Assembly (NCBI GenBank): GCA_963717505.1 | Contig: OY970342.1 | Location: 352,001-416,000, forward strand | DNA length: 64,000 nucleotides | Source of the DNA: Candidatus Eiseniibacteriota bacterium | GTDB lineage: Bacteria; Eisenbacteria; RBG-16-71-46 | Direction of reading: 5' to 3' | Shown: piece by piece, positions 1 through 64,000 of the stretch | Layout of the letters: the number at the start of each line of letters is the position of its first letter | Position numbering within the stretch: the first letter of the stretch is position 1 | Position numbers and translations under genes: made by a program | Notes under the pieces: model-generated | The model's database searches: none | The model's input: only the letters and a program-made list of their open reading frames with translations | What the model was told of the DNA's origin: nothing

Positions 1-7
1 CCTCTGC

Positions 8-541
8 ATGAGCGACACGGGCGCCGCAGGCGTTCCGGTCGTTACGCTGCTCGCCGGCTTCCTGATCTGCCACGTCGTCCAGCGGCTCTCCGAGCTCTAC
101 ATTTCTTCGAGAAACACGCGGGCGTTGCTGGCCCGCGGTGCGGTCGAACACGGGCAGAGGCACTATCCCTGGATCGTCGTGATGCATGTGTTGTTCCCGA
201 TCGCGCTGACCGCCGAGGTGCTCCTGCTTCGGACGGGCCCCGGTGCGCTCGGGCTCCTTTGGCTGGCACTCTGGCTCGCGGCGCAATTGCTGCGTTGGTC
301 CACCATGCAGGCTTTAGGAGAACGTTGGACCACTCGCGTGCTCGTGCTCCCCGGGGTGCCCCTCGTGACCTCCGGCCCCTATCGGTGGCTGCGGCATCCC
401 AACTACGTCGCGGTCGTGATCGAGCTGCTGGCCGCGCCGCTCATGTTCGGAGCCTGGCGTACGGCGCTCCTGTTCTCGGCGGCCAACGCGCTGGCGTTGA
501 CAGTGCGAATTCGTTGCGAGGAGCGGGCGCTCCAGGGCTAG
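8..541 (+). CDS. Isoprenylcysteine carboxyl methyltransferase (ICMT) family membrane protein, SrsB/BpsB-like
   Basis: Hydrophobic 177 aa; motifs QRLSEL..S.RN, GAVEHG..HY, LGERWTTRV, GPYRWLRHPNY, RIRCEE are typical of type III PKS-associated ICMT proteins. Confidence 0.85.
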   Translation: MSDTGAAGVPVVTLLAGFLICHVVQRLSELYISSRNTRALLARGAVEHGQRHYPWIVVMHVLFPIALTAEVLLLRTGPGALGLLWLALWLAAQLLRWSTMQALGERWTTRVLVLPGVPLVTSGPYRWLRHPNYVAVVIELLAAPLMFGAWRTALLFSAANALALTVRIRCEERALQG

Positions 542-545
542 AATG

Positions 546-583
546 CCCCTCGTTCGGGCCCGTCAGCGGCCCGAACGAGGAGG
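546..583 (+). promoter_or_regulatory. Hairpin sequestering the Shine-Dalgarno of the NHL-repeat gene
   Basis: Perfect 13-bp inverted repeat cctcgttcgggcc (548-560) / ggcccgaacgagg (568-580); the 3' arm overlaps GAGGAGG (577-583) just upstream of ATG 588. Confidence 0.55.
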
Positions 584-587
584 TCGC

Positions 588-3365
588 ATGCACCGCATCT
601 CGAGATTCCTTTCTGCCCTCGGATTCCTGGTCGTCCTCACCCACGTGGCGACCGCCGCCACCGCGCCGACCACTCCGACGTTCGTCCTGTCGTGGGGCAA
701 CGTTGGTTCCGCGCTCACGCAGTTCATCTATCCGTTCGATGTGGCAACCGACGCACTCGGCAACCTCTACGTCGCGGACCAGCTCAACCACCGCATACAG
801 AAGTTCGATCGCCTCGGGAACTACCTGGGTCACTGGGGCTCGTTCGGTACCGGTGACGGCGAGTTCGACAACCCGTTCGGCGTGGCCATCGATGCTGCCG
901 GCAACGTGTACGTCTCGGACAATGGCAACCACCGAATGCAGAAGTTCAGCAGCACGGGCGCCTACCTCGCCCAGTGGGGTTCGTTCGGGACCGGCAACGG
1001 ACAATTGCGCTACCCCATGGCCCAGGTCATCGACGCCGCTGGCAATGTCTATGTCGTGGACCAATACAATCAACGCATCCAGAAGTTCACGGCTGCGGGG
1101 GTCTACGTCACGCAGTGGGGCACGCTGGGCAGTGGGAACGGCCAGTTCTGGAATCCGGTCGGCATCGCCCTCGACCCGGCGGGCAACGTCTACGTCGCCG
1201 ATCAGAACAACCACCGCATCCAGAAGTTCAGCCCCGCCGGCGCCTATCTCTCGCAATGGGGCTCGTTCGGCAGCGGCAACGGACAGCTCTACTTCCCGAC
1301 CGGCGTGGACATCGACGCGACCGGCAACGTCTACGTCGCCGATCGATACAACCACCGGATCCAGAAGTTCAGCGGTGCGGGCGACTACCTCACTCAGTGG
1401 GGTTCGAACGGAAGCGGCCCTGGGCAGTTCGTCGAACCCACCGGCGTGGCCGTCGACGCCGCCGCCAACGTGTACGTCGCGGACTACTACAATCATCGCA
1501 TCCAGAAGTTCAACGGCGCCGGCGCGGCCCTCTCCGAGCCGGCGGGCGCGTACCTGCTCAAGTGGGGCACGTTCGGCAGCGGCGCCGGGCAGTTCAACTA
1601 TCCCTGGGACGTGGTCCTCGACGCTGCCGACAACATCTACGTCGCCGACTACAGCAACAACCGGATCCAGAAGTTCAGCCGCACGGGCGCCTACCTCTCC
1701 CAGTGGGGCTCGCCCGGCAACGGCAACGGACAGTTCAACGCTCCCGCGCGCCTGGCCATCGACGCGGCGGGGAACATCTATGTAGCCGATCAGTACAACA
1801 ACCGCATCCAGAAGTTCAGTAGCGCCGGCACCTACATCACCCAGTGGGGCTCCTTGGGCGCCGGTGACGGACAGTTCAGCTACCCCATTGGGCTGGCCGT
1901 GGACGCCGCTGGCAACGTGTACGTTGCCGATACGTACAACAGCCGCATCCAGAAGTTCAGCGACTCCGGCACCTACCTCACCCAGTGGGGCTCGCTCGGC
2001 AGCGGCAACGGGCAGTTCAATTATCCGATCGCCATCGCGACCGACGCCGCCGGCAACGTCTACGTGGCGGACTACTTCAACCGTCGCATGCAGAAGTTCA
2101 GCAGCACAGGCGCCTACATCACACAGTGGGGCACGCCCGGCAGCGGCAACGGCGAGTTCGGCTTCCCCCGAGGTGTGACCGTCGATGCGGCCGGGAACGT
2201 CTACGTGAACGACGTCGGCAACTCCCGCATCCAGAAGTTCACCGGCGCGGGGACCTACCTCACCCAATGGGGCTCGCTCGGCAGTGGTGATGGCCAATTC
2301 AACTTTTTCACCGGCGTGAGCACCGATGCGTCGGGCAACGTCTACGTTTGCGATACCGAAAACCAACGCATCCAGAAGTTCGTGATGCCTCCAGCCATCG
2401 CCCTGGTCTCGGACGTCGGGAACGATCAGGGCCGCCAGGTTCAAGTTCGATTCTTGCGTTCCTCGGCGGACGCGCCCGGCACCGGAGTTCTGGTGACCGG
2501 ATACGAGGTCTACCGGCGTAACGATCCGCTCCCGGGAGTCGCGGCGGACGGGAAATCAGCCGAGAGTGTCGGCGCCTCGCGGCCGAACGATCCGCCGGAT
2601 GGGCTCCTGCTCGCCGGCTGGACCTATCTCATGACCGCGCCGGCCCACGGTGAGAGCGAGTACAACGTCGTGGTGCCGACGCTGGTCGACGCCACCGCCG
2701 GATCGCTCGAATACTCCGCGTTCATGGTCCGGGCTGCGTCCGGCGACCCGTTCACTTTCTATGACTCGGGCGTCGACAACGGCTTCTCGGTGGACAATCT
2801 GTCGCCGCCCGCTCCAACGCCGTTCACGGCGGCCTACGCCGCAGGCGCCACCAACCTGCATTGGGGTGTGAGCACGGCTTCCGACTTCGCCACGTTCCGG
2901 CTCTACCGCGGCGAAAGTGCCGACTTCGTTCCGGGAGCCGGCAACCTCGTTGCTGCCTCTCCCGACACGGGCTACATGGATGAGGGGCCTGCTGGGCGCT
3001 ATTACAAGCTGTCCGCCGTGGATTGGAATGGAAACGAAAGCCCGCACGTGCTGGTTGGCCCGAACACGACATTGGACGCGCCGGCCGCTCCCGCGGTGGC
3101 GTTCGCCCTCGAGGGGGCGCACCCGAACCCCGCGGTCGGCGGCCGAATGATGGTGGCGTTCGCGTTGCCATCGGACGCGCCGGCCACGATCGAGCTGATC
3201 GACCTCGCGGGCCGGCGGGTGCTGGCGCGCTCCGTGGGTTCCCTGGGTGCAGGGCGCCACACCTTGGACCTCGCAGCGGGACATAGGTTGGCGCCCGGTG
3301 TGTATCTCGTGAGGCTCACCCAGCGCCAAAACACGCGGGTCGTTCGGGTGGCGGCGATCAACTAG
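588..3365 (+). CDS. Secreted NHL-repeat protein (12 repeats, two 6-bladed beta-propellers) with C-terminal T9SS-A/FlgD-like sorting domain
   Basis: Signal peptide MHRISRFLSALGFLVVLTHVATA after SD GAGGAGG; 12 copies of a 47-aa repeat (P.GVAVD..GNVYVAD..NHRIQKF...G.YLTQWG) with a linker after repeat 6; C-terminus PNP...DLAGRRV...LAPGVYLVRL. Confidence 0.9.
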   Translation: MHRISRFLSALGFLVVLTHVATAATAPTTPTFVLSWGNVGSALTQFIYPFDVATDALGNLYVADQLNHRIQKFDRLGNYLGHWGSFGTGDGEFDNPFGVAIDAAGNVYVSDNGNHRMQKFSSTGAYLAQWGSFGTGNGQLRYPMAQVIDAAGNVYVVDQYNQRIQKFTAAGVYVTQWGTLGSGNGQFWNPVGIALDPAGNVYVADQNNHRIQKFSPAGAYLSQWGSFGSGNGQLYFPTGVDIDATGNVYVADRYNHRIQKFSGAGDYLTQWGSNGSGPGQFVEPTGVAVDAAANVYVADYYNHRIQKFNGAGAALSEPAGAYLLKWGTFGSGAGQFNYPWDVVLDAADNIYVADYSNNRIQKFSRTGAYLSQWGSPGNGNGQFNAPARLAIDAAGNIYVADQYNNRIQKFSSAGTYITQWGSLGAGDGQFSYPIGLAVDAAGNVYVADTYNSRIQKFSDSGTYLTQWGSLGSGNGQFNYPIAIATDAAGNVYVADYFNRRMQKFSSTGAYITQWGTPGSGNGEFGFPRGVTVDAAGNVYVNDVGNSRIQKFTGAGTYLTQWGSLGSGDGQFNFFTGVSTDASGNVYVCDTENQRIQKFVMPPAIALVSDVGNDQGRQVQVRFLRSSADAPGTGVLVTGYEVYRRNDPLPGVAADGKSAESVGASRPNDPPDGLLLAGWTYLMTAPAHGESEYNVVVPTLVDATAGSLEYSAFMVRAASGDPFTFYDSGVDNGFSVDNLSPPAPTPFTAAYAAGATNLHWGVSTASDFATFRLYRGESADFVPGAGNLVAASPDTGYMDEGPAGRYYKLSAVDWNGNESPHVLVGPNTTLDAPAAPAVAFALEGAHPNPAVGGRMMVAFALPSDAPATIELIDLAGRRVLARSVGSLGAGRHTLDLAAGHRLAPGVYLVRLTQRQNTRVVRVAAIN

Positions 3366-3488
3366 GCGAGAGTCCAGCCTCTCGGGAACGGCGGGGCGCT
3401 GCGATCGATCGCGCTTGCGCGTGGCGCCCCGCTTGTCGCATCTTCCAGTGTTCGCTACCACACCCACGCCCCTCTAAAGGCTGAAATC

Positions 3489-5139
<1,651 letters not shown>

Positions 5140-5168
<29 letters not shown>

Positions 5169-5703
5169 CCGCGCGTCGCATGCGCACGAAGCGCAGGGTC
5201 ACGCCGTCCGGAAGCGTGTCGAGAACTTCCTCCTCGGCGGCGAACCCGAGCGCGGCGTAGAACGGGACCCCAGGCAGCGTCGCCATCAGCTCGAGGGTCG
5301 AGAAGCCGGCCGCGCGGGCGGCGTCCTCGCAGGCCGCCAGCAGCTTGCGACCGATGCCTCGGCGCACGGCCTCGGGAGCGACGAAGAAGGCACGAATCCG
5401 CGCGGCGTCCTTCTGGGGATCCAGTTGCTCGGCAGTGCCGGTAGGTCGCTGGTCCCCGCCATACAGGTTCCGGCGGAAGCTCCACCCGCCGCAGGCGACC
5501 GGAACGTCGTTCATCTCCACGACGAAGTAGGTTCCGTCGGCGATCAAGGTCGAGTCGACGCCAAACACGTGCCGCAGCGCCGATTCGATCTCGGTGTCCG
5601 AGTAGAACCCCCGGCTCAGGCCGCGTGCCGAGCGCTCGATCAAGTCGCGCAGGACCGGAATGTCCGCGGCTAGAGCCAACCGGATCACGATCTCGTCTTT
5701 CAA
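5140..5703 (-). CDS. GNAT family N-acetyltransferase
   Basis: ACGGWS..RNLYGGD, ARIRAFFV.P...RRGIG, LMATLPGVPFY...GF motifs; TTG start chosen from SD GAGGA (ORF track extends to 5730). Confidence 0.88.
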
Positions 5704-5757
5704 AATGCGTCCTCGAGGGCTGAGAGCCACGCCTGGCTTCCGTTGCCTCCCCGAATC

Positions 5758-6441
5758 CTATGCGAAGCTGTCCGACTGGGGATCCCAGAAGTCGCCGACG
5801 AGCCCAATGCCCGCGAAGATCCGGCGGATCTCGTCGGGCTGGGGACGGCGGGAGTTCTCGTCGAGCCTGGTCGAGTACCAGGTGGTCGCGAGCTGCCAGA
5901 GCTGGCCCATGCCGACGATCGGGCGCACCGGATGTCCGTTCGCTGCGCACCACTGACGCACCCGCTCTTCCGACCGGAAGAAGAGCATGTTCCTTCAGGT
6001 GAAGACCAAGTCGTTCCACCACTGGGCGGCGGGAACCAGGCAGTGGAACAGCCAATCCGAAGGACCTGGGCCGTCGACGCCGACTTCCATCTCCAGAGGC
6101 TCGAGCGACTGCTCGCATCGCGAGCGGACGGTGCCCGCTCGACGCAGCGCCGCTGGAATGCCGAGGGCGTCCCAGGCGCAATTCGCGAAGTAGTCGACCC
6201 CGCCCGACGTGATTTTGTGCTGCGTGGGCACGCCGGAGAACGGTGGCGCCATCCGGATCGAGACGCCATCCGGCTCGAGCAGCAGCACGCGCAGCGCACG
6301 CAGCCTTCCGTAGGCTTCGACCACGGCGTCGCGAGTCGAGCCGACGCGCTCGGCGACCACCTCGGGCGTCGGCCTACGGCCGGTTTCGGCAAAGTACCGG
6401 TAGACCGCCATCTTCACCCGGACGTCGAAGTCGGCGGTCAT
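5758..6441 (-). CDS. MerB-like (organomercurial lyase family) protein with in-frame TGA at 5995-5997, probable selenocysteine (U149)
   Basis: ORFs 5995..6552 and 5758..5988 are in the same frame, separated by TGA-AGG-AAC. Joined protein has an N-terminal wHTH, PFSGVPT.H, ANCAWDALG (C88/D91), SRC, and FT-U-RNMLFFRSEE aligning with MerB SFCCHVHFF; SECIS-like hairpin follows the TGA. Confidence 0.85.
5964..5997 (-). promoter_or_regulatory. Putative bacterial SECIS element
   Basis: mRNA UGA-AGGAACAUGCUC-UUCUUCC-GGUC-GGAAGAG-C: stem with GGUC apical loop starting 19 nt after UGA, resembling the E. coli fdhF SECIS loop. Confidence 0.7.
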
Positions 6442-7133
6442 GGCACGAGCTGACGAGCCAGAGTCGCGAGGTCGGGAACCTCGAGGTCCGGCGCGGCGTC
6501 GGAGAGCGGTGTCGCTCCTTCGCCCGGTTTTCCTTGACGCCGGTTGACCCACACGGTCGACAGACCCAGACGCTTGGCGGGAGCGATGTCGTGATAGCGA
6601 CTCTGCGCGACATGAAGGATTCGGCTTCGCGGCACCGTGATGCGCTCGAAGGCACGCAGGAAATTCTTCTCGGAAGGCTTGTACGACCGCGCCTGCTGCG
6701 CAGTGACGATCCAGTCGAACTTCACACCCAGTTTGCTTGCCGAATGCTGGAACAGGTCGTCGTCGATGTTCGAGATGACCGCGAGCTTGTACCGCTTCGC
6801 GAGCGCGCGCAGCGCTTCAGCGGAGTCCGGAAACGCCGGCCAGTCGGCGACCGATTGCGCGAAGGTCTCGCGCTCGGCGCGGGTCGGCTTGAACCCGAAC
6901 TTGGCGCCCAGCCCTTCCAACACTCGGGTCAGGACCACGCGATACTCGACATAGGGCCCGGCTTCGACTTGGCTCTCGAGCCGGCCAAAGAGAACGAGCG
7001 CGGCTTCCGGCTCGACGGTGGCGCCGCAGGCGGCGGCGATCGGCAGCAGGGCGTTCAGAATCCCCTGCTCCCAGTCGATCAAGGTTCCGTAGCAGTCGAA
7101 GGTCAAGACTTCGTAGGCTGCGGGGTCGATCAT
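6438..7133 (-). CDS. Haloacid dehalogenase type II (HAD superfamily)
   Basis: LTFDCYGTLIDWE, WPAFPD, ISNIDD, SYKP, LHVAQS.YHDIAPA..LGL..VWVNR; stop overlaps the next ATG (ATGA). Confidence 0.92.
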   Translation of the reverse strand: MIDPAAYEVLTFDCYGTLIDWEQGILNALLPIAAACGATVEPEAALVLFGRLESQVEAGPYVEYRVVLTRVLEGLGAKFGFKPTRAERETFAQSVADWPAFPDSAEALRALAKRYKLAVISNIDDDLFQHSASKLGVKFDWIVTAQQARSYKPSEKNFLRAFERITVPRSRILHVAQSRYHDIAPAKRLGLSTVWVNRRQGKPGEGATPLSDAAPDLEVPDLATLARQLVP

Positions 7134-7203
7134 GCGAATGCACTGTGGTGACTTTTCCCGCCGCTGACAACCACCAGTAGAACCAGGAGCAATCTTTTCC
7201 GTC

Positions 7204-7677
7204 ATGCGCCGCCGAGTCCGCAGGATTTCGCAGAGTCTCTCGTGGATGCTCGTGCTGGCGGCCGTCGTTCCCGACGTCCGTTGGTGCGAAGCCGCCTGGG
7301 CCGATCTCCCGGTCGAATGCCTGTTGGCGAGCGAGAGCTCTGCGGCCTGCGCGGCGGCGCCGAGCGAATCCCCACCCGATGACGGCGAAACCGAGTCGAG
7401 CTGCCCGCTCGACGAGCCGATCGGTTGCGGCGGCAGCTGTCCAATCGCTCCGTTCGCCGATCGAGCCTGGTGCCCCTCGGATGCGCTGGGCGCCGAAGCT
7501 TTGCCCGGCCAGGCGCCGACCATGCCCACGCTCGATCTCGCGAGTGGCGTTCTTCCCGATGAAACGGCGCACGAGACTCCAGCGCCGGCGCGAGCACCGG
7601 ATCCAGACGGCATCCCACCGCCGCTGGACCGGCAGCCGCGCGCCCGTCCCCCGGTTCGCGCTCCTCCTCAGGTCTGA
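7204..7677 (+). CDS. Cys-rich DUF2946/CruR-like leader protein with C-terminal RAPP arrest motif
   Basis: Basic+hydrophobic N-terminus, 7 Cys, Pro-rich linker, ends ...RARPPVRAPPQV*. Confidence 0.7.
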   Translation: MRRRVRRISQSLSWMLVLAAVVPDVRWCEAAWADLPVECLLASESSAACAAAPSESPPDDGETESSCPLDEPIGCGGSCPIAPFADRAWCPSDALGAEALPGQAPTMPTLDLASGVLPDETAHETPAPARAPDPDGIPPPLDRQPRARPPVRAPPQV

Positions 7678-7749
7678 AGCAGGCGCGTCGCTTGTGACCC
7701 GCGAGGCATACCGTCTCGTCGGGCGAGTGCGTCACTTCAACCGTAGGAG
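7664..7749 (+). promoter_or_regulatory. Translational attenuator hairpin linking RAPP codons to the downstream SD
   Basis: Nested pairings CTCCT(7664-68)/AGGAG(7745-49), GGT/ACC, TGAAG(7675-79)/CTTCA(7735-39), TCGCTTG/CGGGCGA, CGAGG/TCTCG. Confidence 0.65.
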
Positions 7750-7756
7750 CTTTCCC

Positions 7757-7903
7757 ATGAAGCTGATCCTGACCTACCTCGGCCTGGTCACGGCGCTCGC
7801 GTTCGCGGCCGCCGCGACCTCGGGCAGCGCGACTGCCGGAAACACGTCGGCGGAGTCGTGTTCCGTCGCGTGCAGGCCGTGCCCGCTCCCGTGTGCGCCG
7901 TAA
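7757..7903 (+). CDS. 48-aa secreted Cys-rich microprotein (C-x3-C-x2-C-x3-C)
   Basis: SD AGGAG 7 nt upstream of ATG; MKLILTYLGLVTALAFAAAATSGSATA signal peptide then GNTSAESCSVACRPCPLPCAP; GC3-rich codons; followed by a terminator. Confidence 0.7.
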   Translation: MKLILTYLGLVTALAFAAAATSGSATAGNTSAESCSVACRPCPLPCAP

Positions 7904-7946
7904 CGGCGGGCGAGGCAAATCTGTAGTCAGTCGCTGAGCAACAGAT

Positions 7947-7983
7947 CGGCGCGGGGGCAGCTCGCCTCCGCGCCGTTTGGTTT
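7947..7983 (+). terminator. Intrinsic terminator after the microprotein
   Basis: cggcgcgggggc-agctc-gcctccgcgccg hairpin followed by tttggttt. Confidence 0.6.
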
Positions 7984-8033
7984 GCCGCACAACGCTGCCA
8001 CTGGCTCTAGATCTGGCGTGTGTATTCCCGAGC

Positions 8034-9407
8034 TCAGACCGCCGCGAAGGCCTCGAGAATGCGCGCAACGTGCCGCGCGTGCTTCAAGTACAAGTCGATC
8101 CGGATGTTCTCGTCGGGCGCGTGCGCGCGCGTGTCGGGGTGGCCGAGCCCGGCGCAGGCCACCGGCACGCCGAGGTCGTGGATGAAGCAGTGGTTGGGTC
8201 CCGAGCCGCCGATCATCGGCACGATCTGCATGGGTTGGCCGTAGATCGGGGTCGCGGTCTCGCACACCAACTTGAGGAACGGATCGTCGGGGTCGGTGCG
8301 CCCTGCAGGATTGCCGCCCAGGAACTTGATCTCGACGTCAGGGAAACCCTGCGCATCGAGATGCGCACGCAGGTTCTTCAACACTTCGGCCGGCGTCTGA
8401 TCGGGCACCAACCGGAAGTCGACCTTGGCCGACGCGCGCGCCGGCAGCACCGTCTTGGATCCTGCGCCCTGATATCCCGACGTCAATCCGCAAATTGTGC
8501 ACGTAGGCTCGAAGACTTCTGCAACGCGCAGGTCGACGCCACCGGTCAGCCCGCGCAGGAACTCCTTCACTCCATAGCGCTCGCGGTACTCGCCGGCGAC
8601 CTCCGGCAGCGCCGCCAGCAGTTCGCGGTCGCGCGCGGTCGGCGGCTTCACGGAGTCGTAGTGGCCGGGAATCCGAATGCGTTCGTCGGGTCCCTTGAGC
8701 GTGCCGAGTGCCCAGGTCAGACGCCAGGCCGCGTTCGGGAAGATCGAGCCACCGATCCCGGAGTGGACGTCGATTTTTTCGGTCACGACCGAAAGTTCGA
8801 CGTAGCAGATGCCGCGCAGCCCCGCGTACTGCATGGGCAGGTCGCGGTGGTCGACGCTGCCGAATTCCCACAAGCACGCGTCGCCCTTCAATCGCTCGCG
8901 GTTGGCGCGCACGAAATCGGGCAAGTGAACGCTGCCGACTTCCTCCTCACCCTCGACCACGAACTTGATCCGGCACGGCAGCTCGCCGCTGGTGGCGAGC
9001 AGGGCGTCGAGCGCGTGCAGGCGCGACACGAAGTGGCCCTTGTCGTCGCTGATGCCGCGGCCGAATAGCTTGCCGTCGCGGCGCGCGGGCTCGAACGGCG
9101 GCGAGGTCCATAGCTCCAAGGGCTCGGGCGGCTGAACGTCGTAGTGGTTGTAGATGAGCAGCGTGCGATCGCTCGCGCCCGCTCGTTCGGCGACCACCAC
9201 CGGATGGCCCCCGGTCGGCAGGATCTCGACCCTGAAGCCGCGCTTCTCGAGCATCGCGCCGACCAGTTTGGCGCAGGCTTCCATCCCCAGGTTCTGTGCG
9301 GCAACGCTGGGCTGCGCGACCAGGCGCGTCAGCTCGGTCAGGCTGTCCTCGAGGTGAGACTCGAGCCAGCGGTCGACGGCGGCGAGATCGATGCTCTGCG
9401 TTTTCAT
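8034..9407 (-). CDS. M20/M25/M40 family metallo-hydrolase (ArgE/DapE-like dipeptidase)
   Basis: YNHYDVQP, GRGISDDKG, EGEEEVGS, HAPDENI metal-binding motifs. Confidence 0.93.
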   Translation of the reverse strand: MKTQSIDLAAVDRWLESHLEDSLTELTRLVAQPSVAAQNLGMEACAKLVGAMLEKRGFRVEILPTGGHPVVVAERAGASDRTLLIYNHYDVQPPEPLELWTSPPFEPARRDGKLFGRGISDDKGHFVSRLHALDALLATSGELPCRIKFVVEGEEEVGSVHLPDFVRANRERLKGDACLWEFGSVDHRDLPMQYAGLRGICYVELSVVTEKIDVHSGIGGSIFPNAAWRLTWALGTLKGPDERIRIPGHYDSVKPPTARDRELLAALPEVAGEYRERYGVKEFLRGLTGGVDLRVAEVFEPTCTICGLTSGYQGAGSKTVLPARASAKVDFRLVPDQTPAEVLKNLRAHLDAQGFPDVEIKFLGGNPAGRTDPDDPFLKLVCETATPIYGQPMQIVPMIGGSGPNHCFIHDLGVPVACAGLGHPDTRAHAPDENIRIDLYLKHARHVARILEAFAAV

Positions 9408-9415
9408 GATCGTTC

Positions 9416-10003
9416 CTAGCGCGGGTAGCCGAACATGCCTTGCACCCGCAGGGTGAGGAGGTTGGAGGCCTCGTCCGAAGTCGCGATGTACTGGTACAGC
9501 AGCTCGGCGCCCCAGGCCACGTTCGGCGCGGTCAGATACTCGACGCCAACACCCGCCAGGAAACCGAGGTCGGTGGCGGACTCGTCACGCCGGCCGGCGT
9601 TCCACTCCTGGCGCGACCGGATGTTGTAGAGACCCAGGCCGCCGCGTACGAAGGGCACCACCGGATCGTCGGTCGCAATCCGGTAGCGGGCGTGAGCGAC
9701 GATCGGGATCATCTGGACCGAGAAATCCACGGGCGCGCCCTGGACCGCCGTCAGGTCTTTCTCGAAGTCGTCGTTGCCGCCGAAGCCGTGCCACGACAGC
9801 TCGCCGCCGAATCCCCACGGTCCGCGGACCACCAAGTCGGTCACGAAACCCACGTTGAAACCGGTGCTGGCGTGGTCGGCGAACGAGCCAATCGGCATGC
9901 CGACGCCGCCGTTGAAACCCATCCACATGGTGGGCTGCGACCGGGCGGCACCGGCCAGCAGGGTCGTGAGCAATAGCGTCGCGATCGCAATCCGTTTGCG
10001 CAT
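9416..10003 (-). CDS. Outer-membrane beta-barrel domain protein (OmpA-like 8-stranded)
   Basis: Signal peptide MRKRIAIATLLLTTLLAGAARS; amphipathic strands PFVRGGLGLY, GFLAGVGVEY; SD GGAG. Confidence 0.8.
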   Translation of the reverse strand: MRKRIAIATLLLTTLLAGAARSQPTMWMGFNGGVGMPIGSFADHASTGFNVGFVTDLVVRGPWGFGGELSWHGFGGNDDFEKDLTAVQGAPVDFSVQMIPIVAHARYRIATDDPVVPFVRGGLGLYNIRSRQEWNAGRRDESATDLGFLAGVGVEYLTAPNVAWGAELLYQYIATSDEASNLLTLRVQGMFGYPR

Positions 10004-10106
10004 TCCATCTCCTCGAATCGTGTGGCGAAGTCGGTCGGCCGCCGCAGGTGTCGGACCGGCAGTGCCGGACCGAGGTTCTCCGGGAACTGGTACCATACCC
10101 GCCCTC

Positions 10107-10982
10107 ATGCCGCGATCCGCCGCAGCTTCATCTCGCGCGCCGCAGCCCAGCGTGTCCCAGCGCGTGCTCGCCGACTGGACGGCCGCCGCTGCGGGCTGGG
10201 AACGCTGGGAGCCGATGATCCAGCACTCGCTGGCGGCGATCGATCCCGTGCTGCTGCGGGCCGCCGACCTTCGGCCCGGTCAGCGGGTCCTCGACGTCGC
10301 CTGCGGCATCGGTGACCCGGCACTGGCCATCGCGCGCTGGATCGGCCCGCGCGGAACGGTGCTCGGAGTCGACGTCGCGCCGCCGATGATCGAGGTGGCG
10401 CGCCGGCGCGCGAAAGGGCTCGACATCCGGAACGCACGGTTTCGCGCCGGGGACATGAGCCGGATGAAGTTCCCGCGAGGGCGCTTCCACCGGATCGTGT
10501 CGCGCTTCGGGATCATGTTCGTCGAAGACCTCTCGAGGGCGCTTGAGAATCTGCACAGCGCCCTGGCTCCCGGCGGGCGCATCGCGTTCGCGGTCTGGGC
10601 TCAGGCCCATCGCAATTCCATGCTCTCGATCGCAACCATGGTGATGAAGCCCTACATGAAGGAGCCGCCGCCCGATCCCGAGGCCGGCCCGCATCCGATG
10701 CGACTCGGCCGGCCGACGTTGTTCCCGCGCTTGTTGAGGTCGGCGGGCTTCCACGGCATCCGCGCCGAGGAAGTCACGATGGCGTTCGTCTACCAGTCAC
10801 CCGAGCAGTTCGTGGAGGCCACGCTCGAGATCTCGTCGGCATCACGGGCGCTCTACGCCAAGTTGTCGCGAGGCGATCAGGCGCGCGTGCGCGTCGGCAT
10901 GGCGAAAGTCGCGAGACGCTTCAAGGATGGAGCGCTCTACCGGCTTCCAGGAATTGCGCGCGTGGTGTCGGCGACGCGATAG
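10107..10982 (+). CDS. Class I SAM-dependent methyltransferase (UbiE-like)
   Basis: RVLDVACGIG motif I; SRFGIMF; ALAPGGRIAFAVW. Confidence 0.88.
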   Translation: MPRSAAASSRAPQPSVSQRVLADWTAAAAGWERWEPMIQHSLAAIDPVLLRAADLRPGQRVLDVACGIGDPALAIARWIGPRGTVLGVDVAPPMIEVARRRAKGLDIRNARFRAGDMSRMKFPRGRFHRIVSRFGIMFVEDLSRALENLHSALAPGGRIAFAVWAQAHRNSMLSIATMVMKPYMKEPPPDPEAGPHPMRLGRPTLFPRLLRSAGFHGIRAEEVTMAFVYQSPEQFVEATLEISSASRALYAKLSRGDQARVRVGMAKVARRFKDGALYRLPGIARVVSATR

Positions 10983-10983
10983 C

Positions 10984-11805
10984 CTACTTCGCGACCCCCT
11001 CCGCCCAACTCCGCGCGAACCAGATCGCCGCGTCGGGCCGTTCGCCCCAGGTGCGCACCGCTGCGGTCACACGCTCCAGCTCGGCCTTGGCCACGCCCCC
11101 GACCAGCACGATTTCCCCCGCCGCGCCCTCGAGAATTCGCGCGATGTTCTCGACGTAGTCGCCAAAATCCGGCTCGCCGGCGCAACCGCCGAAGAACAGC
11201 CAGCGATTGCGCGCCGGCCTGACGCCCGCGGCGTGCAGCAGCTCGACCAGACGACGGCCGACGATCGAATCGTTGCCGTGCGCCTCGTAGACGCTCATGT
11301 ACGCCTGCCACACCGGAACGAAACCCGGCGGCTCCGGCCACAGACGCAACACGTCGTGGTCGTCGTCCTCGAGGATCAGGCGACCTCCCGGCCGCGCGGC
11401 GCGCGCCATTTGCCGCACCACCGCCAACGGATCGGGCACGTGCTCGAGAATGAAACGAGCGTGAACGATGTCGAAACTTCGCCACTCGCCGTCGGCGAGC
11501 GGAAACGCCAGCGCATCGCCCGCCCGGAACTCGACCAATCCGCTCTCGCCTGCCTCGCGCGCCATGCGCTCGGCTTCGGCGATCTGGTCGGTGCTGCGCT
11601 CGATGCCGATCACGCGCCCGGTCGGTCCGACCACGTGGGCGATCGCGCGCGACAGCAGACCCAAACCGCTGCCGACGTCGAGCACCCGGTCGCCAGGCGC
11701 CGGCGCCATCGCCTCGAGCGTGGTCGCGTTCAACAGCTCGTTCATGCGGGCGAGTCGGCGTTGTTCGACCGGGTCGGTGCCATGCACGTAGCGCGATTCG
11801 GTCAC
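10984..11805 (-). CDS. Class I SAM-dependent methyltransferase
   Basis: YVHGT...EQRRL, RVLDVGSGLG, FDIVHARFILEHVPDP, RPGGRL; GTG start overlaps upstream stop (alternative ATG 11820). Confidence 0.88.
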   Translation of the reverse strand: MTESRYVHGTDPVEQRRLARMNELLNATTLEAMAPAPGDRVLDVGSGLGLLSRAIAHVVGPTGRVIGIERSTDQIAEAERMAREAGESGLVEFRAGDALAFPLADGEWRSFDIVHARFILEHVPDPLAVVRQMARAARPGGRLILEDDDHDVLRLWPEPPGFVPVWQAYMSVYEAHGNDSIVGRRLVELLHAAGVRPARNRWLFFGGCAGEPDFGDYVENIARILEGAAGEIVLVGGVAKAELERVTAAVRTWGERPDAAIWFARSWAEGVAK

Positions 11806-12476
11806 GGCGCCGATCTCCATCCCACGCCGACCAACGCGTGAAACGCCAGGTTCTGGAAGCTACTGAAGCCGTTCGCCACCGGGACGCGCACGTGGGCGCC
11901 GGTGACGCGTAGCTCGACCGTGCCGAACCACGAGTCTCTCACCGGCATCCGGTAGCCGCCGACCGCCTCGATCGCGGGTCCGGTGAGCACGTAGCCGCCG
12001 GCGCCCTGATCACCGGTGAGCGGAACCCCGGCGACCTGGTTCTCGGGATGGGCGATCACCACGCCAATGCCGGTCGCGGCGTGCCAGCGCTGGCTCACGA
12101 ACATGTGACTCAGGAACAGCAGATTGCAGCCGTGCGAGACCTCATAGTGCTCGACCCCGGGCGGCGGATTGCCCAAGTGGACTTTGTGGTGGATGAAGTC
12201 GAGCGCCCAGGCGCGGGTCGAGTCCCCGCGTGCAATGCGCGCCGCGTAGTAGAGCGGCATCTCGAAGCCACGGGTCTGCCATTCTGCCGAGATTTCCATC
12301 ATCGGCGCGCCTTCGCGGTCGATGGTGAGGGTGGTGGGAAAGCTGCCGGCATTGCCGACCCACGTTTCGGCGATCCACGCCGCGCGGCCGACCTTGGGAA
12401 CCAGCAGAGCCCCCAACATCAGCACCGCGGCCAAGCCGACGTGCGTGCGCCCGCACGCGATTGACGCCCTTTCCAC
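11802..12476 (-). CDS. Putative outer-membrane beta-barrel protein (LpxQ/lipid A oxidase-like)
   Basis: Signal-like segment; [26 protein letters not shown] motifs; alternating beta pattern; start uncertain. Confidence 0.6.
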
Positions 12477-12490
12477 GCGATCACTATCCT
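12461..12490 (+). promoter_or_regulatory. Sigma70-type promoter of ispG (probably leaderless transcript)
   Basis: TTGACG-18 nt-TATCCT; ATG lies 6 nt after the -10 box; no SD. Confidence 0.6.
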
Positions 12491-12496
12491 CGCTCC

Positions 12497-13735
12497 ATGT
12501 CCCTGGCTCAAATCGAGAGTTTCGCGCGCGGTCGGCGCGTGTCCGTGACTTGCAAGGTAGGCGGCGTGCCCGTAGGCGGCGGCCACCCCGTTGTGGTCCA
12601 GTCGATGACCAACACCGACACGGCCGATGCGGCCGCGACCGCCGCCCAGGTCCGGCTCCTGGCCGACGCCGGGTCCGAGATCGTACGCATCACGGTCAAC
12701 ACGCGGGCCGCGGCGCAGGCCGTGCCCGAGATCGCGCGGCGGCTGCGAGACCAGGGCGTGAGCGCCCCGCTGGTCGGCGACTTCCACTACAACGGCCACA
12801 CGCTGCTCACTGAGTTCCCCGACTGCGCCCGCGACCTCGACAAGTACCGAATCAACCCCGGCAACGTCGGCGTCGGCGAGCAGCACGACGACAACTTTCG
12901 CCGCATGATCGAAGTCGCAGTCGCGCACGGCAAACCAGTGCGGATCGGCGTCAATTGGGGCTCGCTCGACCGAGCGCTGCTGACGCGAATGATGGACGAG
13001 AACGCGCGCCGGCCGCAGCCGCTCGCCGACCGCGAGGTGGTGCTCGACGCCATGCGAGAGAGCGCGCTCGCCTCGGCCGAGCTGGCCGAGCGCTTCGGAC
13101 AACCGCACGATCGGATCGTGCTCTCGGCCAAGGTCAGCGACGTCCGCGACCTGGTCCAGGTCTATAGGAAGATCGCGGCCGCCTGCGACCACCCGCTACA
13201 TCTGGGGCTCACCGAAGCCGGGCTTGGCGCCAAAGGCATCGTCGCAACCACCGCTGCCCTCTCCGTCCTGCTGTTCGAGGGCATCGGCGACACCATTCGC
13301 ACCAGCTTGACTCCTGCGCCGGGCGGCGACCGCGCCGAGGAAGTGCGCATCTGCCAGCAGATCTTGCAATCGCTCGGCCTCAGGCATTTCTCCCCGCAAG
13401 TCACGTCGTGCCCGGGGTGCGGCCGCACCACGAGCACGTTCTTCCAGGAGCTGGCGGCCGACGTCACCGCACACATCCAGGAGCGATTGGCCTCGTGGCG
13501 CACGCGCCACCCGGGTGTCGAGGAGCTGCGGGTCGCCGTCATGGGCTGCGTGGTCAACGGCCCGGGCGAGAGCAAGCATGCCGACATCGGCATCTCATTG
13601 CCGGGAAGCGGCGAGGAACCGCGCGCCCCGGTATACGTCGACGGCAAGCTGGTGACCACGCTCAAGGGTGAGACCATCGCGCGTGATTTCGCCAGGCTAC
13701 TCGACGAGTACGTTGAGAAACGCTATGCGCGTTGA
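12497..13735 (+). CDS. ispG: (E)-4-hydroxy-3-methylbut-2-enyl-diphosphate synthase
   Basis: [63 protein letters not shown]. Confidence 0.97.
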
Positions 13736-13774
13736 GAAACGCTATGCGCGCTGAAAAACGCTACGCGCGTTGAG
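13712..13774. repeat. 19-bp tandem repeat, about 3.3 copies
   Basis: gttgagaaacgctatgcgc x2, gctgaaaaacgctacgcgc, gttgag; spans both convergent stop codons. Confidence 0.9.
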
Positions 13775-15764
13775 GGTGCCGGGCGCCGATCGCCCGGAGA
13801 ACGCCGCGAGCCAGGTCGGTGAGCGAGGGGTCGCGCGCACCCATGATCAGCACCAGGTCGCCGGCGCGCGCCACCGCGGCGATCCGCTCGACCAGCCACT
13901 CGCGCGAGGGCGCGAACTCGGCCAGGCGACCTCGAGCGGCGATCTCAGCGACCAGGTCGGCCGACGACAGGTCGCGCTGCGCCGTGCCGCCGGCGTAGTA
14001 GATCTCGAGCAGCCACAACAGGTCGTCGGCCCGGAGCGCATTGGCGAAGCTGGTGACCAGGTCGGGCCGCAGGAAGCGCGTCGGACCGAACCCGTGCGGC
14101 TGGTAGATCGCGAGCACGCGCTGCGAGCGCGCCCGCGCGGTGGCGATCGCGGCCTCGATCTTGGCCGGGTTGTGCGCGAAGTCGTCGACCACTTCGACGC
14201 CGCCCGCGGCGCCGATCGTCTCGAAACGCCGGCCGACGCCGCGAAACCCGGCGAGCGGCTCGACCATCGCACCGATGGGAACCCCCACGGAACGGCAGGC
14301 GGCGATCGCGGCGAGCGCGTTCTCGACGTTGTGCCGGCCGGGCACCGGCAACGTGAACGGAACTCCCGAAACCACGAAGCGACTGCCGTCGGGGTTCAGC
14401 AGGACCGTGTCACCGCGCAAGTCGGCCGAGGGCTTGTATCCAAACATCACGACGTTCGCCGGGAGCTCGACGGCATTGCGGCTCGCCAGGAACTCGAGAT
14501 TGGCCTCGGCGCCGAGCACCAGGGTCTCGCGCACCTGGCCACCGAACATCTCGAACATGCCGGCGACCTCGTCCATCGCCTTGTGATCCTTCTGCAGATT
14601 GAGGACGACTCCGACCGCCGGGTGGTAACGGATGACCGAGCCGTCGCTCTCGTCGGCCTCGACCACCAGCAGGTTCGAGCTACCGTGCCACGCGTTGCCC
14701 ATCAGGTCCTGAGCCTGCAGGCTCGAGAGTTCCGCGCCGGTGATCACCGAAGGATCGCGCCCCGCTCCGCGCAGGATGTCGAAGATCATCGCGACCACCG
14801 TCGACTTGCCGCTGGTGCCGGTGACCGCGATCGTCCGGTGCGAGTGGACGAAGTGCGCGAGCAGCTCCGAGCGATGGATGATCGGCAGGTCGAGCTTGCG
14901 CGCGGCGGCGACGTCGGGCACCGACTCCTCGACCGCGGTCGAGACCACGAGTGCCGCGCAGTCGGCGGTGACCCCGCTCCCATCCTGGCGCGCGATGCCG
15001 ATGCCGAGTTGCGCGAGCTGGCCGCGCTCGCGCGGGCGCTCGCCTCGGTCGAAGGCGCGATCGCTGCCGCTGACCCGCCCGCCGAGCATGGCCTGGAACT
15101 GGGCGAGTGCCGTCATGCCGCTGCCGCCCAGGCCGGCGTAGTGGAAGTGGCTGGTGCGCGGATCGGGAATCGACGTCGCGGCCGGACCCGGGGCCAGTAC
15201 TACGGAATCGACCACCACCACCAGGTCGCCCTCCGCCACGCGCTCGAACAGCTCGGTCACGTCGCGGTTCGCCATCCGCACACATCCGTGCGACTCCGGC
15301 TGGCCGAGCCGCGTCTCGTGGTTCGTGCCGTGGATGTAGATGTAGCGCTCGATCGAATCGACGCTGGCGCCACGGTTGATCCCGTCCTCGAGGCCGTCGA
15401 GCGTCAGGATGCGGGTCAGGATCAGGTCTCCGGCCTCGACTTCGCCCTGCCACACTCGGGCGACCGGCTCGCGGCTTTCGAACGCTCGCCCAGAGGGCTC
15501 GCGGCCCCCGATCCTGCGCGCGATCCGGTGCCAACCGGGAGGCGTGCGATTCGAGCCTTCGGCCCCGCCGATGCCGGCGGCCGCGGTCGACACCGGGTAC
15601 TCGGCCACGGTTACGCCCCGCTCGATCACCGCCAGGCGTTGCAGCGCCACGTCGACCATCAGCACGCGCTCGGCCGCGCGCGCGGCGGCCGGCGCCAATG
15701 GCCGCGCCCGAGCAGCCGCCAGGAGCGCCACATCGCGATCACGGACCGTCGGGGCGGGGGTCAT
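13761..15764 (-). CDS. Fusion of an L,D-transpeptidase (YkuD) domain and a MurC/Mpl-like Mur ligase
   Basis: N-terminal YPVST, TPPGWH, IYIHGT, SHGCVRM; C-terminal GLGGSGM, GTSGKST, EADESDG, HNVENALAA, RRFE, DDFAHNP, YQPHG; one uninterrupted ORF. Confidence 0.88.
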   Translation of the reverse strand: MTPAPTVRDRDVALLAAARARPLAPAAARAAERVLMVDVALQRLAVIERGVTVAEYPVSTAAAGIGGAEGSNRTPPGWHRIARRIGGREPSGRAFESREPVARVWQGEVEAGDLILTRILTLDGLEDGINRGASVDSIERYIYIHGTNHETRLGQPESHGCVRMANRDVTELFERVAEGDLVVVVDSVVLAPGPAATSIPDPRTSHFHYAGLGGSGMTALAQFQAMLGGRVSGSDRAFDRGERPRERGQLAQLGIGIARQDGSGVTADCAALVVSTAVEESVPDVAAARKLDLPIIHRSELLAHFVHSHRTIAVTGTSGKSTVVAMIFDILRGAGRDPSVITGAELSSLQAQDLMGNAWHGSSNLLVVEADESDGSVIRYHPAVGVVLNLQKDHKAMDEVAGMFEMFGGQVRETLVLGAEANLEFLASRNAVELPANVVMFGYKPSADLRGDTVLLNPDGSRFVVSGVPFTLPVPGRHNVENALAAIAACRSVGVPIGAMVEPLAGFRGVGRRFETIGAAGGVEVVDDFAHNPAKIEAAIATARARSQRVLAIYQPHGFGPTRFLRPDLVTSFANALRADDLLWLLEIYYAGGTAQRDLSSADLVAEIAARGRLAEFAPSREWLVERIAAVARAGDLVLIMGARDPSLTDLARGVLRAIGARHPQRA

Positions 15765-15863
15765 CCGGCGGACTCTGCCACAGGCGCAGGAAACGATCGA
15801 GGCCGGGCATGCGGGTCGCCCGGCCCCGATCGACATCACCCGCTCACGCGGGCTGACTGCAAA

Positions 15864-17117
15864 CTACGGCGCCAATACGATCCGCTTGCGGGCAATCTCG
15901 CCGTTGGCGCGCAGCACCGCGAAGTACATCCCGGCCGGCAGACGACCCGGACGGAAGCTCACGTTGTGCTCGCCGGCCGCGAACTCGCCGTCGACCACGG
16001 TGGCCACGCGCTGACCGGTGACGCTGAAGACTTCCAGCGACACCTCGCCGCCGGTCGGCAGGCTGATCGCGAAGTTGGTCTCGCTCGCGAACGGGTTGGG
16101 GCCGACGCGCATCGCCAGGCCGCCACCGACCGAAACCGAGGCCCGATCGTTTTCGAGGAAGCCACCGCGCTGGGCCACCGCGGCGTTCAGCAGGCTCGGA
16201 CGATAGGTCGGCACCATCGCGTCCATGCGCGCGTCCTGGCCGGCAGTGAATTGCGTGTAGCAGGCGTCGTTCGAGTAGTCCATGTAGTTGTGGATCGGAT
16301 CCAGCCCGCCGCCGGCGCAGGTGTCCTTGTTGTTGGGGCAGCCGGAGGTCGGCGTCGCTTCGGCCGGCGTGTCGGCGACGAAGTCACCGTTGCCGCTGCA
16401 CCCGCCCTGGAACGTGTGATAGAGCCCGAGGTAGTGGCCGACTTCATGATCGGCCGTACCGCCCAGGTTGTAGGGCGCGAGGTAGCCGCCCGGCACCGAG
16501 CCGTAGTGGATCACGACGCCGTGCATCTTGTTGGATTCCGGGAATGAATTCGGGAAGTACGCCCAGCCCAGGAGATTTTGACCCGGCTTGCACGAGTAGA
16601 TGTTGAGGCGGTGCGCCGGATCAATTGCCAGCGCGTTCTTCATCTGGGTTTCTCTGTTGGTCTGCGGGGTGACGCCGAACCACTGGCGATTGTTGGTGCG
16701 GTCGGTCGAGGCCAGCACGAAGGTGTAGCCGGTGTTCACGCCCCCGTAGAAGCCGCTGTACGCCTTGTTGAGTTCGGCGATGGACGCGGCGATCTGTGAA
16801 TCCGGGATGTTGCCGGTGCTACCGCTGTAGATCACGTGCCAGGCGACCTTGATCTGCCCGCCGACCGCGAGGGTTTCGAGGTCGCGCCCCATCGACTTGA
16901 GCTGAGCCTGGAGCTGCGCCTGCACCGCTTCCATCTCGCCCTGGCTGAGATCGGATGTGCCGCAGACGCGGCCATCGAGTGGGTAGAACTCCTCGGGGAG
17001 CATCTTCGCCGCGCCGAAGCCGCCCGTGGTACCCGGAGTTTGGGTTTGGGCGGATGCGAGGCTGGTGACGAGGAACAGCGCGAACAGTCCTGCCGGGAGA
17101 ACGCGAAGCAAACGCAT
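15864..17117 (-). CDS. Secreted M43 (pappalysin/ulilysin-like) zinc metalloprotease with T9SS-A-like C-terminal domain
   Basis: Signal peptide; propeptide RVCGT (Cys switch); HEVGHYLGLYHTF; NYMDYS Met-turn; C-terminal PNPF...LPAGMYF. Confidence 0.92.
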   Translation of the reverse strand: MRLLRVLPAGLFALFLVTSLASAQTQTPGTTGGFGAAKMLPEEFYPLDGRVCGTSDLSQGEMEAVQAQLQAQLKSMGRDLETLAVGGQIKVAWHVIYSGSTGNIPDSQIAASIAELNKAYSGFYGGVNTGYTFVLASTDRTNNRQWFGVTPQTNRETQMKNALAIDPAHRLNIYSCKPGQNLLGWAYFPNSFPESNKMHGVVIHYGSVPGGYLAPYNLGGTADHEVGHYLGLYHTFQGGCSGNGDFVADTPAEATPTSGCPNNKDTCAGGGLDPIHNYMDYSNDACYTQFTAGQDARMDAMVPTYRPSLLNAAVAQRGGFLENDRASVSVGGGLAMRVGPNPFASETNFAISLPTGGEVSLEVFSVTGQRVATVVDGEFAAGEHNVSFRPGRLPAGMYFAVLRANGEIARKRIVLAP

Positions 17118-17242
17118 GCACCCTCCGACAATTTCCGACGACCCTCGCGATCCGGGGCAGGGGTCGTTCCCTGGGGGGCCGATCGCGAGCGCGGGCATGC
17201 TGACAAAGACCGGACGTTCGCGCCAGTGATTTCTCGACGTTC

Positions 17243-17821
17243 CTAACGGACCCAGGCTGGTCGGTCGCTCGAGGGGAATGCCTTACGCCGAAAGACCATC
17301 AAATTGTTGAGCCCGAGCTGAAAACGTTGCCAACGCTCGAGCGCGAAGCCTTGCGCGCGAAATCCATGGGGAAGGTCTGCGGGATCGAGACCGTGGTGCT
17401 CTTCGAGCGACATGCCGGTCGCGATCCCGAGCTTCAACAGGACCGCGAGGATCTTGTCCACCTCGGGGCTCGGAACCGTGAGCACGACTCGGCCTTCCGG
17501 GGCGAGTACTCGCCAGCACGCCGCCACCAGGCCGCGCCAATCGGGAACGTGCTCGATCACCGCCAGCATGCTGACCACATCGAACGACCCATCGGGGAAA
17601 CTATGGCTACCGGGGAACGTGCCGCGGATCAGCCGATAACGCGGGGTGGCGCGGGGTTCTGCCAGAGGGTCGATCCCGACGCTCGGCCCGATCCGATCCC
17701 CCAGGCCCTCCAGGAACTCGCCTTGGTGGCAGCCGACGTCGAGCAATCGTGCACCCATGGGCACCCACGGCCTGGCCTTGGCGGCCCGCCAACCCTGGAG
17801 CCACACGTCCACCCGGCGCAT
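17243..17821 (-). CDS. Class I SAM-dependent methyltransferase
   Basis: LLDVGCHQG, FDVVSMLAVIEHV, VLAPEGRVVLTVP. Confidence 0.85.
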   Translation of the reverse strand: MRRVDVWLQGWRAAKARPWVPMGARLLDVGCHQGEFLEGLGDRIGPSVGIDPLAEPRATPRYRLIRGTFPGSHSFPDGSFDVVSMLAVIEHVPDWRGLVAACWRVLAPEGRVVLTVPSPEVDKILAVLLKLGIATGMSLEEHHGLDPADLPHGFRAQGFALERWQRFQLGLNNLMVFRRKAFPSSDRPAWVR

Positions 17822-17886
17822 TCGGCCTCCATCGCTTCTTGCAACTAACCGCTGTGAGCCCGGTTCGGCTACTCTCTTTGCGCAAT

Positions 17887-18741
17887 ATGGCATGGACCCC
17901 AGGACATGTGGCCCTTCGCCTCTGCGTGCTCTTCCTGTGGCTCCTCACCCTCCCTGCGGCCGCCAGGGCGCATGGGCCCCTCAGCGCTCGCATTGATGCG
18001 GTTTCGCGGCAGATTTCATCCAACCCGAACGACGCCAGCCTCTACGTCGAACGCGCCGAATTGTACAGGCGCGAGGCGCGGCCCGATCGGGCGGCTCGGG
18101 ATCTGGACCGTGCCGAGGCTTTGGATCCGGGCTCGTCTCAGGTCCGGGTCTGCCGCGCCCAACTAGCCCTCGACGCGGGCCAGGCGGTCGAGGCCCGCGG
18201 CCTGCTCAGTTCGGTGCTGGCCGAAGAACCCGACCTGGGCCCCGCCCTCCTGCTCCGGTCCCAGGCTTTGGCGGCCCTGGGACTGGCCTCGGAAGCCGTT
18301 GTCGATCTGGATCGGCTGGTTGTGAGCAAAGCCAAGCCGGCGCCCGAGTGGTGCGTCGCACGGGCCAACCTGCTGATCGAGCTCGGCGAGTCCCATTGGG
18401 ATCGCGCCCTGGACGGGCTCGATCAGGCCATCGCCCGCCTGGGGCAGGTCCCTGCCCTGACCGAGATCGCCATCGACCTCGAGATCCGCCGTGGCCGCTA
18501 CGACTCGGCCCTGGCGAGGATCGACCGGGTACTGGCGTCATCGGCCGACCGACCGACCTTGTCCGCGCTCCGGGGTGACGTACTCAGCCGTGCGGGCCGG
18601 CCGCTCGAAGCCTGGGTGGCCTGGAGCGAAGCCCTGAGTCAGCTCGAGAGCATGCCGATGGGACGGCGCCACGCTCCGGCGGTCCTGGCACTCGAGTCGC
18701 GCCTCAGGGCCTCGCTTTCGGCGTCGGGGTCGATGCGATGA
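17887..18741 (+). CDS. Exported tetratricopeptide-repeat protein
   Basis: Signal peptide ending AAARA|HGPLSARI; helical TPR-like repeats (LYVERAELY, ALLLRSQAL, LRGDVL); stop overlaps the next ATG. Confidence 0.8.
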   Translation: MAWTPGHVALRLCVLFLWLLTLPAAARAHGPLSARIDAVSRQISSNPNDASLYVERAELYRREARPDRAARDLDRAEALDPGSSQVRVCRAQLALDAGQAVEARGLLSSVLAEEPDLGPALLLRSQALAALGLASEAVVDLDRLVVSKAKPAPEWCVARANLLIELGESHWDRALDGLDQAIARLGQVPALTEIAIDLEIRRGRYDSALARIDRVLASSADRPTLSALRGDVLSRAGRPLEAWVAWSEALSQLESMPMGRRHAPAVLALESRLRASLSASGSMR

Positions 18742-20861
18742 TTCGACACCGCACCTGGGGCGCTCTCGGCTTCGCCTTGGTCGTGGCACTGGTCGCCGCA
18801 GAAGCCCATGCACAGGTGGCCGTCATCTCCCGCAACGACACGTGGAAGTGGTTCGCCGGCCCGGCCGAGCCCGACCCGGACTGGGAGACCACGAGCTACT
18901 CGGACTCCGCCTGGGCTGCCGGTCCGGGCATCCTCGGTTTCGGCGAAACCTACGTGGCTACGGTAATCCCCTACGGGCCGAGCGCCGGCAACAAGTGGAT
19001 CACGACCTATTTCCGGCGCACGTTCACGATTTCCCAGACGCCGTCGAGCCTCAACGCGTTCAATCTCGCGGTGAACTACGACGACGGGTTCGTGATGTAT
19101 TTGAACGGCGTCGAGATCCTGCGGCGTTTCATGCGACCGGGCCCGGTGGCCTGGGACACGCTCGCGATGTCGCACGAGGGCGGCGTGTACGAGCCATACA
19201 ATCTGGCGGCGTTCATTCCGCTGCTGGTCCAGGGCGAGAACGTGATCGCGGTCGAAGTGCATCAGTCGACCAATGGGAGCAGCGACCTGGTGTGGGACGC
19301 CGAACTCACGCAATCGCGGCCGGTCTACGTGACCCGCGGTCCCTATGTTCAGATGGGCAGCCACGATGGCATGACGCTGCGCTGGCGCACCAGCGACCCG
19401 GCCACGAGTCAGGTGCGAATCGGAGAACCCGGCGGATTCCTGACGTCTGCCGGCCGGGATTCCACCCTGCGCACCGAACACGAGATGCGCGTGACCGGAC
19501 TCGGCCCCCGGACCTCGTACGGCTACTCCGTGGGCACGCTCGACAGCACGCTGGCGGGCGACGATTCTCTCCATGTGTTCACCACCCATCCGATCCCGGG
19601 GACACCGACCCCGACGCGCATCTGGGCGATCGGAGACTCGGGACATCCCAATGCCGATCAGGCGGCGACCCGCGACTCCTACCTCGCGTGGACGGGGAAC
19701 CGCGGCACCGACGTCTGGCTGATGCTCGGCGACAACGCGTATTCGAGCGGCACCGACTTCCAGTACCAGACCGCGGTGTTCGATCGGTTCCAGCCCCTGT
19801 TGCGTACGGTTCCCCTGTGGCCGACCCGCGGCAACCACGACCGGACGATCGCCGCCCCCGAAATCGACATGTACGACATCTTCACGCTGCCGGACTCCGG
19901 ACAATCGGGGGGCGTTCCGTCGGGCAGCGAGCGCTATTTCTCGTTCGACTACGGCGACGTTCACTTCATCTGCCTGGATTCTGAAGGCTCGAGCCGTTTG
20001 CCCGGCAGTGCGATGCACGCATGGTTGCGCGAGGACCTGGCGAGCACCGAACGTATGTGGGTGATCGCGTACTGGCATCACCCGCCCTACAGCAAGGGCA
20101 GCCATGACTCGGACGACGACCTGGACAGCGGCGGCCGCATGGGTGACATGCGGCGTTACACGCTGCCGATCCTCGACTCGACCGGAGTCGACCTCGTGCT
20201 CACCGGCCACAGCCACGCCTACGAACGCTCGTTCCTGATCAACGGCCACTACGACGTGTCGTCGACTCTGGCGCCGGAGATGATCGTCGATGGCGGCCGA
20301 GGGCGCGCCGACGTCGACAGCGCCTACCGCAAGCCGACCCTGGGGACGGGGGCGTTCGAGGGCGCGGTCTACGTGGTCGCCGGCAGTGCCGCCACCACCG
20401 CGGGCGGCTCGCTCGACCATCCGGTCATGGTCGAGTCCTGGAACCTCCACGGCTCGCTGGTGATCGATGTCCTCGGCGCGCGGCTGGACGCCCGCTTCCT
20501 GACCAACACCGGCGTGATGCGTGACAGCTTCACGATCCTCAAAGGACCGCGCACCGTTGCGGTTTCCGAGTCGCCGGTGACCTCGCCGCTGGCACTGCGG
20601 CTGATCGGCGCCAACCCGGTCGCGGGCGAGGCGCGCTTCCGTCTCGGCCTCCCGGCTGCCGGCCCGGCGCGACTCGAGATCCTCGACGTCGCGGGACGCC
20701 TGGTCGCGACCCCGGCCCAGGGCGAATTCAAAGCCGGAGAACACTCCATCCGCTGGAATGGCCGGGACCGCCGCGGCAAGCCCGTGCCTTCGGGCGTCTA
20801 CTTCGCGGTCCTCGAGCGCTCCGGCGAGCACCGGGCCGTAAGGGTCGTCCTCGCGAGGTGA
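18738..20861 (+). CDS. Secreted purple-acid-phosphatase-like metallophosphoesterase with FlgD-Ig C-terminal domain
   Basis: IGDSG, LGDNAY, GNHD, HHPPY, GHSHAYER; N-terminal beta-sandwich (DDGFVMYLNG); C-terminal WNGRD..G..VPSGVYF. Confidence 0.9.
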   Translation: MIRHRTWGALGFALVVALVAAEAHAQVAVISRNDTWKWFAGPAEPDPDWETTSYSDSAWAAGPGILGFGETYVATVIPYGPSAGNKWITTYFRRTFTISQTPSSLNAFNLAVNYDDGFVMYLNGVEILRRFMRPGPVAWDTLAMSHEGGVYEPYNLAAFIPLLVQGENVIAVEVHQSTNGSSDLVWDAELTQSRPVYVTRGPYVQMGSHDGMTLRWRTSDPATSQVRIGEPGGFLTSAGRDSTLRTEHEMRVTGLGPRTSYGYSVGTLDSTLAGDDSLHVFTTHPIPGTPTPTRIWAIGDSGHPNADQAATRDSYLAWTGNRGTDVWLMLGDNAYSSGTDFQYQTAVFDRFQPLLRTVPLWPTRGNHDRTIAAPEIDMYDIFTLPDSGQSGGVPSGSERYFSFDYGDVHFICLDSEGSSRLPGSAMHAWLREDLASTERMWVIAYWHHPPYSKGSHDSDDDLDSGGRMGDMRRYTLPILDSTGVDLVLTGHSHAYERSFLINGHYDVSSTLAPEMIVDGGRGRADVDSAYRKPTLGTGAFEGAVYVVAGSAATTAGGSLDHPVMVESWNLHGSLVIDVLGARLDARFLTNTGVMRDSFTILKGPRTVAVSESPVTSPLALRLIGANPVAGEARFRLGLPAAGPARLEILDVAGRLVATPAQGEFKAGEHSIRWNGRDRRGKPVPSGVYFAVLERSGEHRAVRVVLAR

Positions 20862-22597
20862 ACTCCCGCACCCGATGGGTGTATCCCGTGACGGCCGGGA
20901 TCGCAGGGGTGGCCGGCATCGTCCAGGCGCTTCGATTCTCGTGGATCACCGACGACGCCTGGATCTCGTTCCGCTACGCCGAGAATCTCGTGCAGGGCCG
21001 CGGCCTCGTGTTCAACGCCGGCGAGCGCGTCGAGGGCTACTCGAACTTCCTCTGGACGCTCTGGATCGCGCTCGGCACCGCACTCGGGGTCGCCCCCGAC
21101 GCCTGGGCGACGTTCTGGAGCATCGCGTGTTTCGCGGCGACGCTGGCGCTGCTCGGCGCGTTTGCCGCGCGCGGTTCGGGCGGGCGCGGCCCGACGCCGA
21201 TCCCGCTCGCGGCGTTGCTGCTCGCGTGCCATCGCGACGCGGCTATCTTCGCGACCAGTGGACTCGAGACCGCGTGGTTCACGTTGCTCGCGGTCGCCGG
21301 CTACGGCGTCTTGTTCGACGCGCCCGGGCATCCGCGGCGCCTGGCGCTCGCCGGGTTCCTGTTTGCGCTGGTCTCGTGCTCGCGTCCGGACGGCGTGGTG
21401 TTTGCGGCCGCCGCCGGGGTTTGGGTGTTGTGGTCGTCGCAGCGGCGCGTGCGCGACGCGCTGGCCTTTGGCGCGCCCCTGGTCGCCGTGCTCGCGCCCT
21501 ACGCCGCGTGGAAGCTCGCGTACTACGGCGACCTGTTCCCGAACACCTTCTACGCCAAGTCGGCGCACCGTCCGTGGTACGAGCAGGGGATTCACTACGC
21601 GCGCCTCTACTTCACCAAGTACTGGGTGCTGCTGCTCGGACCGGTCGGGCTGATCCCGGCGTGGCGGTCCGCTACACCCAGCGACGACGCGATCGACGAT
21701 GCGCGCTGGCGTCGCGAAACCGGCCTGGCCGCAACTCTGGGAATCGCCTACACGGGGTACGTGGTCCACGTTGGCGGCGACTTCATGTTCGCGCGACTCC
21801 TGATTCCAGCCACGCCGTTCCTGTTGATCGTGCTCGAGCGCGTCTTCGTACGGCTGGCGCCACGGGCGGCGCTTACCCGCTGGGCGGTGGCCGGCGCCGT
21901 CACCCTGGCCCTGGCCCTGACGCCCTACCCGTTCACCGGCCAGGGCTGGGTGCACGGCATCACCAACGAGTGGGAGTTCTATTCCCCGGGCGAACGCGAG
22001 CGTGCCCGAGCCTTTGGCGAGCGGCTACGCGTCCTGTTCGACGGACTGCCGGTGCGCATGGCGTTCTGCGGCGGCCAGGCGGTGCTCGCCTACCACTCGC
22101 GCTCCCCGTTGGCGATCGAGACCGCGACCGGGCTCACCGACTCGACCATCGCGCACCAGCCGCTGGCCGGGCGCGGGCGTGTCGGGCACGAGAAGAAGAC
22201 TCCGATCCCGTATCTGATTTCCCGGAAGACCCACTTCTGGATGTACTCGGGCTCGTTGCTGTCGGATTCGCTCGCGCCCTACATCCCGCTGGTGCCGATT
22301 CGGCTCGACACGCTGACGGTCATGGCGATCACCTGGGACCCGCCGGTGATGGCGGCGCTGCGCGAACGCGGCGCCCAGGTTCCGGACTTCCTGGCCTCCC
22401 TCGACGAGTTCATTGCGCTGCTACCCTCGCTATCCGACGACGAGGTGCGGCTCGCGTACCAGAAGTCGCGCCGCTTCTACTTCGATCACGTCGACGATCC
22501 GGCGCGCGAATCGGCGTTTCGGCGTCGACTGGGACTTGGGGCCTCAGGGCCCGACTCCGGGCCGGCGCCTGAAAAGCCTCCCGTGCCGGGCCGATAA
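20858..22597 (+). CDS. GT-C-fold polytopic membrane glycosyltransferase (AftB-like)
   Basis: DDAWISFRYAENL..G.GLVFN.GERVEGYSNFLW, SGLET, RPDG, YYGDLFPNTFYAK, GGDFM motifs; many TM segments. Confidence 0.8.
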   Translation: MNSRTRWVYPVTAGIAGVAGIVQALRFSWITDDAWISFRYAENLVQGRGLVFNAGERVEGYSNFLWTLWIALGTALGVAPDAWATFWSIACFAATLALLGAFAARGSGGRGPTPIPLAALLLACHRDAAIFATSGLETAWFTLLAVAGYGVLFDAPGHPRRLALAGFLFALVSCSRPDGVVFAAAAGVWVLWSSQRRVRDALAFGAPLVAVLAPYAAWKLAYYGDLFPNTFYAKSAHRPWYEQGIHYARLYFTKYWVLLLGPVGLIPAWRSATPSDDAIDDARWRRETGLAATLGIAYTGYVVHVGGDFMFARLLIPATPFLLIVLERVFVRLAPRAALTRWAVAGAVTLALALTPYPFTGQGWVHGITNEWEFYSPGERERARAFGERLRVLFDGLPVRMAFCGGQAVLAYHSRSPLAIETATGLTDSTIAHQPLAGRGRVGHEKKTPIPYLISRKTHFWMYSGSLLSDSLAPYIPLVPIRLDTLTVMAITWDPPVMAALRERGAQVPDFLASLDEFIALLPSLSDDEVRLAYQKSRRFYFDHVDDPARESAFRRRLGLGASGPDSGPAPEKPPVPGR

Positions 22598-22641
22598 CGG
22601 CTCATGGTGAAGACCCGCGTGCGGCCGCTATTCTTGAACGC

Positions 22642-23499
22642 ATGAACTCGACATCCTCGCCGGCGTTGACCCTCGACCTGTCGATCGTGGTGGTGCACCA
22701 CCGGAATTGGGCGGACACGCGCGAGCTGGCCGCGGCACTCGCGACGCAGATCGATCCCGAGCGCCACGAGATCCTGGTGGTCGACAACTCGCCCGAAGTG
22801 CCGGCGCCGGCGGACGGCGCCGGGCCCGGGGTGCGGCTCCTGCGCCCGGGACGCAATCTGGGGTTCGCCGGCGGCATCAACTTCGGGCACGCGCACGCGC
22901 GCGGCCGCCTGCTGCTGGTGCTCAACCCGGACGTTCGCCCTCGCGACCGGGCCGTGGCGCAGCTGCTCGCCGCGCACGAACGCCACGCGCGCGCGGCCGT
23001 GCTGCTGCCACGATTGCTCGACCCCGAGGGCGGCGACCAGCATTCCCTGCGCACGTTCTACCGCTGGGAGACGATTCTCGCCGCTCGCTCCCCGTGGGGC
23101 CGCACGTCACGCGGACGGCGACGGCTCGCCGAACACCTGGGCGACCACCTCGACCGCACGCGCGAGCAGACGGTGGACTGGGGGCTCGGAGCGGTCATGC
23201 TGGTCGACCCGGCGCGCGTGCCGGCTGAAGCCGGCCGACTGATGGACGAGCGCTTCTTCCTCTACCTGGAAGACGTGGATCTCTGCCTGCGCGCCTGGCA
23301 GGCGGGGGGCGAAGTTCGCTACGTGCCCGGATCGGTGTTCACCCATCAACACCGACGCGAAAGTCGGAACCGGCCGTGGTCGCGCACGAACCTGCGTCAC
23401 CTGTGGAGCCTGATCCGCTTCGCGTCCAAGCACCACGGATTGCCGCCACGTCCCGTCCGCCCGAGTCCCGACCTGAGCCGCCAGGAAACCGCAGCGTGA
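22642..23499 (+). CDS. Glycosyltransferase family 2 (WbbL-like)
   Basis: LSIVVV, VVDNS, NLGFAGG.N, LNPD, DERFFLYLEDVDLC. Confidence 0.9.
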   Translation: MNSTSSPALTLDLSIVVVHHRNWADTRELAAALATQIDPERHEILVVDNSPEVPAPADGAGPGVRLLRPGRNLGFAGGINFGHAHARGRLLLVLNPDVRPRDRAVAQLLAAHERHARAAVLLPRLLDPEGGDQHSLRTFYRWETILAARSPWGRTSRGRRRLAEHLGDHLDRTREQTVDWGLGAVMLVDPARVPAEAGRLMDERFFLYLEDVDLCLRAWQAGGEVRYVPGSVFTHQHRRESRNRPWSRTNLRHLWSLIRFASKHHGLPPRPVRPSPDLSRQETAA

Positions 23500-24986
23500 C
23501 CGCCGTGTTCGATCCGGCCGCCGCCGCCGACTCCGAAGAGCATGCGCTGGCGCGCGTCTGGGCGCGTCGACTCGAGCTGGTCGGCACCTGGCTGGTCTGG
23601 GTGCTCGACCTCGCGGGTGCGGCCCTCGCCTGGCAGGTCGCCTACACGCTGCGGCTCGCGTTCGTGCCGGTGCTCGGACCGATGATCAGCTTCACGTCGG
23701 GGGCCGACGTGCCGGTGTGGTTCCCGCAGGCGCTATTCCTGCTCGTCTACAGCATCGCGCTCTACGCCAACGGCTGCCTGAGCAGCGAACGGCCGGTGTG
23801 GGTCCTGCCGCGCCAGATGACCGCGGCGGTCGCGGCACTGCTGCTGTTCCTCGGCGCCTCCTACTTCTTCAAATGGCTGACCTTTTCGCGCGCATTCCTG
23901 GGACTGCTCGGCCTCACTTTGCTCGTGGTCATCGTGCTCGAATGGGTGGTGTTGCGCTTGATGCGCAATGTCATGCGCCGGTGGGGCCTCGGCATCCGCA
24001 GCGTGCTGGTGGCCGGCGATCCGGCGCAGGCGGCCTGGGTGCTCGAGGATCTCGAGCGCTCGGCGCGCGCCGGCGTGCGCTCCCTGGGTCTGGTGACCGA
24101 CGCTCCGACCGAAACCCTCAAGGCCCCCTCCGGGACGCGGACCTTCCCCGGCATCGAGCGGGTGGCCTCGTGGGCCTCGCGCCTGCGCGCCGACCAGGTC
24201 GTGCTGTGCCTGCCGGACTGGCCGTACGCGCGCCTGGCGCCACTGCTCGAATCCTTGGGCAAGGCCGGGGTGCGCGTCTACCTGCTGCGCCCGGATCTTT
24301 CGGTCCACCTCGGCGTCTACGAGGAGCCGCAGAACCTGTTCCCGGGCACCGAACTGATCGACTTCGGCGATCTCCGGCCGCGGCGCTTTCGCCCGGCGCT
24401 CAAGCGCATCTTCGACGGCGTGGTCGGCGGTCTCTTGTTCCTGCTCGCGCTCCCGATCTATGCGGCCATCGCCCTCGCGATCCTGGTGCGCGACGGCCGG
24501 CCCGTGCTCTACCGGCAGGAGCGCTGCGGCCGCGAAAGCCGCCCGTTCGTGATCTGGAAGTTCCGCACCATGAAGATCGGCGCCGAGCGGGAACAGGAAG
24601 CACTCGAGCAGCAGAACGAAGTCGCGGGGCCGATCTTCAAGATTCGCAACGATCCGCGGATCACCTCGCTCGGGCGCTTCCTGCGCCGCCACAGCCTGGA
24701 CGAGTTGCCGCAGCTGTGGAACGTGATGCGGGGCGAGATGTCGCTGGTCGGGCCCCGCCCGCCCCTGCCGGCCGAGGTCGCCCGCTACGAGCCGTGGCAA
24801 CGCGCGCGGCTGTCGGGCGTCATCGGCTGCTCGGGCCTGTGGCAGGTCTCGGGACGCAGCAACCTGCCGTTCGACGAGATGGCGATGCTCGACATCTACT
24901 ACCTGCGCCACATGAGCCTGCGCCTCGACACCAAGATCCTGGCCCGCACGTTCTGGATCGTGCTGGTCGGAGAAGGCGCGTACTAG
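23496..24986 (+). CDS. Polyprenyl-phosphate glycosylphosphotransferase (WcaJ/WbaP family priming sugar transferase)
   Basis: KRIFD, KFRTM, DPRIT..GRFLR..SLDELPQLWNV..GEMSLVGPRP, GLWQVSGRS; GTG start overlaps upstream TGA. Confidence 0.93.
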   Translation: MTAVFDPAAAADSEEHALARVWARRLELVGTWLVWVLDLAGAALAWQVAYTLRLAFVPVLGPMISFTSGADVPVWFPQALFLLVYSIALYANGCLSSERPVWVLPRQMTAAVAALLLFLGASYFFKWLTFSRAFLGLLGLTLLVVIVLEWVVLRLMRNVMRRWGLGIRSVLVAGDPAQAAWVLEDLERSARAGVRSLGLVTDAPTETLKAPSGTRTFPGIERVASWASRLRADQVVLCLPDWPYARLAPLLESLGKAGVRVYLLRPDLSVHLGVYEEPQNLFPGTELIDFGDLRPRRFRPALKRIFDGVVGGLLFLLALPIYAAIALAILVRDGRPVLYRQERCGRESRPFVIWKFRTMKIGAEREQEALEQQNEVAGPIFKIRNDPRITSLGRFLRRHSLDELPQLWNVMRGEMSLVGPRPPLPAEVARYEPWQRARLSGVIGCSGLWQVSGRSNLPFDEMAMLDIYYLRHMSLRLDTKILARTFWIVLVGEGAY

Positions 24987-24990
24987 GGGG

Positions 24991-27051
24991 TCAGCCGGAC
25001 CAGTCCACCAGCACGGCCTTGGCGGCATCGATCGCCTCTTTGGTTCCCGCCAGCGCCACGACGTCGCCGGCCAACAACCGCTCGTGCCCATCCGGCACCA
25101 GCACCACGTGATTCCCGCGCGAAATCGCGATGATGGTGGCTCCGGTCCGTCCGCGCAGCCCGAGATCGGCGAGGCTACGACCCACGACTGGTGACGAATC
25201 GTTGATCCGGACCGGGAAGGGCTCGCCCAAGCCGGGCAACAGCAGATACGCCCGCTGCAACGCGCGTTCGCTCTCCTTGGGATCGTCCTTCCGTGTGCGT
25301 CCACCGATCGCGTCGACGATGACCTCGGCGGCCGCCCGCACGTGGCCCTGGAGGTCGGCGGCCGAGCGCCAAACAATGATGCCGATCACCACCAAAGTGG
25401 CAAGCAACACCACGAATCCGGAGAACGCCGGTAGGAACGGCTGAGTCACCGCCAGTAAGGGGGCGACCACCAGCATGATGGTGGTGACCTGGATCGCGAC
25501 CACCATGGCGCGCCGAGGCGCTGCTGCCAGGTCGAGCTTGCCGGGCTCGGGATCCGGGAATGCCCGCCGTGAAAGGATCTGCCCGAGGGCCCGTCCGTTC
25601 CGGACGATCCCGATCAGAAACGGGGTCGACAACAGAACCGCACCGGCGACCACCAGCGCCTTGACCTGGAACAACTGCCAACCGGTGCGCGCGGCGAAAC
25701 GCAGACCGAGCGGCTCGGCGGCCACCGAGCCCCCGATGCTGAGCGCCACGATCACCACCGCATCGATCGCCAGCCCGCGCAGTGCGCGCTGCAGGTACCG
25801 CTTGTCGGTCGAAGTTCCGGGGCGAGCGCGCAAGCTCTCGATCCAGGTTCCATAGAGTGCGGCAAAGGTCTGGAGCGGTCGCGGCAGATTCCGATCAATC
25901 CACGCGGCTGCCGGATCGGCGAGCCGGATGAACCATGGCGTCGTGAGCGTGGTGATCGCCGAGACCGCGACCACGATCGGGTAGTGCTCCGCGGGAACGG
26001 AGCCGCTCGCCAGCCCGACGCCGGCGATGATGAACGAGAATTCGCCGACCTGGCCGAGGCTCATGCCGGTCTGGACCGCGGTCCGTGTGCCCGCCCCGGT
26101 CAGGAACGTGGCCAGCGTGACCGCGCCGATCTTGCCGACCACCACCAGCAGCGTGAAGCCGAGCACCGCAGCCCAGTGCTCTGCGATCAGGCTCGGGACG
26201 ATCATCATCCCCACCGACACGAAGAACACGGCGAGGAACATGTCGCGCACCGGCTCGACCAGGCGCGCGACCACCCGCTCCTCGCCCGATTCGCCGATCA
26301 ACGAGCCGGCGACGAAAGCGCCAAGCGCCACCGAGTAGCCGACCGCCTGGGCCAGCGCCGCGGTGCCGAAACAGATCCCAATGCTGACGACCAGAGTGAT
26401 CTCGGAGCGCTTGAGGCCGACCACGAATCGGACGAATCGGGGGACCAGCAGGCTGCCGATCAGCAGGAACCCGACCAGGAACGACACGAGTCGAATGACG
26501 GTGACCACGATCGGCGCCACCTGCGTCGACCCCGAAGAAGCCGGGGTCAGCAGCGCCAACAGCAGGATCGCGATCAGGTCCTCGACGATCAGGATCCCGA
26601 TCACGAGATCGGTGAACCGCCCGCGCGCGCCGCGGTCCGCGAACGCCTTGACGATGATCGTGGTGCTCGAGATCGCGATCGCCGCTCCGGCGTAGAGGCT
26701 GGCCAGGACCGACCAGCCCATCAGCCGTCCCGCCTGGAAGCCGAGCCAGAGCATCAGGCTGCACTCCAGCACGGCGATGATGACGACGGACCCACCGGTG
26801 CGCATCAGACGGCGCACGGTGAATTCGAGCCCGAGCGAGAACATGAGCAGGATCACGCCCAGCTCGGACAGGGTCCGCACGATCCGCTCGTCGGCCACCA
26901 GGGGGATCGGCAGGTGGGGGCCGATGATCAGCCCGGCGAGCATGTAGCCGAACACCACCGGCTGGCGCAGGCGCTCGAACAGGATGGTCGTCACCGCGGC
27001 GACGGCCAGCACGAGCGCCAGATTGCGCAGGAGTTCGTGGGGTTCGTGCAT
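24991..27051 (-). CDS. Cation:proton antiporter (CPA2 family) with C-terminal TrkA-C/RCK domain
   Basis: QPVVFGYMLAG, LMFSLGLEF, ISSTTII, LIVEDL, FFVSVGM, QVGEFSF; C-terminal LRGRTGATIIAI. Confidence 0.92.
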   Translation of the reverse strand: MHEPHELLRNLALVLAVAAVTTILFERLRQPVVFGYMLAGLIIGPHLPIPLVADERIVRTLSELGVILLMFSLGLEFTVRRLMRTGGSVVIIAVLECSLMLWLGFQAGRLMGWSVLASLYAGAAIAISSTTIIVKAFADRGARGRFTDLVIGILIVEDLIAILLLALLTPASSGSTQVAPIVVTVIRLVSFLVGFLLIGSLLVPRFVRFVVGLKRSEITLVVSIGICFGTAALAQAVGYSVALGAFVAGSLIGESGEERVVARLVEPVRDMFLAVFFVSVGMMIVPSLIAEHWAAVLGFTLLVVVGKIGAVTLATFLTGAGTRTAVQTGMSLGQVGEFSFIIAGVGLASGSVPAEHYPIVVAVSAITTLTTPWFIRLADPAAAWIDRNLPRPLQTFAALYGTWIESLRARPGTSTDKRYLQRALRGLAIDAVVIVALSIGGSVAAEPLGLRFAARTGWQLFQVKALVVAGAVLLSTPFLIGIVRNGRALGQILSRRAFPDPEPGKLDLAAAPRRAMVVAIQVTTIMLVVAPLLAVTQPFLPAFSGFVVLLATLVVIGIIVWRSAADLQGHVRAAAEVIVDAIGGRTRKDDPKESERALQRAYLLLPGLGEPFPVRINDSSPVVGRSLADLGLRGRTGATIIAISRGNHVVLVPDGHERLLAGDVVALAGTKEAIDAAKAVLVDWSG

Positions 27052-27250
27052 CGTGCGTTCGCCCCCCGGTCCGGGCGGTTGACGCGCGGCGCGCCCGCGC
27101 GATCCCTCATCAAGACCCGAAGTCCCTCAGATACCACACCGGGTTGCAGTCGCGCGAGGGCGGGCCCCGAGCCGGGCGCGTCGGCCGTCCTGCGTCGGCT
27201 TCCGGATGTCGACGATTGTCGCGGCCTAGGCCCTGTGATGAGATCCGTCG

Positions 27251-27925
27251 ATGCACGGGGACCTCGCCACCAGCCTGCGCGGATTCGGCCCGACCGGGAT
27301 CCTCGCGATCCTGGTCATTCTGGTGGCTGGGAACGTCGCGGTGGCCCGGATGGTGCTGATCCCGGTCGGCGCGATGCTGGTGCTGGCATGGGTGCTCCTG
27401 TCGCGCACCCCCTGGCGCGAGATCGGCTACGTCCGGCCCAAGAGCTGGATCCTGACGGTGGCGGTCGGGATCGCCTTCGGGTTCGTATTCAAGGTCGCGA
27501 TGAAGGCGCTGATCATGCCGCTGCTCGGCGCCGACCCGATCAATCAGGCCTACCATTTTCTCGCCGGCAATCGCGAGCTGCTCCCGGCCGCGATCGGGGC
27601 GATGCTGGTCGCCGGGTTCGGCGAGGAAACCGTCTTCCGCGGTTTCCTGTTCGAGCGCCTAGGCAAGCTGCTGGGATCGGGGCCCTGGGCCAAGGTCGCG
27701 ATCGTGTTCGTGACATCGGCGGGGTTCGGGCTGGTCCACTACCGCGACCAGGGACTCGCGGGCGCCGAGCAAGCCACGATCGTCGGCCTGGTGTTCGGCA
27801 CGATCTACGCCGTCACCGGCCGGTTGCCCCTGTTGATGATCGCGCACGCCGCGTTCGATCTGACCGCGCTCGCGATCATCTACTGGGACCTCGAAACGGC
27901 AGTCTCCCGGTGGTTCTTCCGATAG
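27251..27925 (+). CDS. CPBP family intramembrane glutamic endopeptidase (CAAX/Abi)
   Basis: EETVFRG, FGLVH, AHAAFD motifs; TM helices. Confidence 0.88.
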   Translation: MHGDLATSLRGFGPTGILAILVILVAGNVAVARMVLIPVGAMLVLAWVLLSRTPWREIGYVRPKSWILTVAVGIAFGFVFKVAMKALIMPLLGADPINQAYHFLAGNRELLPAAIGAMLVAGFGEETVFRGFLFERLGKLLGSGPWAKVAIVFVTSAGFGLVHYRDQGLAGAEQATIVGLVFGTIYAVTGRLPLLMIAHAAFDLTALAIIYWDLETAVSRWFFR

Positions 27926-27941
27926 CATCCCCGGCACGCGC

Positions 27942-27985
27942 CAAAACGAGAGGCCCCTGCAGCGCATGCGTTGCAGGGGCCCTCG
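27942..27985 (-). terminator. Intrinsic terminator downstream of tRNA-Asn (possibly bidirectional)
   Basis: Long GC stem ggcccctgcagcgc / cgttgcaggggcc, followed on the minus strand by TTTT. Confidence 0.7.
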
Positions 27986-27990
27986 GTCAC

Positions 27991-28065
27991 TGGCTCCTCG
28001 GGTAGGATTCGAACCTACAACCCTCCGGTTAACAGCCGGATGCTCTGCCGTTGAGCTACCGAGGA
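27991..28065 (-). tRNA. tRNA-Asn(GTT)
   Basis: TCCTCGGTAGCTCAACGGCAGAGCATCCGGCT-GTT-AACCGGAGGGTTGTAGGTTCGAATCCTACCCGAGGAGCCA; cloverleaf, TTC loop, encoded CCA. Confidence 0.97.
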
Positions 28066-28147
28066 ATGTCTTGTTGGGCGCGCGGGCGGGCCGGTTCGGT
28101 GCATCTCGAACGGAGCCGGTGGAGCCGGCGGGCGCGACAGGGCGGCG

Positions 28148-28177
28148 AGTCTACTGATCGCTCTCGACCGCGGTCAA
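28148..28177 (-). promoter_or_regulatory. Sigma70-type promoter of tRNA-Asn
   Basis: TTGACC-18 nt-TAGACT followed by a GC-rich discriminator CGCCGCC. Confidence 0.65.
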
Positions 28178-28800
28178 GCCGCGAAGGTGCTCCGCGCCGC
28201 GCAATCCGGGCACGGATTCGGCGTGTGGCCGTTGCCCTGAGCGCCGTCGAGCCACTGGGCGGGGTCCTCGTAGTGCCCGTCACCGACGCACACGCGCCCA
28301 CAGCGCGAGCAGGCCGGCAACAGCGAAGCGAGCTGGCGGATTCTGCGATTCCGATCCTCGAGCAGCTCGCGGGCGCCTCGCAGCTCGCCGTCCACTTCCC
28401 TGAGGCTCTGGGTCGTCTCGATGATGCGGACGCCGGTGCGCACACGCGCCAGGATCTCGCCCATGTCGCACGGCTTGACCAGGTAGTCGTCGGCGCCGGT
28501 GTCGAGTGCCAGCAGGCGGTCGCTCAACTGGCCCTTGGCGGTCAGCAGGATGAAATAGGGTGCCGATTCCTTGAGTCCGGTCTTGATGGCCTGACACAGC
28601 TCGAGCCCGTCGACGTGCGGCATCATCCAGTCCGACAGCACCAGGTGCGGCTCTTCGGTCACGATCACCTTCATGCCCTCGCGGCCGTCGGCGGCGCCGA
28701 AGACCTGGTATCCCTCTATGCCCAGGCGCTTCTCGAGCACCGCGCGGAACAGACCGTCGTCTTCGACGACCAGGATCCTGATGTCCGCGGGGCTGCTCAT
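28174..28800 (-). CDS. Response regulator with coiled coil and C-terminal CxxC...CPDC putative Zn-binding domain
   Basis: ILVVEDD, LSDWMMP..DG, LTAK, ADDYLVKP; tail LLPACSRC...PCPDC. Confidence 0.88.
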   Translation of the reverse strand: MSSPADIRILVVEDDGLFRAVLEKRLGIEGYQVFGAADGREGMKVIVTEEPHLVLSDWMMPHVDGLELCQAIKTGLKESAPYFILLTAKGQLSDRLLALDTGADDYLVKPCDMGEILARVRTGVRIIETTQSLREVDGELRGARELLEDRNRRIRQLASLLPACSRCGRVCVGDGHYEDPAQWLDGAQGNGHTPNPCPDCAARSTFAA

Positions 28801-29198
28801 GCCGCTTTCCGCAGGTGTTGGGCGACCTGTTCGACGAACGCCGAGTGATCGGTGATCGGCTTGGCGACGTAGCCGTCGGACTGGCTCTCGCGCAGCAGAC
28901 CCTCGGCATCGCCTCGCATGGCATGGGCGGTTGCCAGGATCACGGGGACGCCCGCGGTGTCGGGCGAGCTCTTGAGGAACCGGCACAGCTCGACGCCGTT
29001 GACCGGCCGGCCGTCGAGCTTCGAATGCGCGAGCGACACGTCGAGGATCAACAGGTCGATCTCGCGCGCACGGATCAGGCGCAGCACCTCCTCGGGCGAC
29101 TCGGTGAGGCTCACCCGGTGTCCTCCGCGCTTCTCGAGGATCATCCGGAAGAGCAGCGCGTTCACCGGGTCGTCTTCAACCACGAGGATATGGCTCAT
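28797..29198 (-). CDS. Single-domain response regulator (DivK/CheY-like)
   Basis: ILVVEDD, LILDVSL, ATAHAMRGD, YVAKP. Confidence 0.9.
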   Translation of the reverse strand: MSHILVVEDDPVNALLFRMILEKRGGHRVSLTESPEEVLRLIRAREIDLLILDVSLAHSKLDGRPVNGVELCRFLKSSPDTAGVPVILATAHAMRGDAEGLLRESQSDGYVAKPITDHSAFVEQVAQHLRKAA

Positions 29199-32100
29199 GC
29201 GGCCTCCTGCCAGTTGGGTTCGGGATCGGACGAGTCCTCATCCGGTCCGGGTGGGCCTCCGCGCCGCACCTGAAGATGCCAGTCGATGATGTGAGGCAGA
29301 ATCATCGGGTGATTGTGGACCGAGGTCTTGGGCAGCACGTCGAGCACTTCACCGTGTTCGAGCAACCTCCGCTCCTCGTCGGACCGTGCCTCGGGAAAGT
29401 TGGTCAGGATGAGGACCGGCAAGTCGCGGTAGTCCCCGCTCAGCGTGAGTTCGCGCAGCACATCGTAGCCGCTGACGACCGGCATCATCAGGTCGAGGAG
29501 CAGCACGTCGAAGCCGCGCGGCTGGACCCGCAGGATGTGCAGGCACTCGTCACCGTTGTTGGCGACCTCGATGTGGAACCGCGATTCCGGAAGCACCTTG
29601 CGCACGAACGCCACGATCGTAGGGTCGTCGTCGGCCATCAGGACGCGCACCGGCCGGCTCTGGATCGAGCCGAGCATGGCGTTGATCTTGGCCAACAGCG
29701 CCGGCGCTTCGATCGGTTTGCCCAGGTGCTCCAGGCCTTTCGAGAACGCATTGCGCTTCAGGCGTTGCAACACTTCGTCGTCGAAACCGGTGACGAAGAT
29801 CAACGGTGTGTGGCGGGTGCGTTCGTCCTGGGTCATGCGCTCGGCCAGATCCCACCCGGTGCGCAGGGACGCGCCCTCGGCGCAGGTCAGAGCGTAGTCC
29901 AGCACGACGACTGCCGGACGCAGTCGTCGCGCCAGGACCCACGCACCCTCCGCGTGTGCCGACTCCACCGTCCGATAGCCGTTCCGGTGGAGCACGGTCG
30001 TCACGAAACTGCGGAACGACGGGTCGTCCTCGACCACCAGGACCAGCGGCCCGCCGGGCGGGCCCGCGATCCGTTCGCCGGTGTGGTCGTCGGCCGCCGA
30101 GGCCTCGCCCTCCCTGCGCCAGATCGGCAGGGAGAAGTGCATGCGCGTACCGCGACCTTCGCCTTCGCTCTCGACTCCGATGATCCCGCCCATCAACTCG
30201 ACCAGGCTGCGCGAGATGGCCAGACCGAGTCCGGTGCCGCCATAGGTCCGCGTCGTACTGCCGTCCGCCTGGACGAACTTTTCGAACACCTGCGCCTGGC
30301 GGTCGTGACGAATGCCGATCCCGGTGTCGACTACCTCGAACCGCCAGTACCCCAGGTCCGGGAGTTCAGTCGCGCGCACGGTGACGCTGCCCGAAGGCGT
30401 GAACTTGATGGCGTTTCCGACCAGGTTGATCAGCACCTGCTTCGCCTTGCGGAAGTCGGCCCGCACTCGGGTCGACGGCTCGTCCGGGGACTCGAACCGG
30501 AGCGCGAGTCCCTTGGGAACCGCCTGGATGTGGGTCACCGAATAGACTTCCTCCAACAGCTTGCGCGGATCGATCTCCTCGATTTCGAGCGTCAGCTTGC
30601 CGGCCTCGATCTTGGCGATGTCGAGCACGTCGTTGATCAGCCCGAGCAGGTGACGGGAGCAGTCCAGGGCCTGTCGCAGGAACTCTCGCTCCTCCTCGGG
30701 CGTGCTGCACATGCCGTCGAGCACCAGCTGCAGGAATCCGATCATGCCGTTGAGCGGGGTCCGCAGCTCGTGCGACGTGTTGGCCAGGAACTCGCTCTTG
30801 AGCCGCGAGCCCTCCTCGAGCTGGGCGTTCAGCTCCGCCAGGCGCCGGTTGCTGGTCTCGAGCCCCTGGGCGAAGTCGCGGATCTGCCGCTCGGCTTCGA
30901 TCTTCTGGCTGATGTCACGCACGACCACGGTGTACATGCGGTCGGAGCCGGTGCCGGTTTCGGCCACCGAGAGTTCGACCGGCGACGTGCCTCCGTCCAG
31001 CCGCTGGATCAGGCCGCGGCTGACCCGGCCGCTGGCGGCTTCGACGTTGGCCAGAGCGTGGTCTTCGAAGCGGACCATGCCGTCGAACGTCTGTCCCGCG
31101 AGGTCCTGGATCGGGCGCTGCAGGAGGCGCTCCGCCGCCCGGTTCGCACTGCGGATCCGGCCGTCGATGCCGAAGGTGAGAATCGCGTCGAACGCGCTGT
31201 CGAACACCGCCTGGGTCCGATCGGCGTGCCGTCGCGTCACCTCGAGCTCGCGCCGGGCCAGACCGATCTGATACTGCCGCCGCCAGAAGATCAGCGAGGC
31301 GACGACCAGGAGCCCAATCGCGATGTCGAATGCCACGAGTCCGGCGAACCCCTGAGAAGCTTCGGGCCCGAGAGCGTCGCGCGGAGCGCTGACCACCAGA
31401 CCGCAGTCGAGCTCGGCGATGAACAGGGTCACGGCCCAGGTCTCCTGGGCGCCGTCGTGCAGCACGAGCTGCGAGCGCACGCCGTCCGCCGCCGCGTCGG
31501 CGGCGGCGCGCTCGGATTCGGGCGGCAGTGGCCGGTGCGAATCCGGTGGGGCACGGCCCTGAGTCTTGCCCAGGATCACCGAGTGGCCGGCCTCCTGCCC
31601 CGCCAGGTACGCGCGCACACCCGAGATCCGGCTGTTGGGAGCCATCGAGGGTCCGAGCAACTCGTCGAGATCCGACCAGACGATGAGCGCATGTCCGGAC
31701 CCGGGAGATGCGGCAGAGGGCGCGACCGCGACCACCCAGTCGCCGGCGATCGACGAGCCGTCGAGTCGCGTCACCGCGGGGGCGCCGGTTTCGATGACCC
31801 GCGCGACCAGGTCGGCGGGCGGCCCGGGAAGCGTTGGTCCGGCGCTGATCGTCGCCAGGGCGCCGCGCGAAGTCGCGTGGATCTCGGCGGCACGCCAGCC
31901 GAGCAGGCGCGACGACTGCGCCAGCGTGACCCCGAGGGCGGGGGTTCGGAACTCGCGGCCACTCTCCGGCACCAGAGCCTGGGCGACGCCCTGGACTTCG
32001 CGCTCAAACCCTTCGACCGCGGCGCGAATGCGGCCCGCGCGATCCTGGGCCTCGGCCTGCAGTCGGCCCCAGCGCTCCCGGTGGTCGCGGTCGCGCTCGC

Positions 32101-32293
32101 TGCGATAGACCCCAACGTTGAGCACGATCGCCGTGATTGCGACCAGGGCGATGAACGCACCCGCCACACGGCGCGAATCAGCCGCCGCCTCCGACGGATC
32201 GCCGGTCAGAAGCCGGCCAAGGCCGTGGGACGTCGATGATGGCGTCAGAACCGGACGCGCGCGTCCGGAGGAAACGGGCTCGATTGGGCTCAT
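29195..32293 (-). CDS. Membrane hybrid sensor histidine kinase (TM-periplasmic-TM-PAS-HisKA-HATPase-REC-REC)
   Basis: FLANTSHELRTPLN H-box, NLVGNAIKFT, DTGIGI, GGTGLGL; two receiver domains (VVEDD...LDY; MADDD...LDLMMP). Confidence 0.93.
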   Translation of the reverse strand: MSPIEPVSSGRARPVLTPSSTSHGLGRLLTGDPSEAAADSRRVAGAFIALVAITAIVLNVGVYRSERDRDHRERWGRLQAEAQDRAGRIRAAVEGFEREVQGVAQALVPESGREFRTPALGVTLAQSSRLLGWRAAEIHATSRGALATISAGPTLPGPPADLVARVIETGAPAVTRLDGSSIAGDWVVAVAPSAASPGSGHALIVWSDLDELLGPSMAPNSRISGVRAYLAGQEAGHSVILGKTQGRAPPDSHRPLPPESERAAADAAADGVRSQLVLHDGAQETWAVTLFIAELDCGLVVSAPRDALGPEASQGFAGLVAFDIAIGLLVVASLIFWRRQYQIGLARRELEVTRRHADRTQAVFDSAFDAILTFGIDGRIRSANRAAERLLQRPIQDLAGQTFDGMVRFEDHALANVEAASGRVSRGLIQRLDGGTSPVELSVAETGTGSDRMYTVVVRDISQKIEAERQIRDFAQGLETSNRRLAELNAQLEEGSRLKSEFLANTSHELRTPLNGMIGFLQLVLDGMCSTPEEEREFLRQALDCSRHLLGLINDVLDIAKIEAGKLTLEIEEIDPRKLLEEVYSVTHIQAVPKGLALRFESPDEPSTRVRADFRKAKQVLINLVGNAIKFTPSGSVTVRATELPDLGYWRFEVVDTGIGIRHDRQAQVFEKFVQADGSTTRTYGGTGLGLAISRSLVELMGGIIGVESEGEGRGTRMHFSLPIWRREGEASAADDHTGERIAGPPGGPLVLVVEDDPSFRSFVTTVLHRNGYRTVESAHAEGAWVLARRLRPAVVVLDYALTCAEGASLRTGWDLAERMTQDERTRHTPLIFVTGFDDEVLQRLKRNAFSKGLEHLGKPIEAPALLAKINAMLGSIQSRPVRVLMADDDPTIVAFVRKVLPESRFHIEVANNGDECLHILRVQPRGFDVLLLDLMMPVVSGYDVLRELTLSGDYRDLPVLILTNFPEARSDEERRLLEHGEVLDVLPKTSVHNHPMILPHIIDWHLQVRRGGPPGPDEDSSDPEPNWQEAA

Positions 32294-32321
32294 AGTCCGG
32301 GGTCCGAGAAGTACCCCGGCG

Positions 32322-32348
32322 TTATCGGCATGCAGCAGACCGACTTGA
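32322..32348 (-). promoter_or_regulatory. Sigma28 (FliA/WhiG)-type promoter
   Basis: TCAAG-N14-GCCGATAA on the minus strand, ending 28 nt upstream of the kinase ATG. Confidence 0.7.
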
Positions 32349-32354
32349 GCCGGA

Positions 32355-34214
<1,860 letters not shown>

Positions 34215-34263
34215 GAGCTCCTCGGGTGACCGGGCCCCCGTCTCGGGGTGGCACGGCAAGCGT

Positions 34264-34298
34264 GAAACGGCGCGGGCGGTGCGATTCCGCCCGCGCCG
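34264..34298 (-). terminator. Hairpin/terminator after rplQ
   Basis: Perfect 12-bp stem cggcgcgggcgg/ccgcccgcgccg followed by a short TTT on the minus strand. Confidence 0.55.
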
Positions 34299-34319
34299 GA
34301 AACGACGACGGGTGTTCGG

Positions 34320-34886
34320 TTAGCCGGTCTTGACGCCGGTGCGTCCACGGCGCCGCGCCGGCCCTGACGGCTCGAGGTCGGCGTCGCGGCCACCCTTGCG
34401 CGAGCGCTCGGGACGAGCCGACTCCGCGCCGGCCTCGGCCTTCGCCTTCTTGTCCTTGCGTCCGCCCTCGGCCGCGGCGCGCGTCTCTTCGGCCGCCATG
34501 CGCTCCTGGCGCTCGCGCTCCTTCTGCTCGTCCGACTTGACCAGCTCGAGGTAGACGGTTTCGCCAGCATCGCCCAGGCGATGGCCCAGCCGGAGAATAC
34601 GGGTGTAGCCGCCCTTCCGGTCCGCGTACCAAGGCGCGATGACTTCGAACAACTTCTTGGTGACCGCGGGCTTCATGACGAACCGGTTCACGTGGCGCCG
34701 CGCCGCGACGTCGCCCTGCTTGCCGAACGTGATCAGCCGCTCGGCCAGGCGCCGGGTTTCCTTGGCCTTGGCCACCGTCGTCTCGATGCGCTCGAACTGG
34801 AACAGGGCGGTGGCCAGGTTCCGGAGTACGGCGCGCCGGTGAGACGACGTCCGGCTCAGCTTGCGATGGTCTTTGCGATGTCGCAT
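34320..34886 (-). CDS. rplQ: 50S ribosomal protein L17 with long charged C-terminal extension
   Basis: MRHRK...[28 protein letters not shown]. Confidence 0.97.
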
Positions 34887-34931
34887 GGGTTCGAATCCTC
34901 GCTCGAGGTCGCCGCGGCGACCGGTAATGCC

Positions 34932-35927
34932 TTACTCGACGCTCGCCGGCGTCTTCGCTTCCAGGTACCTGCTGACGTCCATCCCGAACTGGAGTCCCAT
35001 CTCGCCCAGGATGTCCTGGATCTCCTTCAGGGACTTGCGCCCGAAGTTCCGGTACTTGAGCATCTCCGGCTCGGACTTCTGCACCAGGTCGATGATCGTC
35101 TTGATCTCGGCGGCACGCAGGCAGTTGCTCGAGCGCACCGACAGCTCCAGTTCGTCCACGCTCTTGTCGAGCAGCTTGCGGATGCGCGAAGCCTCGGCAT
35201 CCACCTCTTCCTCGACCTCTTCCTCGATCGGTTCCTCGAACGTGATGAACAGGCTGAAGTGGTCGCGCAGCACCTTGGCCGCGAGCGCCACCGCGTCCTG
35301 CGGCAGAATGCTGCCGTCGGTCCACACTTCGAGGGTCAGCTTGTCGTAGTCGATGCGCTGGCCGAGGCGCGTGGCCTCGACCTCGTAGTTCACGCGGGTG
35401 ACCGGGGAGAACAGCGAGTCCACCGGAATCACACCGATCGGGCGGTCAGCCTGGGCATGATTGTCGGCCGACACGTAGCCACGGCCGCCGTTGATCTCGA
35501 CCTCCATCCGCAGATCACCGTCGCGGTTCAGGGTCGCGACGTGCAGGTCCGGGTTCAGGATCTCGATCTCGGGGTCGGCGGTCATGTTGCCGGCCTTGAC
35601 CTCACCCTTGCCCTGCATCTCGAACACGCCCTTGCGCGGGCCGTCGCCATGCATCTTGAGCCGGATCTGCTTCAGGTTCAGGATGATTTCGGTCACGTCC
35701 TCGATGACGCCCGGCAGGGTCGAGAACTCGTGCAGCACGCCCTCGATACGAACCGCGGTGATCGCGGCGCCCTGCAGCGAGGCCAATAGAGTGCGTCGCA
35801 GCGCGTTGCCGAGCGTGATTCCAAACCCACGCTCGAGCGGCTCGATCACGAACCGTCCGTACGAGTCCGTGTTGTCCGCATCGGGCACGACCTGCTTTGG
35901 CATCGTCAGATTCTTCCACTTCATCAC
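34932..35927 (-). CDS. rpoA: RNA polymerase alpha subunit
   Basis: [41 protein letters not shown]. Confidence 0.98.
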
Positions 35928-35961
35928 GCAGTGCTCCCGGGATAGGGTTCGCGGACGGCCA

Positions 35962-36591
35962 TCACTTGGAGTAGAGCTCCACGATGAGCTGTTCGTTGAT
36001 CGGGACCGGAATCGAATCCCGGGTGGGGATGCTCAGCACGCGGCCCACCGGGCTGTCGCCGCTGATCTCGATCCACTCCGGTCCGGTTTGTCCCTTGCGG
36101 GCCTCGCGGGCGTGCTGAACCACCAACAGCGACCGGCTCTTTTCACGAATTCCCACCTCGTCTCCGGCACGCACCAGGAACGAGGGAATATCCACCTTGC
36201 GGCCGTTCACCTGCACGTGGCCGTGGCGCACGAGCTGGCGGGCCGCCGCACGGTTTCCGGCGAATCCCATGCGGTAGATGATGTTGTCGAGACGGCGCTC
36301 CAGCATCTGCAGCAGGACCTCGCCGGTCACGCCTTTGGCCTCGGACGCCTTGGTGAAGTAGTTGCGGAATTGCCGCTCGAGCAGGCCGTAGATGCGCCGG
36401 GCCTTCTGCTTCTCGCGCAACTGCAGCCCGTAGTTGGAATCCTTGGTCCGCCGACTCTTGCCGTGTTCGCCGGGGGCGTAGCCGCGCTTCTCGATGGCGC
36501 ACTTGTCCGAAAAGCAACGCGACGCCTTGAGAAACAGCTTCATGCCCTGGCGCCGGCACAGCCGGCACTTTGCATCGTGGTAGACCGCCAT
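35962..36591 (-). CDS. rpsD: 30S ribosomal protein S4 (Zn-binding type)
   Basis: [36 protein letters not shown]. Confidence 0.98.
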
Positions 36592-36603
36592 GCTCGTAGA
36601 CTC

Positions 36604-36990
36604 CTAGACCCGGCGCCGCTTGGGCGGGCGGCAACCGTTGTGGGGAATCGGGGTCACGTCCTTGATCGCCGAGATCTCGAGACCCGCCGCCTGCAGCGAC
36701 CGGATGGCCGCTTCGCGACCAGCCCCGGGACCCTTGACCCAGACCTCGACCCGCTTCATTCCGTAGTTGATGGCTTCCCGGGCGCTGGCTTCGGCGGCGA
36801 CCTGGGCTGCGAACGGCGTGCTCTTGCGCGAGCCCTTGAATCCGACCTTCCCGGCGCTCGCCCACGTCACCACGTTCCCGTCCATGTCCGTGATCGTGAC
36901 GATCGTGTTGTTGAAGCTCGCCTGAACGTGCACGACCCCGTTGGCCGGCACTTTCCGTTCCCGTCGCTTGACCTTCTTCGCCTCGGTCAC
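36604..36990 (-). CDS. rpsK: 30S ribosomal protein S11
   Basis: [35 protein letters not shown]; GTG start after GGAGGAG. Confidence 0.97.
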
Positions 36991-37039
36991 TCCTGCTCCT
37001 CCATGCACACCGCTCGAGCGGCGTGCGGCTCGTGGCCCG

Positions 37040-37447
37040 CTACTTCTTGGCCGCTGCCGGCGCCGCCTTCGGCGCCGTCGGTTTGCGCACCGCGCCCGCG
37101 GTCTTCTTGGGACCCTTGCGCGTACGTGCGTTCGTCTTGGTGCGCTGGCCGCGCACCGGCAGGCCGCGGCGATGCCGCAGTCCGCGATACGCCCCGATGT
37201 CCATGAGGCGTTTGATGTTCATCGCGATCTCGCTGCGCAGGGCGCCCTCGACCTTGTGCTCCCGCTCGATGATCCCGCGCAGTCGTCCGGTGTCCTCGTC
37301 GCTCAGATTCTTGACGCGGATCTCCGGGCGCACCCCGGCGGTATCGAGGATGCGGCGCGCCGTGGTCCGGCCGATCCCGTAGATGTAGGTCAGCGCGATC
37401 TCGATTCGCTTGTCGGACGGCAGGTCGACGCCCGCGATTCGTGCCAC
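37040..37447 (-). CDS. rpsM: 30S ribosomal protein S13
   Basis: [36 protein letters not shown]. Confidence 0.98.
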
Positions 37448-37462
37448 CAGATTCCTCCTTCG

Positions 37463-37579
37463 CTACTTCTGACGTTGCTTGTGCCGCGGATTGCGCTTGC
37501 AGATCACGCGGATCACGCCCTTGCGACGCACCAGCTTGCAGTGCTCGCAGATCTTCTTGACCGAAGTACGCACCTTCAT
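37463..37579 (-). CDS. rpmJ: 50S ribosomal protein L36 (not in the ORF track)
   Basis: Manual translation [38 protein letters not shown]; SD GGAGG. Confidence 0.96.
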
Positions 37580-37625
37580 TGCCGCAACACCTCCGCCGCG
37601 CCGGCGTTCACCGCCGACCCGCGCG

Positions 37626-37844
37626 CTACTTGTATCGATAGACGATCCGTCCGCGGCTCAGGTCGTACGGCGACAACTCGACCGTGACCTTGTCCCCCGG
37701 CAGGATCTTGATGAAGTGCATCCGCATCTTGCCCGAAATGTGGGCCAGCACGACGTGTTTGTTCTCGAGTTCGACCCGGAACATCGCGTTGGGCAGAGGC
37801 TCGACCACCGTGCCTTCGACCTGGATGCCCTCTTCCTTCGCCAA
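37626..37844 (-). CDS. infA: Translation initiation factor IF-1
   Basis: TTG start; [35 protein letters not shown]. Confidence 0.97.
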
Positions 37845-37848
37845 TCGC

Positions 37849-38607
37849 TCAACCTTCCTGGCCCGGGTCCGAAAGAATCTCGGGTCCGTCGGGCCCGACT
37901 GCCACCGTGTGCTCGAAATGCGCACTCAGCGAACCGTCTTTGGTTCGTATCGTCCAGCCATCGGACTCGACCACGACTTCGTGGCCGCCCGAATTGATCA
38001 TCGGTTCGATCGCCAGCACCTGCCCCGCCATCAGGCGCGGGCCGCGCGCCGGCGGACCGTAGTTGGGAACTTGCGGCTCCTCGTGCATCTCGCGTCCGAT
38101 GCCGTGCCCGACCAGCGTGCGCACCACCGAGAACCCGCTCTGTTCGGCGTGGCTCTGCACCGCGTGCGAGATGTCGCCGATGCGATTCCCGGCGCGGGCC
38201 TGAAGCACCGCACGTCCGAGCGCCTCCTCGGTCACCTGCAGCAGCCGGCGCGCCGCCTCCGAGATCTCGCCGACCGCGAACGTCCGTGCCGCGTCGCCAT
38301 GATAACCGCCCTTCTCGACCCCGACGTCGATCCCGATGATGTCGCCCTCGCGCAGCACGTATGGCCCGGGAATCCCGTGAACCACCTCGGCATTGACCGA
38401 GGGGCAGATGGCGGCCGGGAATCCCCGATAGCCCTTGAACGCCGGACGGCCGCCGTGATCGCGGATGAACGCCTCCGCCAGACGGTCGAGGTCCGCGGTC
38501 GAGACCCCGGGACGCACGTGCCCGGCCAGCATCCGCAAGGTCCGGCCGACCAGCTGGGCCGCCTCCCGGATCGCCTGGATCTCGTTGGCGTCGCGAAGGT
38601 ACACCAT
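37849..38607 (-). CDS. map: Type I methionine aminopeptidase
   Basis: [42 protein letters not shown]. Confidence 0.96.
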
Positions 38608-39275
38608 TACTGAGTCACTCCTGCGCCCTGCAGGGCGCGCTTCATGCGGTCGTAGACGCGATCGGCAGGACCGGCGCCGTCGACCTCGATCAACCGGCCG
38701 CGATCCAGATAGTGCGCCGCCAGGGGTGCCGTCTGATCTTCATACACCGAAAGCCGCGTCCGCACCGTCCCCTCGGCGTCGTCGGTGCGCTGGACCAGCG
38801 CGGTCGCGGGATGGTCGTCGCAACGACCCTCGACCCGCGGCAGCGCCGACTCCAGATTGTAGATGCGCTTGCACACCGGACACTCGCGGCGAGCGCCCAG
38901 GCGGCGGACCAGCTCGTCGGCCGGGGCCGTCAGGTTGATCACCGCATCCAGGTTCTGCCCGCGCTCGGCGAGCATGCGGTCCAGCGACTCCGCCTGCGGC
39001 ACCGTCCGCGGGAACCCGTCGAGCACGAACCCTCCCACCGAGTCGGGCTCCTGCGTCCGCCCGCGCACCAGCGCGACCATGACATCGTCACCAACCAGGC
39101 GACCGGAGTCGATCTGGCGGCCGGCGGCGATCCCGAGCGGCGTCCGATGCGCGACTGCGTCGCGCAGGATCGCCCCGGTCGAGATCAACGCAATGCCGAA
39201 CTCACGGGCCAGACGCTGACCCTGGGTTCCCTTGCCGACTCCGGGCGGACCGAGCATCACCACGCGCACACTCAC
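38607..39275 (-). CDS. adk: Adenylate kinase
   Basis: GPPGVGKGTQ, ISTG, LDGFPRT, Zn-lid CPVC...CDDH, QRTDD; GTG start overlaps secY stop. Confidence 0.96.
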   Translation of the reverse strand: MSVRVVMLGPPGVGKGTQGQRLAREFGIALISTGAILRDAVAHRTPLGIAAGRQIDSGRLVGDDVMVALVRGRTQEPDSVGGFVLDGFPRTVPQAESLDRMLAERGQNLDAVINLTAPADELVRRLGARRECPVCKRIYNLESALPRVEGRCDDHPATALVQRTDDAEGTVRTRLSVYEDQTAPLAAHYLDRGRLIEVDGAGPADRVYDRMKRALQGAGVTQ

Positions 39276-40591
39276 ATCCTCTGGCGGCCGCGGATCCGGC
39301 CTCGTTTGACGAAGCCTTCGTAGTGCCGCATCACCAGGTGAGATTCGATCTGTTGCAGGGTGTCGAGAGCGACCCCGACGACGATCAGCACGCTGGTGCC
39401 GCCGAAGCCGAGGAACGGAAGACCCGAAAGGCCGATCAACATGTCGGGAACGGTGGCGACCAGCGCCAGGAAGATCGCTCCCGGCAGGGTGATCCGCGAC
39501 AGGACCCGGTCGATGTACTCCGCGGTCTTGCGCCCCGGCCGGATGCCGGGGATGAAGCCGCCGTATTTCCGCATGTTCTCCGCGAGATCGTTCGGATTCA
39601 GGATGACCGCGGTATAGAAGTAGGTGAAGAACACGATGATGATGCCGTAGAGCAGGTTGTAGACCGGTGACCGCGGGTTCATCCACTGGCCGACCGCCTG
39701 CAACGGATGATCGGGCGGCAGGAACCCGGCCACGGTCGCCGGCAGGATCATGACCGACGACGCGAAGATGATCGGGATCACCCCGGCCGTGTTGAGGCGG
39801 AGCGGAATGTGCGTGTTGGCGCCGCCATAGGTCCGTCGGCCGACGATGCGCTTGGCGTACTGAACCGGGATCTTGCGCACCGCCTGGGTCATCAGGACGA
39901 CCGCCGCGACCACCGCGACCATGAGCACCGTGACCGCGATCGCGGTCAGCGGCTGGAGCGTGCCGGCCTGCAGGCTCTGGACCAGGCCCAGGACGGCATT
40001 CGGCGCGCCACCGATGATGTTGACGAAAATGATCAGCGAGATGCCGTTGCCGATTCCGTGCTCGGTGATCTTCTCGCCCAGCCACATGACGAAGATCGTC
40101 CCGGTCGTCTGGGTCACGATCATCGAGAGCGTGAAGATCAGGCCGGGGTTGGGGACCACCGCCAGACCCTGGCTCGCCCCCATGTTGATCAGGAACACGC
40201 TGTAGGCCAGCGACTGGACGATCGAGATCATGACCGTGCCGTAGCGCGTGTACTGGGTGAGCTTCTTCTGGCCCTCTTCGCCCTCCTTGCGCAGCTTCTC
40301 GAAGTAGGGAACCACCGCCCCGAGCAACTGCAGGATGATCGAGGACGAAATGTACGGCATGATCCCGAGCGCGAAGATCGTGGCGCGCGAGAAGGCCCCG
40401 CCCACGAACAGGTCGTAGAGGCCGAACAGCGTCCCGCGCTGACTCTCGAACGCGGCCGCCAGCGCACGCGCGTTGACCCCCGGCGCCGGGATGTGTTCTC
40501 CCAGGCGATAGACGACGAACATCGCCAGCGTGAACAGCACGCGGCGACGAAGTTCCGGGACCTGGAAGATGTTACGCAGCTTCTCGAGCAT
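39272..40591 (-). CDS. secY: Preprotein translocase subunit SecY
   Basis: ALGIMPYISSSII, GIGNGISLII, AGVIPIIFA, IPGIRPG, GGTSVLIVVGV. Confidence 0.98.
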   Translation of the reverse strand: MLEKLRNIFQVPELRRRVLFTLAMFVVYRLGEHIPAPGVNARALAAAFESQRGTLFGLYDLFVGGAFSRATIFALGIMPYISSSIILQLLGAVVPYFEKLRKEGEEGQKKLTQYTRYGTVMISIVQSLAYSVFLINMGASQGLAVVPNPGLIFTLSMIVTQTTGTIFVMWLGEKITEHGIGNGISLIIFVNIIGGAPNAVLGLVQSLQAGTLQPLTAIAVTVLMVAVVAAVVLMTQAVRKIPVQYAKRIVGRRTYGGANTHIPLRLNTAGVIPIIFASSVMILPATVAGFLPPDHPLQAVGQWMNPRSPVYNLLYGIIIVFFTYFYTAVILNPNDLAENMRKYGGFIPGIRPGRKTAEYIDRVLSRITLPGAIFLALVATVPDMLIGLSGLPFLGFGGTSVLIVVGVALDTLQQIESHLVMRHYEGFVKRGRIRGRQRM

Positions 40592-40597
40592 GGATTT

Positions 40598-41059
40598 CTA
40601 GGACCTGACCTTGGGTTCGGGAAGCACGATCGAGCCTCCCGCCGTTTCGACCGCCTTGCGCGCCGTGCCGCTCGCGGCATCGACCTGGACCGTCAGCGCC
40701 ACCCTGAGTTCGCCGGTGCCGAGCAGCTTGATCGGACCCGAGCGGCGAACCAGTCGCTTGGCCTCGAGCCAGGCGCGATCGATCACGGTCTTGGCCGGAG
40801 CCGAAGCCAGCGAACCGATGTTGACCACCTGGAACGACACGCGATCCGGGTTCTTGAAGCCGCGTTTGGGCAGGCGGCGCTGGATCGGCATCTGACCGCC
40901 TTCGAACCAGGAAGGAATCTTGCCACCGGTGCGCGCCTTGTGCCCCTTGTGTCCACGGCCCGCGGTGCCGCCCAGGCCGGTGGCGGCACCCTTGCCGCGC
41001 CGCTTCGTCGGGCGCGTGGCGCCCGGCGCGGGCCGAATCGACCCGATGCTCCTGGTCAT
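40598..41059 (-). CDS. rplO: 50S ribosomal protein L15
   Basis: GRGHKG.KAR, FEGGQMP..RRLPKRGF. Confidence 0.96.
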   Translation of the reverse strand: MTRSIGSIRPAPGATRPTKRRGKGAATGLGGTAGRGHKGHKARTGGKIPSWFEGGQMPIQRRLPKRGFKNPDRVSFQVVNIGSLASAPAKTVIDRAWLEAKRLVRRSGPIKLLGTGELRVALTVQVDAASGTARKAVETAGGSIVLPEPKVRS

Positions 41060-41244
41060 GACTGGCGCTCCTCCACTTGGACGAGATGACGGACCTTGAA
41101 CACCATGCCGCGGATCTGCGGCGTGTCGGCGTGTTCGATGGTGTGCTGCAGCTTGCGGAATCCGAGCGCGCGAATCGTCGCCTTCTGGTCGGCCGGGTGG
41201 CCGCTCGCGCTCTTGACGTAGCGGATCTTGAGCTTACGCGCCAT
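41056..41244 (-). CDS. rpmD: 50S ribosomal protein L30
   Basis: KS..G....[23 protein letters not shown]. Confidence 0.96.
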
Positions 41245-41770
41245 CGGTCCTCCGGACGCGGCCGAACAGTTCGTCGAGCGTGAGGCCGCGGCGGGCCGCG
41301 ACGTCCGAGGGCATGCGCAGACGCCGCAGGCCGTCGACCGTCGCCTTCACCAGGTTGTGGGGATTGCGCGTGCCCAGGCACTTGGTCAGCACGTTCTGGA
41401 CGCCGGCCACCTCGAGCACGGCACGCACGCCGCCACCGGCGATGACGCCGGTTCCCGGCGACGCCGGTTTGAGCAGCACGCGTCCGGCTCCGAACCGTCC
41501 GACGATCACGTGCGGGATCGACCCGCTCTTGGTGACCGGGATGCGGGTCATGTTCTTCTTGGCCGTTTCTCCGGCCTTGCGAATGGCATCCGCCACTTCG
41601 TTGGCCTTGCCGAGTCCCACGCCGAAGCGCCCCGACTGATCCCCGATGGCGACGATCGCGTTGAACGAGAACCGCCGTCCGCCCTTGACCACCTTGGCGC
41701 AGCGGTTGACGTTGATCACGCGCTCGACGAACTCGGATTTTTGCTGCGTTGACTCCTGGCCTCGCACCAC
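41234..41770 (-). CDS. rpsE: 30S ribosomal protein S5
   Basis: [33 protein letters not shown]. Confidence 0.97.
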
Positions 41771-41801
41771 TGAAACCTCCCCGGAACTCCCTTAGGACGT
41801 C

Positions 41802-42158
41802 CTAGAACTCCAGCCCGCCGGCGCGTGCACCGTCGGCCAGCGCCTTGACCCGGCCGTGAAACCGGTACCCGCCGCGATCGAACGCGACCTGGGTGACACC
41901 CTTTTCCTTCGCGCGCTGCGCGAGCAGCTTTCCGACTTCGGCACTGACACTGATCTTGCCCGGGCCCTGCGCGCCGACTTCGCGACTCGACGCCGCGACC
42001 AGAGTCCGACCGCCGCCGTCGTCGACCACCTGGGCGTAGATGTGGCGCGCGCTGCGGAACACCGAAAGACGCGGACGCACCTCCGTGCCCTGAACTTTTT
42101 TGCGGATCCGGAAACGCCGGATGCGACGCCGCTCGTACTTGTTGCGCTGACCGCTCAT
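41802..42158 (-). CDS. rplR: 50S ribosomal protein L18
   Basis: [33 protein letters not shown]. Confidence 0.97.
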
Positions 42159-42694
42159 GACGCTGCCCCCGCCGCCTTGCCGGCCTTCCGCCGGACGTAT
42201 TCGCCTTCATAGCGGATGCCCTTGCCCTTGTAGGGCTCGGGCGGACGAAAGCCGCGGATGTTCGCCGCGACTTGACCGACCAGTTCCTTGCTGCGGCCTG
42301 AAATCGAGATGCGGGTCGGGCTCTCGACCTTGATGTCGATCCCCTCGGGCGGTATGAACACGATCGGGTGCGAGAAGCCGAGCTGAAGCACCAGCTTCTT
42401 GCCGTCCGCCTGCGCCCGGTAGCCGGTGCCCTGAATCTCGAGCACCCGGCCGAACCCCTGGGTCACACCGGTGACCATGTTCTGGATCTGCGCGCGCATC
42501 GTGCCGAACGCCGGGTTGCGGCGCTGACGCTCCGACGTGACACGCGCGAAGCCGTCGGCGACCGAAACCTCGGTGCCTTCGAGGATGTGATGGCTCAGGG
42601 CGCCCTTGGGGCCCTTCACCTGCACCGTCTTGTCGGCGACCGTCACCGAAACGCCGCTCGGAATCGTGACTGGAAGCTTGCCTACTCGCGACAT
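42155..42694 (-). CDS. rplF: 50S ribosomal protein L6
   Basis: [28 protein letters not shown]. Confidence 0.97.
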
Positions 42695-42707
42695 GGCCCC
42701 GTCCCCC

Positions 42708-43106
42708 CTACCACACCTGGCACATGAGCTCGCCGCCGAGCCCGGCTTCACGGGCTTCGCGGTCGGTCATGATGCCTTTGGAAGTGGACAGGATCGACGT
42801 ACCCAGTCCGCCGAGCACGCGGGGAATCCGGCCCTTGCCGACGTACACGCGGCGCCCGGGGGTGCTGACCCGACGAATGCCGGTGATCACGCCCCCATGC
42901 TCGCCGGTCGCCTTGAGGTAGATGCGCAGCACGCCCTGCCCCGGGCCGTCGATCATCTTGAAATTGCTGATGTAGCGCTCGCGCAGCAGCACGCTCGCCA
43001 GCTCGCCCTTGAGCCGCGACGCGGGCACGTCCACCTTGCGGTGTCGCGCGACGATCGCATTGCGAATCGCGGTCAGGAAGTCCGCGACTGGATCAGTAAC
43101 CGCCAT
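42708..43106 (-). CDS. rpsH: 30S ribosomal protein S8
   Basis: TDPVADFLTAIRNA, RVSTPGRRVY, ILSTSKG, GGEL. Confidence 0.97.
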   Translation of the reverse strand: MAVTDPVADFLTAIRNAIVARHRKVDVPASRLKGELASVLLRERYISNFKMIDGPGQGVLRIYLKATGEHGGVITGIRRVSTPGRRVYVGKGRIPRVLGGLGTSILSTSKGIMTDREAREAGLGGELMCQVW

Positions 43107-43194
43107 GGTTCCCTCTTCCTCGTGTCCCAGCGTTCAGGCCACCGTGCGGGGCGCCTGCAGCCTGGTCCCTGGCGCCCCCGTCCGGGGGCGCGTG

Positions 43195-43380
43195 TCACCA
43201 GCTCGACTTGACGACGCCCGGGATCTGCCCGGACAGCGCCAGCTCACGGAAGCAGATGCGACACATGCCGAAGTCGCGCAGGAAGGCACGCGGCCTCCCG
43301 CAACGGTGGCAGCGCGTGTAGGCCCGCACCTTGAACTTCGGGGTCCGCTTCCACTTCTCGATGATCGATTTCTTGGCCAT
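43195..43380 (-). CDS. rpsN: 30S ribosomal protein S14 (type Z, Zn-binding, 61 aa)
   Basis: [23 protein letters not shown]. Confidence 0.97.
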
Positions 43381-43398
43381 TCGTTCTCCGATTGCCGA

Positions 43399-44130
43399 CT
43401 AGCGCTGACGGAACGGCATCTGCATCAACCGCAGCAGCTCCCGCCCCTCCTCATCGTTCCTCGCCGACGTCACGATCGTGACGTCCATTCCGCGCACCTT
43501 CGCCACCCGGTCGTAGTTGATCTCCGGGAAGATGATCTGTTCGGTGAGGCCGACGCTGTAGTTGCCGCGGCCGTCGAACGAGCGGGGGCTCAGCCCCCGG
43601 AAGTCACGAATACGGGGCACCGCCACGTGGACCAGGCGGTCGAAAAACTCGTACATGCGCGCGCCGCGCAGCGTGACGCTGCACCCGACGCCGAGACCCT
43701 CGCGCAGCTTGAAATTCGAGATCGCCTTGCGCGCCTTGCGAATCGCCGGCTTCTGCCCCGCGATCGTCGCCAGATCGTTGGCCGCAGCTTCGAGCAGCTT
43801 CGCGTCCGTAACCGCCTCGCCGACCCCCATGTTGATCACGATCTTCTCGAAGCGTGGCGCCTGCATCAGGCTGGTGTACCCGAACTTCTTCATGAGCTCG
43901 GGCCGCACCTTTTCGTTGTACATCGTGGCCAGTCGCGGCTTCTGGCGCGGCGCGGCCGGACGTCCCTTCGCCACGGCCGGCGCCTGGCTGGTCGCGCCTT
44001 CGCGCGGACCCCTGCCGCCCTTGGCCGCCTTTTCGGGCTTGGCCGCGGACTTGGCCGCCGACTTGGCCGCCGACTTGCCCTTTTCGGGCTTCGCGGCCTT
44101 GCTGCCCTTGGACTTCGATTCCTGCGCCAT
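43399..44130 (-). CDS. rplE: 50S ribosomal protein L5 with Lys/Ala-rich N-terminal extension
   Basis: [43 protein letters not shown]; ATG after SD GAGGAG. Confidence 0.96.
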
Positions 44131-44219
44131 CTGCTCCTCGTTCCAGGGGATTGCGCACGGGCCCCGCACCCCCTGGTGCCTCGCGGGAACCCGCATGCGG
44201 CCCCTCGGGGCCGCTCAAC

Positions 44220-44546
44220 TCATGACTGCTTCGAGATCGTCTCTCCGCTCGCCCGCGAGATTCGCTCGCGGGTTCCGTCCTTGAGCACCCGCACGCCGAC
44301 GCGCGCTCCGCGCTCCGACTTGGGGTCCCACAGCAGCACGTTCGAAACATGGATCGGAGCCTCGCGCTCGATGATCCCGCTCTGGGCCCCGGAACGGCGC
44401 GCCTTGGTGTGCCGCTTCACGAAGTTCACTTTCTCGACGACCACCCGCTGCTTGACCTCGTCGACCGCGAGCACCTTGCCGGTCTTGCCCTTGTCGTCGC
44501 CCGAGATCACCTGGACCAGGTCGCCTTTGCGAATCTTGATGGCCAT
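44220..44546 (-). CDS. rplX: 50S ribosomal protein L24
   Basis: KIRKGDLVQVISGDDKGK, EAPIHVSNV; TGATG coupling with rplN. Confidence 0.97.
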   Translation of the reverse strand: MAIKIRKGDLVQVISGDDKGKTGKVLAVDEVKQRVVVEKVNFVKRHTKARRSGAQSGIIEREAPIHVSNVLLWDPKSERGARVGVRVLKDGTRERISRASGETISKQS

Positions 44547-44914
44547 CAAATCACCTCCGGAGCGAGCGAGATGATCTTCATGAACGCCTTCTCGCGCAGC
44601 TCGCGGGCCACCGGCCCGAAGATGCGGGTGCCGCGCGGCTCCTTGTCGTCGTTGATCAACACCACCGCGTTCTCGTCGAAGCGGATGTAGGAACCGTCCT
44701 TGCGGCGGCCCTCCTTCACGGCGCGCACGACCACCGCCTTCGCGACCTCGCCCTTCTTCACCTGGGCTCCTGGAATCGCGTCCTTCACCGAGACGACCAC
44801 GATGTCCCCGAGTCGCCCGTAGCGCTTGTGGTGGCCGCCGAGGACCTTGATGCACTGGGCGCGCTTCGCGCCCGAGTTGTCCGCCACGGTCACCATGGTT
44901 CTGAGCTGGATCAT
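44546..44914 (-). CDS. rplN: 50S ribosomal protein L14
   Basis: [37 protein letters not shown]. Confidence 0.98.
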
Positions 44915-44926
44915 TCCTGCCTCCGG

Positions 44927-45211
44927 CTACTTCGCCCGTTCGACGATCTCGACGAGGCGCCAGCGCTTGTCCTTGGACAACGGACGCGTCTCCATGAAGC
45001 GGACGACGTCGCCGATCCGGCACTCGTTGTTGGCATCGTGGATCTTGAATTTGTTCCGGCGGCGCACGTACCGGCCGTAGAACGGATGCTCGACCAGCCG
45101 CTCGATTTCAACCACCGCGGTCTTGTCCATGCGGTTGCTGACGACGCGGCCGACGCGCGACTTCCGGCGATTGCGCTCCTCGGTGGTTTCGACGGTTGCA
45201 TCAACGGTCAT
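44927..45211 (-). CDS. rpsQ: 30S ribosomal protein S17
   Basis: [22 protein letters not shown]. Confidence 0.97.
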
Positions 45212-45414
45212 TTCGACGCTCGCTCTTTCTCGCTCAGCACCGTGATCAGCCGGGACATCTCGCGCCGGCTGGTGCGGATCTTCAGCGGGTTGTCGAGCTG
45301 TTTCAGCGTGTTGCGGAATCGCAGCTGGAACAGCTCCTCGCGCAGCTCGTCGATTCGGTGGCGGATCTCGTCCACCGACATGTCGCGCATCGCGCTTGGT
45401 TTGACTTGCGGCAT
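45208..45414 (-). CDS. rpmC: 50S ribosomal protein L29
   Basis: ELFQLRF....QLDNP..IR..RR; position between rplP and rpsQ. Confidence 0.95.
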
Positions 45415-45418
45415 GACG

Positions 45419-45841
45419 CTACTCCCCTCCCAGCTCGTGGCGCTCGACGAAGCGCGTGCGAATCGGCAGCTTGGATGCCCCGAGCTGCATCGCCTCCTGC
45501 GCGGTCGCGCGCGGGATGCCTTCCAGCTCGAACATGACGCGGCCGGGCTTGATGACCGCGACCCAGAACTCGGGCGGGCCCTTGCCCTTGCCCATTCGGG
45601 TCTCGGCCGGCTTCTTGGTGACCGGCTTGTCCGGGAACACGCGGATCCACATCTTGCCGCCGCGCTTGATGAAGCGCGTGATCGCGACGCGTGCTGCTTC
45701 GATCTGCCGGTTGGTGACCCACGCCGGCTCGAGCGCCTGGAGTCCGAACTCGCCGAACGTCACCGACGAGCCGCGGTACGCCTTGCCGCGCATGCGACCC
45801 CGCTGCTGCTTGCGATACTTGACCCGCTTCGGCATGAGCAT
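45419..45841 (-). CDS. rplP: 50S ribosomal protein L16
   Basis: [29 protein letters not shown]. Confidence 0.98.
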
Positions 45842-45853
45842 GACGCGTTCCTC

Positions 45854-46522
45854 CTAGCGGGTGCCGGCCGCCGCCGGGGTGGTCGTGGTCTGGGGCTTGT
45901 CGAGCAGCTCGCCGTGGAAGATCCACACCTTGACGCCGCAGGTGCCGTACGCCGTATTCGCGGTCGCTTTGGCGAAATCGATGTCGGCGCGCAGCGTGTG
46001 CAGCGGCACCCGGCCATCGCGGTAGGTTTCGTAGCGGCCCATTTCCGAGCCGCCGAGCCGTCCCGAGCAGGCGACGCGGACGCCCTGGGCGCCCGCGCGC
46101 ATGGTCGAGGCGATTGCCTTCTTCATCGCGCGGCGGAACGAGACGCGCTGCTCGAGCTGCTTGGCGATGTGCTCGGAAACCAGCTGTGCGTCGAGGTCGG
46201 CGCGCTTGATCTCCTCGATGTTGAGCTGGACCGGCTTGCCGGTCAGCTGTTTCATCTCCTCGGACAGCTTGTCGACCTGCTCGCCTTTGCGCCCGATCAC
46301 CAGCCCCGGACGCGCCGTACGAATGCCGATCGTGACCTTGTCGCCCTTCCGCTCGATCGTGATCTTCGAGATCCCCGACTGGAAGAGCCGCTTCTTCAGA
46401 TAACGCTTGATCAGCAGATCTTCCTTGAGGAGTTCGGCGTAGCCGCGTTTGGCGAACCAGCGCGAATCCCAGGTCTTGACGATCCCGAGACGCAGGCCGA
46501 TCGGATTGGCTTTCTGTCCCAT
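45854..46522 (-). CDS. rpsC: 30S ribosomal protein S3
   Basis: [38 protein letters not shown]. Confidence 0.98.
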
Positions 46523-46863
46523 TAGTGCGACTCCCTGGTGGCCACGGTGACCGAGACGTGGCTCATCCGCTTGATCAGCTGCGTGGCCCGGCCCTGGGCA
46601 CGCGGCAGCCAGCGTTTGAACGACGGCCCGGCGCCGACCACCGCCTCTTGAACGACCAGTTCCTCGACGCGAACCTTGCCCTCGTGGAGCGCGTTCGCGA
46701 CCGCGGACTTGAGCACCTTCTGCACGATGCGCGCGCCCTGCTTGGGCGTGAACTGCAACCGGGTCTGCGCCTCTTCGACCGGCAGGCCGCGGATCAGCTC
46801 GAGCACCTGATTGCATTTGCGCGGTGTGATGCGCACGAACCTCTGGATCGCTTTCGCCTTCAT
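46522..46863 (-). CDS. rplV: 50S ribosomal protein L22
   Basis: [27 protein letters not shown]. Confidence 0.96.
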
Positions 46864-46865
46864 GA

Positions 46866-47159
46866 TCACGTCTTCCCCGGCACCGGCGCCTTGGTCGCGG
46901 TGCGCTCGCCATGCCCGCGGAAGATCCGGGTCGGGACGAACTCGCCGAGCTTGTGGCCGACCATGTTCTCGGTGATGTAGATCGGGATGAACTTGTTGCC
47001 GTTGTGCACCGCCAGCGTGTGGCCGACGAACTCGGGCAGGATCGTGGACCGACGCGCCCAGGTCTTGTGCACACGCTTCTCCCCGCTGCGGTTCATCTGC
47101 TCGATCTTGCGAACGAGCGAATCGACCACGTACGGGCCCTTGCGAATGGAACGTGCCAT
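46866..47159 (-). CDS. rpsS: 30S ribosomal protein S19
   Basis: [27 protein letters not shown]. Confidence 0.98.
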
Positions 47160-47175
47160 GGACTCCCCGACTCCT

Positions 47176-48000
47176 CTACTTGGTGCGGCGGCGCACGATC
47201 AGTGCGTCGCTCAGCTTGCGCTTACGGGTCTTGAGACCCTTCGTGATCTTGCCCCACGGCGAACACGGATGGCGGCCGCCGGAACTCTTGCCTTCGCCAC
47301 CGCCCATCGGATGGTCGACCGGGTTCATCGCCACGCCACGGACGCTGCCCAGCCGACCGCGCCAGCGGTTGCGTCCCGCTTTCCCGAGCTGAATGTTTTC
47401 GTGCTCGAGGTTGCCGACCTGGCCGATGACCGCGCGGCAGCGGATGTGGAACTTGCGCACCTCGCCCGACGGCAGGCGCAGCTGCGCGTAGTCCCCCTCC
47501 TTGGCCATCAGCTGACACTGGACCCCGGCGGAGCGCGCGATGCGCGAGCGCCGTCCCGGGAACAGCTCGACGTTGTGAATGCTGGTGCCGAGCGGAATGT
47601 TGCCGAGCGGCAGGCAGTTCCCCGCGCTGATCTCGGCGTCCGGACCCGACATCACCCGCGCGCCCACCTTGAGCCCGTCGGGCGCCAGAATGTAGCGGCG
47701 CTCGCCGTCGGCGTAGTTCAAGAGCGCGATGCGCGCCGAGCGATTGGGGTCGTACTCGATGGTCGCGACCCGGGCCGGCACGCCGTCCTTGTCACGACGG
47801 AAGTCGATGATCCGGTAGCGCTGCTTGTGCCCGCCGCCAATCCAACGCATCGAGATGTGGCCGTAGTTGTTCCGCCCGCCGGTCTTGTGAAGGCGCTCGG
47901 TCAGCGACTTCACCGGCTTGGAGCGGGTCAACTCCGAGAAGTCCTCGGCCACCGTGTGGCGGAGGGTCGGCGTAGTCGGTCGGAATTTCTTGAGGCCCAT
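47176..48000 (-). CDS. rplB: 50S ribosomal protein L2
   Basis: [34 protein letters not shown]. Confidence 0.98.
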
Positions 48001-48011
48001 GGTCGTCGTCC

Positions 48012-48302
48012 CTAGATCTGCTCGAACAGCTCGATCTTCTGATCGGGCTTGAGCGTCACGATTGCCTTCTTCCAGTCGCTGCGGCGGCCTTCATACCGTC
48101 CGGTCCGCTTGAGCTTGCCCTGGAACTGCTGCGTGCGGACCTGACGCACCTTGACGGAGAAGATCTTCTCGACCGCGCGCTTGATGTCGATCTTGGTGGC
48201 GTCGCGCGCGACCTCGAAGTAGTACTGGTTGAGCAGCTCGCGCATGACCGTGCCCTTCTCGGTGATCAACGCGCGCCGAATCACACTGCGCGGATCCTTC
48301 AT
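48012..48302 (-). CDS. rplW: 50S ribosomal protein L23
   Basis: [25 protein letters not shown]. Confidence 0.96.
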
Positions 48303-48934
48303 CGGACGAAGACCTCCTTCACGCGCTCGAGGCCCGCCTGCGTGAGGACCACGTTCTCGGCCGCCAGCAGGTCATAGGGATTGAGCTGGTGGGCGAGGCG
48401 CGTGTCGAGGTAGCGGAGGTTGCGCACGGACCGCAGCACCTTCTCGTCGGCCTGATCCAGCACCAGCAGCGTCCGCTTCCGCTCGAGTCCGAGCTTGCGC
48501 AGCACCGCCGCGACTTCCCGGGTCTTGGCTTCGGCCGGCGCGAACGCCTCGAGGACCAGGACCGCATTCTCGCTCGCGCGCAGCGACAACACTGACGCCA
48601 GGGCGGCCCGGCGCTGCTTGCGCGGCATGTCGGTGCGGTAATCGCGGGGCTTGGGACCGAAGGCGCGCCCGCCGCCCGGCCACAACGGCGACGTGTTCGA
48701 GCCGGCGCGGGCGTTGCCCGAGCCCTTCTGCCGCCACGGCTTCCTTCCGCCACCCGAGACCTCGCCACGCGTCTTGACCTTGGCGGTCCCCTGGCGCTGG
48801 TTCCCGAGATGACGCTTGACCGCCAGCCACATCAGGTGCTCGTGCACCGGCTGCGCGAACAACTCGTCGGGCAGCGGGGTCGTGCCTCGCTCGCTGCCGT
48901 CGGCGGCGAATCTCTTTGCGGTCACGTTACTCAT
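48299..48934 (-). CDS. rplD: 50S ribosomal protein L4
   Basis: [33 protein letters not shown]. Confidence 0.97.
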
Positions 48935-49560
48935 CGCTGGTCATCCCGCTTCCGAACGATCACGACGCCGTTGACCGGACCGGGCACCGCGCCGCGAATC
49001 ATCACGACGTTCTGCTCCGGGTCCACGCCGACGACTTCGAGGTTCTTCTGGGTCAGGAATACGCTGCCCATGTGCCCGGGCAGCCGCTTGCCCTTGACCA
49101 CCCGCGACGGATACGCCGACGCGCCGATCGAGCCGGGCTGTTTGCCGTGCGTCGGTCCATGCGAAGCATGGCCGGCCACGAACTTGTGGCGCTTGACCAC
49201 CCCCGCGAATCCGCGGCCCTTGGTGACGCCGCGCACGTCGACGTGCTCGCCCTTGGCGAACATGGTCACGGTCAGCGTGCCGCCGACTTCGAAGCCGCTG
49301 GTGTCGCCGACCCGGAACTCCTTGATCACCCGCGACGGCGGCAGGTTGCGCTTCTTGAACTGTCCGAGCACCGGCCGGGTGAACCGCGATTCGCGGTTGG
49401 TCCCGAATCCGAGCTGGATCGCCTGATACCCGTCACGCTCGGCGGTGCGCACCTCGGTCACGGTGCACGGTCCCGCCTCGATCACGGTCACGGGGATCGA
49501 CTCGCCCTTCTCACCGAAGAGCTGCGTCATGCCCACTTTTTTCCCTATCAATCCAATCAT
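48931..49560 (-). CDS. rplC: 50S ribosomal protein L3
   Basis: [37 protein letters not shown]. Confidence 0.97.
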
Positions 49561-49574
49561 GACTTTTTACTCCA

Positions 49575-49699
49575 GAGACGAACGAGAAAGGTCCAGATGC
49601 AAGGCGCGAGGAAGCGGGACCCGCAGATGTGTCCTCATGGACACATCGAGGACGCCCGCGACCGAGCAACGCAGCAGATGGGCCTTTGTCGTTCGTCTC
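49575..49699. mobile_element. 125-bp palindromic MITE/REP-like element between rpsJ and rplC
   Basis: 26-bp terminal inverted repeats (22/26 match) gagacgaacgagaaaggtccagatgc / gcagatgggcctttgtcgttcgtctc and a central perfect hairpin gatgtgtcc-tcat-ggacacatc. Confidence 0.65.
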
Positions 49700-50009
49700 A
49701 TGTCTTGATCTCGATGTCGACGCCCGCCGGAATGTCGAGCTTCTCGAGCGCTTCCATGGTCTGGGCCGTCGAACGGGTGATGTCGATCAAACGCTTGTGG
49801 ATGCGGATCTCGAACTGCTCCCGCGACTTCTTGTCCACGTGCGGGCTGCGCAGCACCGTGTACACCGTGCGACGCGTCGGCAGGGGCACCGGCCCCGACG
49901 TCAGCGCGCCCGTGCGGCGGGCGGTGCGAACGATCTCGGCCGCCGACTGGTCCAGCGTCGCGTGATCGTAGGACTTCAACTTGATTCGGATCTTCTGCAG
50001 CATGGTCAT
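49698..50009 (-). CDS. rpsJ: 30S ribosomal protein S10
   Basis: [32 protein letters not shown] (alternative start 50003). Confidence 0.98.
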
Positions 50010-50014
50010 CCGTC

Positions 50015-51214
<1,200 letters not shown>

Positions 51215-51232
51215 GAAAACGGACCCTCCGTT

Positions 51233-53314
<2,082 letters not shown>

Positions 53315-53541
53315 CGGCGTGCTCATCCCTTCGATTTCGGTTTGCTTACGACGTCTTCGACACCACCTGCCTTTCCTGATCAGAAAGTGCGGTGATGATT
53401 CGTGCAGCCATCCGCAGTGTTGAGGCCCGACCCGGACACTCGTTTCCGGGATCTCGAGCCCAGGTCGGCAGTCGCCGGCCTTCACCCGTCGATGGCACTT
53501 CTCAGTTGTTGCGCGTCCTTGCGCGGGCGGCGCTTTCGCGC

Positions 53542-54012
53542 CTACCAGCGATAATGTGCGAACGCCTTGTTCGCTTCAGCCATCTTGTGCGTGTCTTCGC
53601 GCTTCTTGACCGCGCCGCCTTCGTTCTTCGAGGCGGACAGGATCTCGGCCGCGAACTTCTCCTCGAACGAGGGGTCGCTGCGCTGCCGGGCGAAGGTGAT
53701 GATCCAGCGGGTCGCGAGCGCGTTGCGGCGATCGGGCCGCACCTCGACCGGGACTTGATAGTTGGCACCGCCGACGCGGCGGGACTTGACCTCGAGGATC
53801 GGCTTGACGTTGGTCATCGCCTGCTTGAGCACCGTCATCGGATCCTGGCCGCCCTTGTCCTGAATGATCTTCATCGCGCCGTAGAACGCGCCTTCGGCGA
53901 TCGAGCGCTTCCCCTCGCCCATCATGGCGTTGATGAACCGCGTCACCAGGACGCTGTCGTACAGGGGGTCCGCGATCGACTCGCGACGCGGAACGTGTCC
54001 TTTTCGGGGCAT
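53542..54012 (-). CDS. rpsG: 30S ribosomal protein S7
   Basis: [35 protein letters not shown]. Confidence 0.98.
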
Positions 54013-54025
54013 GGTCTCCTCGATC

Positions 54026-54394
54026 CTACTTCGACTTGGTGCCGTACTTCGACCGGCTCTTCTTGCGGCCCTGGACGCCACTCGCGTCCAGCGTGCCGCG
54101 CACGATGTGATAGCGCACGCCCGGCAGGTCCTTCACGCGCCCGCCGCGGATGAGCACGATCGAGTGCTCCTGGAGGTTGTGTCCCTCCCCGGGAATGTAG
54201 GCGGTGACTTCGATGCCGTTGGTCAACCGGACGCGGGCCACCTTGCGCAGCGCCGAGTTCGGCTTCTTCGGCGTCGTGGTGTAGACGCGCGTGCACACGC
54301 CCCGCTTCTGCGGGCACGAGCGCAGTGCCGGCGCACCGGTCTTGCTCTTTTGTGGCCGCCGTCCATGACGGACGAGCTGGCTGAGTGTCGGCAC
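54026..54394 (-). CDS. rpsL: 30S ribosomal protein S12
   Basis: GTG start after GGAGG; [38 protein letters not shown]. Confidence 0.98.
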
Positions 54395-54587
54395 TTCAAC
54401 CTCCAGGCATACGACCGGCGTTCTCGGCGCTCGAGTGTGGGGGCGGCACAGCCCCTCCCTCGCCGCAGGACGAACCGGCGGCGGGCCGGGAAAGCGGGTC
54501 GTCAAGGTGCGTTACTGGCGTGCGCGGTCAGGCAGGCCACGGCATCCATGAAGGAACAACATGCGCCGTTGCCGCGCAGGACCGGCG

Positions 54588-54616
54588 AATCTAGGGGGGA
54601 CGCCCCCCCCTGTCAA
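54588..54616 (-). promoter_or_regulatory. Sigma70 promoter of the str operon
   Basis: TTGACA-17 nt-TAGATT followed by a GC-rich discriminator, about 190 nt upstream of rpsL. Confidence 0.8.
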
Positions 54617-54639
54617 GTCGGTCTTTTCCAAACTTTGAC

Positions 54640-58872
<4,233 letters not shown>

Positions 58873-58942
58873 GTCGCTCCTCCAGTCCGTGCCGGGACGT
58901 TGACGTTCTCGGAATCGCGCCGGGCGCCACCCGGCCGCGGAA

Positions 58943-62812
<3,870 letters not shown>

Positions 62813-62924
62813 GATCTTCCCGCCTTTCAGAAAGGGAAGCCGTCACGATGACGTCGCCGGGCGGGCGGGAACGCACCCTCCCGACCGGACGCACCGACAT
62901 CGCGGGCATCGGGGACACGGACGG

Positions 62925-63305
62925 TTACTTGATCTCGACCGTGGCGCCCTGCTCCTCGAGCGCAGCCTTCATCTTCGCGGCCTCTTCCTTGGTCACGCCC
63001 TGCTTGAGCGCCTTGGGAGCGCCGTCGACGACATCCTTGGCTTCCTTGAGACCCAATCCGGTCAGCTCGCGGACCACCTTGATGACCTGGATCTTCTTGT
63101 CGCCCGTCGCGGTCAACACGACGTCGAACTCGGTCTTCTCCTCGACCACCGCTGCGCCGCCACCCATTCCGCCCATCGGCATCGCCATCATCGGGGCGGC
63201 CGCCGTCACGCCGAACTTCTCTTCGTACTTGGTCTTGAGCTCGGACAGTTCGAGCACCGTCATGTTGCCGATCAGATCGAGCACCTGGTCAATCGAGGTG
63301 GCCAT
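62925..63305 (-). CDS. rplL: 50S ribosomal protein L7/L12
   Basis: [38 protein letters not shown]. Confidence 0.98.
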
Positions 63306-63322
63306 TGCGTGTTTCTCCTTCT

Positions 63323-63892
63323 CTATGGTGTGGGTGACGGAGGGTTTCCAGGGTTGGGTGCTTCGGGTCTAGGTTGAACCGCCTTTTCACGGCTGAGCAC
63401 GTCCGCCATGACCGCCGGCAGCGCGACCGTGGCTTCGATCGCCGCCAGGAACGTGGTCATGGGCGCAATGATCGTGGCCAGCAATTGCGACATCAGGACT
63501 TCGCGGCTGGGCAGCGTCGCCAGCTTCTTGATCGCTTTCTCGTCGAACAGCCGTCCGTCGACCACGGCCGCCTTGAGCCTCGGCTGCTCGTGCTCCTTGG
63601 CGAAGCTCGCCAGGATCTGCGCCGGCGCAATCTCGCTCTCGGCGCTGAACACGACGCCGGTCGGACCGACCAGGTAGGGATCGAGGGCCGTGATCCCGCG
63701 CTCGTTGAACGCGCGCTTGATCAGCGTGTTCTTGATGACGCGGAACTGGACCTTCTGCTCGCGGCACTTCTTCCGCAACAGCGAGATCTTCTCCACGCTC
63801 ATGCCGCTGAAGTCGGCGAGGTAGATCGCATTCACGTTCTGGATGCGCTCGCTCGTGTCCTTCACGATTTGTTCTTTTTCGATGGTCGGCAT
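63323..63892 (-). CDS. rplJ: 50S ribosomal protein L10
   Basis: DFSGMSV....[21 protein letters not shown]. Confidence 0.95.
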
Positions 63893-63899
63893 GGCGCCC

Positions 63900-64000
63900 T
63901 CAGTGTCCGGTCTCGGTGATGGCCGCTTGCGTGTCGATCGCGATCCCCGGGCCCATGGTCGAGCTGATGGTCAGGGTCTTCAGATAGGTGCCCTTGGCCG
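63900..64000 (-). CDS. rplA: 50S ribosomal protein L1, 3' end (partial, runs off the window)
   Basis: Manual translation ...AKGTYLKTLTISSTMGPGIAID...* contains the conserved KG.Y/STMGPG motif. Confidence 0.93.
   Translation of the reverse strand, partial: AKGTYLKTLTISSTMGPGIAIDTQAAITETGH

Follow-up and report, generated by a model that had tools for sequence, protein, structure and literature searches.

The window analysed here, a stretch of 64,000 nucleotides from contig OY970342.1 of a Candidatus Eiseniibacteriota bacterium, carries on its minus strand a real and intact gene (5758..6441) that almost certainly specifies a selenoprotein, selenocysteine (Sec) insertion being predicted from comparative data. 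The explanation that best accounts for the findings as a whole, and in which we place considerable confidence, is that of a complete gene for a 227-residue protein of the MerB fold, in which UGA 149 would be recoded to Sec and whose product may carry out the protonolysis of organometallic compounds. An earlier note on this DNA had proposed a Sec-containing organometal lyase. That proposal is supported by the analysis reported below, with selenium insertion and lyase activity both standing as predictions.

The interrupted frame and its MerB-like product

The gene comprises 227 codons and a TAG stop. A single frame runs on the minus strand from the ATG at 6439-6441 to the TAG at 5758-5760, and its sole in-frame TGA, at 5995-5997, forms codon 149, which we read as selenocysteine on the strength of its alignment with MerB Cys159 and its conservation as TGA in orthologues. 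The earlier note had described two ORFs in one frame, separated by this TGA and joining to 227 residues; this was confirmed on the sequence, and every one of the peptide strings it quoted (ANCAWDALG, SRC and WWNDLVFT-U-RNMLFFRSEE) was found in the translation. Read with translation table 11, the same DNA breaks into a piece of 148 residues that begins with the ATG at 6441 and an ORF of 76 residues (5758-5988); the N-terminal piece appears in the ORF list as an ORF of 185 residues, counted from a GTG further upstream. TGA is also an ordinary stop in this DNA, ending 11 of the 22 long non-overlapping ORFs of the window.

The read-through protein matches the Pfam MerB family (PF03243) with 94.6 bits (cut-off 27) over residues 68-189, a region that spans the TGA; taken separately, the two halves score 52.7 and 21.6 bits. 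When a profile of the protein and its close relatives was compared with solved structures, MerB2 (5c17, E 1.5e-13) and MerB (1s6l, E 5.4e-07) were recovered, and the alignment equates Cys88 (codon at 6178..6180, minus strand) with MerB Cys96, Asp91 (6169..6171, minus) with the proton donor Asp99, Cys109 (6115..6117, minus; SRC in place of SHC) with Cys117, and codon 149 with Cys159 as well as with the matching Cys of MerB2. Cys88 is invariant in 11/11 rows of a close Sec-type alignment (A1), as are Asp91 and Cys109. Of the MerB catalytic set, the equivalents of Cys96 and Asp99 are present, and the third position is occupied by a UGA, presumably Sec, and not by Cys. The profile alignment bears out the placement, suggested beforehand, of C88 and D91 on the first two catalytic residues of MerB and of the TGA on the Cys159 position. 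The active site is accordingly predicted to be Cys88 / Asp91 / Sec149, equivalent to Cys96 / Asp99 / Cys159 of MerB, with Sec149 as its putative member.

Structural prediction gave a consistent picture. An AlphaFold model of all 227 residues, computed from a 57-row alignment, has a mean pLDDT of 96.8 and a pTM of 0.92, with no segment of low confidence, the UGA site included. The 11 best PDB matches of this model by Foldseek were all MerB or MerB2 (E 9e-11 to 1e-7), with TM-scores, normalised to the query, of 0.50-0.64. The N-terminal 50 residues resemble a winged helix (Sigma70_r3, 24 bits, slightly below the cut-off), and the protein also shows weak fold matches to regulators of the DtxR and Rrf2 types. 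Since the superposition on MerB and MerB2 takes in the whole protein, N-terminal part included (194-220 alignment columns), this helical N-terminus belongs to the MerB architecture itself and does not represent an added regulator domain.

The TGA is conserved wherever the full-length gene was recovered. A search of 61 related genomes returned a match in 8, the organism's own genome included (the 61-genome counts, for this gene and for selA, include G038, in which selA was matched and the MerB-like gene was not). All seven other full-length matches, from six related genomes, contain exactly one TGA, with homology extending to residue 224-226, and one more match is a fragment at a contig end. 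When one genome for each species was scanned with two signature peptides, a relative was found in at least 456 stretches from as many species genomes, and the best 80 of these 456 loci, all from other species, carry TGA at the same codon (80/80). Homology was expected to continue past the stop, and it does so, up to residue 226, in the 7/7 full-length matches from related genomes and in the 80/80 loci from other species. All 87 full-length orthologues examined, from independent assemblies, have TGA at the codon 149 position, and the T-U dipeptide found in the window protein recurs in every one of them. A set of 84 distinct orthologous genes has TGA as the internal codon in 84/84, and the terminal stops of these same genes are mixed (TGA 35, TAG 28 and TAA 20, one gene running off its contig). 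Past the TGA, residues are conserved with free synonymous variation, which argues that the downstream frame is translated and under selection at the protein level (17 codons past the TGA contribute to the entropy set described below).

More distant relatives bear on the chemical identity of the residue at this site. A search of cluster representatives returned 1713 clusters at E 0.001 or better. Among 33 distant full-length homologues of 27-37% identity, the residue at the Sec column, counted by eye, is Cys in 28, the other five having Trp (two), His, Ala and Arg (one each). The expectation of Cys or TGA at position 149 is borne out in this form: TGA in the orthologues, and Cys in 28/33 of the distant full-length proteins. 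The position of Asp91 often varies in these Cys-type homologues. Three further full-length database proteins were considered as natural Cys forms and rejected, P0003 and P0004 for their frameshift-like divergence around the site, and P0006 for a Trp at the site.

The consequences of the internal TGA for annotation are extensive. Among the 120 best database clusters, 116 end at the Sec codon (114 by pattern match and two by eye); for at least 59 of the best 150 clusters, out of 1713, pattern matching puts the end precisely at the site, and all 20 cluster ends inspected in full read ...FT, ...YT or ...HT. The name 'organomercurial lyase' is borne by two NCBI records, each 146 residues long. The prediction that standard annotation would render the gene as a truncated protein followed by a 76-residue hypothetical agrees both with the table 11 split and with these database ends. 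The family is, by this evidence, a large one that appears in databases under the guise of truncated proteins, and thousands of entries would represent halves of genes. Correction needs a family model built on a Sec-aware reference, as has been done for SaoL.

The hairpin and the selenocysteine machinery

Shortly past the TGA lies a SECIS-like hairpin (5965..5982, minus strand) with a 7-bp stem, UUCUUCC (5976-5982) pairing with GGAAGAG (5965-5971), and an apical loop GGUC (5972-5975). Counted from the U of UGA the loop occupies +23 to +26, leaving 19 nt between UGA and loop; the stem with its GGUC apical loop at 19 nt past the UGA, to which attention had been drawn at the outset, is present as described. 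Folding of the single sequence attaches no statistical significance to this GC-rich hairpin region: for a 71-nt segment z = 0.91, and 168 of 200 shuffled sequences fold at least equally well.

Comparison among relatives tells a different story. The segment UUCUUCCGGUCGGA is almost invariant in 88 sequences (82 of them distinct), and RNAalifold applied to these 88 predicts the 7-bp stem with its GGUC loop. Pairing is maintained in 98.8% of 574 alignment cells, a share that drops to 45.6-72.5% if the pairing partners are displaced by 1 to 3 columns. The stem shows one compensatory replacement of CG by AU (in L068), 21 cells in which a change on one side leaves a wobble pair, and 7 in which pairing is lost. 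Covariation is thin, with a single compensatory cell in 574, because the hairpin element hardly varies. As an observation apart, the copy at L068:1202-1258, labelled Calditrichota, in which the closing pair is AU in place of CG, also has the loop GUUC in place of GGUC and Ser in place of Arg, and no double change other than its altered pair occurs in the stem.

Codon usage provides what we consider the strongest argument for the predicted hairpin. Arg156 is encoded by CGG in 84/84 genes (third-base entropy 0.00 bits) and Ser157 by TCG in 84/85 (0.09 bits), whereas the third-base entropy of the other 60 of the 62 conserved four- or six-fold degenerate residues lies between 1.09 and 1.92 bits. 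The codons of Arg156 and Ser157 are those that make up the hairpin loop and its closing pairs, and the Leu codon directly 5' of the stem varies freely (third base C in 54, T in 21, G in 4 and A in 3). These frozen synonymous sites, together with the alignment, show the predicted hairpin to exceed chance by comparative data, though not by the single fold. An Rfam search of the hairpin strand matched no family; three hits on the plus strand were at chance level (E of 1 or more). If its role is as predicted, a near-invariant hairpin shared by many phyla would offer a clean natural SECIS for studies of recognition by SelB.

The genome search for Sec machinery, put forward as a check on the proposal, recovered all four components sought in the organism's own genome: selA (566 bits), selB (345 bits), selD (347 bits) and tRNA-Sec (67 bits), each over its curated cut-off. 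The selD gene (G000:C1:3020964-3022149, outside the window) has an in-frame TGA of its own, so that SelD itself is likely to be a selenoprotein here; past this TGA comes a hairpin (GGUCC/GGACC) whose GGC loop occupies +21 to +23, and the tRNA-Sec gene lies about 170 nt downstream of selD. Another match to the tRNA-Sec model, at G000:C1:2160440-2160529 (also outside the window), scores 49 bits against a gathering score of 47 and may represent, instead of a second tRNA-Sec, a long-arm tRNA such as that for Ser or Leu. Co-occurrence across the 61 related genomes was not informative, selA being over the cut-off in 57 and the MerB-like gene present in 8. From the conserved TGA, the hairpin and the machinery taken together, we hold with very high confidence that this is a genuine selenoprotein gene, into whose product selenium would be inserted at residue 149.

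Neighbourhood, alternative readings and possible chemistry

Immediately upstream is a gene for a hydrolase of the HAD family (6438..7130, minus strand; Pfam HAD_2, 48.4 bits), whose TGA stop overlaps the ATG of the MerB-like gene as ATGA (6438-6441), and downstream a gene for a GNAT acetyltransferase (5140..5730, minus; Acetyltransf_1, 49 bits) starts 27 nt past the TAG. The three are packed in operon-like fashion, yet neither neighbour is conserved elsewhere. When neighbours from the window were compared by tblastn with 88 related loci, hits numbered none for the HAD gene, none for the GNAT gene, three for ABC-F and two for M20, and all-versus-all clustering of 2268 flanking ORFs (those overlapping the gene set aside) produced a largest neighbour cluster covering 7 of 88 loci. 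A Pfam scan directed at 84 upstream ORFs, downstream ORFs being clustered only, detected no mer genes among a mixture of GNAT, APH, hydrolase, MacB/FtsX, B12-binding and rhodanese families. Two upstream genes (L099:3264-4013 and L109:2358-3731) encode B12-binding or homocysteine S-methyltransferase domains, parts akin to methionine synthase; at 2/84 these are too few for a link with methyl transfer. In L077, L087 and L091, some ORFs located 0.2-2.5 kb downstream fell into the single-linkage cluster of the MerB-like gene itself and could be paralogues or an artefact of chaining. Elsewhere in the window, a 940-residue ORF at 543-3365 on the plus strand has many NHL-type repeats (with a recurring 'NHRIQKF'), preceded by a signal-like N-terminal segment and followed by a C-terminal domain.

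That no mer genes lie nearby, as the earlier note had it, holds, and the observation can be extended to the whole genome, a single contig of 4.16 Mb that is 86.68% complete by marker genes. In it the best match to MerA reaches 231.6 bits against a cut-off of 454, MerT has no match, and mercury-type MerR reaches 46 against 150.85; MerA was likewise over its cut-off in none of five related carrier genomes (best 361 against 454). A classic route of mercury detoxification would consequently be left with no partner for its Hg(II) product, and the doubt voiced about mercury as the substrate is reasonable in light of these searches for MerA, MerT and mercury-type MerR.

The titles of the metagenome-assembled genome (MAG) records that carry relatives name Chloroflexota, Gemmatimonadota, Myxococcota, Acidobacteriota, Verrucomicrobiota, Pseudomonadota, Eisenbacteria, Planctomycetota, Calditrichota, Ignavibacteria, Omnitrophota, Cryosericota, Clostridia and Streptosporangiaceae, a list taken from record titles that binning errors could inflate. 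A quick tree places the window protein in a clade of 23 rows that is Sec-containing throughout, with SH-aLRT support of 95 and phyla intermixed, and in this tree the window copy groups more closely with those labelled Gemmatimonadota, Chloroflexota and Acidobacteriota than with those of its family-level relatives. We read this as a stand-alone gene that has probably moved horizontally between phyla, a reading drawn from the patchy presence of the gene (8/61) and the intermixture of phyla in the tree. Switches between Sec and Cys number seven on the quick tree as it stands, and well-supported branches force only one of them.

Could translation simply stop at the TGA, a separate 76-residue protein starting 6 nt on, so that the MerB domain is split between two products with no Sec in either? 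Gene callers split the frame in this way, 114 of the 120 best database clusters (and two more by eye) end exactly at the site, and separate C-terminal pieces of 72-101 residues exist among 6 of the best 150 representatives. A possible start codon follows the TGA in 88/88 sequences (ATG at 6 nt in 87, GTG in the remaining one), and in the window an AGGA stands just 5' of that ATG. This AGGA is not conserved, however, its place being taken by AGCAAC, AACAAC or GCCAAC in most orthologues, and a mere stop codon would hardly be TGA in 84/84 genes whose terminal stops are drawn from all three triplets. The split would also cut off the residue aligned with catalytic Cys159, homologues that have Cys there run on uninterrupted, the hairpin made by the frozen synonymous sites lies at the spacing of a SECIS, and the model folds as a single domain across the break; we regard the arrangement in two genes as very improbable. 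Even less probable, to the point of being negligible, is a pseudogene or an assembly error, in which the TGA would be a nonsense mutation or a miscalled base in a former Cys codon. Indel errors are hinted at in this genome, where matches to flavoprotein disulfide reductases at C1:2618750-2620016 and C1:475850-477197 (both outside the window) are split over adjacent frames and where marker completeness is merely 86.68% for a single contig, but such errors are frame shifts and not substitutions. Moreover, the same TGA codon recurs in 87/87 other full-length orthologous loci from independent assemblies, and the downstream frame combines conserved residues with synonymous variation.

A different kind of objection accepts the selenoprotein and disputes the enzyme: the product might be a binder of soft metals or metalloids, a chaperone, a sensor or a thiol-selenol redox protein, with no lyase activity. 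To this we assign a small but appreciable probability. In its favour are the shortfall of MerA, MerT and mercury-type MerR relative to their cut-offs and the want of conserved partner genes, the winged-helix-like N-terminal 50 residues and the weak similarity in fold to regulators of the DtxR and Rrf2 types, and the frequent variation of the Asp position in distant Cys-type homologues; a single residue change, moreover, makes MerB copper-binding, according to a preprint (10.1101/2022.07.06.499078). Against it, the invariance of Asp91, Cys88 and Cys109 in all 11 rows of A1 preserves the full MerB catalytic set, and superposition of the entire protein on MerB and MerB2 runs counter to an N-terminus added as a regulator domain. 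For the specific claim that the window protein is an organometal lyase, analogy with MerB leaves the chances about evenly balanced.

Under the preferred reading of a recoded MerB-fold gene, UGA 149 would be translated as Sec by the organism's own SelA/SelB/SelD/tRNA-Sec system, with SelB recruited by the GGUC-loop hairpin 19 nt past the UGA. In MerB itself the metal is held by two thiolates and the carbon receives its proton from Asp99 (10.1101/2022.07.06.499078). The most likely chemistry for the window protein would be a MerB-type protonolysis of a carbon-metal bond, in which the metal of an organometallic compound would be bound by the Cys88 thiolate and the Sec149 selenolate, and the leaving carbon would receive its proton from Asp91; in a cell with no MerA, it would fall to small thiols to take up the metal. 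Compared with a thiolate, a selenolate is softer as a ligand and more nucleophilic, from which easier capture of the substrate and harder release of the metal would be expected. Because release from a selenolate would be harder, and the metal would be left to small thiols, we find it doubtful that the natural substrate is an organomercurial.

In broader terms, the lack of a mer operon would mean either that organometals are cleaved without any coupling to the reduction of mercury or that the substrate is not mercury. Replacement of sulfur by selenium at a metal-binding site should alter both metal affinity and reactivity, which would make this family a natural test case for the choice of Sec over Cys. 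Were the lyase assignment true, the family could represent an unrecognised route for the degradation of methylmercury or of other organometals (tin, lead or arsenic compounds), and surveys based on merB as a marker would miss it, since gene callers cut the protein at its catalytic selenocysteine. The more ambitious generalisation, that an organometal lyase dependent on selenium and independent of MerA is common among the bacteria of soils and sediments, which would exchange it horizontally, and is represented in at least 456 species genomes, can be offered only as a tentative one, more apt to prove wrong than right.

Relation to known systems

The hairpin resembles the SECIS of Escherichia coli fdhF in being located shortly past the UGA and in bearing a GGUC apical loop. 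The G and U of the fdhF loop lie at +23/+24, a position that compares well with the loop at +23 to +26 found here. The two differ in stem sequence and in the bulged U, none being evident in the present hairpin, whose SECIS role is predicted.

With MerB and MerB2 of known structure (PDB 1s6l, 3f0o, 3f0p and 5c17) the window protein has in common its fold and the equivalents of Cys96, Asp99 and Cys117, with the putative Sec at the Cys159 position, at a sequence identity of about 20%. It falls far short of the NCBIfam equivalogs for MerB, with 46.5 bits against 193 for NF009710 and 38.4 against 200 for NF033555, and for that reason is not considered MerB proper. Further differences are the predicted Sec in place of Cys159, which is not adjoined by a second Cys, some 30 extra C-terminal residues, and a setting in which profile searches found neither a mer operon around the gene nor MerA in the genome. 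Closer in overall design are the full-length Cys-type homologues (220-235 residues, 27-37% identity, in unnamed clusters), which agree with the window protein in length, architecture and a C-terminal GL.G.FW extension and differ in having Cys in place of Sec (28/33) and in the variable position of Asp91.

The nearest precedent is SaoL, a selenoprotein described as a MerB-like organometallic lyase (NCBIfam NF040728; Haft & Gwadz, bioRxiv 10.1101/2022.07.06.499078), which also figures in a table row of PMC9312934 and in table rows of a 2026 review (PMC13188914). According to the preprint, SaoL belongs to a conserved nine-gene SAO locus of strictly anaerobic bacteria. MerB is unmentioned in the main text of PMC2398784, PMC5029168, PMC13326102 and PMC12013277, and SaoL was the only MerB-like selenoprotein found in a literature search of main texts, though the family of the window gene could figure in supplementary tables. 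The two proteins are alike in their MerB fold (PF03243), in Sec at the position of MerB Cys159, in retention of the Cys96 and Asp99 equivalents, in their typical truncation at UGA in databases and in the doubt attached to mercury as the true substrate. They differ in several respects: on NF040728, whose cut-off is 140 bits, the window protein reaches 30.4, with only residues 29-120 aligning; its motif is T-U in place of the C-U of SaoL; and its gene is flanked by those for a HAD hydrolase and a GNAT acetyltransferase, with no conserved neighbourhood comparable to the nine-gene SAO locus described in the preprint. The statement in the earlier note that Sec-containing MerB-like families have been reported elsewhere stands in so far as SaoL is published, and does not extend to the window gene, which satisfies neither the SaoL model nor its motif. 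By profile score, motif and gene context, the family of the window gene is to be regarded as separate from SaoL and as a probable second family of MerB-like selenoproteins, for which SaoL supplies the precedent in concept. If this is true, the two would be independent families, SaoL that of strict anaerobes, and the one described here, to judge from the titles of the MAG records, that of lineages typical of soil and groundwater.

Follow-up and report, generated by a model that had tools for sequence, protein, structure and literature searches.

Putative RAPP/RGPP Arrest-Peptide Leaders Encoded Upstream of a Cys-Rich Microprotein Gene in a Family of Uncultured Bacteria

A 157-aa open reading frame (ORF) and the 48-aa ORF that follows it were analysed in a 64,000-nt stretch of DNA from Candidatus Eiseniibacteriota (the window). 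As judged from sequence, the 157-aa ORF probably encodes an arrest-peptide leader of the RAPP/RGPP type that gates the translation of the downstream microprotein in the manner of CutF and CruR. Both ORFs are genuine and conserved, and the spacing between the R(A/G)PP motif and the ribosome-binding site of the microprotein gene is fixed.

Results

Leader and Microprotein in the Window

The features of the two-gene unit are given in Table 1. The first-pass annotation had described a 157-aa ORF with an export-like N-terminus, seven Cys residues and a terminal RAPP-QV-stop, followed by a 48-aa peptide and a terminator. All of these were located in the sequence, and the leader is supported by its homologues. 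The seven Cys residues of the leader are C28, C39, C49, C67, C75, C79 and C90. The GC3 of the leader was 0.74, against 0.80–0.92 in the adjacent genes, a signal too weak to prove a gene alone; that proof is supplied by the homologues. Between the leaders of the window and of locus L009, the codon differences were biased towards the third position (35/33/65 by position). The last 18 codons differed by seven synonymous and four non-synonymous codon changes, which indicates selection on the motif at the protein level.

Table 1. Positions of the leader, microprotein and regulatory features in the window.
Feature	Position	Strand	Remarks
Promoter-like motifs TGACAA (7165–7170) and GCAATCT (7189–7195)	7165–7195	+	Conserved 5' of leader
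Leader ORF	7204–7677	+	157 aa; exported-type Cys-rich protein, C-terminus ...PPVRAPPQV-stop
Predicted N-terminal signal/anchor segment, residues 7–22, preceded by RRRVRR	7222–7269	+	Hydropathy, AF2
RWCEAAWADLPVECLL motif (C28, C39)	7279–7326	+	Directly 3' of hydrophobic segment; alignments A1 and A2
RAWCP motif with Cys90	7462–7476	+	Cys90 62 residues before Arg152 of RAPP
Putative arrest module RARPPVRAPP, residues 146–155	7639–7668	+	Alignment and counts over loci
RAPP codons	CGC 7657–7659, GCT 7660–7662, CCT 7663–7665, CCT 7666–7668	+	
Predicted hairpin, about 85–91 nt	7660–7750	+	Base GCUCCU (7660–7665; Ala-Pro codons) with AGGAGC (7745–7750), MFE fold
Leader stop codon	7675–7677	+	
Shine-Dalgarno AGGAG of microprotein gene	7745–7749	+	7 nt before ATG
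Microprotein ORF, 48 aa, MKLILTYLGLVTALAFAAAATSGSATAGNTSAESCSVACRPCPLPCAP	ATG 7757 to stop 7903	+	Shine-Dalgarno-led, predicted signal peptide, Cys-rich
Intrinsic-terminator-like hairpin (7947–7975), then T-rich tail TTTGGTTTG	7947–7985	+	Closes two-gene unit

The N-terminus of the leader was evaluated via a hydropathy scan. In all 23 leaders scanned, the n-region was positively charged and the hydropathy maximum over 11 aa reached 2.03 or more. The median of this maximum was 2.39 and the net charge of the n-region +3; the cleavage site is uncertain. The AF2 model of the window leader had a helix at residues 7–20; outside this helix its confidence was low, and no folded domain was modelled in the leader (pLDDT 59). 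The leader protein is thus predicted to be disordered.

From its sequence, the microprotein starts with a Sec-type signal peptide and its tail has the pattern C-x3-C-x2-C-x3-C. Its AF2 model was of low confidence except for an N-terminal helix. It is present as a single copy in its own genome. The window microprotein had no match in Pfam, and five relatives compared with NCBIfam had no family above cut-off. A same-strand downstream ORF of 43–117 aa with a Shine-Dalgarno (SD) sequence, a signal peptide and 4–8 Cys residues (usually six) was found in all 23 loci. The microproteins found were without a name or recorded just as "hypothetical protein" in the source records. Mimicry of the microprotein by the Cys region of the leader via Cys-Pro was considered and rejected. 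Cys-Pro accounted for 41% of the microprotein Cys residues versus 16% of those in the leader, the latter being equal to the Pro frequency of the leader.

Conservation of the Leader Family

The first homologue search with the leader gave seven matches, and about 25 full-length members (150–185 aa) were found among 1.84 billion representatives. When 61 related genomes were searched with the single protein, the window's own copy was the only match. The sensitivity of this search was too low, since a profile (HMM) search later added 23 genomes beyond that copy. Of the 206 genomes of the phylum, 24 thus carry the leader; each has one copy, and the 24 belong to a single taxonomic family. In the genomes sampled, the leaders are confined to this family, which is probably part of Eisenbacteria. 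A profile scan of the genome contigs with alignment A1 gave no match. Locus L011, a candidate leader from the metagenome scan, was discarded as a chance pattern match that covers intergenic DNA and the start of a reverse gene.

Alignment A2 contained 25 leader sequences with 25–77% identity. The only invariant columns were C39, C90, P149, R152, P154 and P155, which give the pattern P..R(A/G)PP, and C28 was conserved in at least 90% of the aligned leaders in A1 and A2. The motif was RAPP in 21 sequences and RGPP in four, and the residues past it (the tails) were not conserved. The number of Cys residues per leader ranged from 6 to 12 across the family. In the 23 complete loci, R(A/G)PP lay 1–19 residues before the stop codon, as RAPP in 15 and RGPP in eight. 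The C-terminal R(A/G)PP therefore appears, from the alignment, to be the most conserved element of the family, and RAPP and RGPP are the two cores for which the most robust arrest has been reported (PMC12992588). The synteny of leader and microprotein, a check proposed in the first-pass annotation, was kept in 23 of the 23 complete loci.

The leader family was also compared with described protein families. None of the 25 leaders matched DUF2946 (PF11162) at E ≤ 1, and a six-frame whole-genome search with DUF2946 gave nothing above cut-off and nothing at the leader locus. The ESM Atlas look-up returned unnamed clusters only.

Two Conserved Spacings

The distances between the motif, the stop codon and the next gene were determined in the 23 loci. 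The distance from the motif end to the next start codon was 84.8 ± 6.7 nt (range 73–99), whereas that from the stop codon to the next start was 66.5 ± 17.4 nt (range 17–90). Moreover, tail length and the stop-to-start gap were correlated at r = −0.93. Therefore, the ruler starts at the putative stall site and not at the stop codon. The second spacing lies within the protein: the Cys of RAWC was 58–64 residues (median 62) from the motif Arg in 45 sequences. The distance from the N-terminal WC to the same Arg was variable (104 to 186).

Predicted RNA Hairpin and Possible Masking of the SD

The first-pass annotation had proposed that CTCCT in the motif codons pairs with the AGGAG of the next gene at the base of a hairpin at 7664–7749. 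This pairing is present in the minimum free energy fold of the window, and the coordinates were revised to 7660–7750 (about 91 nt). The fold of 7640–7775 predicted the hairpin with a stability of z = −1.83 (7/200 shuffles folded as well). The z value was −1.75 for 7660–7775 (9/200 shuffles as good) and −3.66 for exactly 7660–7759 (0/200). The stability signal thus varies with the chosen boundaries. Over the family, the segment from the motif to the start codon had a mean z of −2.5 against dinucleotide shuffles, with z < −2 in 15 of the 23 loci.

The complementarity of the motif region to the SD was explored further. The 21-nt stretch that starts at the Ala/Gly codon paired with the SD region at −9.4 kcal/mol, whereas control windows tiled along these leaders gave −6.3 kcal/mol (Wilcoxon p = 7e-5). 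This 21-nt window ranked in the top 10% of SD complementarity in 10 loci and in the top 25% in 17 of 23. A CUCC, CCUC or UCCU tetramer was found within it in 15/23 loci versus 72/345 control windows, and was absent from the remaining eight. In five loci (L010, L013, L020, L021 and L032), complementarity was no better than in the control windows. The supposed CTCCT/AGGAG-type pairing is clear in about 13–17 of the 23 loci and absent in about five. The T-ending motif codons, described as unusual in the first-pass annotation, are indeed so: CCT made up 15 of the 46 motif Pro codons versus 53 of 654 elsewhere in the same frames (Fisher p = 7e-6, with related and hence not independent sequences). 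All of these p-values overstate significance because the loci are relatives, and the anti-SD character is partly free because Pro codons are naturally C-rich.

Partition-function folds were used to model the stalled state. The mean unpaired probability of the SD rose from 0.25 in free RNA to 0.36 when the footprint of a stalled ribosome was masked. The pairing partner of the SD lay within this footprint (mass ≥ 0.6) in 13 of the 23 loci and elsewhere in 10. Alignment of the 23 intergenic segments by MAFFT followed by RNAalifold gave no consensus structure. The earlier suggestion that a stalled ribosome melts the hairpin, and with it SD unmasking, is only partly supported by these models.

Genomic Context and RNA Records

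When 21 loci were stacked on the leader ATG, GACA[CA] was found around −37 and CCGAnAnTC at −14 to −6, with column majorities of 13–15 of 21. These motifs may be promoter-like. No SD lies close to the ATG, and so the leader mRNA may be leaderless or nearly so. A terminator-like hairpin was located 3' of the microprotein gene in 11 of 22 other loci under a strict rule, and a GC hairpin was present in most of the remaining ones.

The genes flanking the module vary between loci. Among 71 flanking ORFs compared with Pfam (22 loci, flanks of about 1.5 kb), there was neither a metal transporter nor an oxidase, and no metal or redox gene was conserved as a neighbour. Synteny with an M20 peptidase gene was considered as a general feature and rejected; it was seen in the window and L009 only, and none of 80 loci around M20 homologues had a leader. 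A second RAPP-ending ORF with TM and Cys/His features lies in the same genome, 111 nt upstream of a TonB-dependent receptor gene. This is the published CruR-type context, and the gene is distinct from the leader.

In metatranscriptomes, two identical 151-nt records covered 7824–7974, and pieces of a relative covered 7194–7366, 7757–7979 and 7603–7688. These contigs are short and of low depth; they show presence in RNA libraries rather than transcription and could be DNA carry-over.

Discussion

Proposed Mechanism and Alternative Explanations

In the proposed mechanism, the N-terminal signal/anchor would target the leader to the Sec translocon. At Arg-Ala-Pro-Pro, slow bond formation to the second Pro would cause a pause with the Ala-Pro codons in the E and P sites. 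These codons, or the next 10–12 nt, would be the 5' arm of the hairpin, the 3' arm of which would cover the microprotein SD. The stalled ribosome would keep the 5' arm inside, so that the ribosome-binding site of the microprotein would be more open and the microprotein would be made. Upon release of the arrest, the leader would end three codons on (the stop is the third codon past the motif), the hairpin would re-form and the microprotein would be switched off.

The same leader could instead act on transcription. In this case, stalling would block Rho from the C-rich, rut-like 3' end of the leader, and release would lead to termination before the microprotein gene. The last 162 nt of the leaders had C > G in 22 of 23 loci (C 0.38–0.51, G 0.27–0.40), as did most intergenic regions, and the effect in the SD-unmasking simulations was modest only. 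A Rho-type model has been proposed for CruR (PMC9426467), where the cruR-bfrG spacer is 162 nt (PMC9973294), whereas the narrow 73–99 nt ruler here ends at the SD and start codon and suits an RNA helix better than Rho loading. The C-richness is mostly imposed by Pro and Ala codons. Furthermore, the intergenic segment is strongly structured, and strong RNA structure is unfavourable for rut sites. A transcriptional output is thus considered unlikely.

The 157-aa protein may also be a finished product, that is, an exported or anchored Cys- and Pro-rich partner of the microprotein (a complex or chaperone pair), in which R(A/G)PP would be structural or a sorting signal and cause no arrest. The two genes always co-occur, and the conserved N-terminal WC...EC motif and the 6–12 Cys residues suggest a function of the mature protein. 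However, such a partner leaves the tail-independent nucleotide distance from motif to start codon unexplained, and neither the unconserved tails nor the predicted disorder would be expected of it. Moreover, outside leaders, proteomes generally avoid RAPP and RGPP (PMC12992588). This explanation is judged quite improbable.

A third explanation, in which the microprotein would be the precursor of a SCIFF-like or bufferin-like RiPP and the upstream ORF would serve its maturation or export, is highly improbable. Two short microproteins had weak matches (E 0.02 and 0.07) below the 50-bit cut-off of TIGR04117, the Cys-Xaa-Xaa-Xaa repeat radical-SAM target, and the signal peptide with multiple Cys residues resembles bufferin precursors, but no radical-SAM, MNIO/DUF692 or other maturase was present among the 71 flanking ORFs of the 22 loci (flanks of about 1.5 kb) and the neighbour genes vary between loci.

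For translational gating by an arrest leader, the duration of the arrest would be set by the fate of the exported Cys-rich part of the nascent chain. The key element would be the RAWC cysteine at 62 ± 3 residues from the arrest site, with Cys90 as the proposed sensor position. From the dimensions of the ribosomal tunnel and SecYEG, we take this cysteine to be near the periplasmic mouth of the translocon at stalling. The signal may be the binding of a thiophilic ligand (a metal or, possibly, heme), the formation of disulfides or the act of translocation. RAPP alone is reported to be insufficient for arrest, and the upstream context matters (PMC12992588).

A more specific reading is offered tentatively. 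The module might be a self-contained periplasmic homeostat, in which the exported, disordered Cys-rich leader would sense a thiol-reactive condition and set the translation of a secreted six-Cys microprotein that buffers it. The 62-residue ruler would place the sensor Cys at the outer mouth of the translocon during stalling at RAPP/RGPP. The condition read might be the presence of a thiophilic metal, that of heme bound via Cys-Pro motifs, or the capacity for disulfide formation.

Significance

The module, present in about two dozen related uncultured bacteria, most likely adds a new leader family and a new sort of target to a known type of regulation. To our knowledge, the phylum has no cultured members. 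The first-pass annotation had not recognised the arrangement. The leader family and the microprotein target are new, whereas RAPP/RGPP leaders as a general kind were published in 2025 (PMC12992588) and SD-shielding stem-loops have also been described (PMC9973294). If the homeostat reading is true, this would be the first arrest-peptide circuit with a microprotein as its sole output, and its leader family would be one unrelated to DUF2946. The proposed tight translational control suggests a role of the microprotein in metal or redox homeostasis of the envelope. According to a recent proposal, genes of many kinds are regulated by RAPP/RGPP leaders. Few of these leaders have a defined logic, and the present family is a compact and highly constrained example. 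It combines a ruler of 62 residues with one of about 85 nt, its leader is predicted to be unfolded and its single output is tiny. It is therefore a good test system, with which the transmission of events outside the membrane via the nascent chain to the peptidyl-transferase centre can be tested. Surveys in which arrest leaders are sorted by how the next gene is annotated may miss unannotated or "hypothetical" targets.

Comparison With Known Systems

SecM, MifM and VemP are similar in having an exported leader, a C-terminal arrest and an SD-sequestering structure that is opened by the stalled ribosome (PMC9973294, PMC12992588). They regulate SecA, YidC2 and SecDF, the machinery whose own activity releases the arrest, whereas the target here is no localisation factor. 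The gene downstream of the leader is not a Sec or YidC component but a Cys-rich peptide of 43–117 aa without a Pfam or NCBIfam family.

ApdA, ApdP, ApcA and the Streptomyces lividans set are small secretory or membrane proteins with a near-C-terminal RAPP/RGPP that are encoded directly upstream of the regulated gene (PMC12992588, PMC10951233, PMC7897499, PMC10987492). Fujiwara et al. (2025) described such secretory proteins, small and with RAPP/RGPP at the C-terminus, also in front of various genes unrelated to Sec (PMC12992588). These leaders lie upstream of sec/yidC, metal, DsbA/thioredoxin and sigma-factor genes, and no microprotein target is described in the covered portions of these sources. 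The part of the RAPP uORF list of PMC12992588 that was compared contains no RAWC-type motif. All 23 loci share two features of the class: R(A/G)PP lies near the C-terminus of a small protein (<300 aa), and the gene of this protein immediately precedes the next gene on the same strand.

CruR of Bordetella pertussis (DUF2946) is similar in that its RAPP lies at the C-terminus, only a few residues from the stop codon, and has a Cys motif at a conserved distance (PMC9426467). It is a predicted exported, disordered protein that heads a small operon (PMC9426467, PMC12992588), and its arrest was seen in vitro (PMC12992588). The fixed spacing from the RAWC Cys to the motif parallels the CXXC-RAPP spacing of CruR (PMC9426467). 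CruR differs in its CXXC at 45 residues from RAPP, Rho-dependent termination over a 162-nt spacer, signal-peptide-independent action and TonB-dependent transporter target. The present leaders have no CXXC or CxxxC at a fixed distance; a single Cys in RAWC(P/L), 58–64 residues upstream, was found instead. Likewise, the leader is followed not by a metal-homeostasis operon but by a microprotein gene and then a terminator.

CutF of Rhodobacter capsulatus (cutFOG) is also a small, co-translationally exported leader; it contains a Cys motif and, at the C-terminus, a Pro-rich motif for stalling. The SD of its target is shielded by a stem-loop in the segment between the two genes, which is proposed to melt upon stalling of the exported leader (PMC9973294; bioRxiv 10.1101/2025.02.05.636593). 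The leader acts in cis and is poorly detectable. CutF differs in its DUF2946 domain, CxxxC motif, PPP-type EF-P-dependent stalling motif and multicopper oxidase target, whereas the present leader has no DUF2946 match, a RAPP/RGPP core, a single RAWC Cys 62 residues upstream and a target of 43–117 aa.

The Leader and Its Family

The 157-aa ORF with seven Cys residues and a terminal RAPP described in the first-pass annotation was present on the forward strand at 7204-7677. Its N-terminus was basic (MRRRVRR) and was followed by a hydrophobic stretch at about residues 10-22, and the C-terminal third was Pro/Ala-rich. The GC3 value was 0.74 vs 0.80-0.92 in the neighbours, and the status of the leader as a gene is not provable by composition alone. 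No Pfam or NCBIfam match was obtained for any leader scanned. When 61 relatives were first searched with a single sequence, only the window's own leader was returned; a profile later applied to 206 genomes of the phylum found the leader in 24, with one copy each, all in one taxonomic family (23/88 excluding the window's genome). Seven metagenome proteins were close or distant homologues. Among 1.84 billion cluster representatives, the leader profile had 34 matches with E <= 0.001; about 25 were full-length proteins of 150-185 aa, and the others were long repetitive proteins aligned over the Cys-rich middle only.

In an alignment of 25 leaders (25-77% identity to the window's protein; 21 RAPP, 4 RGPP), only C39, C90, P149, R152, P154, and P155 were invariant. 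Hence, P..R(A/G)PP near the C-terminus was the most conserved feature of the family. Codon differences from the closest locus, L009, were distributed 35/33/65 over the three positions, a third-position bias, and the last 18 codons carried 7 synonymous and 4 non-synonymous codon changes. Judged from such codon changes, selection at these 18 codons is directed at the peptide. The family is distinct from DUF2946 by sequence comparison, because 0/25 leaders matched DUF2946 at E <= 1 and a six-frame search of the whole genome gave nothing at the leader locus.

No SD was seen near the leader ATG in the window (7144-7203) or in the same region of 20 other loci. In these regions, GACA[CA] recurred around -37 and CCGAnAnTC at -14 to -6; together, these observations suggest that the loci share a promoter and that the mRNA is leaderless or almost so. 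In several loci, the spacing of the two elements did not conform to the 17-nt rule for sigma-70.

Conservation of the Leader-Microprotein Pair

The comparison covered 26 loci (the window, 2 metagenome contigs, and 23 genomes). A leader match was found in all 26 and was cut by a contig end in three. Each of the 23 complete leaders carried R[AG]PP 1-19 residues from the stop (15 RAPP, 8 RGPP) and was followed by a same-strand, SD-preceded ORF of 43-117 aa. All 23 downstream ORFs, one of them cut by a contig end, had a signal-peptide-like start and 4-8 Cys. The synteny for which a homologue search had been proposed as a check was thus kept in 23/23 complete loci. A 35-residue stretch of another locus (L011:3183-3287) with RWCEAAW and PVECL in a non-gene frame was rejected as a leader; it comprised intergenic DNA and the start of a reverse gene and was a chance match of the pattern scan.

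The window's microprotein began as a typical signal peptide (MKLILTYLGLVTALAFAAAA...) and ended in C-x3-C-x2-C-x3-C; its AGGAG was placed 79 nt beyond the leader region (leader stop ending at 7677, microprotein ATG at 7757). The microproteins fell into a short class of 43-75 aa, including that of the window, and a long class of 101-117 aa sharing a nearly invariant ACPVSDPSxCPxSC. Among 44 microproteins (loci L001-L032 and proteins P0040-P0060), 31 had exactly six Cys, and 41% of the Cys were followed by Pro, vs a Pro frequency of 7%. Cys-Pro-hydrophobic motifs of this kind resemble heme-regulatory motifs. No Pfam or NCBIfam model matched the microproteins at its cut-off, and the window's genome held no microprotein paralogue. 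A microprotein profile retrieved only 21 proteins from a 5.8-billion-protein collection, with names at most 'hypothetical'.

Coordinates of the leader-microprotein unit and related features
Feature	Position	Strand	Remarks
Leader ORF	7204-7677	+	157 aa, 7 Cys, ends ...RARPPVRAPPQV-stop
RAPP codons CGC GCT CCT CCT	7657-7668	+	within leader
Leader stop codon	7675-7677	+	
Microprotein SD AGGAG	7745-7749	+	7 nt before ATG
Microprotein ORF	7757-7903	+	ATG to end of stop, 48 aa
Terminator-like hairpin and T-rich tail	7947-7975	+	3' of microprotein gene
ABC-F (EttA-like) ATPase genes	window 3489-5168; L012:2-1018; L015:5-1186	+; +; -	
Thiol-redox flanking genes	L016:3-752; L030:498-1151; L030:2849-3448	+; -; -	
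Second RAPP ORF	G000:C1:3671385-3671738 = L117:2489-2800	-	crude scan of the window's own genome
TonB-dependent receptor	L117:155-2374	-	740 aa; Plug, beta-barrel, CarboxypepD_reg domains

Distances From the Motif and RNA Pairing

Codons following the motif numbered 1-19, the stop-to-start gap measured 17-90 nt, and the two were inversely correlated (r = -0.93). The distance from the motif end to the next start was 84.8 +/- 6.7 nt (range 73-99, 23 loci). As the sum of tail and gap was nearly constant, what is conserved is how far the next ribosome-binding site lies from the stall site, rather than from the stop. A second ruler lay within the leader. The Cys of RAWC(P/L) lay 58-64 residues before the motif Arg (median 62; 45 sequences, some close relatives), whereas for an N-terminal WC motif this distance ranged between 104 and 186. 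With about 30-40 residues accommodated in the ribosomal tunnel and about 20 more needed to cross SecYEG, a stall on RAPP would leave the RAWC Cys approximately at the periplasmic mouth of the translocon.

RNA 7660-7750 of the window was predicted to form a long hairpin with GCUCCU (Ala-Pro codons) paired to AGGAGC at its base. Its stability was marginal against dinucleotide shuffles with generous flanks (z -1.8) but clear for the exact motif-to-start segment (z -3.66; 0/200 shuffles as stable). Across the loci, the segment that begins with the Ala/Gly codon and runs up to the start codon had a mean z of -2.5, with z < -2 in 15/23 loci and z < -1 in 20/23. A ribosome footprint reaches about 15 nt beyond the P site on the 3' side, which places the 21 nt from the Ala/Gly codon inside the footprint of a motif-stalled ribosome. 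These 21 nt paired with the SD region at -9.4 kcal/mol vs -6.3 kcal/mol for windows tiled over the same leaders, ranking in the top 10% in 10/23 loci and the top 25% in 17/23 (Wilcoxon p = 7e-5, overstated because all loci are relatives and kinship inflates significance). Moreover, CUCC, CCUC, or UCCU occurred within the 21 nt in 15/23 loci vs 72/345 control windows. The T-ending motif codons were unusual, as had been claimed: CCT made up 15/46 motif Pro codons vs 53/654 elsewhere in these related loci. The CTCCT/AGGAG pairing proposed earlier was present in the window's fold. Special SD complementarity was absent in 5 loci. In partition-function folds, the SD paired mainly with the footprint in 13/23 loci and with other segments in 10; the mean SD accessibility rose only from 0.25 to 0.36 when the footprint was masked. 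The sequence-only alignment of the loci gave no consensus structure.

Candidate Mechanism

We consider it fairly probable that the candidate arrest-peptide leader controls translation of the microprotein. The ribosome would pause on R-A/G-P-P, its P and A sites occupied by the Pro codons, as shown for CruR and other RAPP peptides (PMC12992588). The pause would hold the 5' arm of the hairpin within the ribosome, and initiation on the microprotein gene would be favoured. Once the pause is released, termination would follow a few codons on, and the hairpin would re-fold. A CruR-like, Rho-dependent output is unlikely: C exceeded G at the leader 3' ends in 22/23 loci, as it would predict, but a ruler ending at the SD and a strongly structured spacer both fit SD control better. 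Candidate signals are a thiophilic metal, heme, disulfide formation, and translocation itself. The exported-type part of the leader was Cys-rich and predicted to be disordered (pLDDT 59). Either polarity may apply: the stall is prolonged by ligand binding in CutF but relieved by it in CruR.

Gene Context

Both flanking genes were on the opposite strand: a HAD-type hydrolase upstream, assigned by reading its translation, and, downstream, an M20 peptidase identified through its homology to the M20-positive L009. The best matches of this peptidase (72-79% identity) were in Candidatus Eisenbacteria MAGs. Leader and microprotein therefore form a separate unit. The neighbours varied among loci (including ABC-F, FBPase, M20, GNAT, two-component systems, and a porin); hence, this two-gene unit is autonomous.

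The terminator claimed after the 48-aa ORF was found as a terminator-like hairpin. Such a GC-rich hairpin followed the microprotein gene in 11/22 loci by a strict rule and was visible in most others. A near-identical stem (GGCGCGGG...CCCGCGCC) occurred at window 7948-7974 and 34269-34297, i.e., two sites in 64 kb vs 0.17 matches expected, and nearly the same stem was seen 3' of the microprotein gene in most loci; it may be a lineage-typical terminator form.

In the window and two other loci, an ABC-F (EttA-like) gene was located no more than about 2 kb from the module. Arrested ribosomes can be released by ABC-F proteins; the proximity is probably plain synteny. Thiol-redox genes (AhpC/TSA or Redoxin, Thioredoxin, DCC1-like oxidoreductase) adjoined the module in 2/22 loci scanned, too few for a conserved context. 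Short soil and sediment RNA-library contigs overlapped parts of the unit, some from a relative's copy, and are uninformative on its transcription, strand, or ends.

Comparison With Known Systems

The second RAPP ORF encoded 104 aa from Met with a TM-like segment and His/Cys motifs, ended RAPPIS-stop, and was located 111 nt upstream of the TonB-dependent receptor. This is the published CruR-type context without DUF2946, which had no match in the ORF. The organism's use of RAPP leaders more than once is suggested.

The arrangement had been called unrecognised in the first-pass annotation. Its general kind is already published: Fujiwara et al. 2025 (PMC12992588) showed that RAPP and RGPP are concentrated close to the C-terminus in small secretory proteins encoded upstream of TonB receptor, YcnI, PCu(A)C, PepSY, DsbA/thioredoxin, and sigma-factor genes. 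Six RAWC-type motifs found no family member in the available part of its RAPP uORF list, and a literature search on Eisenbacteria and Cys-rich RAPP/RGPP arrest peptides yielded no such system. The logic proposed here is the one described for CutF/cutO (PMC9973294; bioRxiv 2025.02.05.636593), and a pause-opened hairpin is likewise described for SecM, MifM, and VemP. For CruR, a fixed, functionally important Cys motif-RAPP distance of 45 residues was reported (PMC9426467), whereas the present family has a single-Cys ruler of 62 residues. The system thus differs from known cases in its new leader family, in this single-Cys ruler, and in its target, a secreted six-Cys microprotein whose gene ends the unit ahead of a terminator.
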